Positions 1-64,000 are shown, counted from the first letter of the stretch. The stretch: 64,000 nt of DNA from Novakomyces olei (GCA_016906335.1 JADEYG010000012.1:620001-684000), one strand, 5' to 3'. Notes: a model not told the origin generated them from the letters alone. Made by a program: numbers and translations.

Positions 1-1537
1 CCAGTTTATTCCGGTCATTTGGAAATCTCGAAGCTCTCCGCCCGTAATGTATGAGGGCTGTCGTTCAAGTTTACGAAACTTTGGCCGATGCTGGCCGTTT
101 GCTCCATAGTTTGTACTCCGACTGGGGGCTATTGTACTCGACCGCCGATCGATGTACCGGTCTATTTCCCTCTGAGCCATTTCGCTAACACTCTCACCGC
201 TTTCCCACGTACAGCTATCGTAATAGAGCTGTTTCCATTTGACAAGGTACTCCACCTCATTACTATCAAGGACTCTAGATGCAATTATACGATCAACCGT
301 CTTGTACTCTTCCAATATCTCCTGCCGATGCTCACGCTCTATATCCATGGCTTCAATATCCTCCCGAGTCGTTGATGGGTCCTGCCGTACCTGTTGGTCG
401 TATAGCAAAACATGCTTGATGTAGTTATCCAGCTTTTTGAATCCACGGTAGCCCGATAAAAACTCATAGTTCTCCCAAGTATTGTGCAGATGCGAATAGC
501 CCTGCCATTTAACGAGAAAATCGTATGCTATTTTAGGGTTGTCGCCGTCTTCATCACTGGCAATATCCGCTCGCTTACGATGATCCAATACAACGTCTAT
601 ACCTTCAATAGGCTCGTCGGCAGTTGAGGCCGCTGCTGAACTGCGTTTAGTATAGAGCAGTTCATCGTCTTCCTCATCCGAGCCGTATTCATTTTCCGTG
701 CTGGCCTCTGCGTTCTCTCTGTAATCTTTTGCACGAGCATTTCGTGTTGAAAATCGCACTTGGTCACTCGTGAAATTGCGCTTCACAGCCACGCCTCTTT
801 TCGTCTTGCGTTTATTGCGCACTGATCTGTGGTTTCCTCCAAAATCACTTTCGTTATCTTGATCATCGTTCGCATCATCTTCAGACTCGTCGCTCACTGC
901 GCTTCCATCGAAATCAGCCTCGTCCTCCAGTTTTACGGAATCACGCGCTAGTCTGTTCCTGTGAGCATTATTAGGCCGAGCCTTCTTTTTCGGCCGTGGA
1001 TTATCGTCGGAAGACGCGTCCGACATCTGTAAATTAGTTTCATTTTTCTCGGCACAAGCTCTATCCTGATCCATGCATCCACAAGGGTGAAAGGAATCCT
1101 TACCGGTGTTAAACTTTTTGCAGGAAGACGGGCTCGGCCCTAGAAACGAGTTAGTATACGACGGTAGAGCAGAGCAGCGGCAAATGGCAAATAATTTAAT
1201 AGAGCAAGGAATTGCCATAGACGGCAGGCGCGTCCGGGAAAAAAGGTCTTACAGAACGACGAAGGCCGTAAAGAGCAGGATTGACTTCAGCCTCCGCTAC
1301 TACATCATCATCATCATCTTGAGCGACCAAGTCAGCGGCACCTTCCCTGTCAGATTCGGTTTCTGTGCCGGAATCATTGCGAGTATTGCTCGGCTCTGAA
1401 GGTGTGAACGCCGACGGAGCAGAGGCAGCGACAGCAACAGGGAAAGTTGCAGGGAGAGCCGTATGATTGCTTATAGCAGAGGCAGACTGATCCACATCGT
1501 GAGAATGATCATGAACTGCCGCTGTTGTTGCCTGCAT
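1..1537 (-). CDS. CHD1: Chromodomain helicase CHD1/Hrp1-3, 5' part (continues beyond the window start); exons ~1537-1253, 1139-1104, 1026-<1
   Basis: Spliced translation gives PALYGLRRS|GR, tandem chromodomains (YDFLVKWQGYSHLHNTWE; EYLVKWKQLYYDSCTWE) and the SNF2 start GGELRDFQMTGINW. Both introns have GTAAG donors and AG acceptors. Confidence 0.92.
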
Positions 1538-3073
1538 TGCGTGAGAAATCGATGGGTCGATACACACGAGCGACACGCGTCGCGTGTCGCTGCGTTTTCA
1601 CAATATTTGAGCCAAAAACGCTAAATTGCCGGCCGTTACGGTTCCGCGGGGAGAAGGTTAGACAGCGATACGGTCGAGGCGGATTAGCGCAGCAGACGCT
1701 ATTGCTCGCCGAATAATAGCCCAGAATATATAGGGAGCCAGCTGCCTATATATGAAACGATATCCCGAGGCCGTTGACACAGGGTCTGAGATGGAGCACA
1801 AACTCGGGCCGAAAAATAATTGGAAAAAGACCGGCAGGAATTCAGGCTCTGCAAGTCTGAGCACACGGATTATTGGGTGCAGACGTAAACCTGCAGCGTC
1901 GTCTTTCCCTCAAAGTGCTTATCTGCCACTCGACACCCGATTATGGCAGCGTCAGAGAAGTCAGCTAAACACCGGAAGGAAAGTATAGTAATTTGTACTC
2001 GGGAATATTGGACGGGTGGTGGACTATAAAAAACCCAAAAGTTTGTGTTTAAATGTGTTTAAATAAAGCGATTCTATGATTGTGTAAGATCCATATGTAG
2101 AGAGAGGGAGCGTAAAGCAGAAAAAATGGGAAAAGGAATAAATTTAATACACGTTTGTTTGAAACATACAAGCAATCAAGTACAAGACCCCTGTTTGTCT
2201 ATATCGACGACAGCAAACTGCCGTTCTGGCGTAGTTTTTACATATAGATATACATGACAAGGCGATGTAGTACCGATATTGCGGGTCGGAACGATTGCGC
2301 CGCTGTAATAAATTTGCCAGCGGTTGTTTAATGGGCATAAATCTCATATAGTCATTGTGTTGGTTTGCTTGCTACCGACAAAGTTAGCGCACCATAACCC
2401 TTTATATTGGATGCAGAAGCAATTGGAGTTATAAATAACCGTTGCGAATCGGAAACGGTACATAAGGAAATCGTACACGAAGCTGAAACCGATGATTTAG
2501 TTTACCTGATTTTGCTCGAATCTAGTTGCTGCCTGAAATTAAAAGAATTTACGGTTGTCTTGACAAGAACCTCGTTCGACGAGATTTATTACTACCCTAT
2601 CCCTCCACGTCTGCGCACGCGTGTTATACTCAGAGAACCTGGTGATGACTATTTGGTTTCTAGACTTACAGAAACATGGTTCCGTTAGTAATGGAAGTTG
2701 AAATTTTGAATAATTATGGATGCAGTTCGTTTGTCTCTGCCTCAACGAGTGACTGAATTGTCTCTCTACACAATAATAGCCTACAATGAATGACTCGTAT
2801 AGCCAGCAGGTTAAACCCTATATCATGTGTACACTGGCGCATACTATTCTCAAGCAGATTTAATTGATTAAATGCGACTTAAAATTAAAACACTGAAACC
2901 AAACAGGTTCAAGCGAGGATGAAGCGAAAATCAAGCGACAGCCATCGTAAGCTTGTAGTTTATTCGGATTACGAGCTCTGATCGACACAGTAACCCAATG
3001 GTTTTTAGTATATAAGTACAAAAATTTCTACGCCATATAAACCCATGTCGCAGGCCTCAACACGTTATTGAAT

Positions 3074-3096
3074 ACATACATACATACATACATACG
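3074..3096. repeat. (TACA)n microsatellite upstream of RLI1
   Basis: tacatacatacatacatacatac read directly. Confidence 0.85.
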
Positions 3097-3248
3097 TATG
3101 TACTGCAAACGCCAATAAGAAAGCAGGAAATGCGTATATATAAAATTCATCTAGAATTACAGAAAAAGATTATATACACGAAAAAGAAGAGAAAAAAATA
3201 ATAGACGTCAGGCCAAGCGAGGCGCAAAGAGCATAGGGAGACAACAAT

Positions 3249-5169
3249 ATGCCTGACTCGCTGACGCGTATTGCTATTGTGAACCCGGACAGGTGTAAAC
3301 CAAAGGTAGCCTTGATCGTTTTGATATGATTTTTGTCTCCTTACAAATATTTTCCGGTTTACTGACGACTGGTAGAAATGCCGACAAGAGTGCCGGAAAT
3401 CGTGTCCTGTCGTACGCACAGGCAAGCTTTGTATTGAAGTTACGCCTGCATCGCGGATTGCGTGGATATCGGAAACGCTATGGTAGGCTATCAAAAGAGG
3501 GAGATCACCTCAACTTAAAGTATCGTCAAATCTTTACTCATAATCTAGTATTGGATGTGGCATATGTGTGAAAAAGTGTCCATTTGATGCGATTAATATT
3601 ATCAACCTCCCTACGAATCTCGACAAGGAAGTGACTCATCGCTATTCGGCAAATGCTTTCAAATTGCACAGGCTGCCTATGCCCCGACCGGGCCAGGTTC
3701 TTGGGCTCGTAGGAACTAACGGTATCGGCAAATCAACAGCTCTCAAGATCCTGTCGGGGAAATTGAAGCCTAATCTGGGCCAATACGACAATCCACCAGA
3801 CTGGCAGGATGTGATTAAATATTTCCGTGGCAGTGAACTGCAAAATTATTTTATAAAGGTGCTTGAAGACAACATTAAAGCTATTACGAAGCCGCAATAC
3901 GTGGACCAGATCCCGCGTGCTATTCGTAAGGATATGCCACGCAATGTCAAAGTCTTGCTTGAAGCCAAAGCAGAGGGAACAAATTTAGAAGATATGAAAG
4001 ATGCCCTCGAGCTAAACGGACTAATGACGCGTGAAATAGATCAGCTTTCTGGTGGTGAACTGCAAAGATTCGCTATTGCTCTGACTTGTGTGCAAAAAGC
4101 AGACGTTTTCATGTTTGATGAGCCATCATCGTACCTTGATGTTAAGCAGCGGTTGAATGCTGCTCGTACCATTCGCTCGCTTCTTGGTGCTGATAATTAT
4201 GTTATCGCTGTTGAGCACGATCTTTCTATCCTCGATTATTTGTCCGACTTTGTATGTGTTTTGTATGGCATGCCTTCTGTGTACGGTGTTGTCACATTGC
4301 CGTACAGTGTTCGTGAGGGTATCAATATCTTTTTGGACGGCCATATTCCAACGGAAAACTTGCGATTCCGTCATGAATCTCTTGTTTTCCGTATTGCTGA
4401 CACGGCTGATGATTTGCTGGTAAAGCAGGAAGGGTCTTTTGATTATCCTTCTACCCGTAAAGTACAGGGAAACTTTACTCTGAATGTAGAATCCGGACAT
4501 TTTACAGACTCTGAGATTATTGTCATGCTGGGCCAGAATGGAACGGGTAAAACGACTTTCTGCAAATGGATGGCACAAACTTCTGAAATGAAGATTAGCA
4601 TGAAGCCTCAGACTATTGCACCAAAGTTCCAGGGAACTGTACGTATGCTTTTCTTTAAAAAGATCAGGGCGGCTTTCTGTAATTCTACTTTCCAGAGCGA
4701 CGTGTGCAAGCCGCTCAACATTGATAATATTATCGATCAGGAGGTTCAGAATTTGTCTGGAGGTGAACTTCAGCGAGTTGCTCTCGTACTTGCACTAGGT
4801 CAGCCGGCCGATGTCTACATTATTGACGAGCCTTCGGCTTACTTAGATTCTGAGCAGCGTATCATTGCTGCCAAAGTGATTAAGCGCTTTATCCTGAACG
4901 CTAAGAAATCGGCTTTTGTGGTAGAGCACGATTTTATCATGGCTACTTATCTGGCTGATAGAGTAATTCTGTTTGATGGCAAGCCCTCAGTTGAGAGCTT
5001 TGCCCATGCTCCGGAATCTCTGCTTACGGGTATGAACAAGTTTCTCAAGTCTCTAGATGTTACTTTCCGGCGCGACCCAAGCACCTTCCGACCTCGCATC
5101 AACAAGCTCGACTCGCAAATGGATCAAGAGCAAAAATTATCGGGCAACTACTTCTTCCTTGAGTCGTAG
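3249..5169 (+). CDS. RLI1: ABCE1/RLI1 ribosome recycling ATPase; introns 3306-3375 and 3483-3548
   Basis: [32 protein letters not shown]...[14 protein letters not shown]e-S domain, two ABC domains ([16 protein letters not shown] twice) and C-terminal GNYFFLES. Confidence 0.97.
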
Positions 5170-5532
5170 AGCGCTTGGAAGAGTGTTTTTGGGCATGCAC
5201 TTACACGCCTTTATAGTTCGCATACAGTGCTATGTTGAGTTCAGTCACACCGAGTATATCAGACGCAAAAGCATTGACTTTATTGGCTGTTCTTTAACAG
5301 TTTCATCTGGTTGCTCAAGCAGTCTACTCACTGCAGGGTGCTTTACATAATTTTAATTTGGTATAATTTTAATGCCATTTAAATTTAGTAATCTAGGAAT
5401 TTGATAAAGTTTTAATTTCCTCGATTTGTTCCCGTACGATCGTTCATCCGCTCAGGGTACGCTGATTCATGCAAGCGATAGCCAGCAAGCACCGTCGCCT
5501 ATCAAGTAGAAACCTTTTCGAATTATCATATT

Positions 5533-5551
5533 TAACCCTAATTAACCCTAA
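5533..5551. promoter_or_regulatory. Tandem telo-box (TAACCCTAA x2), putative Tbf1/Teb1-type site
   Basis: taaccctaattaaccctaa about 170 nt upstream of the TRS65-like ATG. Similar TTAGGGTTAGGG at ~18375 and TTAGGGTT at ~25810. Confidence 0.45.
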
Positions 5552-5716
5552 TAAGTACGTATATAATGATAAATAGAAATAAAAGGCATAGAAGAAATAT
5601 AGGATAGAAGAAATACAGGGTAGAAATGTATCTATTAGGGTAGATGTAATAATGGTGAGCGACACGAAAGAAGCCAAATGCCACAGGCAGACAGGTTATA
5701 GCTGTGCATTGCACGA

Positions 5717-7702
5717 ATGGTATCGGCCGCTGGAACAATTATAGAGCAGGCAGCCTTGAGTGTTGTAGTGCCTCGGGAACCATGCAGCTCGGAGCAAGAG
5801 TTTTTCGAGCCAATAGTCCAGCGACAACATGTCTTTTACGGTAAAGAAGGGGAAAGATGCAAAAGGACAAACTGGCTAATATTACAGACGAGCCAATTGT
5901 TATCTATGTAATTATGCTCTTTGAGACGGTGATAGACGCCGAAGAGGCATCTGGACTATCAGCGCTTGTCGATATCAGTGTAAATGACAGTGGATCTGCT
6001 GCAATTCGCTCGCGCCAGAGTTCACTAAACGACGGCAATGCCTCGGCGCAGTCGCCAACGGTTCCACGGTACCACGTGACAAGCCTCAAAATTTCTAGCT
6101 TTGAAGTATACAAAAACTCGGAAACGGAAACGCCAGGCTTCAGATCCGTGGTAGTGGGTAAACACGAACTGCACTTACCCAATATCCGTGTGCGTATGGA
6201 GAGTGCCCGTGCGAGTATAACTGCGTCAATTACCACTACACAGGCGCCTGAGGCCGTTGCACAGAGCACAGAGTATACATCAGACATGATCTTTAGGTTG
6301 GATCCATTACAGGGCATTGTCGATGAGAATGGTCGGCCTATCCAAGGACTGAATCTAGCACGCGCTGCCAACACCGCTCTGCCTGACCCGGGGAATAGCA
6401 AAGCCAATGGGACTCGGAAACTGGTGGCCTCAACCTCCGTCAGCTGCTGTCCAGCACTGACTTTTCACTTGAAAACTTTCCCGTTAGCTACGGCTGAGCC
6501 GACTATGCTCCTGGCCATTGAGAGCCAGCCATGGCCACGGATGCCTTTGCGGCTGGCAGTGCAGGATGTGACTGCACGTATTACGGGGAAAACGGCTTTA
6601 CAGTTTGCATCGCTCACGCCAATCGTGGATAAATCGGAAGCTAATCAATTGGAGGGTAATCAATTGGAGGGTAATCAATTGGAGGGTAATCAATTGGAGG
6701 GCAACAAGGGGAAAGAGTACCTGCAGACTCACGATTACTTGTCTACCATATACAGACTGTCAAGGTTTGACATGGGCTCCGGCAGCACTAGTGCCGGCTC
6801 TGGCCCCGGTCAAGTACCGGACGTAGTGCCGATAACAATATACTCAAAGCTACAATGTCTCCTGGACGAATCCACACAGCTCTGGTCAAAGCAGATCGTG
6901 AGCGAGTGGAATGTTAATGTTGCCTTTTCCACTCACGAACGGAGTAAAACCGGTGCAAATGGCACTGCAACGCCTGCACAGACTGCACGCAGCTCAGCAC
7001 GCAACAGTGTCTCTACTGCTCTGGTAGCGGTATCGCCACCGGCGCCGGAAACCCGGTCATCCTTCTACCAAACATCCCACCGTGGTATTCACGTGACTAT
7101 TAATTATCCCAACATTGTCGCCTTGGACAGGGACTTTGATCTAAGTATCGGTATCAGCAACGCCTCTCCGCGCACGCTGAGGGCTATGGTGTATGCCGCC
7201 TGGGTCACGCGTGGCCCCCAGACCAGTGGGCAAGGCTACCCGAGCGGCGGGAGGCATACAAAAACAAAGAGTCTGCCTCCCGTACCGGTAGACGATTCGG
7301 ATAGTTTTGTTGGTGGCGGCAATAGTAGTACTGCCAGTGTACCCGCTGCTGCTCACGCTAAAGTATGGGAGTCAGTCTCCGGGCGGGTAGTGAACGCGGC
7401 GACCAAGCAGTTACGTGAAATTTCACTAAAAGAAGCCCCGACGGCTGTGGTGCCGCACCAGCTGCAGCTTTACTTTGGGTGAGCCATTTACTAGGAGGCG
7501 TGTTTGAGCTAATCAGTATTTCAGGCCGATAAGCAGCGGCAAGCAGATGCAGAAGCAGTGGAGATTGACGGCCAGGAAAACAGGTCTATTGACCATCGGA
7601 CCGGTGGACGTTGTCGTCCTGGACCATCAGAACCGTAGGCAGTCACAGAGCGTTTTCCGAATATCTCCTGGTATAGTACTGCGCTGCCATAGCCAAGTGT
7701 AA
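5717..7702 (+). CDS. TRS65: TRAPP II subunit Trs65-like protein; introns ~5841-5886 and ~7479-7524
   Basis: Spliced N-terminus QRQHVFY|DEPIVIYV resembles the Trs65 'xFYDE' motif. A long central ORF is followed by a last exon GPISSGKQ...VDVVVLD...SQV*. The family call is from memory. Confidence 0.55.
6643..6702 (+). repeat. Coding 15-bp tandem repeat AATCAATTGGAGGGT x4 (NQLEG)
   Basis: Read directly; the ORF shows NQLEG four times. Confidence 0.9.
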
Positions 7703-8035
7703 TGGCCACACTACTGTCCTGAATATGTACACGTGCCCCGTCACACGGCACTCACGCGAAAACCTGCTCGTGTCTTTGGCCGTGCTGAATATCCTCGTTC
7801 CGCCTTTGGCCTCTGAGTGTAGCCAATCGGCCAAATGTGGATTGGAGACTTTAGAATCTCTGAGGGGAGAAGGGAACAGCTGCCGGACAAGAGGCTGCTT
7901 AGGGCTGCGGACCAGTGGGTTTCCCTAGTGGCCTTATGCAGGTTCGGTTGTGCATAGTAAATGGTCCCTGCAACCTGGACTTGCTTTTAAACGTCTTTTA
8001 CAGCGATTAAAGGGAGGACTGTGGTTTTCTGATTT

Positions 8036-8141
8036 TCTTTTACATATGTGAATCTTTACATATATGATTCTTTTACGTATGTGATTCTTTTACGTATGTG
8101 ATTCTTTTACGTATGTTATGATGCTCTTACATATGTGATTC
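8036..8141. repeat. Degenerate ~17-bp tandem repeat (TTTTACRTATGTGATTC)
   Basis: About 5-6 imperfect copies in the TRS65-ZRT1 intergenic region. Confidence 0.8.
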
Positions 8142-8426
8142 TATCAGTAGACAACACCATCAGCCAGACCCAAAGTGGGACTCTGCCGATTTTCTTGTGG
8201 TTATTTTATTCAAACCGATTTATTCAAAAACGAGACCGAGTAAACGAGTAGGCAGGATGATTGATTATTAATTGCTTTCATATGATTGAGCACAAGGCAG
8301 GCGTAAAAATGACCCATCTGCCCGTCCACGCTTGTCTGCCATTTGTGCCAAAAGAGCACCGTCTGATCAATGAGATGCTTACTTTTTATCCAGCCAATCA
8401 CAGCCAACCATATATAATAATACACA

Positions 8427-8719
8427 ACCACCAAGGTTATCCCGTGAAAATTGGGTAGTAAGATCACCGAATGCGTTAGTACCTTGGGAGTTATCGCCGA
8501 GCTCTCGGTAACGGACTTACGATGGATAAAACACGACCTTGGTGGTTCTGCCGTTAAACGAACAGTGTCGTGTTTGGTCTGAAAAATTTACGGTTTCGCA
8601 GATAGTGCATCAATCAATCAATCGGTTCGTGTACCAAGAAATTTTCTGTAATTTCTTCGTCATAAGATTATATAATGCATAGTATATATATCTCTCTCGA
8701 TGGACGCGGCATTGAAGGT
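8427..8719. promoter_or_regulatory. Cluster of zinc-response-element-like sites (ACCTTG/CAAGGT core)
   Basis: ACCACCAAGGT 8427-8437, ACCTTGGGAGT 8481-8491, ACCTTGGTGGT 8536-8546 and GCATTGAAGGT 8709-8719 lie upstream of a ZIP transporter. They resemble the Zap1 ZRE ACCTTNAAGGT and the ZafA CARGGT core. Confidence 0.6.
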
Positions 8720-9019
8720 CTCCCGATAAGCCTTTTGATCTCTTTTGGCGGCGGCATTTGAAAGCTTCCCCTTTCTTTAGTCTTTCAGATTTTATTTGTT
8801 TTCGCTGCAGCTTGCTGTTGCGCAGCCTTTTACTCTCTTGTGCCGAATTACCATCAATTCAGTAATTAATTGCCTTCCGCGCTGACTGTGCCTGGCATTT
8901 GTTTCATTTGTTAATACCCCAATTTTAATCAGACCGGATCTGTACTGTGCAGGTCTGGTCGCATCAATCAGCCATAGGATTTATCGCATTCTACTGGTAA
9001 AGTTGAACCATCTGCAGCT

Positions 9020-10051
9020 ATGGACGAAGATATTTGCTCAGCTGAAAGCAGCTACGATGGCAATTTAGGGGCTCGCATTTCTGCTGTATTCGTAATTTTA
9101 GTCATCTCAACCGCGGGAACAATGCTCCCTCTGGCTACAAAAAACTGGCAGCAGCGATGGCCTAAATTACAGTGGATTTATATTGTTGCGCGCTTTTTCG
9201 GAACAGGCGTCATTGGGGCTACGGCTTTTATTCACTTGCTCGCACCGGCTTACGATGAATTTGACATTGTTTCTACTTGCGTCGGCGGGGGTTGGACTTT
9301 GTACGACTGGGTTCCGTGCCTGGTTTTTGTCGCGGCAATTGGCACATTTCTCATTGACATTTCTGCCGCACAGTATGTGTATAAGAAATACAACATCTCT
9401 TTGCACGATATGAGCAACGAAGAGCCTCATGTACACGAAACTGCTGCAATCGGGGCAGAAACCAGTCCCGGCGCTGGCTCGGAACGAGCTCAGGCATATG
9501 AAAAAACCCAAAAGATAGAAGACAATGAATCTGACGATGCTTCAGAGTTTAAACGCCGGCTCAGAGTTAAACAGCAAATCTCTGGATACCTCATCCTTGA
9601 GTTTGGAGTGCTTTTCCACAGTGTTATTATCGGCCTAAATTTGGGCTCTACCGGCGACAGTTTCGGTAGTCTTTATGCCGTCTTGGTGTTTCATCAAACA
9701 TTTGAAGGTCTCGGTCTCGGCGCCCGCTTGTCGGCTATTCCGTTTCAGAAAAGGTCTCCCATCCCGTGGCTGCTGTGCTTGGCTTACGGTCTTACTACAC
9801 CTGTCTCTATTGCCATTGGTATTGGCGTCAGATACTCCTACTCTGGAGATACCGTTACCGCGAGCATAGTGTCCTGCATTCTCGACTCCCTTTCGTCTGG
9901 TATATTGATTTATACATTTTTCGTTGAAATGGTGGCGCACGATTTCTTTTATGATCCTCATCGAAATCGAGATACAAAGATGCTGTATTTCTGCATTTTC
10001 TGTATGTTACTCGGTGGAGGCTTGATGGCGCTTCTCGGAAAATGGGCTTAA
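9020..10051 (+). CDS. ZRT1: ZIP-family zinc transporter (Zrt1-like), intronless
   Basis: ARFFGTGVIGATAFIHLL, ILEFGVLFHSVIIGL, HQTFEGLGLG and C-terminal LMALLGKWA. Confidence 0.95.
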   Translation: MDEDICSAESSYDGNLGARISAVFVILVISTAGTMLPLATKNWQQRWPKLQWIYIVARFFGTGVIGATAFIHLLAPAYDEFDIVSTCVGGGWTLYDWVPCLVFVAAIGTFLIDISAAQYVYKKYNISLHDMSNEEPHVHETAAIGAETSPGAGSERAQAYEKTQKIEDNESDDASEFKRRLRVKQQISGYLILEFGVLFHSVIIGLNLGSTGDSFGSLYAVLVFHQTFEGLGLGARLSAIPFQKRSPIPWLLCLAYGLTTPVSIAIGIGVRYSYSGDTVTASIVSCILDSLSSGILIYTFFVEMVAHDFFYDPHRNRDTKMLYFCIFCMLLGGGLMALLGKWA

Positions 10052-10712
10052 AACTTTTAATATCGGTGGACGAGTCACAGACGAATGCTTCGATGTTGCT
10101 GTGGTGTTGTACGTCTGTTTCGATCTCGGCTTTTTTAATAGATCACTTGAAATACCTAGACTAATCTGAATTATTGATACATGTGCGTACCTGATTTACG
10201 TTGTTCATTCATGGCTCTGTAATATTAAATTGTTTCTCATGTGCTGAAGCATAGCAATTGCACCAATCACAATGATTTGGCAAGATTTAAAGCAATCTCA
10301 GCTCTGCTGTCGAGGTCTGATATAAAATGGTACTTAATCTACAAACTTGGAAAAGGACGTGCATTTGTGTTGAATACAAAGGGCAAAGATCTACTGATCT
10401 CCAGATAATAGGCATACGCTACAAGTAGAAATGTAAAATTGTTGGTCACACTCCACGAAGGCTTACAAGAACCCTAGTTCCGCAACGGAAAGAGTACGAC
10501 AAAGGCTAATTGTTATTAAACAGTGATATCCATAGTGGTCGCATATATTGCACAGTCTTGGAATACGCACGCAACAGTGCCTGAGCGGTCCAACCCGTTC
10601 AAACGAGCGTGATTTGTCCGTCAGCTGCTATTATACTCCCTGGCATGACCCTAAACACTGACGGCAGGATTACATAATTTAATCAAGACTTAATATGCAA
10701 AGATATATTAAA

Positions 10713-11125
10713 TTATGCCTTCAAGTAGTAGACAACGTTCTTTGAGAAATGACGGTCCTTCTTGGCCTGCTTGGTCGTCTTGCGAGACGCCTCGAATTTG
10801 GTCAATTGTCGCCGCAGAGCGCGAGTCTTTTTGGCACGGAGATCCAAAGGTTGGTATTTCTTTCCGGCATAGTGTGCACGCAGCGCAGTGCGCTGTTGCT
10901 GTGAAATAACAGTGAGAACACGGGCGATATCCTTGCGAACCGTTGAGCTACAAAGGTTAACACGTTAATCCGTGGTCAAAAGCCTCACATTTTAGACAGC
11001 TTGGAAGCAGAGCCGCCTGCAATTTTCTGTACACGCAAAGAAGCCAGCTCCTGGCGCAGCTCCTCGAGCTTGGCCTCCAGGTCAGCTTTACTCTGCTTGC
11101 GCAGCTCGAACGTTTTGGCCGCCAT
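10713..11125 (-). CDS. RPL35: 60S ribosomal protein L35 (uL29); intron ~10990-10948
   Basis: Absent from the ORF track. Manual translation: [34 protein letters not shown]...[17 protein letters not shown]...[21 protein letters not shown]...YYLKA*. Confidence 0.95.
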
Positions 11126-11187
11126 TTGTGTGTAGTGTATGTGTATGGATTACTGGCGCTGCAATGTTGTTGTTGCTAGTATTGTTG

Positions 11188-11209
11188 CGTGACTGCTTGT
11201 TTGCCCTAA
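11188..11209 (-). promoter_or_regulatory. Homol D-like (CAGTCACG) plus TTAGGGC element in the RPL35 promoter
   Basis: Plus strand CGTGACTG 11188-11195 and GCCCTAA 11203-11209, the same layout as in the RPL9 promoter. Confidence 0.7.
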
Positions 11210-11304
11210 TGGAAGTGGGTTTGGCACAATTATGTATTTATGCCATAAAGCATCTTTAAAATAATTATCAGGTCCACCTTACAAGTAGTTTAAAGAGCAA
11301 GGCA

Positions 11305-11357
11305 TCTGAGTAACAAGTAATCTGAGTAATAAGTAATCTGAGTAATAAGTAATCTGA
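11305..11357. repeat. 16-bp tandem repeat (TCTGAGTAAYAAGTAA) x3
   Basis: Read directly in the RPL35/GOS1 divergent promoter. Confidence 0.85.
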
Positions 11358-11431
11358 CCAGTTTTGACCATCTTCCATCACGTGACCCTCTCGAAACAAA
11401 GCTGAAATATTGAACGACCGTTTTCGCGGCA

Positions 11432-12136
11432 ATGGGCGCAGACTTCAACGCGTTACAAACGCAAGCGCGTACACTTGAACACGAAACGGATCAACTTTTA
11501 CGGCAAATATCTGTTGATTCTGCGGTTGCGGACCGGTTAGAACCGCAGTTGAAGGATGTTCTCGCACGGGTACGCGCTTGATTTATTTGGTTTATTTGCT
11601 TACACAGGAATCGATAGCGACAAGACCTTGTGGATCAGATGCAGGCAACTGTAGACGCTGAAAATGCTCCAGGTGCCCGTATTCATCATGTTGAAAGGCA
11701 CAGACAAGCTTTGCGCGATCATGCCCGCGAATTGCGGCGGATTCAGGTATGATATAATTACAGTGGGCACATTTTCTTACATTGTTTCTAGAGCTCTATA
11801 CAAGAAGCCCGTGATCGCGAAGAGCTTCTCTCGTCAATGAGACAGTCTGCAAATACGCGGGCTGCGGAGGACTATACTTTAGTTCAGGAGCGAAGTCGGC
11901 TTGACGAATCTCATGGACTAGTCGACGAGTTGTTGGAAAGAGCGCATGTGACTCGCGAATCCTTTGCCTCGCAGCGAGCGTCTTTAATGCGTATGCAACA
12001 CACGCTAGGCCTCGCGGCATCGAAAATTCCGGGACTCAATGTGCTTATTAAAAAGATTGATACGCGGAAAAAACGGGACGCTCTTATAATTGCAAGCTTA
12101 ATCAGTGTTTGCTTGCTGTTTTTATTTTTCTGGTGA
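11432..12136 (+). CDS. GOS1: Golgi SNARE Gos1 (GOSR1), 2 introns
   Basis: MGADFNALQTQARTLEHETD..., HHVERHRQAL, KIPGLNVLIKKIDTRKKRDALI and a C-terminal TM anchor. Confidence 0.9.
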
Positions 12137-12251
12137 GGAGTTTTGTAAATACGCATTTATGATGGCCCAGTTTTAGGAATATACACTGGTTTTTACGTTT
12201 AGTTCAATGACGCTTAGTGCTATATACCTGTGTGTTTCAAGTTTAAATACA

Positions 12252-13309
12252 TTAGATTACAGTTTTTTCCTCGACTTTTGTTTCAGCAGTCGGGTCAGCG
12301 GCTCTTTCTACAGCTGCCTGCTCCTGGCGGTTGACTGCCTCTTGAAGCAAAAAATCCACACCATCAAGAAGTGCAGTTGCCTCGTTTTCCATGGCAAAAG
12401 AGCACCCAGCCCAGCGTATATGGTTATCCCGATCAACAAGGTATACATAACATACAAGCTGGTTAACAATCGCTAGCGGCTCAAGTATGTCGGGTCCCGG
12501 TGACTGTGTTATGAAAAAGTACCTCTTCTAATAATGTTAGTCGAGAGCTCCATTTTTACCCAACTTACCCATTCCTGCTTTGGCGTACTGCGCCGTATGC
12601 CGCCGAGAAATAGCTTAACTAAAAAAGCCTTTAAAGGATTGCTCTGAATATTGAGCCGAATAATCTGCAAGTTTGTAGGAAAAGTCGCCTGCTCCGGCGT
12701 CCCGTATTTCTCGAAAAGCTTGAGTAGGAAAGACTGCGCCTGCTCTTCGGAAGAGCGCACATTGGAAATTACTACGATACTGACGTCTCGTTCAGCGACG
12801 GCAGCCAGTGTTGACTGATGATAGTCAGAACTTGAAAGAGTTCGCCCGTAAAAAGCAGGAAAAAGCAGAGCCTTATCCCTCTTAAACACTCGATCTGGTG
12901 CAATCCACTGTTTCCCATGCCACTGGCTCATGTCCTGGAAATCGCGCCAGTAACTGACACGAAACTCCTTCATTAACGCTTGACGTTGCTTGTCAACCCT
13001 TTCTTTATTTAAACGATAAAGCATCCGATCACGTAGGGAAAGACCACGCAGTGCAACTGCCTCCGCTTCTTTTTCAGAGAGGCCGAGATGAGGGACTCCA
13101 ATCGGCCGGTTTAGTCGCGGTGGCAATGGTACTGTATTTCTCCCACGGCCCCGTTGCGGTCGCTGAGTCGGTGCGCGTTTATCATTGGGCAAAGTGTCAT
13201 CGCGATCGTTTGGACCGGGAATAAACGATCTTTTTGTGAGACAAAGACATTCGGGAGACAGTAAGTGACAAGGAGAATGCCTATTTGAGGGCCGCAACCT
13301 TCGTAGCAT
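12252..13309 (-). CDS. ATP10: Mitochondrial ATP synthase assembly factor Atp10, 1 intron (~12568-12528)
   Basis: LNRPIGV, GKQWIAPDRVFKRDKALLFPAFYGRTL; the second exon reads CYVYLVDRDNHIRWAGC...VI*. Confidence 0.9.
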
Positions 13310-13353
13310 TTGGGTTTGACTGTCTCGAGCGTGATAGCACGTACAATTATCGA

Positions 13354-13399
13354 TAAATTAATAAATTAATTAATTAATTAATTAATTAATTAATTAATT

Positions 13400-13460
<61 letters not shown>

Positions 13461-13481
13461 TTTGGTTATTTATTTTATTTA
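13354..13481. repeat. Compound (TTAA)n/(TTAT)n microsatellite
   Basis: Read directly. Confidence 0.9.
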
Positions 13482-13767
13482 TCAGAATACGAGTTGGGTC
13501 TTAAAAAACACATTTTATGATTATACACTGCCCGAGTACACACTGCCAACGAGGAACAAAGAATGTTTCTCTTGCACAACGCGCGATGCCTAAGATAATA
13601 GGAAAATATTACACATACGACAGTCACAATTACAGTTAAAGAGCATATGCATTTTAAGCAATGGCAAAAAAGTTTCATGCACGCCTACGCGGGAAGACAA
13701 GATACAAATGCTAAATGATATATGCCATAATCAATTACGACGGCAATAACCGCACTAAAGCAAAACT

Positions 13768-14392
13768 TTACTCTTCAGAGACGACAGTAGTGCGTTCGCT
13801 GACGTAGATACCGTCAAGGAACTTGCGGATATCCTTGTTGCGCACATTGCAAATGTTCTTGATATCGGCAGCGCTCTGAGATACGTTTTCAAGACTGTTG
13901 CCCTCAAGCACGAGCTCATCCTTGACATTTTCCGAGTTCTTGATCGTTACACCTTCCAACAAGTTGATGTGGCGTACCCGCTTTTCGCCCAAAAAGTTAC
14001 GGATCTCCACGTCGGTGCCATTGTTTGAGATAATTACGTTGATGGGGAAGTGAGCATACACCAGACGCATCTTGTACTTGAATCCCTAAAAATAGTTAGC
14101 AAGAGTCTGGAAAAATTGGATAAATAATGGCTTGTACCTTCGTTACTCCAATAATCATGTTCTCAATGAGACTTGCTACGGTACGCAAGCAGGCCACGTG
14201 CTTGCGCGAACCGTGCCAGACAACAAAACGAATCTTGTCCTTGCCGGCGCGGCGGATATCCATGTCAATGTGGCGCAGGTTCTTTTCCAAGGTGCCGCGT
14301 GGGCCCTTTACAAAAACATGCCGGGCCTTGATTGAGACGCTGACATCCTCAGGCACCGTAATGTGCTCGTCCTGGTAAATGTTGCGGCCCAT
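13768..14392 (-). CDS. RPL9: 60S ribosomal protein L9 (uL6), 1 intron (~14137-14086)
   Basis: [48 protein letters not shown]. Confidence 0.97.
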
Positions 14393-14450
14393 TTGTGCAG
14401 TGGTAGTTGCTGATTGCTCTTGTCGTGGGTAAGATGTTGTTGTAGATAAT

Positions 14451-14473
14451 CGTGACTGCTATACCCTACCCTA
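14451..14473 (-). promoter_or_regulatory. Homol D-like (CAGTCACG) and Homol E (AGGGTAGGGT) elements in the RPL9 promoter
   Basis: CGTGACTG 14451-14458 and ACCCTACCCT 14463-14472 match the S. pombe ribosomal protein promoter elements. Confidence 0.8.
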
Positions 14474-14829
14474 GTCTGTATAATATTGTTTAGTTAATAT
14501 CTTGTCAGTCAATATTCATACTTGCGCTGTCAAGTAATGGAAGGTTACCTGATCCTTTGTATACTATATATCTATACCCGAGTTTTGCGTAAAAATATAC
14601 ATTGCTGCGATTGATACTTGGATTTCAATCCATCGCACGCTGTCTCTTGCTCGAAGCATTGTATATAATACAGAGTGTATAATAAGGAATATATTTGTAT
14701 GGTGTATATTTGCTGGTTGTATGGCGATTGCAGCACGCCTACACTAAGTAGAGATAAATGGTTTAAATTAATAGCAAAATATAATCATAGTTTGGTTTTG
14801 TACACATTACCGGCATAGATCCTTACAGT

Positions 14830-15198
14830 ATGATCCGCGGAACGGTTTCACGTGGACTGCTGCGGCCGCAGTCCGTCCGAAGCGCTGGACAAGTTCGCCT
14901 GTCGTCTCACCATGTCAAATTCTATCCGCCGGGCGGTACCAATATGTTTAGCGAGCCGCGGTTACCAAAGGGCACGAAGCGCAAGTGGGCACCTTGGGAA
15001 AAGCTGTTTGTCTTTGGAGTGTGGGTTCCGATCGGTCTTGTACAAATATTTTTCATGCATCGTCCGGGAGAATCGTAAGCTCAATTGAATTAAATAGATG
15101 CTAATATTGGCCGTAGTATCGATGAATGGGCTGCTACGGAAGCACGTAAACGATTGGAGGCCGAGGGGTTCTCGTACTATAAGCCGGAGCGTGATTGA
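14830..15198 (+). CDS. NDUFB11: Complex I accessory subunit NDUFB11/ESSS-like; intron ~15076-15117
   Basis: Arg-rich presequence, PPGG, KRKWAPWEK, one TM segment, and spliced C-terminus SIDEWAATEARKRLEAEG. Confidence 0.8.
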
Positions 15199-15541
15199 AT
15201 TGCTTGAGCTGTACAAAGAAGGGCTTTCAAATCATTGCTGCTATGTAGGCATTCTTGGCTGTAATGGATACGTCATTAAACACGTCTGGCGCATTTTCTA
15301 TGTCTATGTGTACTTGTAAAGGGCAATCATGTATCGTGTGTAAAGCTATTTTTGACTTTTTGGTAGAATTGCCAAAGCACAACTGAGATTTTTTTGGCTT
15401 CCTCTTACTGAGTCAGTTTCATTTAGCATAGATCAATTCGATATTACTATTTTGTGGTCGATCCTTGCAAAACGCACTTCACAACAAGACCAAAAACTGC
15501 CTTTGAACAATATACATTATACTTTTTATTCTAGATTACAT

Positions 15542-18285
15542 CTAAATCCCACCGAGTCCGCTGACGTCTTGCAGTGCCAAATGGATATCCGCCTCTGACA
15601 CACCGAGTTTTATCTTTCGCTGTTTTAACCCTTTGCGCATCTTTTCCAGCACGACAATGCCACTATCAACCAACATTGCAAACGCGTCTTCCCAATTAAC
15701 CAACGAGTTTTGGCCTCCAACACCGGCCAGCAAGTACCGCCGACTTTCATTTGTCGAAGTGGTCATCAGAGTCTCTGCCTCTTCCAAACACTCACCCGCT
15801 GTACTATTATCAACGAGTCCAGTTCGACGAATACGATTAATCAAGGCAGAGAGTATCAGTTTGCAGGCAAACGGAAGAGACTTCAAGTAGCCCTGTACGG
15901 GAGAGGCCATCATTTCCGCAAATGCACGTCTCACTGTGGACGTACTGACTTTAGCTTCAGAATCTGTAGCCTCTGCAATTTGTACTGCCCTTCTACATAC
16001 ATCCAGGGCACGGCGAGCATCGCCTGTAACAGCAGCCACTTTTCTTGCACAAAACTCTATAGCCCCGTCCTCAACAATCGCAGCCATATCCTCGCTGATA
16101 ATGCGACTATGTATAATTTCCTTAAGCTGTTGAAACGCATAAGGCTCAAAGCCGATGCGTGCTAAACCCATTCGGGAGGATACGCGATTAGATAGCATTC
16201 GTTCAGGCAAGTCCATTGTGTTTGCACACGTAACAATAATCAATTGGGACTGCGGTAAGGTTGGCCAATTAAAGAAATTATATATGACTTTTTGGTCCTT
16301 TGTAACCAGCTGATCAAGCTCGTCCATGAGCACGACTCTAAAGAATTAGATCCAATAGACAAATTTTGTTTCGATCTTTACATAGGGACTTACATAGGGA
16401 CTCTTGAAGGAGAGGGATGACTGAAAAGTTGATTCAAATAGGCGTGCGCTTGACTTGGAGACGCTCTCTGGTCAGAAATTGCTTCCCAAAGAATAGAGTA
16501 GGCCCGTGCAGGGTCCGTGATTTTCATGCCGTTTATTTCGACAAAGACAAAATCGTCCAACTCCTGTTTTGATTAATATAATTTGGGAAAATGATCATAA
16601 TTGCAAAACGTCCTCTTTCTTAAATCAAGTTCTAATTTCCATATTTGTTCTTGTATATTTTTTTCTATAGGCATTTAGACGTCCTCAACTTACCCCCTTC
16701 TCCACTTTTGCTCTGAGAGCCGAAATGACGTGCCTAACAGTAGCTGTCTTCCCCGTACCAGGAGTGCCTGACACGTAAACACATACACCCTGGACATCCA
16801 TAATTGCCTGCTCAACCTGATCGTAGATCAGTCTGAATTCTTTTTCGCGACAAGGTAAAGTCTTTGGCACAGCAGACACATGCAGCTGTGCTCTCGCTCT
16901 TTGATAAGGAGAAACTAGCTCTGGTCTTATGCGCATCGGTAAAGGCGTGACTTCAATGGGCCCATAAATTTTTCGGTGCATAGACCTTGGCGTTATTTGT
17001 AACGTCCTTATGTTTTTGCGAGGAGTTGCAGGGTTTGATTTACGTCTTTGACCATAATCATCATCGTCATTGTCCAAGGCTCCTGCATCTTCCTCGCTTG
17101 AGCTTGAGCTTTCCCCATAACGATCATCATTATCGTTATCCTCATTCTTTCCCTCATTAAAAGCGTCTCGTTCAGTTTGCCACACTGTTTTCGTTTGAGA
17201 TAAGCTTTCGGTGCTTGAATCATCTCCCTCGCTGCCGCCTCCACCTTCGTCCTGGTCTAGCGGCAGAATACTGCCTTTCTGTTTCGTAGGAGTACCTTGT
17301 GGTGCAGAGGTCGCAGACGTTCGTTGCCTTTTGCGAGGCGTACTTTTTTTAGGCGTCGAAGGTGCTGATGTCTTCCGTGGACGGCCCGGGGATTTTGCGT
17401 TTGTTTGGGCATTTTTACGTTGGAGAGATTGTATCAATTTGACCAACTTGTCGAGAGCCGATGATTTATGCGGTTTCGATGTAAATACCTCGTCCCAGTC
17501 AAAAGTTTCTGTGTATCGCATTACACGGCTTTGTACACCCCGCCGACAAAAGTATGAGCCTTTGGTTTTGCGCTGGAGCTGTGACTCAGGTACATGGCGA
17601 AACGTGTCCCAAAATGTAGATTCTGAATAAACATGGGCTTTGTCGATTATACTGTCCACTGGACTCAGATCCGCGTACGGTGTGAGGCAGAGTTCATGCT
17701 TCAACGTTAATATCGGTTCCGTAAATATAGGGATAGTCGACAGGTACAGAAATGGCCAACAGTGAGGGATCGTTGAAAAGTAGCTTTAGCATGCCTTTGT
17801 TAAAAAGTGCGCAAAGACCGCAAGACATTGGAAAGAAATAGAGCATCAGTTTGTAAGCACCAAAAAAAAAAAAAAAAAAGGCAAGGCCGAAAGAGAAGGA
17901 GACGGAGAAGCAAGGCATCAAGCCAATTCAGACAGAATTGTGCCATAGAAATAATTACCTGTGACAAGTCTTTTGGCCGTGTATCGTTCCTGATCTCAGG
18001 ATAAGACATAAACCACATGTGGCGCATGTACTTATCACCATTTTTTTCGATAAAGTCGAATATAAGAGCAACATATGGGTAACTGAGCCCCGAATTGAGG
18101 TGCACAGCATCGCCTATCCTAAATTCAATGTTGTCGACTCGGACTCCAATGACCTTGGTTCCCTGTTTAATCCACTCGCTCTCGTCCCCTCCAATCTCTG
18201 ATTCTGATGCACTTTCATTGCTTGATAAATTTGCATTGCTCCCAGTCAAATGTGCTTCTTCTTGTTTGCACTCGGGTGCCTCCAT
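15542..18285 (-). CDS. ORC1: Origin recognition complex subunit 1 (BAH + AAA+), 3 introns
   Basis: BAH-like N-terminus, LHVSAVPKTLPCREKEF, YVSGTPGTGKTATV, LMDELDQLVTKDQKVIYNFFNWP, GDARRALD. Confidence 0.93.
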
Positions 18286-18318
18286 TTCCCGTCCCACTTG
18301 CCAATCGTCCGTTGCTTT

Positions 18319-18338
18319 ACGCGTTCTTCGTCACGTGA
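18319..18338. promoter_or_regulatory. MCB (ACGCGT) and TCACGTGA elements just upstream of ORC1
   Basis: ACGCGT 18319-18324 and TCACGTGA 18331-18338. TCACGTGA also occurs at ~11378 and ~61617. Confidence 0.4.
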
Positions 18339-19008
18339 TCATTATAGTTTTCAGAGGACAAACTAATGTCAAAGTTAGGGTTAGGGTTTTAATCATTTTA
18401 AATTTCTGGCTCTTTTCCGGGAATTTGTCATGGTTATACTAAAATACGCAATATAACAATAGATTGCCACTGATTATGGCCGTCATCGTAAGAAAATCAC
18501 AAAGCAGTATGTGTTGTAGAAAATATATATTCAAGCTGCGTCTGTTGTTGAGCGCCTTTGAATTTATTGAATTTAAGTTTTCCTTCAATTACTAGAGCCG
18601 ACTAAAAATATAGATGCAAAATATCGTATATTCTTATCAGAAAACACCAAGGTTTGAACCTATTAATTTTGTGCCTTGCTACCAAAGCATAAACAGAGCA
18701 ACATACAAGTTTTTCCAAATTCGAGCAGAATATAATCCAGCAACCCTCAACATTGGAATTTCGGCTTTAAATAGAGCCATTGGGGTTTCAGGGACTTGAG
18801 GTTCTCATTTATTTGGCAGGTAGTCTAAAAATCCTTCGACGTTGGCTTGTGCTTTGGTCGATAAACCTATTTGGGCACGTACATATAGATATGTACTTAT
18901 TATTCATTAATTACATGGCCTGTTTTGGATATGATATAAATAAAAAGGGTTAAAAAAAAAAAAAATTTGCTTCTCAGCAAACGCCCATACCTGGTGGCTT
19001 CTGCCGCA

Positions 19009-22000
19009 ATGGAAGACTTCACCAGACAACTTGACGCGGCGCTTGCTCAAGCATCAGTGCCGGACACGGCAAAAGTAAAAGAAGCCACAAAAGTACTTAA
19101 GGACCAATTCTATGTGCACCCTCAAGCACTCCCTGCGCTGCTGCAGGTCATGCAGTCGGGCTCCAGCTTACAGGTAAGGAACAATGGTGACTGAGCACAA
19201 AACCCGTAATAAAATTTAAAAGAATAAATGACTGGAAATTTGATCAAACGCAGTCCCAAGTTGTCTGCTGTAGTCCAAACTGACAGCAACAGACGCGACA
19301 ATTGGCAAGTATAGAAGCACGAAAACTTTGCCCAAAACATTGGTCGTCCTTGGACGATCAAATTCGACAGCAATTACGGCAAAGCCTTTTACAATTTGTC
19401 ACTGCAGAGCCCAGCAAGCCTATCAAGCATTCGGCTACACGTATAATTGCAGAGATTGCAAACTTAGATTATGCTACCGGCAGCTGGCAAGAGCTACCAC
19501 AATTTGTACAGCAATGTGCTACTTCTTACAATGTAGCAGATCGTGAGATTGGCATTTACATTATTTTCACGTTGTGCGAAGTTTCTGAAGACATTTTCGG
19601 TGATCGGCTGGGGGACATGTTCCGTCTGTTCTCTCATACACTAAACGACCCCGATTCCCATGAAGTACGTACCAACACAGTACTCGCTATCGGCTCCATA
19701 ATTCAGTTTATGGACGGTGGAGACAAGGAGCTGGTAAAAATGTTTCGAGAATTACTGCCAATGATGGTCAACGTACTTGAGCAGACGATTGAGGCAGATG
19801 ATGAAGGCACTGCTCGTCAAATTTTCGATGTCTTTGTGGACTTGTTGCTCGTTGATCCCGCCCTCATCTCTAAAAACTTGAGTGATTTGCTGCAGATTAT
19901 GTTGCAAATTGCACAAACCCAAAGTCTTGATGATGAATATCGTAATATGGCGCTTTCCTTCATCAGCTCATGTATCCGTTTCAAATCACGAAAAATACAA
20001 ACCATGAAAGTAGGCACTTCCCTCACTATGGCTTTAATGGAAATCGGTGCGGAGGAGGATACACCTGACCCTGAGGACGATTGTCCTTCTCGTCTGGCTT
20101 TACGGTGTGTTGATTTACTGTCTACCTCACTTCCTCCGTCACATGTATTCGAGCCTTTAATGAACGCTTTACCTACCTATGCTCAGTCACCAGACCCGGG
20201 CCACCGTAAAGCGTGCCTCCTGGCTATAGGTGTAGCCATTGAGGGCGCTAGTGAATTCGCCAGTACGAAGCTACAAGTGTTGCTACCCATTGTAGTGCAT
20301 GGCCTTCAGGACCAGGAGCCTGTAGTACGGAGGGCTGCACTATTAGCTCTAGGCCAGCTCGCAGAGGAGCTGCCCACTGATATTGCACAGCATCATGCGA
20401 CCCTACTACCTCTCGTCTTTGAATTAATGTCCTCTCAGGGCATTCAGGTGGGCAAGGCTGCCTGTATCTGTATAGACACGCTATTGGAATCTCTAAAGTC
20501 GGAAGACTGTGCTGCTTATTTGCCACAGCTAGTTCCCAGACTGAACGAGCTACTTGCCGCCCCGGATGCTCCAACAGACGTCAAGCTGAGCGTGGCTGCT
20601 GCTATTGGGTCGGCGGCTCACTCAGCCGGAGCCGCTTTCACTCCGTACTTTGACCCTACGTTTCAGACTTTACTTCCCTATTTGCAAATCGTTGAGGGAG
20701 ATGAGCAGCTTGATTTACGTGGAGTTGTAACGGACTCTTTAGCTTCAGTGGCAGTCGCAGTTGGACGGGAAACGTTTGCTCCCTTTATTCATGATACTGC
20801 TAAACTCGTCTATGAGGGAATGAAGCTGGGCCATTCGCGGTTACGTGAGTGCTCCTACTGCTTTTTCTCAGCCATTGCCTCGGTTTACAAAGAGGAATGC
20901 GCCTCTTTTATTGATTTAGTTGTAAAAGGTATATTGGAAGCGCTGGACCAGGAAGAATCAGACGATCTAGGCGGTGATGAGGTGCAAGACGTCTTGGGTG
21001 GCGCTGGCGATGATGATGACAGTGACCCAGAAATCGACGAAGACAGTGTTGAGAAACAAATAAAGGTCAATTCTTCTATCGCCATGGAAAAGGAGGTGGC
21101 TGCGTCTGCCTTGGGTGAGATTTATTCTAAAATTAAGGCCCCATTTGAGCCATACATTGAACAGTCAGTTCAAGCGCTAATCGCTCTGACTGCTCATTAC
21201 TACTCGGGAGCACGAGCAGCGGCTATCTGCTCACTGTGGCAGATTGTACGGACAATGTATGAGTGCTCCGGCCAGCACTGGGTCATGGGTAACGCGGAAA
21301 GTGCCGTTCTGCATCCAAATGTGCAGGCTGTAGTTGACGAAGTTCGTGCTTGCTCTTTACAAATAATAGAGCTCGAAGATGAAAGGTAAAGAAATTTATT
21401 TATTGTTTTTTAAGGTCAAACTTATTTGCATAAATTGTACAGGTTCGGTGGAACATGTGATGATTGCATTTCGCTAACCCAGCTCACTCAGATGCAAATG
21501 CAATTGATGTGAACGCGAATTTTGTATCTGATACTACCTAAACCTGTTTTCTTTTTGGATTAATCTTGTTTACTATATATCATATAGTATTCACAAAAAT
21601 TCTTTTCATTCTTATAATGTATTTATTATATTTTATTTTGAGCTCTGCATTCGTCTTTAATGTATTTAATTTACTGATTATTTGTTTTCCCAAATTTGTC
21701 GTTCCTTGTACCTTTACAGCACATTGTCTAACTCAAACAGAAAAGTGCTTTCGCCCTTGTTTGACAATCTGGCAGACACGGCCAAAACGTGTGGGCCTGC
21801 AGTTTTTGGCAACGATATAGAACAGATATGCACTGTAGTGCTGCAAGTTTTACAGAAGAAGCACATGTGCCAGGTAGAAGGTTTCCTGGGCGAGGCAGAC
21901 GAAGAAGATGAAAATGCAGTTGATCCAGAGGATGAGGAGGCTGCTGAAGAAGAAACGATGCTGATTGACAGTGCATGTGATGTTTTAATAGCTCTCTCCA

Positions 22001-22680
22001 TCACGTTAGGCGAAACATTCGCCAATAATTTCCGGGTTTTCCTTCCGCTCTTGATCAAATATGCTAGCAGTGTGAATCCAACTGAGCGAGCATTAGCAGT
22101 CGCCTCTATCGGTGAGATTGCAGGCGGCCTTAAAGCCGGAGTTACACCTTTTACAGAGCAAATTTTACAGATATTTATGCGCTGCTTGTCAGATAATGAA
22201 GCAGAAGTACGGAGCAACGCTGCATACTCTGTAGGCCTATTATGCCAGTATACCCAAGCAGATATCACTGGGAATTACGCAGCAATCTTTGAGAAATTGC
22301 AGCCTCTTTTCGCCCCCGGGAATGCGAAAAACTCTACGGATAATGCCTTGGGATGCATTTCAAGGATGATTATGGCGAACGCACAAGCAATCCCGCTGGA
22401 CCAGGTACTGCCGTCGATGATAAAGTACTTGCCAATCACGCAAGACTACATGGAAAACACTCCGATATACAAGATGATTATTGGACTGTACAAGCAAAAC
22501 AATGCTGTAATACTGCAGCTGACAGAGGCGCTAATACCCGTATTTGCTTCAGTATTAGGCCCACCAGAGCAGCAGTTACGGCGCGAGATTAGGCACGAAC
22601 TGCTTGAACTGGTGCGTGCTTTGCATACCCAATTCCCCACGTTAATACGCGCAGATTCCAGCCTGCACCAGTTGTTGTAG
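19009..22680 (+). CDS. KAP123: Importin beta-4 / Kap123 karyopherin; introns ~19174-19292 and 21386-21740
   Basis: HEAT repeats, QLASIEARK, CPSRLALRCVDLLSTSLPPSHVF, VNSSIAMEKEVA, EVRSNAAYSVG, DNALGCISRMI. Confidence 0.92.
21455..21533 (+). ncRNA. Intron-encoded box C/D snoRNA, snR71/U29-like (guide for LSU rRNA A2946, S. cerevisiae numbering)
   Basis: Box C GTGATGA 21457-21463, D' CAGA 21489-21492, box D CTGA 21528-21531. The 12-nt guide AACCCAGCTCAC is complementary to LSU GUGAGCUGGGUU. Flanking stem ACAGGTT/AACCTGT. Confidence 0.85.
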
Positions 22681-22851
22681 GTTTAATGAAGCATTAAAGC
22701 AGGTTAATTTATTCGTTTGAGCAGTGTGCGTTACTAGATATACAGATAAATAGATTTACAGATAAATAGTCAATTAGTCGCAATGCTCAATCACCACCAT
22801 CTCTATCAACTGGCTGCCGTCTATACTCCCTCAATTATATCCACAAAGCAG

Positions 22852-24125
22852 TCAACGAGCCGCTTGAGTTGCCCGGGCAAACTGCTGCAATTGTCGTAGA
22901 GCCGATCCAGAACGGATGGACTGGAGGGAAAGCTCGACTCCATGCTTCCAGTCTCTGGCAGCACCGGCAATTACAAGCAAGGCTGCAGAGTTTACAAGCA
23001 CAAAGTCTAAAACGGCATTTCCCTCTGGCAGTTCGCCCTGTAAAAGCTGAAGCAGTGTTTGGGCATTCTCGTCCGGTGTACCTGATTTTGCTTCGTCCAG
23101 CGAGTGCCTTTGCAGACCAAAATCGGCCGGCTCGATTGTAGACTCTTGCACTTTGCCGTCAATAATGCGCCAGACGTTTGTGGGCCCGGCAATACTGATT
23201 TCGTCCAATCCCTCAGCGCCGCAGACGACCATTGCACGATGGCTGCCGAGTAAGTGCAGGGCCTCTGCAAAAATCCGTCCTAAATCCGGCGTGGCTACTC
23301 CCACCACCCGTGCCGCCAGCCGTGCAGGATGGATAAGGGGACCAAGGAAATTGAAGATGGACGGGATGCCCAGCTGCTTGCGCACGGGGGCCACGTGCCT
23401 CATTCCAGGGTGGAAAACTTGTGCAAAAAGGAAGCAAAAGGAAGACTCGTCCAGTATGCGTTTCAGAGTATTCGGGTGCACTGCCGTTACATCACACCCC
23501 ACAGACATGAGCAAGTCTGCGCTGCCACTCGATGAGCTGGACGCTTTGTTTCCGTGCTATAAAGCGTTAGAATAAAAAGATTAAAAGGAACAAAAAGATT
23601 AAAAGAGTAGAAAAGAGGAATACACATGAATAACATGAATACACATGAATATGAACAATAGTTGGAAAGAGCCAAAGTAAAAGGCAAATGTATGGCGCAG
23701 GTTTATGAACGAGATACGAAACAATTGCAGGCAAAAAAAAAAATAGAAAAAAATTAATAAATAAACAGTACCTTGCAAACTCGACACCCCGCACCAGAGG
23801 CAATTATAGCAGCGCTAGTAGAAATATTAAAAGTATTTTGATTATCGCCACCAGTGCCGACAATATCGACAAACCCTTCGCCCCATGCAGCTTGATCATG
23901 TTCGATTTGCAGCGCACGTGCCCGCATTTCTGTCGCGGCAGCCGCGATCACTTGCGGGTCGCGGTCAATACGAGAAATACGTAAAGCGACCAGTAAACCG
24001 GCGGCGAGAATCGGGTCCACTTCTCCCGTGGCCAATTCGCCCACACATTTTGCAATTTCCGTTGGCGCTGCGCTGCCGGTGCGATCGATGGCTTTAATCA
24101 CCGCTCTTACTCTTTTGTCTGACAT
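22852..24125 (-). CDS. TRP4: Anthranilate phosphoribosyltransferase; intron 23771-23557
   Basis: VDIVGTGGDNQNTFNISTS, CK|HGNKASSSSSGSADLL, FNFLGPL, GLDEIS. Confidence 0.95.
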
Positions 24126-24343
24126 CTCGACGATAAGGGCAAACGACAGTTTCCCAATACTTTGACATTATACATTAATGTTATTATTTAGAAAAATATA
24201 AAAATATTGTCAATATTGTCAATATTTAAATATTATTCAAATAATTTTGTTGTAGTATGTTAATATATTATATATAGTACATAAAATGATGATAATAATA
24301 ATCGTAATTCAAACGCTTGACCATTCACCAATACCACAAATCA

Positions 24344-25491
24344 ATGGCAGCGTCGCAGCCTTTATCATTTTCCGCTTCGTAAGTGTCTGTCTGCCCTGGA
24401 ACGAGCTAACGCGGAAAAGATTGTACCGGAAAATCGATCTACCACAGTATGTGAACCATTTTGTCGCACAAGGAACTCGGCCGTCGCGCAGTACTTTTAC
24501 TTCTTTTCGTGACATCGTCATTAGTCCACACGCTCTTTCCACGTGCGATGGAAGCGCCCTCGTTCGCGTTGGCAATGCGAGCTTTATCGGCACTTTGACC
24601 AGTTCAGTGTGCGAACCGCTGGCAGAGCGACCAAATCAGGGAATTGTTGGTACGCATTTTACTTTTGGCCTTTTTGCTATTTTTTCTTTTTCTTGACCCT
24701 GAGGTTTGTGTTTGCTCGCCGAAATTCTAATCGTGGTACAGTATGTAACTTCCGCACTGCTGCTTTAGCTAGCGGCGACAATCCTGGACCGCCCGGGAAA
24801 GTTGAACAGGCTGTTTCTGCTGTATTACAGCAGCTCTTATCACTGTAAGTTTGAAAAAATTGAAAAATAGAAATGTCTTGATAATAGAAATTAAAAATTT
24901 TTTTTTTTGAGAATCGAGCCATTTGTGTGGATCTGTACGCCTATTTCACATTGCCGCAAAGCTAAAACAAAAACTGATCTTTATATTCCAAACATACTAA
25001 TTCCCAGGATAGTAGACCTGGACTCACTCGTGATCGAGCCTGGGCTGGCAGTCCGAGTGTTGGATATTGAGGTGACTGGGATAGTGCAATCAGGCTCGTT
25101 ACTGGCTTCAGCCTGGTTCACTGTGCTGGCGACACTGGCTCATACTTCCCTTCCAGCTTTAATATTCGTGCAGGATGAAGGTCAGGCTGTTGTAGATGCG
25201 GAAGCGCCACGGCAACGTATCAAAGCTGATCTCTCAATGCACATGATAAGCTGGATTGATCTGAATGGAAATTTGCTGTTTGATGCGGATGACGAGGAGG
25301 AACAGGTGGTTCAAGACGACGGAGTCAAAAGCGTGCTTATAAACGCGCAAGGTGGAATTGGTTACCTGGATTGGCGCCATAATACTAATGGGACGGACGC
25401 AGAGACTAGCTTAAATTCTGCGCTTTTAATCGCACAGAGACGAAGTGCTGAATTAGCACAGCTGCTCAAGGAATCTTTCCCCGGCGTATAA
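24344..25491 (+). CDS. RRP43: Exosome RNase PH-like subunit Rrp43, 3 introns
   Basis: ALSTCDGSALVRVGN, NPGPPGKVEQAVS, IVDLDSLVI, LFDADDEEE. Confidence 0.75.
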
Positions 25492-25912
25492 ATATGCGCT
25501 GACAAGCCGCATTTGAGGATACCCACATTGTTTGTTTTGCTGTTTTAATATAATTTAGACTGAACAACCCGGGCCTATCAAAACAAATGTAAATTTCTCC
25601 AGCGTGGATGCCATCAATGCTGCTTTGAACTCTAGATTTACCAATACAATTGTCCTTTCAATGGTCAAAAAATATCAATTATGCTCTGCTGAGCATCACA
25701 AGTACACGCTGCATGTCCATAGCAGCAAACATAAAGGCAGTAGAAACTAGCACCATTGTCATCGTTTTCTTATCCCACTTTAAAATACTAAAACAATGTC
25801 CAGGGTTAGTTAGGGTTAATAATATTGAGGGCGCGTATCTGTTAATTAGACACGCTTTATCGGGCAAAACGGTCTCTGAAACGGCGAATAATACGGCTGC
25901 AATAAAAGAGCC

Positions 25913-27457
25913 ATGAAGGACGTGGTAATCGTTGGTACGGAGCATTAAATACAAAGACGACTCAACCATTAGGCGGCGGCATTATTGGGTGTGCGACAGC
26001 GTACTTCTTGTCGCATGACCAAGAGCGCGGCAAATCAATTAATCGAATATTTGTCGTTGAGCCGGCGGCAAAAGTAGCTGAGGGTAAAGCGTGTGAAATA
26101 TTGTCTCAGACAGCAAACTCATTCCCAAGGCGCTTCTGGTAAATCGGGTGGATTAGTCGCTCGCGATTGGCACAGATCTGCGACCGAGTCACTTGGGTTC
26201 TTCAGCTATGAATGCCACCAGGCACTGGCTAAACAGTACAATGGGCTTCGCGAGTGGGACTACCGTCCCGTCACTACCTACTCGCTCGTTTTAAACGAGG
26301 ACTCTGGTTCCAGTTCCAGTTACAGTGCTGGCCACACTAGCCGAGGTGCGCATGAGGCCATCAATGGCCTGGTCGAGTCCATTGCCGAAAACATTGGCAT
26401 GCCAAACGTGCTCCGGCAGCAGGGGCACAAGGATCTGCCTCAAGAGCTGGATATAATTGACAGGGAAAAGATCCGGGAGTGGAGTACGGTTAGCGCAGCC
26501 AATGATACTGCTGGAATGTGAGTGGACTGCTTTTGGCGGAAGCTTTTACACTGTGTGCTCTTGTATTATTGTGAGTCTAATACTTTTAGCGAGCCGGGAA
26601 AGTTTTGCCAGTTTATTATCCACGAGGCAATCAAAAACGGAGTTGAAGTTAAAAGAGGCAAGGCAGTGGCTCTCAAAATTTCTGGGGACAGTATCACTGG
26701 CGTAGTGCTCGAGTCGGGCGAGACTTTGCCGGCCACTGATGTGGTTCTCGCTGCGGGTCCCTGGTCGGGACTAGTCTGGGCCGATCTCGCCAAGAGTATA
26801 ACACTGCAAAATCAGGACGCTGTGCTGCCCACACTTGCGGTCGGAGGCTACAGCGGTCACAGTATTGTTGTCGAGTCACAAGAGGAAGCGTTTAATTTCC
26901 CTCCATGCGCCCTGATTCTGAGCGCGCAAGTTGACGGGGAATCAGACGAGATGGAGATATTCTTCCGTCCTAATGGTATGCGGACAGGAAAACAAATATC
27001 AATAAAACAGAATAAAACAACTCATGTAAACTAATAGAAATACAAAGCAAAAGCGCACAAGTGCACAATTGAAGAGTACTAATATACAGAAATTTATGCT
27101 TGTGGCTTGAATGGAAAAGACGGGAATCCGCCTGAGAGTGTTATGCACGCAACACCGCTCGAAGCTAAGATTGATCGGCTGACTGCTCTTTTGGATGCGG
27201 CGGTGCCAGGCTGGGGCGGGAAAAAATCGACAAAGCAGCAAGTCTGTTACCGACCGAGCTCAAGGGACGCGGTGCCTCTTGTAGGTAATATTAGTAACTC
27301 AAAGTTGCTTCGAAATTTTTATGTAGGCACTGGCCATACTTGTTGGGGTATTAGTCTTGGACCGGGTACGGGTAAATGCCTCAGCGATCTTGTATACGGC
27401 AGACCGCCACCGTGTGATATCTCAAAGTTAGATCCAACCAGGTTTGACCGTATTTGA
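25913..27457 (+). CDS. FAD-dependent oxidoreductase (DAO family, Tda3-like), 4 introns
   Basis: MKDVVIV|GGGIIGCATAYFL Rossmann motif, GASGKSGG, VVLAAGPWS, GHTCWGISLGPGTG. Confidence 0.85.
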
Positions 27458-27464
27458 GAAACGC

Positions 27465-27607
27465 AATTTAATTTTCATAATTGTAATTTAATTTTCATAA
27501 TTGTAATTTAATTTTCATATAATTGTAATTAATTTTCATATAATTGTAATTAATTTTTCATATGATTGTAATTAATTTTTCATATGATTGTAATTAATTT
27601 TAATTTA
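27465..27607. repeat. AT-rich 20-23 bp tandem repeat (AATTTTCATA[TA]ATTGTAATT) x~6
   Basis: Read directly between convergent genes. Confidence 0.85.
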
Positions 27608-27694
27608 CCGTATAGTACCAAGTGTAATACAGGTGTTGTGTGTGTGTGTGGGGGCGTGTCCCCGCAAAGGGTACCGTATATACAAACTGCAGTA

Positions 27695-28501
27695 TCAGCT
27701 GTCAAGGCTATCTTGCAAATAATCAAACTTATGCTTTCCACGCTCTGTGTGACTTTTGGTCATGGGCTTTCCGCTCCCCGTGTAGCCGACACGACCACCG
27801 AATCCTTCGGGAGAGCGAAAAATACTCTTCTCTCCTATTTTGACCCGACCGCCCGCGCCACCCAACTTCACGCCCTTGTTGGCAAACTTTTTCCACGACT
27901 GTTGGGACTGTAATAAACGGGCCTTTTCCTCCTGTGATGTGTTTTTGTTCTTAAGTCTCTTTGAGGGCGGTAATGGAGCGGCAGAATCGTTTTCCCTCGT
28001 ACTCGCTGGCGCAGGTGGAGGCGGGTGAGCCCCTTTAACTGGAGCCGCAGGTTTCGCAGCGGGCGAGGCCTTTGTGGACGGTGGAGGCTTTACAGAAGCA
28101 GATGCTAAAGCAGCCACACTAGTTGCTGGCTTCACCTGCTTTGCCGGTAGCGTTTCTGTCGCATTATAACCAGTAAACTTTACCGTTAGTACAGGCGAAG
28201 CCTTGGAGCCTGTTATCGACGTGACTCTTGCGGGATAGAGCCGACCATCGCCGCTCGCCCAGCGCGCCATTACGGGATCGCCTACGCTAAAGTGATCCGT
28301 TCCCGATCCATCTGGTTTGTCAGACACTGTTGCTTTGGATGCGTGCTCGCTTGCTTCCTCAAGGTACGTCTCTGTCAGACTTATCAAGTCTGCGAGTTCG
28401 CTCTCTAAACTGAGAAGCTCTTCGTTCTCAGGATCGTCCCGAAGAGACTCGCGCACCGTTGACAGCTGTACGCGGTACTGCTCAAGCTCCCCCGAGTCCA
28501 T
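27695..28501 (-). CDS. SPF30: Tudor-domain splicing factor Spf30/SMNDC1
   Basis: ELEQYRVQLSTV, Tudor FSVGDPVMARWASGDGRLYPARVT, SWKKF, SIFRSPEGFGGRVGYTGSGK. Confidence 0.92.
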   Translation of the reverse strand: MDSGELEQYRVQLSTVRESLRDDPENEELLSLESELADLISLTETYLEEASEHASKATVSDKPDGSGTDHFSVGDPVMARWASGDGRLYPARVTSITGSKASPVLTVKFTGYNATETLPAKQVKPATSVAALASASVKPPPSTKASPAAKPAAPVKGAHPPPPAPASTRENDSAAPLPPSKRLKNKNTSQEEKARLLQSQQSWKKFANKGVKLGGAGGRVKIGEKSIFRSPEGFGGRVGYTGSGKPMTKSHTERGKHKFDYLQDSLDS

Positions 28502-29444
28502 ACTTTGAAAGCCTCACGAATCTACCGCAATTAAACGTATATTATATTAAAACGTATAGAATTAAGATGTATAGAATAGGAGATTATCATTGTATACGTG
28601 ATGCTGTAAATGGTGTATACTTTTCAAGATACTTTTATATTACAGCTGCAAAGGTGAATAACATTCGTTTGTTTCATCGTTCTTTGTATTTTTATCTGAA
28701 TAACATTCTTTTGTTTTATCGTTCTTTGCATTTAGGTGAATATCCTCGTATACAGATGAATCCTTCCAAATAAGCTGAACTGCTGACCGCGCGAAATACA
28801 GAGCGAGAGCGTATATACTACATGTGACGTTGTATGGCAAGCAATAATGAATTGGCGCGAAACCAGACAAACAAAGTAATACAAAATGCATAAATACGAT
28901 ATTCTCACCTGCTATGCCCACTCGCAGATTGATAATTTGTAATCCGATGTAAACCTGATCATTACTTGCGGCCATACAGTGACGAATTAGGCTGTGTCAC
29001 GCAGTACGGATTCACTTGTATTTCGGGCAAAACACGATTCTTTTCGCGTGCATTTAACAAATTACATGACAGGCACAAGAAATCGACTTAGTAAAGCACA
29101 CGTTCTAGTTGCTGCTACGCTTATCATGCGATTAGGGTTTTCCGCTCGTATTAACCCGACAAGCAAGAAAATAGATCTGCTGCCACATCCACGACAGGTG
29201 AAGGACGCAGGAGCACACAGCCTCCATCAAACAACCGTGTTTGATTGGAAGAGTCGGGTTTGCCACGGAAAAAATTAGAGCATTTCTGCTTGAACCCAGA
29301 CTGCTTCTTTGCTGTACAAGAGCTGGCCCAGATCAAGGTATCAGGGTAACGTGCCTTAAACCAGATTATATCGTACCAGGCTGCTTTTGACGCGGCGGTT
29401 CAATTACTTTCCAACGCTCTAGGCTTTTCGCTTCTACGAAAAAA

Positions 29445-31163
29445 ATGACTCAGACCCGCGAGATCAACGAAGAGCCACTCTTGACGGCCAAACGTGAAAT
29501 GGAGGAGTCAGGAGGCCTTTCTTTTCGCGATATTCCCCACGATCTTTTGTTCACGGACGACTTCCGCAACGATCCTCGCTTCCTCTCAATATTCAATCTC
29601 TCGGATCACCGTATCGACAGCTCCAATGACGCTTTGATTGAAGGGGATAATAAGCGAAGCAGCAGCAGCAGTAGTAGTAGCAGTACTAGCAGTACTATGG
29701 GAGACGACAGAGCAGCAGCAGCAGCCGCAGCCGCCGTGGCCTATGCTGCCAACAAGGAGCAGAAGCGACCTTATCTGATAGAAAGCCCGTCTGCAAGTGC
29801 CGTTTCCTCTGCAGACTCACCTCATATTAAACGTATGCTATTCCGTTTCTCGGTTTGCTTTTTTTCTATTCAATTGTTTTATACCATCTTTCCGTTACTT
29901 TATCAAATGGCTTTTCTAACAAGGGCAGGCCACGCTGACTCCCGACGATCGTCGTCTAACGATGACTTTGACTCGGAAATTAAGCACCGCAAACCCGGTC
30001 GTAAACCTCTGCTCTCTGAGCCCGTCGACAAACGCAAGGCCCAGAATCGTGCTGCACAGCGCGCCTTCCGTGAGCGCAAGGAGAACGCGGTTCGTGTACT
30101 GGAAGATCGTGTGATGGTTTTGGAAAGTCACAATTCTGAAGTCGACTCGGAGAACAGCAAACTTCGTGCCGAAATTAAGCGCTTGACTGGTGAGCTCTCG
30201 ATACTTCGAGGAAAACCCTTTACTTTTTCCATGCAGCCTCGTCAGAGGGAAGAGGAGCCACCCGCAGCCTTGGAGGATGTGCCACCCTTGCTAAACGCAC
30301 AAGACACTGCCGATTACAAGTCAACATCGTCTGTTAGTGAGGCCTCGCCAGAGACGAATGATTCGATTGGACTTAATGATGGTGCCAGGGCAAGGAGCAA
30401 GGACAATTTGCAAGCTTTGTCGTCATCGCTGAAAAGCAGGTCTGCCCCTGCATGCCAGGATGACTTTTGTGAGAAGCTGTCATTAGCATGTGGCACTAGA
30501 GAACACCCTATTCCTATAGGAAAGCCGTACGGTGTCGAGGCATCGATTTCAAAATACTCACAAAAAGGCTTAGCTGATCCTAGCCATGCATTTACAAATC
30601 CGGCCGATTTGATCTCGGTACAGGAGACCTTCTTTGCATCGGACGTTAATGGTGCAAACTTTTTACCAATGGACAACGTCAACAAGGACGTGTTTTCTGC
30701 GTTTAGAAATCCTGATGGAGACTTTGATTTCGATACAAGCCACGATATATCGGGAGAAGATTTACGCGAAGGCATATTTGATGAACTTGGCCAATTCGAC
30801 ACTGGTAATGCTAATCTCTTTGTCGATGATTCGCCATCACAATGGCCGACGGGTCCTTCTGGTAGTGAAGGTCTGCACTCTACTGGAGGACGCCAAATAA
30901 GGAACGCTGAAACTTACAGCGTGGAAGGAGAAGACGAAGGAGAAGAAGATGAGGACGAGTCAAAGACAATAATGCCACCAGAAGCACAGTATATTACTTG
31001 CCCTGCGATTTGGCAACAACTAAGAGCTCGGGAAGATTTCGAGTCTTTGGATATCGATAAATTATGCGCCGATTTACGTGGAAAGGCAAAATGTTCCATG
31101 GACGGGCCTGTACTGACAGAGACCGACATGGATGATGTTTTGCAGCAGCATGGAGGAAAATAA
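29445..31163 (+). CDS. PAP1: AP-1-like bZIP oxidative stress transcription factor Pap1/Yap1; probable in-frame intron 29833-29928
   Basis: KRKAQNRAAQRAFRERKE bZIP, n-CRD FCEKLSLACGT, c-CRD CPAIWQ...DIDKLCADLRGKAKCS. Confidence 0.93.
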   Translation: MTQTREINEEPLLTAKREMEESGGLSFRDIPHDLLFTDDFRNDPRFLSIFNLSDHRIDSSNDALIEGDNKRSSSSSSSSSTSSTMGDDRAAAAAAAAVAYAANKEQKRPYLIESPSASAVSSADSPHIKRMLFRFSVCFFSIQLFYTIFPLLYQMAFLTRAGHADSRRSSSNDDFDSEIKHRKPGRKPLLSEPVDKRKAQNRAAQRAFRERKENAVRVLEDRVMVLESHNSEVDSENSKLRAEIKRLTGELSILRGKPFTFSMQPRQREEEPPAALEDVPPLLNAQDTADYKSTSSVSEASPETNDSIGLNDGARARSKDNLQALSSSLKSRSAPACQDDFCEKLSLACGTREHPIPIGKPYGVEASISKYSQKGLADPSHAFTNPADLISVQETFFASDVNGANFLPMDNVNKDVFSAFRNPDGDFDFDTSHDISGEDLREGIFDELGQFDTGNANLFVDDSPSQWPTGPSGSEGLHSTGGRQIRNAETYSVEGEDEGEEDEDESKTIMPPEAQYITCPAIWQQLRAREDFESLDIDKLCADLRGKAKCSMDGPVLTETDMDDVLQQHGGK

Positions 31164-31744
31164 GCTTTTTTAATCTTTCAAAGAGAGGGAAGGAATCAAA
31201 GGTGCATGGTTTATTGGCGGCGTATGATGACGCTCTCTTCTCATATTGTTTGATATTTTTTTACATTTTCTGTTTTTGATTATGCTTTGCTTTTACTTTG
31301 TACTCGTGTATATAATCTGATGGCTACATGCAAATCTGTAGTTCGAGTATAGAATAGGTCTCATCTTTCCAGCACTTAGTAAATTTAATGTTACATATGA
31401 ATATCGCGTCGAAATTTTTTTATTTTTCTTGTCCTTTTAAAGTGCGTTCGCGAATGACTACCATTTGTGCCGTTTAATCTCCGCCGGTTTTATTCAAGTT
31501 TTTGTTCTTTTCTTAAGATCCGGTTTGAACTATGGCTTTTAAACTACGGTTTTATTCTTTTATAAAAGTTCACATATAATTTACTGTATAATTTATTGCA
31601 TACAAAAAGATTTTGTGCATGTATACTTTTGTAGTACAATGCTATTTCTATACTTCGTCATATATAAATCGGGGGTTATCAACAAGCAATCTTACCTGCT
31701 TCCTAATAATCGCTTTTAGCCCGTTACCACATACTATGATATAA

Positions 31745-35993
<4,249 letters not shown>

Positions 35994-36329
35994 TCTGCTT
36001 TATTCTTGCCATGGCTTTTATTTGCAGCTTGCGTCTTGCTGCTCTCTATAATATCTCGTTAGATGAGCGGCAATACTCTTATACCTGTTTCTTTGTGACG
36101 CTTTACACATTCACCGGTTGGGGCATTCACATGCCTACATTAATTAATGTCTTTGTAATTTGATAATACGACGAGAGCATGTTTGCGTATAAAGACGCAA
36201 AATCGTTTAACGGTCGGTAGACGGAGTGAAATATTATATTAATTTGGAAGTATAATTGAAACAAATTCCGTTGGACAATTGCCAATCAATTTTGAGTAGA
36301 CGCGCCGACGACAGTGCCCGCGTTCACTA

Positions 36330-36610
36330 ATCGTGCAAGAAAGCAAAACTAATTGAAAAGAAATGTAAACTAATTATAAAACGAATAATAAAATAAAATG
36401 GAGAAATAAAATACATAAATAAAATAGAGAAATAAAATAGAGAGATCAATAGAGGACAAAAAAACAACAGAAAAGGAAAAGAATAAAAAATAAAAAATAC
36501 AAAATACAAATACGAATACAAATACAAAAAAAAAATAAAAAATAAAAAATAAAAAATAAAATAATAAAAAATACGTATAATAAAAAATACGTATAATAAA
36601 AAAATATCCT
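36330..36610. repeat. Strand-asymmetric A-rich low-complexity tract upstream of PHO85
   Basis: Runs of AAAAT and AAATAC. Similar tracts occur at ~41720-42010, 45020-45270, 53990-54145 and 58660-58840. Confidence 0.75.
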
Positions 36611-36778
36611 TCGTATATTTGGCAATTAAATCAAGTATCGAAACATAAAAATTAGCTTTAGAGATAACGGTATACATTATTAAATAAGATGTGAATAATC
36701 AAGCATTAAATCATACACAGCAACGTTTGAGCGCAGCAAAGCTTATCCAAGGAAAACGCCGTTTGGCGGTGGGCGACG

Positions 36779-37843
36779 ATGAACTTTCAGCAGCTAGAAA
36801 AACTGGGTATGCGTGGATAAAGCTAATATGAAATCGTTGCAAAAAGTACGATCTAACAACCGCAGGCGAGGGAACGTATGCTACGGTATACAAAGGGCGC
36901 GATCGGAGTACGGGAGAAATGGTGGCACTTAAAGAGATCCATGTGGACGCGGAGGAAGGGACGCCAAGCACGGCTATCAGGGAAATCTCGCTCATGAAAG
37001 AGCTAAAGCACGAGAATATTGTGGCGTTATGGGACGTAATTCACACGGAGAACAAGCTTATGCTGGTATTCGAGTGCATGGACAAAGACTTGAAAAAGTT
37101 TATGGACTCGGCCGGCAATAAGGGAGCTCTTGAAGCACCTTTGATTAAAAGCTTTATGTACCAGCTTTTGAGTGGCGTCAATTTCTGCCACGAAAATCGC
37201 GTCCTCCACCGGGACTTGAAGCCTCAAAATCTGCTGATAAATACACGTGGAGAGTTAAAGCTGGCTGACTTTGGCTTGGCTCGTGCTTTTGGAATACCGG
37301 TCAACACGTTCTCCAACGAGGTTGTTACCCTGTGGTACCGCGCCCCGGACGTGCTATTGGGGAGCCGTACCTACTCAACTTCCATCGACATTTGGTCCGC
37401 AGGCTGTATTATGGCCGAAATGTACACGGGCCGCCCTTTGTTCCCGGGCGCCAATAACGAGGACCAGCTGCTGCGGATATTTCGGCTCATGGGGACGCCG
37501 AACGAGCAGACTTGGCCTAAAGTAACGCAGCTGCCAGAGTGGAAGGGCTCTTACCCTTATTTCTCGATTCAAGACCTGCGACAGATTTTGCCAATGATTG
37601 ATCCTCTCGGGCTCGATTTGCTACAGCAAATGCTGCAAATGCAGCCTCATATGCGTATAAGCGCACGCGATGCTTTAAGGTATTGTTTTGGGAACTGAAT
37701 TATTTTTGAAACTGAACTATTTTTGAAACTGAATTATTTTTGAAACTGACTAGAGACTAATGACCAGGCACGCATGGTTTGCAGATCTCGTACAGAGCGG
37801 GAACGTCAATATTCCTATCAGCATGCCACAAGCAGCCTACTAG
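36779..37843 (+). CDS. PHO85: Cyclin-dependent kinase Pho85/Pef1, 2 introns
   Basis: [45 protein letters not shown]; last exon RHAWF...AY*. Confidence 0.96.
37692..37749. repeat. 18-bp tandem repeat (AACTGAAYTATTTTTGA-like) x3 inside PHO85 intron 2
   Basis: Read directly. Confidence 0.8.
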
Positions 37844-38493
37844 GGTGACGGGTTTGCTTCCCTGCTCGTTTGTTTGTTTGTTTTATAAGGCTTTTAATTT
37901 TTGACCGTACTAGCGAAGGCTTACACTATTCCTTTTGGCGATTGTTTAAACACATTTTTGTTATACGCCTGTGCTTTTGTGCAGCCTTGTAGCTGCTCTT
38001 GCTACTCACTGCTCCAGGCAAAGGCTCCAAGGACGCGATGGACGCAACAGATGAAATACTTCATCACAATACTACTACATCTAGTCATACAGTGAAATGT
38101 GACTATCGATAGAGCGACTTGTACAATATACATCCTTATACCAATTTGATGTCGTTTTGAAAGTACATCCTGGCTCGCACATGGTCACAGCCGTCGAATA
38201 CTGGGGATCACCGAGTTTAGACTTGTATATTATCGATTAAAATACAATTGTCTTTTACTTCGTCCAGTATTCTTTCATCCCGATTTTTGCTGGGGAAAAG
38301 GGCAAAGTTAGGCTTGTAAAATGCTTATAAATGTATCGAGCGGCTGTCAACGGACCAAAAGCCGGAGGTAAAGTCTAAAGACGTATACATGGAACAAAAG
38401 CACATTCTACGCTCTAAAGGCCTGATACCCGCTTATTGTTTCTGCTAATAATTTTTGTATTCTCTGTATCTTTTACCTACACGGATAGAATGC

Positions 38494-39216
38494 TTAATCG
38501 CTTTGCACTTGGCCTGAGCCCTTGTAGCCCTTGCTGCTCACACCCGTAATAGGCTCAGCGTTATAGCTGCGCAAACGCTCGTTGGCGGCTTCCTGCCACT
38601 CTTTGGTCATAGTGCTTGGCGGCCCTGGCATAAACGCCTTTATCGTGAAAAACAGACCAAGCGCTGCAGCAAGGCCAACAACGGTGCCCCGGAAAACTTT
38701 GCCCTTAAATCCAGGCTGCTCCCATTCCTGCTTGGCCCGAGGACCGTACGCGCCGTAAGCGAGATACAGTGCTAGAAAATTAGAAAAAATCTCAAAAAAA
38801 GAAAAAAAAGAAAAGAAAAAAAAAAAGAATCAAATGTATAGAGAACAGTAGGCTGGGTTCTAATGTGCCATTCGACCTCAATGATTGAACATGAATGGCA
38901 CAGTTTTTAAAGATAGAAAAAGAGGGTATAAATATATAAAAGTGACAACGTCTCTCTTGAACTTACCCGCATCCTTCTCGGCCTTGGTGAGCTCGTTCCA
39001 TGGAGCCTTCATACGCTCACGCACTTCGAGAGTCAATTCATCCTGCTCCGCCTCGGTCATATCCGGGAAACGCTGCTCCAAATCAATCAATTTAGGTGTC
39101 GAGATTACGCTGGTGGAATAGCGCAGCTGCATTTGCTTAGGAGCCGATCGTAGAGCCATACGGACCGGCGCGCACAATGGCGCTACAGCTGGACGGAAAA
39201 CAAGACGTGATGCCAT
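38494..39216 (-). CDS. COX5: Cytochrome c oxidase subunit Cox5 (COX IV family); intron 38966-38772
   Basis: LIDLEQRF, PWNELTKAEKDA|ALYLAYGAYGPR, PSTMTKEWQEAANE, EPITG...KGSGQVQSD*. Confidence 0.92.
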
Positions 39217-39572
39217 TGGTGGAGGGCAATTGCTTTAAGCCTTGATCCGTTGGATTTTGGTGTGCCTTTTGTGTATAGGTTTTTTGGTGAGCCCACCATT
39301 GGTTCCATTGCCACCCGAGAAAACCCTGACTATATTTATAGACCATACATTAACGAACGTGTAGTATTGTACAGATGTGTGTACTAAAATCCAGATAATT
39401 ATGGCTGTACGTACAAGTAATTTTGTATGCTCACTACATATAATCTACATTTAACGACTTGTACGCGCACGGGCCCCGTGGCCGTATATTGGCCGTATAC
39501 AAATCCATCCTGTATGAATGAATGGTTCTATCAATGCATATTCCAGCCTACGCGTAAGCTGCTAGTTCATCA

Positions 39573-41485
39573 TCATCGGAGACTCTGTGAGCTGTGATTC
39601 CAGGCGGTCAGTCCAGGCGCAGACCCGTGTGTATCATGAACTCCATTGGCTTCAGAATCAACAGCACTCGCTGTCCTGCTGGCTCCGTTAAACGCATGAT
39701 CTCCGCCGGCAATGCCACCCACTGGCCTATTAGCACTCACAGAATCGTTCGAAGGGTATCGCTGTCCATCGCTTCCTCCATTTACACCGTAGCTAGACGG
39801 ACCGTACCGCGGGTACTGTGTTCCATTGTCATCCGTGCCCACCTGGCCTCGTTCTTTCAGTGCGGCTGCCTCTTGCTGCTGCTTTGAAAGCGCCTGTTCT
39901 TCTGCAGTAATCAGCTCTTGACGAGCCAGAAGCCGTTCTTTGGCCGCTTCCAAGTCCCAAACGAAAAACGAGGGCATTCTCTTTACTTGCGCCTCATCAG
40001 ACTCGGAAAAGACTGCACGGGCAGAAAACTTTACCTCTGCCCCAGTAGTAAGAAGGTTACGCAGCACATTGTCAAATAGACAAGAGTGCGTTCGGGTCTC
40101 TGCCTGCGAATCCTCACCAGACTCTCGTTCGGAAAGGTTAGTATCAGCACTCGCGCCGATGGTACTCTCAGCATTATTATTTATACTAGTACTGGCCGGC
40201 TGAAGAGAAGAAGGAGCAACTGGCACGGGAGTAGAGGGCTGAGTACTGCTTTCAGCGACTCCAAATTTGGCCCACGAGGCAGTTGAAGGCAGTGCAGAAC
40301 CGTCGCCAGAGTCATTAGATGCTTGACTTGGCTGAGCGTCCATAAAGGCTGCCGAGTGCTCCTGAGACCTTACAGGCCTTGACTGGGCTGCTGAAGTGCG
40401 AGCAACAGCAGGCGTCATATGCCCAAGCCCGAGCTTCGAGCTGTGCTGCAGAGTCGCCAGATCTTCTTTAGTGAAACTGTCAACGTCCTCACCGGGCTCA
40501 TGCAGGTACATGCACCCGGCATTAGGGCAAGGCTGATTGCGCAAGTAGGCAGTACAGTACTTTGTAGTTCCATAACTTGCTCTCAAGACACGACCCTCAT
40601 TAACGGACCCGTCTACAGCAGCAATTGCACGTGCAGCGTCCTCCTTGCGGTAGTAGGTTATGTAGACTCCAACGTAGCCGCCATTAGGGCCGTTTGCGTT
40701 TTTCTTGTTCACCACTAGTTTGGCAATTTTCCCATACTGGCCAAAGTATTCTGGGCCCCGCAAGATGGAAATAAGATCATCGTTTGCGATTTTCGGGCTC
40801 AGGCCGTTTACATAAACCAGATTTTTCTGTACCACCCTTATATTTGCCAAGTGTTTACGGTTAGCCGCCTCCACCTCTTTGCGTTCTTTTTCCATTCTCT
40901 TACGCTCGTTCTTGCGGTGATTGTCTGTTTTCCATCTAAAAGTTAGATACGATCAAACAGAGGGGCATAATAAAGATATAACTTTAAATGAAGCAGACGG
41001 ACATATGAAGCAGCTGAAAGCGATAAAATTGAATATAGTACAATACAAAGAACGAAAAAAAAAGAAAAGAAAAAAAAAGAAAAAGGTAATGAACATCTAG
41101 TGCAAGTGTCTGTTGTACATGCTTCAAATCAAAGCACAGGAGAACGAAAAAGCAATTAAATGTCAAGGGGACAATTAAAACGCAAAGACCTACTCTTCTG
41201 CCGTTACTGGCTTCCATTGTACTGTGTGCTCTGAATAGGGCCGCCGGCAGGCGGGACACCTGCCATTCAAATCTGACATGATATGGTTCCAGCAGAATCG
41301 ACACACCTGGTACCCGCACTCGCAGGGCTTAAAATTTTTGTCACTGATATCGAGTTCCTCCATACATAGTGGGCTATAGTTAGTACTAGCAGCCGACGCA
41401 ACGCTCGCTCATACCAGTCCTTTTCTTCGTCGTCCTCGGACACGTATGCATCATGCTGGTGATGGTTTGCGTACGTAGCTGCCAT
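39573..41485 (-). CDS. NOT4: CCR4-NOT E3 ligase Not4/Mot2 (RING + RRM), 2 introns
   Basis: CPLCMEELDISDKNFKPCECGYQVCRFCW, LANIRVVQKNLVYV, YFGQYGKI, YGTTKYC. Confidence 0.95.
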
Positions 41486-42139
41486 ATTGCTATCAAAGCG
41501 CTTCTGTCCTGAACCTTCTCCGGCAAAACAGTCTCCGACACGTCTGCTGAGCAAACACGTTCACGCTGCTCCAAGTGTGAGCTCGTCAATCACAAAATGA
41601 TTTGCTCGAGTTTTGCGATAATCCTATCCTCAGAATCCAATCCAATCCAATTCTATTTATATTTGTTTTTGATAAGTACGAGTAGTCGAAGCTGGAAGCG
41701 AAGAAACGTGAAATATGATACAATATAAATATAAATATGTATATAAATAATTAATAAATAAATAATTGATTGTATTGGCGTACACGCAGAGTACACATTC
41801 AGATAAAGCGTTGTATTATACTCAATTTTAGAGTAGGCGACAATAGGATGGAAATTGGATAGTAAAAAAAGTAGGAGAAAAATAAAAATAAAAATAGAAA
41901 TAAAATAATAAAAATAAATAAAACCATGAATAAAACATAAATAAAACATGAACAAAATAAAACAAAATAAATATATACAGGAACCAGTATACTAGACACA
42001 ATAAAAACTAGAGAGAATAACGTTGAAAATACTTGATCATATACGAGCCTGTATACAAATCTCCCTAATACCAATCCTCTCATTGGGGCAGACGACTTGG
42101 GTCCACGATCAAGCGGCATAACGGCAACCGACTGCTCTA

Positions 42140-43231
42140 ATGGCGCAGCGAGTGCTGCTTAACCGCCTTCTTACAGCGGCGAGCACGCGCCAAGTGCCGC
42201 TGGTGCACTCCAGGCTGAGCCGGGCGTTTAATACTACGGCAGGAACCAGTGCCGAAGAGGCGACGGGTAATAGTTTCCGCGGCAATAATTGGCTCAATAC
42301 TAATGCCGGCAGTGGCCAATGGCCTTAAAAGCTCGACTACGATTAACCCAGCGGACTTTTATACCGGCGTTTCAGAGGATATCCATCGCTATGGACAGTA
42401 TATAATGGCGGCCCTGCCAAAGTTTGTCCAGCAGTACAGTGTGTGGAAGGACGAGCTGACCATCTACGTGGGCCCGACGGCGATCTTGCCAGTCATGTAC
42501 TTTTTGCGTGATCACCATGCCTGCCAATACAAGACTGCTGTGGATATTTGTGGGGCCGACTACCCTACTCGCTCTAACCGGTTCGAGATCGTTTACAACC
42601 TGCTATCGGTCCGGCACAGCTCGCGTATCCGCGTGAAGACTTATGCCGACGAAGCTACTCCTGTTCCTTCTGTTACGGAAGTCTGGTCCGGTGCTAATTG
42701 GTACGAGAGAGAGACGTACGATATGTACGGCGTCTTTTTCGTCGGCCACCCTGACCTGCGCCGTATCCTTACCGACTATGGGTTTGAAGGCCATCCCCTG
42801 CGAAAGGATTTCCCTCTAAGGTACGCTATCAATGATTACAAGATGCTCTGCCTTTGTTTTATTTTTACTGACTCGTTTTGTTATTCATTTGATTTTAATT
42901 GACTTGTTTTTTTATTTCACTTATTTTTTATTGACTTATTTGCTATTTATTTTATTTCGAGACATATTGTTACTATGGCAATACATGTCCGTCCATTATA
43001 TCGTTGACCAGCACGATCTGATAACTAATACCCAGTGGCTACACGGAAATCCGTTATGACGAAGAAAGGAAGCGAATCGTAACAGAACCGCTTGAGCTCA
43101 CTCAGGCGTTCCGTAACTTTGAGGGCGGTGCTAGCACATGGGAGTCTGCTGGACCGGGCCGCGATGACACACCAAAGTCGTTCAAACTGCCCACGCCCCA
43201 GCCTGAACCTATGAAGGAGGAGAAGAAATAG
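42140..43231 (+). CDS. NDUFS3: Complex I core 30-kDa subunit (NDUFS3/NUO-30), 2 introns
   Basis: [70 protein letters not shown]. Confidence 0.96.
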
Positions 43232-43362
43232 ATAGGTAAATTATCTTGAGTGATTAAGCATTATGAAAATACAATTTTATTGTAGATTTCACGTATATCA
43301 TTCAATCAAACAATGTAAATTCAGTTCCTATTCATAATATAATACACCGTCTATTACCAGCT

Positions 43363-44895
43363 CTAAGGAGCCCCATCCTTGTCTAGTTTCATCCCCTCCA
43401 TATCCTCCAGCAACTCATCAATTCGCACCTCAGGGAAATCAGGCTCGTCTTCCTCTTCGTCCACATCCATACCACTCTGAGCCCGAGCAGCCTTCTTTAT
43501 CTGATTCTTAGCCTTGTACAGGTTAACCGTTTGCCGAAATTCTGTATCCTCCTCAATATCCTGCAAAAATTGCTCATAATCCCGCTCTCTGCGCTCCAGG
43601 TCCTGTTTACGTGGAGCCATTTCACTCTCCTCCTTGGCGAGAGTCTTGAGTTTCCACTGCCTTGCCTTGTTTTTACGTCGGCGGTTAGGAAACGCTTTGC
43701 GTACAAGCACAACATCAGGTACTGTGCCGGTGGGCAATGTTTCAAACGTAGGGTCGTTGAAGTTTGTCACGCTTAAATGATACCCCATCACAGAATCTCC
43801 CGGCTGTAAAATGGCACCGAGATGTGACCTGACAAAGTAGGACTGCTCACTCATGCCCATCTCGGAAGAACGCATGACTTCCACGTCAGCCAGGGCCATC
43901 TTGCCCCTTGTTGGACCGAGCAGTTCTACGTCCAATACCTGAAACTCTACGAGCTCGTGCACATCCGCGAGCTGCCCAAAAGGCTGTCGCCAATAGACAG
44001 GGGCCGTAATCTCTGTCGAGGCAAGTGTAGCCGGGTCCAGTAGGTGTAGAGAGTTTGTTACTTTAGAGCACAAAAGCAGTTGCGCAACATTACCCGACGC
44101 ACGGGCCAGCGATCGAGGAATGCATACAAGATCATCACGGCAAACGGGGATGAGTTCTACCGAGTAGGTAAACTTATAATGAGCAGTTCCGTTTTTAACG
44201 TCCTTTGAAATAAGCTCCTCACTCTGTTTTGTGCGCACTGGAGTCACAGTGGACAAGAAATCCACGAATCGTACAGCGTCGTTGCGCGTAGACCAAAAAA
44301 AATCGACTCCGTCTCGAGCCTCTTTGATATTTATGCATCCAATGTGAGCATTGTGCTTCAAGATTATCTGCTCCATGTGCAGAAACGTTCGCTTATGGCT
44401 AACTTTTTGCCGTACCTGTACACACGCCTGCCACGTGTGGGCAGTGTACGTCTTTGCACAGTCCCGACACTGCTGATACGCGACATAGTACTCTACTTCA
44501 AACGTCTGCTGCAGAACAGTGGAGACGAATGCCTCCCGCTGCACAGTCAGCCGTACACGGATCCGACGTGAATGCGGTTCTGTCCATACAAAACCGGCAT
44601 CGATAAGCCGTACAGTGCTCAGCTTCCCGAGCTTGCGAAGGCACAGAGCCAACAGCTCACGTGACTCGGGCTGAGCAAAGATCCATTGGCCGGGCGGCTG
44701 GAGGTAACGGTTGCAGCCACGGCAATAGTGCACGCTTGATTCACGCGGGATTCCCTCTGTAATGTCTGTAGACAGCTTTATACAGTCCAGACACATGGCG
44801 ACTGGATTTTGGGCTATCGGAACACCACAGTTGCAGCAGAGGATTGTCGCCTGCTGCGGTGCCGTCGGCCGCATGTAATCCATACCTTCTTCCAT
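43363..44895 (-). CDS. NMD3: 60S export adaptor Nmd3 (likely start MEEGMDYM)
   Basis: ILCCNCG, ESRELLALCL, FVWTEPHSRRI, VQVRQKVSHKRTF. The ORF extension upstream of 44895 is AT-rich junk. Confidence 0.95.
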   Translation of the reverse strand: MEEGMDYMRPTAPQQATILCCNCGVPIAQNPVAMCLDCIKLSTDITEGIPRESSVHYCRGCNRYLQPPGQWIFAQPESRELLALCLRKLGKLSTVRLIDAGFVWTEPHSRRIRVRLTVQREAFVSTVLQQTFEVEYYVAYQQCRDCAKTYTAHTWQACVQVRQKVSHKRTFLHMEQIILKHNAHIGCINIKEARDGVDFFWSTRNDAVRFVDFLSTVTPVRTKQSEELISKDVKNGTAHYKFTYSVELIPVCRDDLVCIPRSLARASGNVAQLLLCSKVTNSLHLLDPATLASTEITAPVYWRQPFGQLADVHELVEFQVLDVELLGPTRGKMALADVEVMRSSEMGMSEQSYFVRSHLGAILQPGDSVMGYHLSVTNFNDPTFETLPTGTVPDVVLVRKAFPNRRRKNKARQWKLKTLAKEESEMAPRKQDLERRERDYEQFLQDIEEDTEFRQTVNLYKAKNQIKKAARAQSGMDVDEEEDEPDFPEVRIDELLEDMEGMKLDKDGAP

Positions 44896-45302
44896 GGCTT
44901 CTTGCCGAGAAGAAGATGGCGGTAGGATTTTGTAATTTTTTTGTCGCCTGCAGATAACGATACGCATACTATACACACTAATCGTCCAATAATATTGATT
45001 AATAATATGAAGCTGTACATCGTAAAAAAAATAATAAATAAATAGAATGTAAAAAAATAATAAATAAAAAGAAGTAGACAAAAGTTAAAAAAAAAAAATG
45101 ATAAAAAAAAAAAAAAAAAAAATAAGAAAAAAAAAATAAGAAAAAAATAAGAAAAAAAAAAAAAATAAATAAAAAAAAATAATATATAAATATAAATATA
45201 TTGATAATAATAATTATAATAAAAACAACACCAACAACAATAATAATAATATTATTATTATCATTATTTCTTTTAGCTCGGTATCAATATCTGACGTCCA
45301 AT

Positions 45303-46251
45303 ATGGCGGCCACAGAGGATCCAGTGCTTTTAGGAATTATCGGCGGCTCTGGCTTCTACAACATTAGCGGCTTTCATGTCGAATCTCAAGTCAATCCCTG
45401 CACTGTAAGTTGCCTTTGCGCTATTCAAATTCTAACTATTAAAGCCATGGGGATTCCCTTCGTCGCCTATTACTATCGCTCGCAGCGAATCCGGGCTGAG
45501 GGTCGCTTTTCTTGCTCGTCATGGCCCTGGACATGTGCTCCTGCCTTCAGAAGTACCTTCACATGCTAATATAGCTGCGTTGAAGAGCATTGGTGTTCAG
45601 GCAATTTTGGCATTCTCTGCCAGTGGATCGTTGCAGGAACACATTCGCCCTGAAGATTTTGTTTTGCCTACACAGATCATCGATCGGACTCGTGGACGGA
45701 ATCCAACATTTTTCGGCAAGGGAATTGTTGCTCATGTTCCGTTTGGTGAGCCATTTGATCCTTTTTTGCACAAGTTATTGGCCCAATGCCATCCGGCTCT
45801 GGAGAACGGGGTTAAACTTCACTCAAAAGGAGATATGACGATTATCTGTATGGAAGGTCCTGCTTTCAGTACTCGTGCGGAGAGCAACATGTACCGTTCT
45901 TGGGGAGGCTCTGTGATTAACATGTCTGTTTTACCAGAGGCAAAATTGGCGCGCGAGGCAGAAATCGCCTACCAAATGATTTGCATGTCGACCGACTATG
46001 ACTGCTGGCATGAGTCGGAGGAACAAGTTACAGTGCAATTGGTGCTTACTCATGTAGCTAATAATACTGCAAACGCAGGACGGCTATTGCTGGAGGCTGT
46101 TAAAGTCTTGGAGCCCGAGTTGCGTGCTGGCAATATTGGAAAGGAACTGCGTGGATCAGTTGCTGGTGGGCTGACTACGCATGAATCGTACCGTACTCTT
46201 AACCGCGAAACAGCGGAGAGGATAAAGTACATATTGCCCAATGCTTTCTAG
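45303..46251 (+). CDS. MEU1: 5'-methylthioadenosine phosphorylase, 1 intron (~45405-45444)
   Basis: LGIIGGSG, T|PWGFPS, FLARHG, ICMEGPAFSTRAES, MSTDYDCW. Confidence 0.95.
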
Positions 46252-46552
46252 ATCAATTATCCATTATCGCTGTAGCGGATAATGAATATTTAAATATCAA
46301 ATATTGCTTTTTGAATCGATCTTTTAGACATAGAAAACATTTTATTATTTACATATTACACACCAATTTCGGGCTGGTGACGTAGAAAAACATATCAGCG
46401 TACACAATCTAATCCCTACACCAAAGGACGCGTTGGCAAAACAAGTCGGCCAAAAAGTCTGGCTTTGGTTTGCATGGTACTTGACCTGGATTCGCGTGAG
46501 CCATACCCTTTCATTCCAGCCTCAACTCGTACAGTATATACACCGCCACCGT

Positions 46553-49500
46553 CTAAGAAGTACTTGGCCTGTCTCTAACCTTCTTGGAAGACGGACGTCT
46601 TGGTCTCCTCCTTGTCTCCTTGTGTTCACTATTAGCTTCATGCTTTGTGTCGCTCTTATTTTCACCTCTACTCTCACTCTTGCTGCCAGGCTTATGGCCA
46701 GTCTTGCCTCCACTCTTCTCTCCTTTCCCCGTGCTAGATGTAGTACGAGAGCTATTTTCTTTTTTCTCTTGCTGCTGCGATAGCTGGAGCCTAGTTTGAA
46801 CTCGCGCAGATTCTTCTTCCCACCATTTGGCAAATGCCTCTTCCTGCTGAATGTCGGCAAAACTCTTTTGCGGAACCTTTTGCATCTCCAGCTCCTTCAG
46901 TTCTTCCTCACGCCTCAGGATTTCTGCCATTGATGGCTTTGGTGACGCTGCCGTACTAGAGGCTGCCACCTTCTGCACCGGCGAACGAAAAGGCTCCGAA
47001 TTTGCTTGATCAAAAGAAGCCGGATGCCTATGTTTCTCCAGCACATCTTTAAACATTGCGGGCCTGCCCTCTTCTACACTCCCACTAGGAACACTTTTCC
47101 AGGGCGACGAGGCAACGCGTACCACCCTTGCCAGCTCCGAAGGATGCGATAGAGAGTTTCTGCCTTTAGACGCAGAGGAAAAGCTTTGCTTTTTAAAAGC
47201 CATGGCCGCTGAAGTATCTGCTCCTACCCGTGATTTAGGCTTGCTGGTCTCTGAAGCCAGTATTGCACTCATGCTCGGAGTCCGCGGTGTCTGTGACTGT
47301 GCAGGCTGAGGCTCACCCCAGCTCTGTTTCGCCAAAGCTCTACTGCCAGGCGATTCCTTTGGTAAGCTTCCGCTATATGAAGATTTAGAATTAGGAGTAT
47401 AATTTGGCGCAGAGGAATTGGGGTTTGGATTCGCTGCTAAATTCGTGCTTGAACTCGTCGCGCTTAGCCACTTGGAGTTTGCTCCTGAACGGGCCAGTAG
47501 ACTCGAGGGGCGGGTAAGGGAATTAGTCAAGCTACCACTTTGTGCCTCGCTATCATCGGCTGCTGCTGATGCCCGACCTGGCCTAGGAGTACTGCTCTGT
47601 CCTGGAGAAATAGGTTTCCCCCTGGCATCTCTCCACCCTTGTGGGGAGGCTAGTGACGTTGCCGGCTCAGAAGAGCTGACGCTTCGTCTTGGGGACGGCA
47701 GAGAAATATCGTCATCGTCCATGTCGAATATCAGATCCGCTGAAGTCATGCTTTTTCCATTCGCTAAATCAGTCGGCCTTACAGCCGGACTGGTCGGTTT
47801 TGAATTGCGTCTATTGCTTGAGGACGGCTGTGGGGCCATTGTTCTTTCCAGAAACATATCAGAGTCCACTAAAGGCGCAAAAGACGAAGAAGCCAGCATA
47901 GCCTCAATCTCAGCCACGGATTTGGGAGCGTCTGCCGCTTCGAGTTCCGGGTACTTTTCCCTCAATTCGAGCAGGAGCAAGTTTGATCGGGTGACAGGGT
48001 AAGCGGCAGCCTGTTTGCCCTGTACCCGCTGAGACAGGCTGGTCAACAGAGGCACCTCCCAACCTTCAAAGGCCTTTGTTTCAAGTAATGTTTCTATATT
48101 AATTGCCGCGTACTCCAAGCAGGTATCCAGCAGTCTTTGAGCAGCAAAGTTTTCTGCAAAAGTGGTGATTAGACTGATTGTTTTCAAGTTTATACAGTCC
48201 GCCAGTCTATTTTCACACACCTGTTTAAGCCGTTCCAGCAGCAACTCGTCTGCGTATGCCAACACTTCCATTACACGACTGACGAACTGCGTCATAGATT
48301 CAGCAAATGAATCGCCAAACAAATCCTCCTCCGACACCCCGTAAGAGTGGTCAATTACATAGCGCATGACATTGTACTCCAGATGCGAAAGGTCAATTGT
48401 AACGAGTCCCGGTGAAGAATCATCGCCGCCTTCAGCCTTGCGGTCAGAGAGCCAGCGAGATCCTAGTCCTGAAAACATTGTAGCAAAAAACTCACTTCTT
48501 GCACAGAGAGCAAAGGAGTGGCATTTCAGGGAAACGTGGCCGGCCAGTTTCAAATCAATGTCAGCGTACTCTGACTGTGCCTTTTCATCCTTCTCATCGC
48601 CGTCAATGAGTCGCCAGATGGGCCTCAGGCTAAGCAGATCAGACTCTAAAGACTCCGATGGTCTTTGCTGGTACACAAACCCTAAAGACTTGAGCAGGTC
48701 CGCGTTTCCCATTGCGTCTGCCAGCATTGTTACTTGCGTCTTGACCTCTCCAGCTTCCACACTCTGCCGCATATGTGGGCCCCAGACGACTAGCAAGTCG
48801 CCAGTATAAATGTAGTGCAGGTAAATGACAAGCGCCCGTACTGAAATGCCGCTAAAACGGAAGCTTGCCTCATTGCTGTTCACCATTGCAACCTGAATCC
48901 AATCTACCTGCGAGTCCAGCACTCTGGCAAAATTGCTACAGCGGCACTGCAACATGGCACGGTGCACTCTAACCTCAAAGCCCTCTGCAGACAGCAAAAG
49001 AAGGTCTGCACTATTATCAGGGACCTCCATAGAATTCAAGGTTTCCCCTACATTCTCGTCCGATACGAAATTTAAGCAGCAGTCGTGCCAGCGGGGACAG
49101 GTATACGCTTCTTCAAGATCGGCCGAGTCAGCTGTAGCAGCTGTAGCATTCCTCTGTCGAGCCCGAAAGGCATCAGAATCCTGATCACTGTCCGCTAGCA
49201 GGCTCGACCAAGGCAGGAGACTGAACAGATCCTCTTTTAAATCAGAAGCAGTCATGGGTGAAGGAGTCATAATCATATCGCGTCTAATAATCCCAATGGC
49301 ACCAGCGACACTGGACCTAACTTCAATTGCCCTTTGCATGTTGGCCAGCCGAGCAAACTTGAACTCTTTCAGCCTAGTGTCTGCCTTGTCTTCACGCACA
49401 TGCTTTCTCCTTGTCTGGCCATATACGGCCCCAGCGTTAGTGCAGACGACAAGTGCGTCTTTGAGCCCTAAAGATACTCGTGAGGCCTTCATATCTGCCC

Positions 49501-50968
49501 GCTTCGGGTTCCATACCGGCAGCAACTTGCAGTGCTTCGTGAGAGGAGGAAACACCAGTCCAGAGTCCTCCTGACTGGTATTGTTAGTGCTGTTGCTATG
49601 AGGATAAACGTTGGGAATTTCCGTGCAAAACACCTGCCCCAGCGCGTTGGCTACAGCAATAGTATGTGACCCAGAAGCAAGGCAGACAACAGACTTGAAC
49701 TGGCTGCTTGGCTGGTGAGTAAGAGCAGCGTGCCGTGAACGTGGTGGAGCCGCCAACGACATTTTAGAATGAGATCCATAAGCAAAGATCATTATCTCGT
49801 TGCTACGAAGGAGGCAGACTGTAGCCGAATCAGTGGCTGCAATTTGGACAATATCCTGTGTAACGGCTGCCACTTTTCTCGGCACAACTTGCAGAGAGCC
49901 AATAGGCGTACCCAAATGGCCCAGCTGACCCGTGTTCCAGCCCCAAGTATACAATTCATTGGCTGTTGCAACTGCAGTATGATGAGATGAGCAGGCAGCC
50001 ATAACGACACGTTTGCCCTTGAGTGATTGCAAAAGGCGTTTAGGTCGCTCTTGCACTAAATCTTCATCGTGCTTTGCACTCTCCAAGACGTAGCCCAACT
50101 GATGAAACCTGTTGGAGCCCCAAGTGTACACGTCACCGGCTTCAGTAATGGCTACAGTATGGTCCTGGCCCAGGGCTACACTGCTGACGACCTGTTGGAT
50201 ATCAGAAACTGGGGCGGGAGTAAACTGTGTATTGCGCGCGTAAATGCCAAGTCGGCCATTGCTGGCTACTCCACAGATATACAAGTTTGGCGCTGGCTCC
50301 CGTGTGATTATAGCAGTATGGTACTTTGATAATTGTACATCTACAATCTGAACATGATCAGGGAAAAGAGGTGTCGGTTGATGGCAAGAAGGCTGCCGTC
50401 GGCGATTGCCTCGGAAAAGAACGAGCCGTTCAGGGTAAGCCCGGTCATCGCCGTCGGCAAAGCCGAGGTTGTGGTTCACATTTGAGCCATACATCCACAG
50501 CTCAGAGAGACCAGAAGCTCGAGGTGGGGGTAACGTGTCGCCGAGTGAATGCCGCAGGAGATCCAGCGGCACATCGCCCGCACGATCTTTGCTTTTGATC
50601 AGATCGCGCCACGAACGCGTACTTAAATGTGACTGTCGTGTAGCCAAGCTGTAGGCTATATGTATATTGCCATTGTATAAAGCGCGATGCAGTGCAGTCC
50701 AGCCCGACTCGTAGTCTTTTAACGTGTCGTCGACCTGTCTGTTTTCTATTAATTCCGCAACGTACTCCACCTTGCCCTGACTGGCGGCCAAATGGAGTAC
50801 AGTGCGGCCGAACGCGTCTCGAAGGTTTACATCAAAGTTTCGCTTGCCCTGCCGTTTGCTCGCTGGCCCGGGTCTTATTGGCGCCTGCGTAAATTCCTGT
50901 TTTAACAGCCGTTGAAACTCTTCAAAGTTTTGGGAATAGTATGCGACAAACAGCGCATACTTTTCCAT
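46553..50968 (-). CDS. BTB1: Ankyrin-RCC1-BTB protein (Btb1/IBTK family), intronless
   Basis: DYESGWTALHRALYNGN ankyrin, RCC1 repeats (VYTWGSNRFHQLG), BTB CHSFALCARSEFF, C-terminal SFADIQQEEAFAKWWEEES. Confidence 0.9.
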   Translation of the reverse strand: MEKYALFVAYYSQNFEEFQRLLKQEFTQAPIRPGPASKRQGKRNFDVNLRDAFGRTVLHLAASQGKVEYVAELIENRQVDDTLKDYESGWTALHRALYNGNIHIAYSLATRQSHLSTRSWRDLIKSKDRAGDVPLDLLRHSLGDTLPPPRASGLSELWMYGSNVNHNLGFADGDDRAYPERLVLFRGNRRRQPSCHQPTPLFPDHVQIVDVQLSKYHTAIITREPAPNLYICGVASNGRLGIYARNTQFTPAPVSDIQQVVSSVALGQDHTVAITEAGDVYTWGSNRFHQLGYVLESAKHDEDLVQERPKRLLQSLKGKRVVMAACSSHHTAVATANELYTWGWNTGQLGHLGTPIGSLQVVPRKVAAVTQDIVQIAATDSATVCLLRSNEIMIFAYGSHSKMSLAAPPRSRHAALTHQPSSQFKSVVCLASGSHTIAVANALGQVFCTEIPNVYPHSNSTNNTSQEDSGLVFPPLTKHCKLLPVWNPKRADMKASRVSLGLKDALVVCTNAGAVYGQTRRKHVREDKADTRLKEFKFARLANMQRAIEVRSSVAGAIGIIRRDMIMTPSPMTASDLKEDLFSLLPWSSLLADSDQDSDAFRARQRNATAATADSADLEEAYTCPRWHDCCLNFVSDENVGETLNSMEVPDNSADLLLLSAEGFEVRVHRAMLQCRCSNFARVLDSQVDWIQVAMVNSNEASFRFSGISVRALVIYLHYIYTGDLLVVWGPHMRQSVEAGEVKTQVTMLADAMGNADLLKSLGFVYQQRPSESLESDLLSLRPIWRLIDGDEKDEKAQSEYADIDLKLAGHVSLKCHSFALCARSEFFATMFSGLGSRWLSDRKAEGGDDSSPGLVTIDLSHLEYNVMRYVIDHSYGVSEEDLFGDSFAESMTQFVSRVMEVLAYADELLLERLKQVCENRLADCINLKTISLITTFAENFAAQRLLDTCLEYAAINIETLLETKAFEGWEVPLLTSLSQRVQGKQAAAYPVTRSNLLLLELREKYPELEAADAPKSVAEIEAMLASSSFAPLVDSDMFLERTMAPQPSSSNRRNSKPTSPAVRPTDLANGKSMTSADLIFDMDDDDISLPSPRRSVSSSEPATSLASPQGWRDARGKPISPGQSSTPRPGRASAAADDSEAQSGSLTNSLTRPSSLLARSGANSKWLSATSSSTNLAANPNPNSSAPNYTPNSKSSYSGSLPKESPGSRALAKQSWGEPQPAQSQTPRTPSMSAILASETSKPKSRVGADTSAAMAFKKQSFSSASKGRNSLSHPSELARVVRVASSPWKSVPSGSVEEGRPAMFKDVLEKHRHPASFDQANSEPFRSPVQKVAASSTAASPKPSMAEILRREEELKELEMQKVPQKSFADIQQEEAFAKWWEEESARVQTRLQLSQQQEKKENSSRTTSSTGKGEKSGGKTGHKPGSKSESRGENKSDTKHEANSEHKETRRRPRRPSSKKVRDRPSTS

Positions 50969-51277
50969 TGCTTTTGCTCGCAGTTCCGCCTGCTACAGCC
51001 TTGTAGGCTAGCGATCCTCCAAAGAACAGGTAAAAAAATTAAAAATAAAAGATTAAAAATAAAAGATTACAAAAAACCGGAAAACTTGTTGCGCTTGCTC
51101 ACGCAGAGTTGAACGGGAGAGTCTGAGCAAGTTCAAATCTGCGTGGTTTTGTTACGCCATATCTCTGAATGAACTTGCGGCTTCAACACGAAAGCCTTGC
51201 GCTTACTGCTGCTTGCACAATTGTTGGTGACAGGGCACGTGGAGATTTTAGTCTAAATGTACCCCATTAAGCGGTGA

Positions 51278-51449
<172 letters not shown>

Positions 51450-51509
51450 TACTACAAATACAGCGGTCGAACGAGTCGAAACCTTTACGTCCTGATGCAG
51501 ATATGAGCA

Positions 51510-53222
<1,713 letters not shown>

Positions 53223-53248
53223 ATAATAATCAAAAGATACCCCTATAT

Positions 53249-53884
53249 TCAACCAAAAGAAGATGAAGATGTAGAACTAGATATTTGTTCAATTTTCCTC
53301 TTTGGTCCTGGCTTAATCTCGAATTTGCAGGAGGCAGATGCCATTTTACCGTTTGCTTCAACTCGTACCTCTGTGCCCGATACACGATACCGTGGAAGAT
53401 CCATATCAACTAACCGGCCCATGAGCAGGCAGTCAGGGATCCAGTCCTGATTCACAATACGTAAACGAGCCGAGAGACCGGAAGGATCATGAAGAGCAAA
53501 GAAACGTTTTAAATGTGCCCCGTCGTCGACAATCAAAACGTCAACTTGCTTGCTGAAGAGAGCACAAACCATTGCCCCATTTTGTTCACATTTTTCCATT
53601 CGTAAACCGCGCAGGCCCAGGCGTTGGGGTGGGTAAAAATATACCTTGAGACCGTCAAATATCTCAGCGCTAGCCGTTGTTCTATTAATTGCCGTGTCTC
53701 GGCACTTTGCCTTTTCGCACGTTTCCGGTAGCGTAGGAGACACAGCTGACGTGCTATTGGTCGAAAAAGTGTTAAGTATTCCCGCTACAATTGAGCAATC
53801 GCTGTCCGCCACATGCCCGAAAATCTGTTGCTCAAGGACGTCAGATCGTCGGAAAAAATTGTGCTTTGATTCTGTGCCGTCCAT
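53249..53884 (-). CDS. Small BRCT-domain protein resembling the N-terminal BRCT of fungal X-family polymerases
   Basis: IFDGLKVYFYPP...LRMEKCEQNGA...VDVLIVD...RIVNQDWIPDCL is a BRCT pattern with the WxxxC motif. Confidence 0.7.
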   Translation of the reverse strand: MDGTESKHNFFRRSDVLEQQIFGHVADSDCSIVAGILNTFSTNSTSAVSPTLPETCEKAKCRDTAINRTTASAEIFDGLKVYFYPPQRLGLRGLRMEKCEQNGAMVCALFSKQVDVLIVDDGAHLKRFFALHDPSGLSARLRIVNQDWIPDCLLMGRLVDMDLPRYRVSGTEVRVEANGKMASASCKFEIKPGPKRKIEQISSSTSSSSFG

Positions 53885-54213
53885 GCAGCTTCATCAAGGC
53901 GTTGGTGGGAAAGTATACAGCCAAATTGCTATCTGTCGGTTTAGTAACATGTATATTATACTATGGGGCCTCTGTCAATATTCTTGCCATATATATTATG
54001 TATTTATTATTTATGTATTTATATTTTAATTATATTTAATTACTTAATTATATCTGATTATATTGAATTATACTTATATTTAATTATAATTATATTTAAT
54101 TATATTTATATTTAATTATATTTATATTTAATTATATTTATTATGTACGCCTAAAGAACCCCAATATGCCATCGAATATAATGAAAGCGCTGGCGAGGTG
54201 AAAGCAGGCCACC

Positions 54214-54807
54214 ATGTCTTCAGGAGATCTAGCCAAGAATGTTCTTGTGCTTTTGATTTGCAAATTAGCGCTGGGCGCTATGCGGCTTGTGGATGTGCTT
54301 TTCCGTGTTACGGTCTGGATACCATGGAGCATTGGCCGAGGTGTATTTGCCTTATTCCGCTGTATTACATGGCCCATCACTACCAGTTTCCACGGGCTCT
54401 GGATGCTGTTTAGCGGCGTACTGATCCAGCTCTACCGCATTTACCTATGGCTCTACCCACTAATTGTTTTTATCTCTTGCGCTACTATTTTTGGATTTCT
54501 GGCGGCAGTTGTGCTCATGGCTGTTCGGTGGTGCGCCTTCACAGTCACTGAAAAAGCGTCACGTTCAGCCTTGCGATACTTTAGAATCGGCAGTGTGGAC
54601 TCAAGTGCGAGTGGCATTGAACCTGCCGAATACAAAGGCAAAAGGATTGCGGGCACACCAAACCATACAAGGCGGGAATCACTCCGTTTGGAAACACCGC
54701 CTGCCGTTCTAATTGGCGCGGCCGCGACAGAGCCGCCACGATTGATACCCAAAAAACTTTCCCGTATCACAGAGGACGATACGAGTGACGAGTGGATTTC
54801 TGATTAG
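54214..54807 (+). CDS. Uncharacterised membrane protein (hydrophobic N-terminal half, charged tail)
   Basis: 197-aa ATG ORF after an AT-rich promoter; TM-like YPLIVFISCATIFGFLAAVVLMAV. Confidence 0.65.
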   Translation: MSSGDLAKNVLVLLICKLALGAMRLVDVLFRVTVWIPWSIGRGVFALFRCITWPITTSFHGLWMLFSGVLIQLYRIYLWLYPLIVFISCATIFGFLAAVVLMAVRWCAFTVTEKASRSALRYFRIGSVDSSASGIEPAEYKGKRIAGTPNHTRRESLRLETPPAVLIGAAATEPPRLIPKKLSRITEDDTSDEWISD

Positions 54808-55154
54808 GAAAGACTTGTCCATTCGCTGTGTACTGTGTAGCAATTGCGTGTTAGTTCATCTCGCGCTCTATTATGAATAATAATAATATTAATTATAATT
54901 ATGGATATTAATTGAATATTAATTGAATATTACTTTCGTCTCCAATGTAAGAAAATCAGGCACTCTTCGCACTCTGTTTTGGTGAAAATTACATGAATGT
55001 GTGGATAAACGAGTTCATATACGTCATATCATCGTGATCAAACTTTGTATTCGGAGCCTTTCCATTAACCGATTAGCCGGAAAACGTACGGTGTGGATCA
55101 CAGTACGCTGTGGCCCTTTGACTTATTACGTGCAACGCTTTTTCGCGCGGTATA

Positions 55155-57274
55155 ATGAGCCAAAGAATAGGCGGCAGCTTTCTGCGAGCCCAATGCTCGG
55201 CAATGGCAAGGGCAAGGGCAAGGGCAAAGGCACGAATTGGGTTCCGTGTTGGTTCGCCAGTTCGGTCCTTTACTTCCAAGCAAGTCCGTCCCTCACCGAT
55301 GGACGCGGTGGGTCCAGGTTCCGGCTCCAAATCGACGGGCTCAAACCCGACAGGCGGCCGAGCCGGACGCCGTCTTGTCCCCCTGTCGACAGTCTTCCTC
55401 ACGTGCACTTTGGCTGGGTTTGGTATGTACCTCTTTGGCCTGGCCAAAGGAGCAGAGAAAGCGGCTGATCCTCGATCAATTGCGCCCCTGCGTGACGCAG
55501 ACGAGGCAAAGAAATCGTACGGAGGCAAAGAGGAGGTGCACAAGGTATACAATGAGCTGAAAAAGATTCTGGGCGAGGATGGAATATCGATGGACCAGGA
55601 CGTTTTGGATATGCATGGGTTTAGTGATTGGTCGAGCTACGATGTACGCCAAAACCCTATTGCTGTCGCTTTTCCCAGCACGACGGAGCAGGTAGTAAAA
55701 CTTGCAAAGCTGTGCCACGAGCATCATATCCCTATTGTTCCCTACTCTGGCGGCACTTCTCTCGAAGGCCATTTCAATGCTACGAATGGCGGAATTTGCC
55801 TCGATTTCATGAATATGGACCAGATAGTGGCCGTGCACGAGCATGACTTGGATGCGGTTGTGCAGCCGGGCGTAGGCTGGCAAGATTTGAATATAGCACT
55901 CGAGCCAAAGGGACTGTTTTTCGCTCCTGATCCTGGTCCTGGTGCAAAAATTGGTGGAATGATTGGTACCGGGTGCAGGTAAGATTGTTAATAATTGGAA
56001 GACTGTGCTTTTTTATTTTTTTTTATTTTTTTATGTTGCTGACTTTATAGTGGAACAAACGCTGCTCACTACGGTACTATGCGAGAAAATGTGATCAATG
56101 TTACCGCCGTATTGGCAGATGGTACTGTTGTTAAAACTCGCCGCCGTCCTCGTAAATCAAGTGCCGGTTACGATCTGACGCGTCTTTTCATTGGTAGTGA
56201 GGGCACTCTTGGAATAATTACGGAAATCACGGTTAAATTGAATGTTGTTCCTAAAGTAAACTCGGTCGCTTCCTGCCATTTTCCGACTATCAGGGTAAGT
56301 TGAGCTTTACTCAATTTGGGTATAATAGGGTTCTAAGACTTATGTAAAAGGACGCGGCGAAAACTGTTTCTGAAGTTATTGGACTCGGTACTCCTATTGC
56401 AGCTATAGAAATTCTCGATGATCAGCAAATGAAAATTATCAACAAAAACAACGAAACCGGTCGCGTTTGGGCGGAACGTCCGACACTGTTTTTCAAGTAT
56501 GCCAGAAAATAAAGAGATGTTGTGCTAATATTCAAGGTTTGCCGGTACCGATGGATCCGTTAGCGAAACTGCTAAAGCTGTTAAACGTATTTCCACCAAA
56601 TTCTATGGTGAGGGATTTGAGTTTGCAAAGAACAAGGAGGACGCGGATAATATTTGGGCTGCTCGTAAAACTGCATTTTGGAGTTTCTTAACGCTCAGAT
56701 CTGATGATCAAGCTGTTTGGACGACAGATGTTGCCGTGCCATTGAGCAGACTGCCAGACCTTATTGAAACAAGCAAAGAAGATCTCGAGAATTCTCATTT
56801 GACCTATAGCATCTTGTCACACGCAGGAGACGGAAATTTCCATAATCTCTTGCTATACAAGAAGGACGATCCTGAAGAGAACAAAAAGGCACATGAGTTG
56901 GTTCATCGTCTGATCAGACGCGCAATCGAGATGGATGGAACTGGTAAACAGCTAAATAAGAAAGTAAATAACTTGCTAATACATTAGTCACGGGTGAACA
57001 CGGAGTTGGCCTTGTCAAGAGACATTATTTGCTAGAAGAACTTGGACCAGATACCGTTGGATTGATGAGAAAGATTAAAGTTGCGCTGGACCCGTATGAC
57101 ATATTGAATCCAGGTATGATTGGCTCTCTTTTGTTTTATATTTTACATGTCGTCTACGTGTTTGCATCCGAATTGTTATAAAATCTTTTTAGTATTTACA
57201 TTATATGATTTCGTCTGTATAAAATTCTAACATTATCAGGACACGTGCTCCCGGACAAGCAGACGACCGAGTAA
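55155..57274 (+). CDS. DLD1: Mitochondrial D-lactate dehydrogenase (cytochrome), 5 introns
   Basis: PYSGGTSLEGH, PDPGPGAKIGGMIGTGC|SGTNA, RPRKSSAGYDLTRLFIGSEGTLG, HAGDGNFH, T|VTGEHGVG, ILNP|G. Confidence 0.93.
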
Positions 57275-57324
57275 TTGAGTGTGAAGTGTGATATCGTGTT
57301 AGTGTATAATACAAAATTAGTGAA

Positions 57325-58593
57325 CTAGAATTTAATTTTTTGACCTTGAAATTGGACAGGCGCTATAGCCTGGTTCTTCCGTGCTTGCCAAGATGGATGT
57401 AAAGGACCGGACGACTCTTGAGTTTTTGGTTTCTTTGTTTTTGGTTGGCTGCTTGCATCATCTTCATTTGCTTGCCTTTTCTCCTCTTGCCGATTACGTC
57501 TAGCAAGCCTCTTTTGCAACTGTTCCTCTCTCTGCTTCTGTTCTAGATCCTTTTGGCGTTGAATATGAGTCGCCTTTTTTCCATATTTTTGTTCCCATAT
57601 TGCCTGCCTCGCACGCTGACCTCGACGATTTTTGCGCTCCTTCTTTTGGAGCTGCTTAAATTCTTTGTCGGCCTTGGCATTCTCATCATCTGCACCCATC
57701 AAATAGCCATGGGACAATGAGGGCAGGAAAACGGATTCCTCAGTTTCAGAATCCTCATCATTCTTGAGTGAGTCTAATAAAGGCTGGCCTTGACCCCCGA
57801 TCGGCTGTAAAGCTATATTTGTAGATTTACTCGCTGGTAATTGACCGCCACTGGTAGAATCATCCTCAAAAATTTGGTCGTGTAATCCGTCATTAGTCTC
57901 CGTCCGATCTTTTAACGCTGCCGTTTTCCGTTCTTTCTTTGGCAGATTTGGCTTTGCATTATTCTCCACAATCTGTGAATCGTGATTATTCTTTGTGCCC
58001 ACGACCTGTTCCTGGCCGTTACCCTCGAATAGCATATACTTTTCCCTTAATCGTGATAAATGTTCTATCCTTTCATTAACGCAATCAATCACGATTGTAG
58101 CCTTCATTATTCGCGCCAGAACGTTGCGTGCCGCATTAGAGATCTGCTTAGTAGGGGACTTGAAATTTTTCCAGTCCTTGCCAGTTCTCTCGCTTATGAA
58201 ATGGCCCAGATCAGGATTTTTGGCCAACTTGCTCGCTATTAAATATTCACTAATAGCATCAAATTCTGATAGCGATCTCGCTTCAGCCGCCTCTGCATTT
58301 AAACGTTGAGTAAGCAGAGCTTCGTCAGGTGCTCCTCTAGAAATCCATTAGAGCTTTTACGTATATTTATCTTTGTACATACTTTGCGCGTTTGATGCGT
58401 CGCGGTAAACGCTGCAAATCAAAAGTTCGAGCTTTTCGAAGTGCCCGATTAATTTCCTGTTGAGCGGCATATATTTTTGCATTGAAGTCTAATGTTGCAT
58501 TTAGCTTCCGCCGTTTCGCCAACTTGGGATCGTCGATTGTCGTTTCCTGGTCTGTAAGCCTTGAGCCTTGAACCGTTCACATACCATAGACAT
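57325..58593 (-). CDS. BUD22: Bud22/SRFB1 ribosome biogenesis protein, 2 introns (9-nt first coding exon)
   Basis: ALRKARTFDLQRL, FLPSLSHGY, RKNRRGQRARQAIWEQKYG, LHPSWQA, FQGQKIKF*. Confidence 0.92.
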
Positions 58594-58899
58594 TGCAGCT
58601 GCAATTTATATTTATTGAGCATACGACTGGATTATGTATATTAAACAAAATTTATCGCAAGCAAATATTAAAAATAAAATAAAATAAAATAAAATAAAAT
58701 AAAATAAAATATTATAAAATATTATAAAATATTATAAAATAAAATAAAATAAAATAGAATGCAATATTTAATATATAATAAAGAATAAATTAAATATAAT
58801 AAAAAGTATGATAACAAAATATAGTATAATAAAAAAGTCTGAGTACAGCTAAAATAGTAATTATGACTGCATCAAGTTCACTACTCCGTACTATGCTTA

Positions 58900-61262
58900 A
58901 TGAAAGCATTGTGGTGTCGTAGTGCACTAAGCTGCCGCCGCCTTTCACTTTTCGTGGCTGCGTATCACAAAATGGTGTTTACGGAACAGAACCGTAAAGA
59001 TGTCGTTTGTATCGACAAATTGGCCTTACATGCAATTTGCGGCAAGGATGCTTGGTCAAACAAACGCGAACAGCCATTACAGCTCTCAGCCCAGATTCAC
59101 CAGCCTATCGCAATGGTGGCCGATGTAGATCAGCTTCGGTACAGTGTCCACTACGGTCTGGTAGCAAAAGGTTTACGGACTATGGTGGAATCCAAACAAC
59201 ACGGATTCGCCAGTGAAGTCGAACTATTGTCGGCATGTGCTACTAAAATCGCTAGCGATCATAAAGGATTGAAATCAAATATTTTGCTGTGCAAGCCAAA
59301 GGCAATTTTACAGGCATCGGGCTATTGTGCTGCCGCGGATTTTGGGGTCAATGGGACTCCAGTTGGGGTACTGGTCGAATCAGTGAGCGATTTGGAAGTG
59401 TTTGCTATTCTTGGTGTGAATCCGTGGGAGAGAACAGAGAAGCAAAAAGTCGTACTAAACATTTCTGCTGAGCGGAATTTTCGTGCCAGCCTTAGCGATA
59501 GTTTTGTCGATATTGCTAAAAGCTTGCAAACGGTAAGGGATAATAATTATTTGGGAAGAAAATCGTTACTGAGACGACTAGTATGTGGAAAGATCGTCCT
59601 TTCTAACTATCGAAAGTCTCGTGTCCCACATGGCAGATGAAGTTTTAAGGTACAGAAATATTTTACAAGTCACCGTACGGGCTAGTAAACCTTCAGCACT
59701 ACCATTTGCCCAGTTCTCGGCAGTGCAAATTACGAGGAGTTCGAGTTTTGCCCGTTTAAAAGAAAATTGGCGGCTAAAGAGCAAATCGGACAAGCACACT
59801 GGTTTTCTCGGTATTGGCAGCAATATGGGGGACAAATTTTCATGGTTCGAGAAGGCGATCGCTTTACTCGAAGAGAGAGATGTTAAGGTTGTGGATGTTG
59901 CGCCATTATACGAGTCTCGTCCCATGTATTTAGAGGACCAGGATCAATTTTTGAATTCTGCTTTGAAGGTACAGCTCCTATGATTTTTCATTATGCTCAC
60001 TTTGTTAAGATTGAAACTACATTGGGTCCCAGTGAGCTTCTCAAAGTTACACGCTCCGTGGAGAACGACTTGAAAAGGGTGAAGACTGTTGCGAATGGTC
60101 CTCGCAATATTGACATAGATATTATCTTTTACGATTCAATTGTTTTCGAGTCGACAGAACTACAAATACCCCATAGCAAAGTGCTTGAGAGAGAATTTGT
60201 TCTACGGCCGTTGAACTGGTACGTTCTTGCATACGCGTCTCTGATAAATTTGTTTGTTTTGTCATTACATGATTTATCTGTTTATTCAAAACTAATCGTA
60301 GCATCGGCGCTGATTACGTTAATCCGCTCTCGTCTTCAACAGTGCAAGCGCATCTGGATGAGTTTGACAAGTCCATTGCATCAGATGTGAACCTTTGCAT
60401 CCCCATCAGGGGCGCAGAACCACTAAACACGGCCAGACCATTAATCATGGGAATTGTCAATATGACACCAGATTCTTTCTCCGACGGTGGAAAACGAGAT
60501 TTGGAAAGAATCGTGCAGGATGTGAAGAGTATGGTTGCTGATGGTGCAGATATTATTGATATTGGTGGATACTCGACCCGGCCGAATGCTAGTACAGTGG
60601 AGGTACAAGATGAGATTGCCAGAGTCGTGCCGGCAATAATTAAAATTCGGCAAGCCGGGATTCGAGTACCGATTAGTGTAGACACTTTCCGAGCGCAAGT
60701 TGCCCGGGCAGCAATTGAAAGCGGTGCAAATATTATTAACGATGTCTCGGCTGGTGAATGGGACTCGAATATGTTTAAAGCAGCAGCAGAGTTGAACGTG
60801 CCTATATGCCTTATGCATACGCGCGGAGACCCTTCGAGTATGAATTCGCTGACACAGTATAACGACGTAGTTGAGGATGTGAGGGCCGAGCTTTCCTCTC
60901 GTGTAGACGCTGCTTTAAAGGCGGGTATTAAACGGTGGAACATCATTCTGGATCCCGGTCTCGGGTTTGCGAAAACGGGGCCACAAAATCTTGTCATTAT
61001 TAAAAGGCTGGCTAGTTTAACACGTAGCCACTCTGGCCATGGTATAGATATGTCCGGATTTCCATGGCTTTTGGGCCCGAGCAGGAAACGATTTACGGGT
61101 ACAGTTACCGGTGAATCAGCCGCGCAAGATCGTGTATGGGGGACTGCGGGTGCAGTGTTTGCCTGTCTTGACCAAGGGGCGCATATTGTGCGAGTCCACG
61201 ATGTGAAGGAAATGGCCAAAATGGCTAAAATGCAGCATGCCATCAAGGTGGCTAAGGGTTAG
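58900..61262 (+). CDS. FOL1: Trifunctional folate synthesis protein (DHNA x2, HPPK, DHPS), 3 introns
   Basis: LGVNPWERTEKQ (FolB), LGIGSNMGD and NGPRNIDIDI (HPPK), IMGIVNMTPDSFSDGG, GGYSTRP, DPGLGFAK, GPSRKRF, VRVHDV (DHPS). Confidence 0.96.
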
Positions 61263-61733
61263 GGTTGTATGAACCATCTAGCAGTCATTACCATCTGTAT
61301 AACAATCAGAGTTCTTTAGCATAGATATTAGACAAATTAAGAATCTAAGTGTCGTCAGTTAAACTCGCCCAGAATCGAGTGACTACAGGCATTTGGTCAA
61401 ATCTCTATCTCGATTGAGAGTAAAATTCAATTATCTATGCTTTTGTTGCTTTCAACTATTATCCTTTAATTATACAATTATTAATATTTTATTGTTTATT
61501 TTATTGTTAATATTACTTGATTTTTGAATGGTCAAAAACAAATATTAATGGTGAATAATAATATAACAGTGATTTATTAGGTGAACCTGCTGATTAGATA
61601 AGCCTACACTTTTTTGTCACGTGAAAGAGGTACTACTGCCGAGCGTATATGCAGAATGAATATATGCAGCTCACGGTTCCGAGTGTATAAATAATGCCAA
61701 AAGAACATTCAAAACAGCACCAAAGCTACTATC

Positions 61734-63427
61734 ATGGATGCAAGCCAGACTGCATCTCCAAGCACGCCTCCGCGTTCGACCGGCGATTTGGAGTCTTTAG
61801 TTTTGAAAAGGGCAGGCTCGCCTTTCCAAGGCCATGAAAAATCGCAAAAAATACCAAACTTGGATCAGTTTGTGTATAGTGGAAATGAGACGCCCATATC
61901 TATGCGCTTTGATCACACACAACCTGACTCCATGACAGTGGAGAGCCCGAGTATAAGATTGGCCCAGCCAAACATGAATAGTGCTATTTTGCTGTTTGAA
62001 GACAGCAAGGCCGAGCTCCAGCAAGAAAAAGCCGACTTGATGATGCCAAAAAATGCAGAGCGTTCGGCGAGTGAATACGCAAAAATAAGAATGGAACTAG
62101 GAAACCGCATGTTCCTGCTTTCAAAGTTCTTGAAAGAAATAAACAACAATTTTGTCCTGTGGCGACAGCAGGCGACAGAGTTTGAAGCTTCGATAGAAGA
62201 AATAAAATGCAATCAGCAAACACTCCGTTCAAGGTTGAGAGATACTACTGCTCAGCTTCGCAATCTTGCCGATCAGAAAGTATTAAATAGTGCGAAGAAA
62301 AAGTTTGGTGAGGAGTCATTTTCCGTATATATGTTGTCAAAGCTAATTGCAAAGATCATCAGGATTCTATATCTGTAGAGACTCAATCTGAAAAAGTATG
62401 CAAGTCGATACTTCTGCCACGCTAACAAACGTGAAGAATCCCGAAAAGTCACAATCGAAATGCGTAATCGATATGGAAAGTCACCTTTGCTATAAGGACA
62501 CGATTGAACGACGTTTTGCAGAACTCATAGACGAACAAGCGCAATCAAATACACAATTGCGCCAAATGTAAGGCAGCTGCTCAAAACAAATTGCGCTTAC
62601 CATTTGAAGAAACAGCGTTCTCCTTTCTCAAGCAAATGCCCATTCCGAAATCATCAAGCTTGCTGCGTCTGTGCAGGTAATTTATAAGGCTTTGCAGCCT
62701 ATAGTCTTCAAGTACGAAATGCATAGACCTAAACAAATATTTATTTGACAAACAGGCAATCATCTCAACAGACCGTATTTCAAAACCTGCCTGGGGCCGA
62801 CGTGAGCTGCCATCCTGCGCAATCTCATAATCAAGACAAGGGCATTGGATGCGAGGCTGACAAAGACATCAATTTCTGTATCAGAAAAGGCAGCGATCGG
62901 TAGTGCACCCTCATCCTTATGTCAAATTGTCTGAACTAAAATTGTAGAACTGAACCACAATATCTCAAACTGGAAAAGCTTTCCAATTTGGAAGCATCTT
63001 GCAATGAATCTTGTGCATTATCTTGCAAAGATGGCAATCAAATCGACGCCCTTACTCAGTCTCCAGCGGCTGAAAAGACCATGATAGGAAGCAGTCAAGC
63101 TACTGAAAGTGAATGGCTTCATAGTCAACCTGAAGATGACTATAAATCGCTTGATCATCATGAGTTGTTTCGCAATCTCAACCGCCAAGCTCAAGGAGAC
63201 GGCATTGAACGGGTATGAGCCCATTTAAGCTTTTCAAGGCGTGTGGTTCTATATGAATTATAAGTAACACATTATTTCAGGAGATCAAGGAAGACGGAAT
63301 TCTAGGCTTCAAATATTCTCTTCAATTAGAAGGCATTGAAGCACCCGAACCGATTGAAATTCCAAGCGGCACAAGCCAGTCGGACGCTGATGATACACAA
63401 ATTCAATGTAGCTCGCCCAAATACTAA
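61734..63427 (+). CDS. Orphan coiled-coil protein, ~8 exons
   Basis: Seven GT-AG introns join into one open frame ending ...QCSSPKY*. Exon 1 is S/T-P rich followed by heptad-like helices. Confidence 0.65.
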
Positions 63428-63779
63428 ACGCCGCTTAAAATTGAGGAGCAAAACGATGAAATGGTACCAGCGCGTCATAATACTGTATGTATCGATCCAA
63501 AACCCTGATTCATGGCTCTATTTACGCACAATACTGAAACTATGCAGACATTGTGGTTTGAGCAAATGAGTATAAATCTAGTTTTTAAAGAACTGACAGT
63601 AAAGACGGCCGAGCCAGTCAGTGTCAGCTCTCCAGTATTTTATCAGCAAAGCAAGTGGTCGTATTCTCCTTTGGCCACAAACATGTGTATCCAATTCAAC
63701 ATAATCATTTCGCCCAAGGTGCCTTTGTTCCTATCCAAGAGTAAGTCAAACAAAGTACACAATAATTTTTATCAAGTTT

Positions 63780-64000
63780 TCACGAACCTACTCCTGCAGG
63801 CGCAGGCATACTGGTTTCGGTTTTGGGTGCAACAGCAGGCGCAGATAGTGAATTATGATCATCCACTTGGGCCTTGACAAGATCCGGGCTCTGAGTAAAA
63901 GGGTAGAAAGTAGGCCCAAACAAGAAATGCTGTACCACAGGAAACTTTCCCAGTACCTCGGCGATGTACATTTTTTGCATTCCCTTAGAGTCAAAAAATT
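63780..64000 (-). CDS. RRD1: PP2A activator PTPA (Rrd1/Ypa1-like), C-terminal part; 3' end uncertain
   Basis: [23 protein letters not shown] is the conserved PTPA C-terminal motif. Confidence 0.85.

Follow-up and report, generated by a model that had tools for sequence, protein, structure and literature searches.

Intron 2 of the KAP123 gene, in the 64,000-nt stretch of DNA analysed here (the window), very probably holds a single-guide box C/D snoRNA that is orthologous to snR71/U29 and of the same type as N. crassa CD27 and S. pombe snR71. The family, its target and its intronic placement are already known, and the RNA would be a routine methylation guide; the link to the KAP123 host is apparently old and undescribed. 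The host gene has the following structure.

19009..19173, + strand: KAP123 exon 1, with the ATG at 19009
19174..19292, + strand: KAP123 intron 1, 119 nt, its acceptor placed from motifs and frame
19293..21385, + strand: KAP123 exon 2, best PDB match Kap123 (5vch, E 2.9e-100)
21386..21740, + strand: KAP123 intron 2, the snoRNA host, 355 nt, phase 2 in codon 753 (EDE[R]KV)
21728..21732, + strand: likely branch point CTAAC of KAP123 intron 2, from its sequence
21741..22680, + strand: KAP123 exon 3, through the stop codon

Splicing out introns 1 and 2 yields a stop-free Kap123 of 1065 amino acids, and intron 2 has the form GTAAAG...CTAAC...CAG, in agreement with the 355-nt KAP123 intron described in a first-pass annotation of this DNA. 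Comparison with solved structures placed Kap123 at the top (E 2.9e-100), with importin-4 at 8e-49; together with the intact spliced frame, this bears out KAP123 as the snoRNA host. Among 30 database proteins, Schizosaccharomyces Kap123 comes closest (48-50%), followed by a Pneumocystis protein (44%). An alternative acceptor for intron 2 at 21719 is in frame, but it adds seven residues and its junction score is not the best, and it was rejected. Over the parts of KAP123 that they cover, the DNA contigs X2 and X3 agree with the window letter for letter. Intron 2 had also been called far longer than most introns nearby, put at 40-100 nt; a crude motif scan of the window proposed 64 introns with a median of 180 nt, 24 of them no longer than 120 nt; many are likely false calls, and the scan is too noisy to judge that range for the other introns. 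A convergent neighbour gene with a Glycos_transf_3 domain, presumably anthranilate phosphoribosyltransferase-like by name, occupies window positions 22852-24167 on the minus strand and ends about 170 nt from the KAP123 stop.

Within intron 2, the parts of the snoRNA are arranged as follows.

21439..21451, + strand: 5' arm of the external 12-bp stem
21452..21534, + strand: predicted mature snoRNA, about 82-85 nt, its ends set from the box positions and the read ends of the M. oryzae orthologue
21457..21463, + strand: C box GTGATGA
21470..21474, + strand: 5' arm (TTCGC) of internal stem H1, from the centroid fold and pair counts
21476..21487, + strand: D' guide AACCCAGCTCAC, 12 nt, Watson-Crick complement of LSU rRNA, followed by T at 21488
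21489..21492, + strand: D' box CAGA
21493..21502, + strand: D'-C' hairpin H2, 3-4 bp in the window
21504..21510, + strand: C' box TTGATGT
21515..21519, + strand: 3' arm (GCGAA) of internal stem H1, identical with the first five bases of the segment previously annotated as a D-box guide
21528..21531, + strand: D box CTGA
21534..21547, + strand: 3' arm of the external stem

Each of the C, D', C' and D boxes, the guide, the T behind it and the stem arms was found where the first-pass annotation had put it. The enclosing stem was annotated correctly as far as it went (ACAGGTT, 21439-21445, with AACCTGT, 21541-21547), but not at full length: GGTGG (21447-21451) and CTACC (21534-21538) add 5 bp, giving an external stem of 12 bp (7 + 5), and the fold has a z of -2.52, matched by four of 200 shuffles. 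The element has 42% GC, compared with 19% and 25% in the flanking parts of the intron. The C box, of the RUGAUGA form, lies near the 5' end and the D box CUGA near the 3' end, at a spacing within the 60-100 nt expected of box C/D snoRNAs, and the D box is invariant in all 24 aligned sequences, although it was absent from the pattern by which the relatives were found. The internal D'/C' region consists of CAGA, the closing hairpin H2 with compensatory changes, and TTGATGT. This C'/D' pair has both sheared G-A pairs and a closing stem, features said to be required for Snu13 binding (PMC8413462, available text).

The D' guide forms 12 of 12 Watson-Crick pairs with the LSU rRNA of the same genome, at a site identical in all four LSU copies read, and none of 200 shuffled guides reached a match of equal length. 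Antisense elements of box C/D RNAs comprise at least 10 nt before D or D', as this 12-bp guide does. The fifth base before D' (the +5 position, T21484) pairs with A2923 in the LSU numbering of this genome, the A of GUGAG, and the register matches that of CD27 and of the RF00479 consensus; the earlier assignment to the snR71 site (yeast Am2946) thus holds. In yeast, snR71 is the guide for Am2946, a position within the peptidyl transferase centre (PMC8307265, as far as its text is available), and U29 and snR71 are placed in a common clan, CL00051 (PMC3511168, likewise). Three places on the two strands of the window perfectly complement rRNA over 12 nt and continue with CWGA, and of these only the snoRNA has a C box upstream. 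The exact word CCCAGCTCAC is present at 18 places in the genome, 11 of which are rDNA read backwards; C and D' boxes accompany only the one in the window, and a search by exact guide word gave no second snoRNA candidate in the genome. The rDNA units themselves are dispersed (11 places on five contigs, C2, C5, C7, C9 and C12 of G000), and in the unit read a 5S gene stands behind the LSU gene on the opposite strand. The 3' stem arm (window 21541-21550) also complements the rRNA sequence ACAGGTT just downstream of the target; the arm is outside the predicted mature RNA, relatives do not share it, and the complementarity is probably due to chance.

It is rather unlikely that the guide serves a second position by directing methylation of the C two bases downstream (the snR69 site) as well. 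Such a double role was proposed for N. crassa CD27, which is listed for Am2904 and, through a shifted D' box, for Cm2906, and its sequence from guide to D' is the same as in the window; a separate snR69 gained no support from the genome, where a C box accompanies none of the 19 exact AAACCCAGCTC places. That search used one word only and would miss a guide with one change, however, fission yeasts carry a separate snR69, and the Cm2906 assignment of CD27 is a prediction in the available text (PMC2780460).

Relatives were collected from metagenome contigs by a pattern scan for C box, guide and D'. At least 117 stretches matched, and 116 loci (L numbers) were examined, of which 31 among the matches listed were classed as window-type by eye and by model score; the other 85 were set aside, 43 of them being one repeated coding-like match and the remainder chance matches or snoRNAs of budding-yeast or other type. 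Because the pattern demanded them, the C box, guide and D' are conserved among these loci by construction; the D box, C', stems, host and intron position are independent of the pattern. Viral contigs that were searched gave no matches. A same-strand Kap123 match by tblastn was found at 22 of the 31 window-type loci and at none of the 85 others, among the matches listed, and the 22 represent about 18 lineages once near-duplicates are merged. Both exons are present in 21 of these 22, and all 21 introns lie at the position and phase of the window's intron, one having been placed by eye: automatic placement set 20 of them at phase 2 within the codon that follows a conserved acidic residue; at L021 the best-scoring donor lay 18 nt further upstream, and the GTATGT donor was taken instead. 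The last KAP123-hosted locus, L062, has the same donor and ends before the acceptor. In the protein alignment the intron falls at column 534, phase 2, in the window and in 18 of 18 tree loci, at 32-39% protein identity to the window, so that the intron joins the position-conserved snoRNA hosts of the RPL7/NOG2 type. Sought in the orthologous intron of relatives, as the first-pass annotation had advised, boxes, guide register and host intron all proved common (boxes C and D' and the guide by construction). KAP123 had been regarded there as an unfamiliar host; host it is, but not one peculiar to this DNA, being the commonest among the filamentous-ascomycete loci listed (22 of 31).

The KAP123-hosted loci fall among named proteins of Sordariomycetes, Leotiomycetes and Dothideomycetes. 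A FastTree was built from 36 Kap123 fragments, omitting L107, L116 and L117 as shorter than 250 aa and L062 because its locus ends before the acceptor. It joins the window to Schizosaccharomyces (0.958) and to Pneumocystis (0.950), and the organism therefore most likely belongs in Taphrinomycotina. Taphrinomycotina and Pezizomycotina together span the root of Ascomycota. Since two independent arrivals of the snoRNA at one codon and phase are unlikely, descent from the Taphrinomycotina/Pezizomycotina ancestor would account for the shared site, and the KAP123-snR71 pairing probably dates to early Ascomycota, a reading drawn from a FastTree of one gene (support 0.95-0.96) and from a single genome of Taphrinomycotina.

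No Kap123 was found at nine of the 31 loci listed (about five lineages), three of which have <900 bases on both sides. We infer that the snoRNA has left KAP123 in S. pombe, in budding yeasts and in some filamentous lineages. At L031:952-1043 (+ strand), a snoRNA near-identical to those of L030 and L049 lies not in KAP123 but in a gap, resembling an intron, within a DUF4211 gene, a probable case of the intron having moved together with its snoRNA. Three near-identical snoRNA copies stand in tandem at about 290-nt spacing at L099:294-962 (+ strand). At L040:1130-1246, L083 and L086, the D'-C' hairpin is about 25 nt longer and no Kap123 lies within the locus, and a Pfam search on five frames of L083 gave no match. 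The snoRNA at L059:2994-3085 (+ strand), with the same sequence in L027 and L108, is flanked by a gene for a TRAPP component and by a sugar transporter on the opposite strand; its surroundings resemble an intron, with no recognised host.

A search of the whole window with Rfam, the check proposed in the first-pass annotation, returned no matches at gathering score; the only Rfam match on intron 2 is snR71 (RF00479), at 15.8 bits and E 8.5 against a cut-off of 60. By curated membership (at least 60 bits) the window snoRNA thus falls outside RF00479. The same model, run against 15 loci, placed the budding-yeast-type L092, L014 and L028 above the cut-off and L087 at 59.9, and it matched none of the four filamentous-fungus orthologues L049, L013, L084 and L107 at E up to 0.5. 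The low score therefore reflects a Rfam model that misses this branch of the snR71 family, fission-yeast-like and filamentous members alike among those tested, and to take the lack of a Rfam hit as a refutation would mislead. A covariance model built from 23 relatives, with the window excluded, gave the window snoRNA 66.3 bits (E 5.6e-11, a rough value); over the 64 kb it returned three matches, the runner-up at 12.8 bits. The homology extends beyond boxes and guide, as the spacer and the segment after C' also resemble, by eye, those of CD27 and S. pombe snR71. On its sequence, the window snoRNA is thus a putative member of the snR71/U29 orthologous group rather than one to be filed as a RF00479 match. 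That the element is a degenerate or silent copy, or that its motifs came together by chance, is extremely improbable. The low Rfam score, the two other places in the window at which guide and CWGA occur alone, and the unusual distance of the intron 2 branch point from the snoRNA would fit such a copy, but all four boxes and both internal stems are intact inside the 42% GC island, the independent model scores it highly (66.3 bits), and a search of the genome by exact word gives no further candidate. At L052:2839-4454, six or more box C/D matches lie clustered, one of them a snR71-like copy at 40.7 bits.

The single-guide reading further depends on the segment before the D box, which the first-pass annotation had called a guide with no recognisable target. 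Against LSU, SSU and 5.8S rRNA its best match is 7 bp, a length reached by 124 of 200 shuffles (null mean 7.3), and against U1, U2, U4, U5, U6 and 5S it is at most 6 bp. An 11-bp match with two G-U pairs, at L006:2579 in the spacer before the SSU gene, was set aside. Positions 3-8 before the D box are 33-50% conserved over 24 sequences, and GCGAA pairs internally as the 3' arm of H1. Stem H1 (TTCGC/GCGAA) appears in the centroid fold and is 71.4% paired over the 24 sequences with two-sided changes in two of five pairs, its outer pair being present in seven of the 24; H2 is 96.9% paired over the same number with two-sided changes in three of four pairs. Overall covariation is 0.388 compared with 0.188 +/- 0.029 for shuffles (reached by none of 500), and slid controls gave at most 0.188, for a structure drawn by eye from the same sequences, whose relatedness inflates such scores. 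RNAalifold recovered H2 and not H1. Alignments excluded the long-hairpin loci L040, L083 and L086 and near-duplicates. TTCG and GCGAA segments are also present in the snR71 of S. pombe and S. japonicus and absent from S. octosporus and S. cryophilus. Most likely, the D-box region is not a guide, and the slot is idle and partly folded into H1.

A double-guide snoRNA, in which the 13 nt before the D box direct a second methylation in a tRNA, an mRNA or a pre-rRNA spacer, is highly improbable. The slot is usable in this family, as L013, L047, L058 and L076 carry AGAGGCTGTTT, which forms 12 bp with LSU at A1838, and the genome holds five other exact 12-nt complements of the window's D segment. Five are to be set against about 2.9 expected, however, and none falls inside a Rfam match; no second antisense element with a target was found in rRNA, the five snRNAs or 5S, and the weak conservation of the segment and its use by H1 speak against a guide as well. 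In the clade of L013:2994-3084, L047:553-642, L058:2954-3043 (- strand), L066 and L076:2994-3084, the snR71 orthologue has gained AGAGGCTGTTT as a D-box guide, whose target sequence (at LSU A1838) also serves the D' guide of N. crassa CD28 (Am1845, U95 homologue, as far as the source text extends). This is, as a comparison of sequences would have it, a guide switch into the idle slot.

The setting of the snoRNA within its intron distinguishes the window from its relatives. From D box to branch point there are 199 nt in the window versus 49-63 nt in 21 relatives. In mammals, a long stem rescues snoRNAs that lie far from the branch point, and the external stem of the window, at -15.4 kcal/mol (reached by none of 200 shuffles), is far stronger than the flanking duplexes of the 21 relatives (-9.1 to +0.4, median -3.1), of which one also beat all 200 shuffles. 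The optimum distance between snoRNA and branch point is given as about 50 nt (PMC8162545, accessible part), close to that of the relatives, and the 12-bp external stem, absent from the relatives, probably makes up for the long distance. A literature search found no published statement of stem rescue for distant snoRNAs. The 21 relatives, with a short distance and no stem, and the window, with a long distance and a 12-bp stem, offer a natural comparison for snoRNA processing. Cryptic splice sites also lie inside the snoRNA.

21474..21491, + strand: cryptic branch point CTAAC (21474-21478) and acceptor CAG (21489-21491) inside the snoRNA

It is highly unlikely, but would be of interest, that the snoRNA also controls its host, such that failure to form a snoRNP brings the cryptic sites into use and leads to destruction of the KAP123 message through NMD. 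CTAAC and CAG stand at ordinary spacing and come first after the donor, with their use the intron would measure 106 nt and translation would end after five codons (EDERCKCN*), and there is precedent in SNORD86 in NOP56 and SNORD2 in EIF4A2 (PMC11028025, available text). Against this, CTRAY occurs at the cryptic branch-point position in none of the 31 relatives listed, and the motif is largely set by the guide and D' sequence. In its full form, carrying the same slight chance, the proposal would make the intron a sensor: snoRNP assembly and the external stem would hide the cryptic sites and allow productive splicing, and a shortage of box C/D proteins would lead to the NMD isoform. Such a sensor, if real, would tie ribosomal-protein import to snoRNP supply and form a fungal parallel to NOP56/SNORD86.

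For the methylation guide preferred here, general box C/D biology suggests the following biogenesis. The snoRNA would be transcribed within the KAP123 pre-mRNA; splicing, debranching and trimming would free the RNA of about 82-85 nt from intron 2; Snu13, Nop56, Nop58 and Nop1 would bind it; and Nop1 would 2'-O-methylate LSU A2923, equivalent to yeast Am2946 in the peptidyl transferase centre, with the D-side slot presumably left idle and partly folded into H1. Kap123 is regarded as the main importer of ribosomal proteins (PMC5098186, available text), so that co-transcription would link guide and importer. If the snoRNA has resided in this intron since the Taphrinomycotina/Pezizomycotina ancestor, its output would have been tied to that importer throughout, and hosting by KAP123 may, by analogy with RPL7 and NOG2, bring a benefit of co-expression.

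Published small RNAs point to expression of an orthologue. For the M. oryzae importin-beta gene MGG_16711.7 / MGG_05869.6, 17 'intron sense' small RNAs are listed (PMC3658920, Table 4), reported as stress-associated and, in the available part of that paper, not called a snoRNA. By eye, two of the 17 start 5 nt before the C box (with spacer), 15 span the hairpin arm, C' and AAAGCG, and three of those 15 reach the D box plus 2-5 nt, with 17 and 20 bases identical to L025 and L117. The reverse qPCR primer of MGG_16711.7 encodes TEINR, also by eye, the residues just behind the conserved intron. These intronic small RNAs can be re-read, as far as the paper is available, as snoRNA fragments, an identification that is strong but, since the reads do not include the guide, indirect.

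Among known systems, the closest is N. crassa Nc CD27 (EU780951), which is listed as a snR71/U29 homologue, is also intronic and carries a D' guide for the same LSU adenosine (Am2904); it resembles the window in the guide-CAGA register, the D'-C' hairpin and AACGCG after C', and its guide is given as 15 bp versus 12 in the window (PMC2780460, available text). No host gene name for CD27 was found in the accessible text and supplements of that paper. S. pombe snR71 (SPSNORNA.19) is likewise intronic, with a D' guide for 25S-Am3040 and TTCG...GCGAA around the guide, and differs in having CGGA as D' where the window has CAGA (PMC4138321, accessible part). S. cerevisiae snR71 (RF00479, in clan CL00051 with SNORD29) shares the target, Am2946, and the guide-D' register. 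In the budding-yeast-type loci L092, L014 and L028 the guide contains a U, an (A)UCCAAC element is present, and no Kap123 was found nearby. S. pombe Kap123 is encoded on a contig of 4,539,804 bases, which we take to be chromosome II. As the snR71 of that species is on chromosome I (PMC4138321, accessible part), it has a different host. Extra pairing and insertions at C' have been noted in snR71 orthologues (PMC3116282, available text).

No paper found in a literature search states the KAP123-snR71 pairing, which may be implicit in genome annotation; the host names tried do not occur in the accessible parts of PMC2780460, PMC3596301, PMC4138321 and PMC8476143, a term search of the available text of PMC5824354 gave no host-gene passage, and neither kap123 nor snR71 appears in the text and supplement of PMC8476143 at hand. 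Loss from two model yeasts may explain why the pairing has gone unremarked. The introns of RPL7 (snR39/snR59) and NOG2 (snR191) are likewise position-conserved snoRNA hosts in ribosome-biogenesis genes, argued to permit co-expression (PMC8476143, available text). They differ from the window in host and in snoRNA family, and the intron described here adds a fungal case in which a snoRNA has probably been kept at one intron position of a ribosome-biogenesis gene across the depth of Ascomycota.
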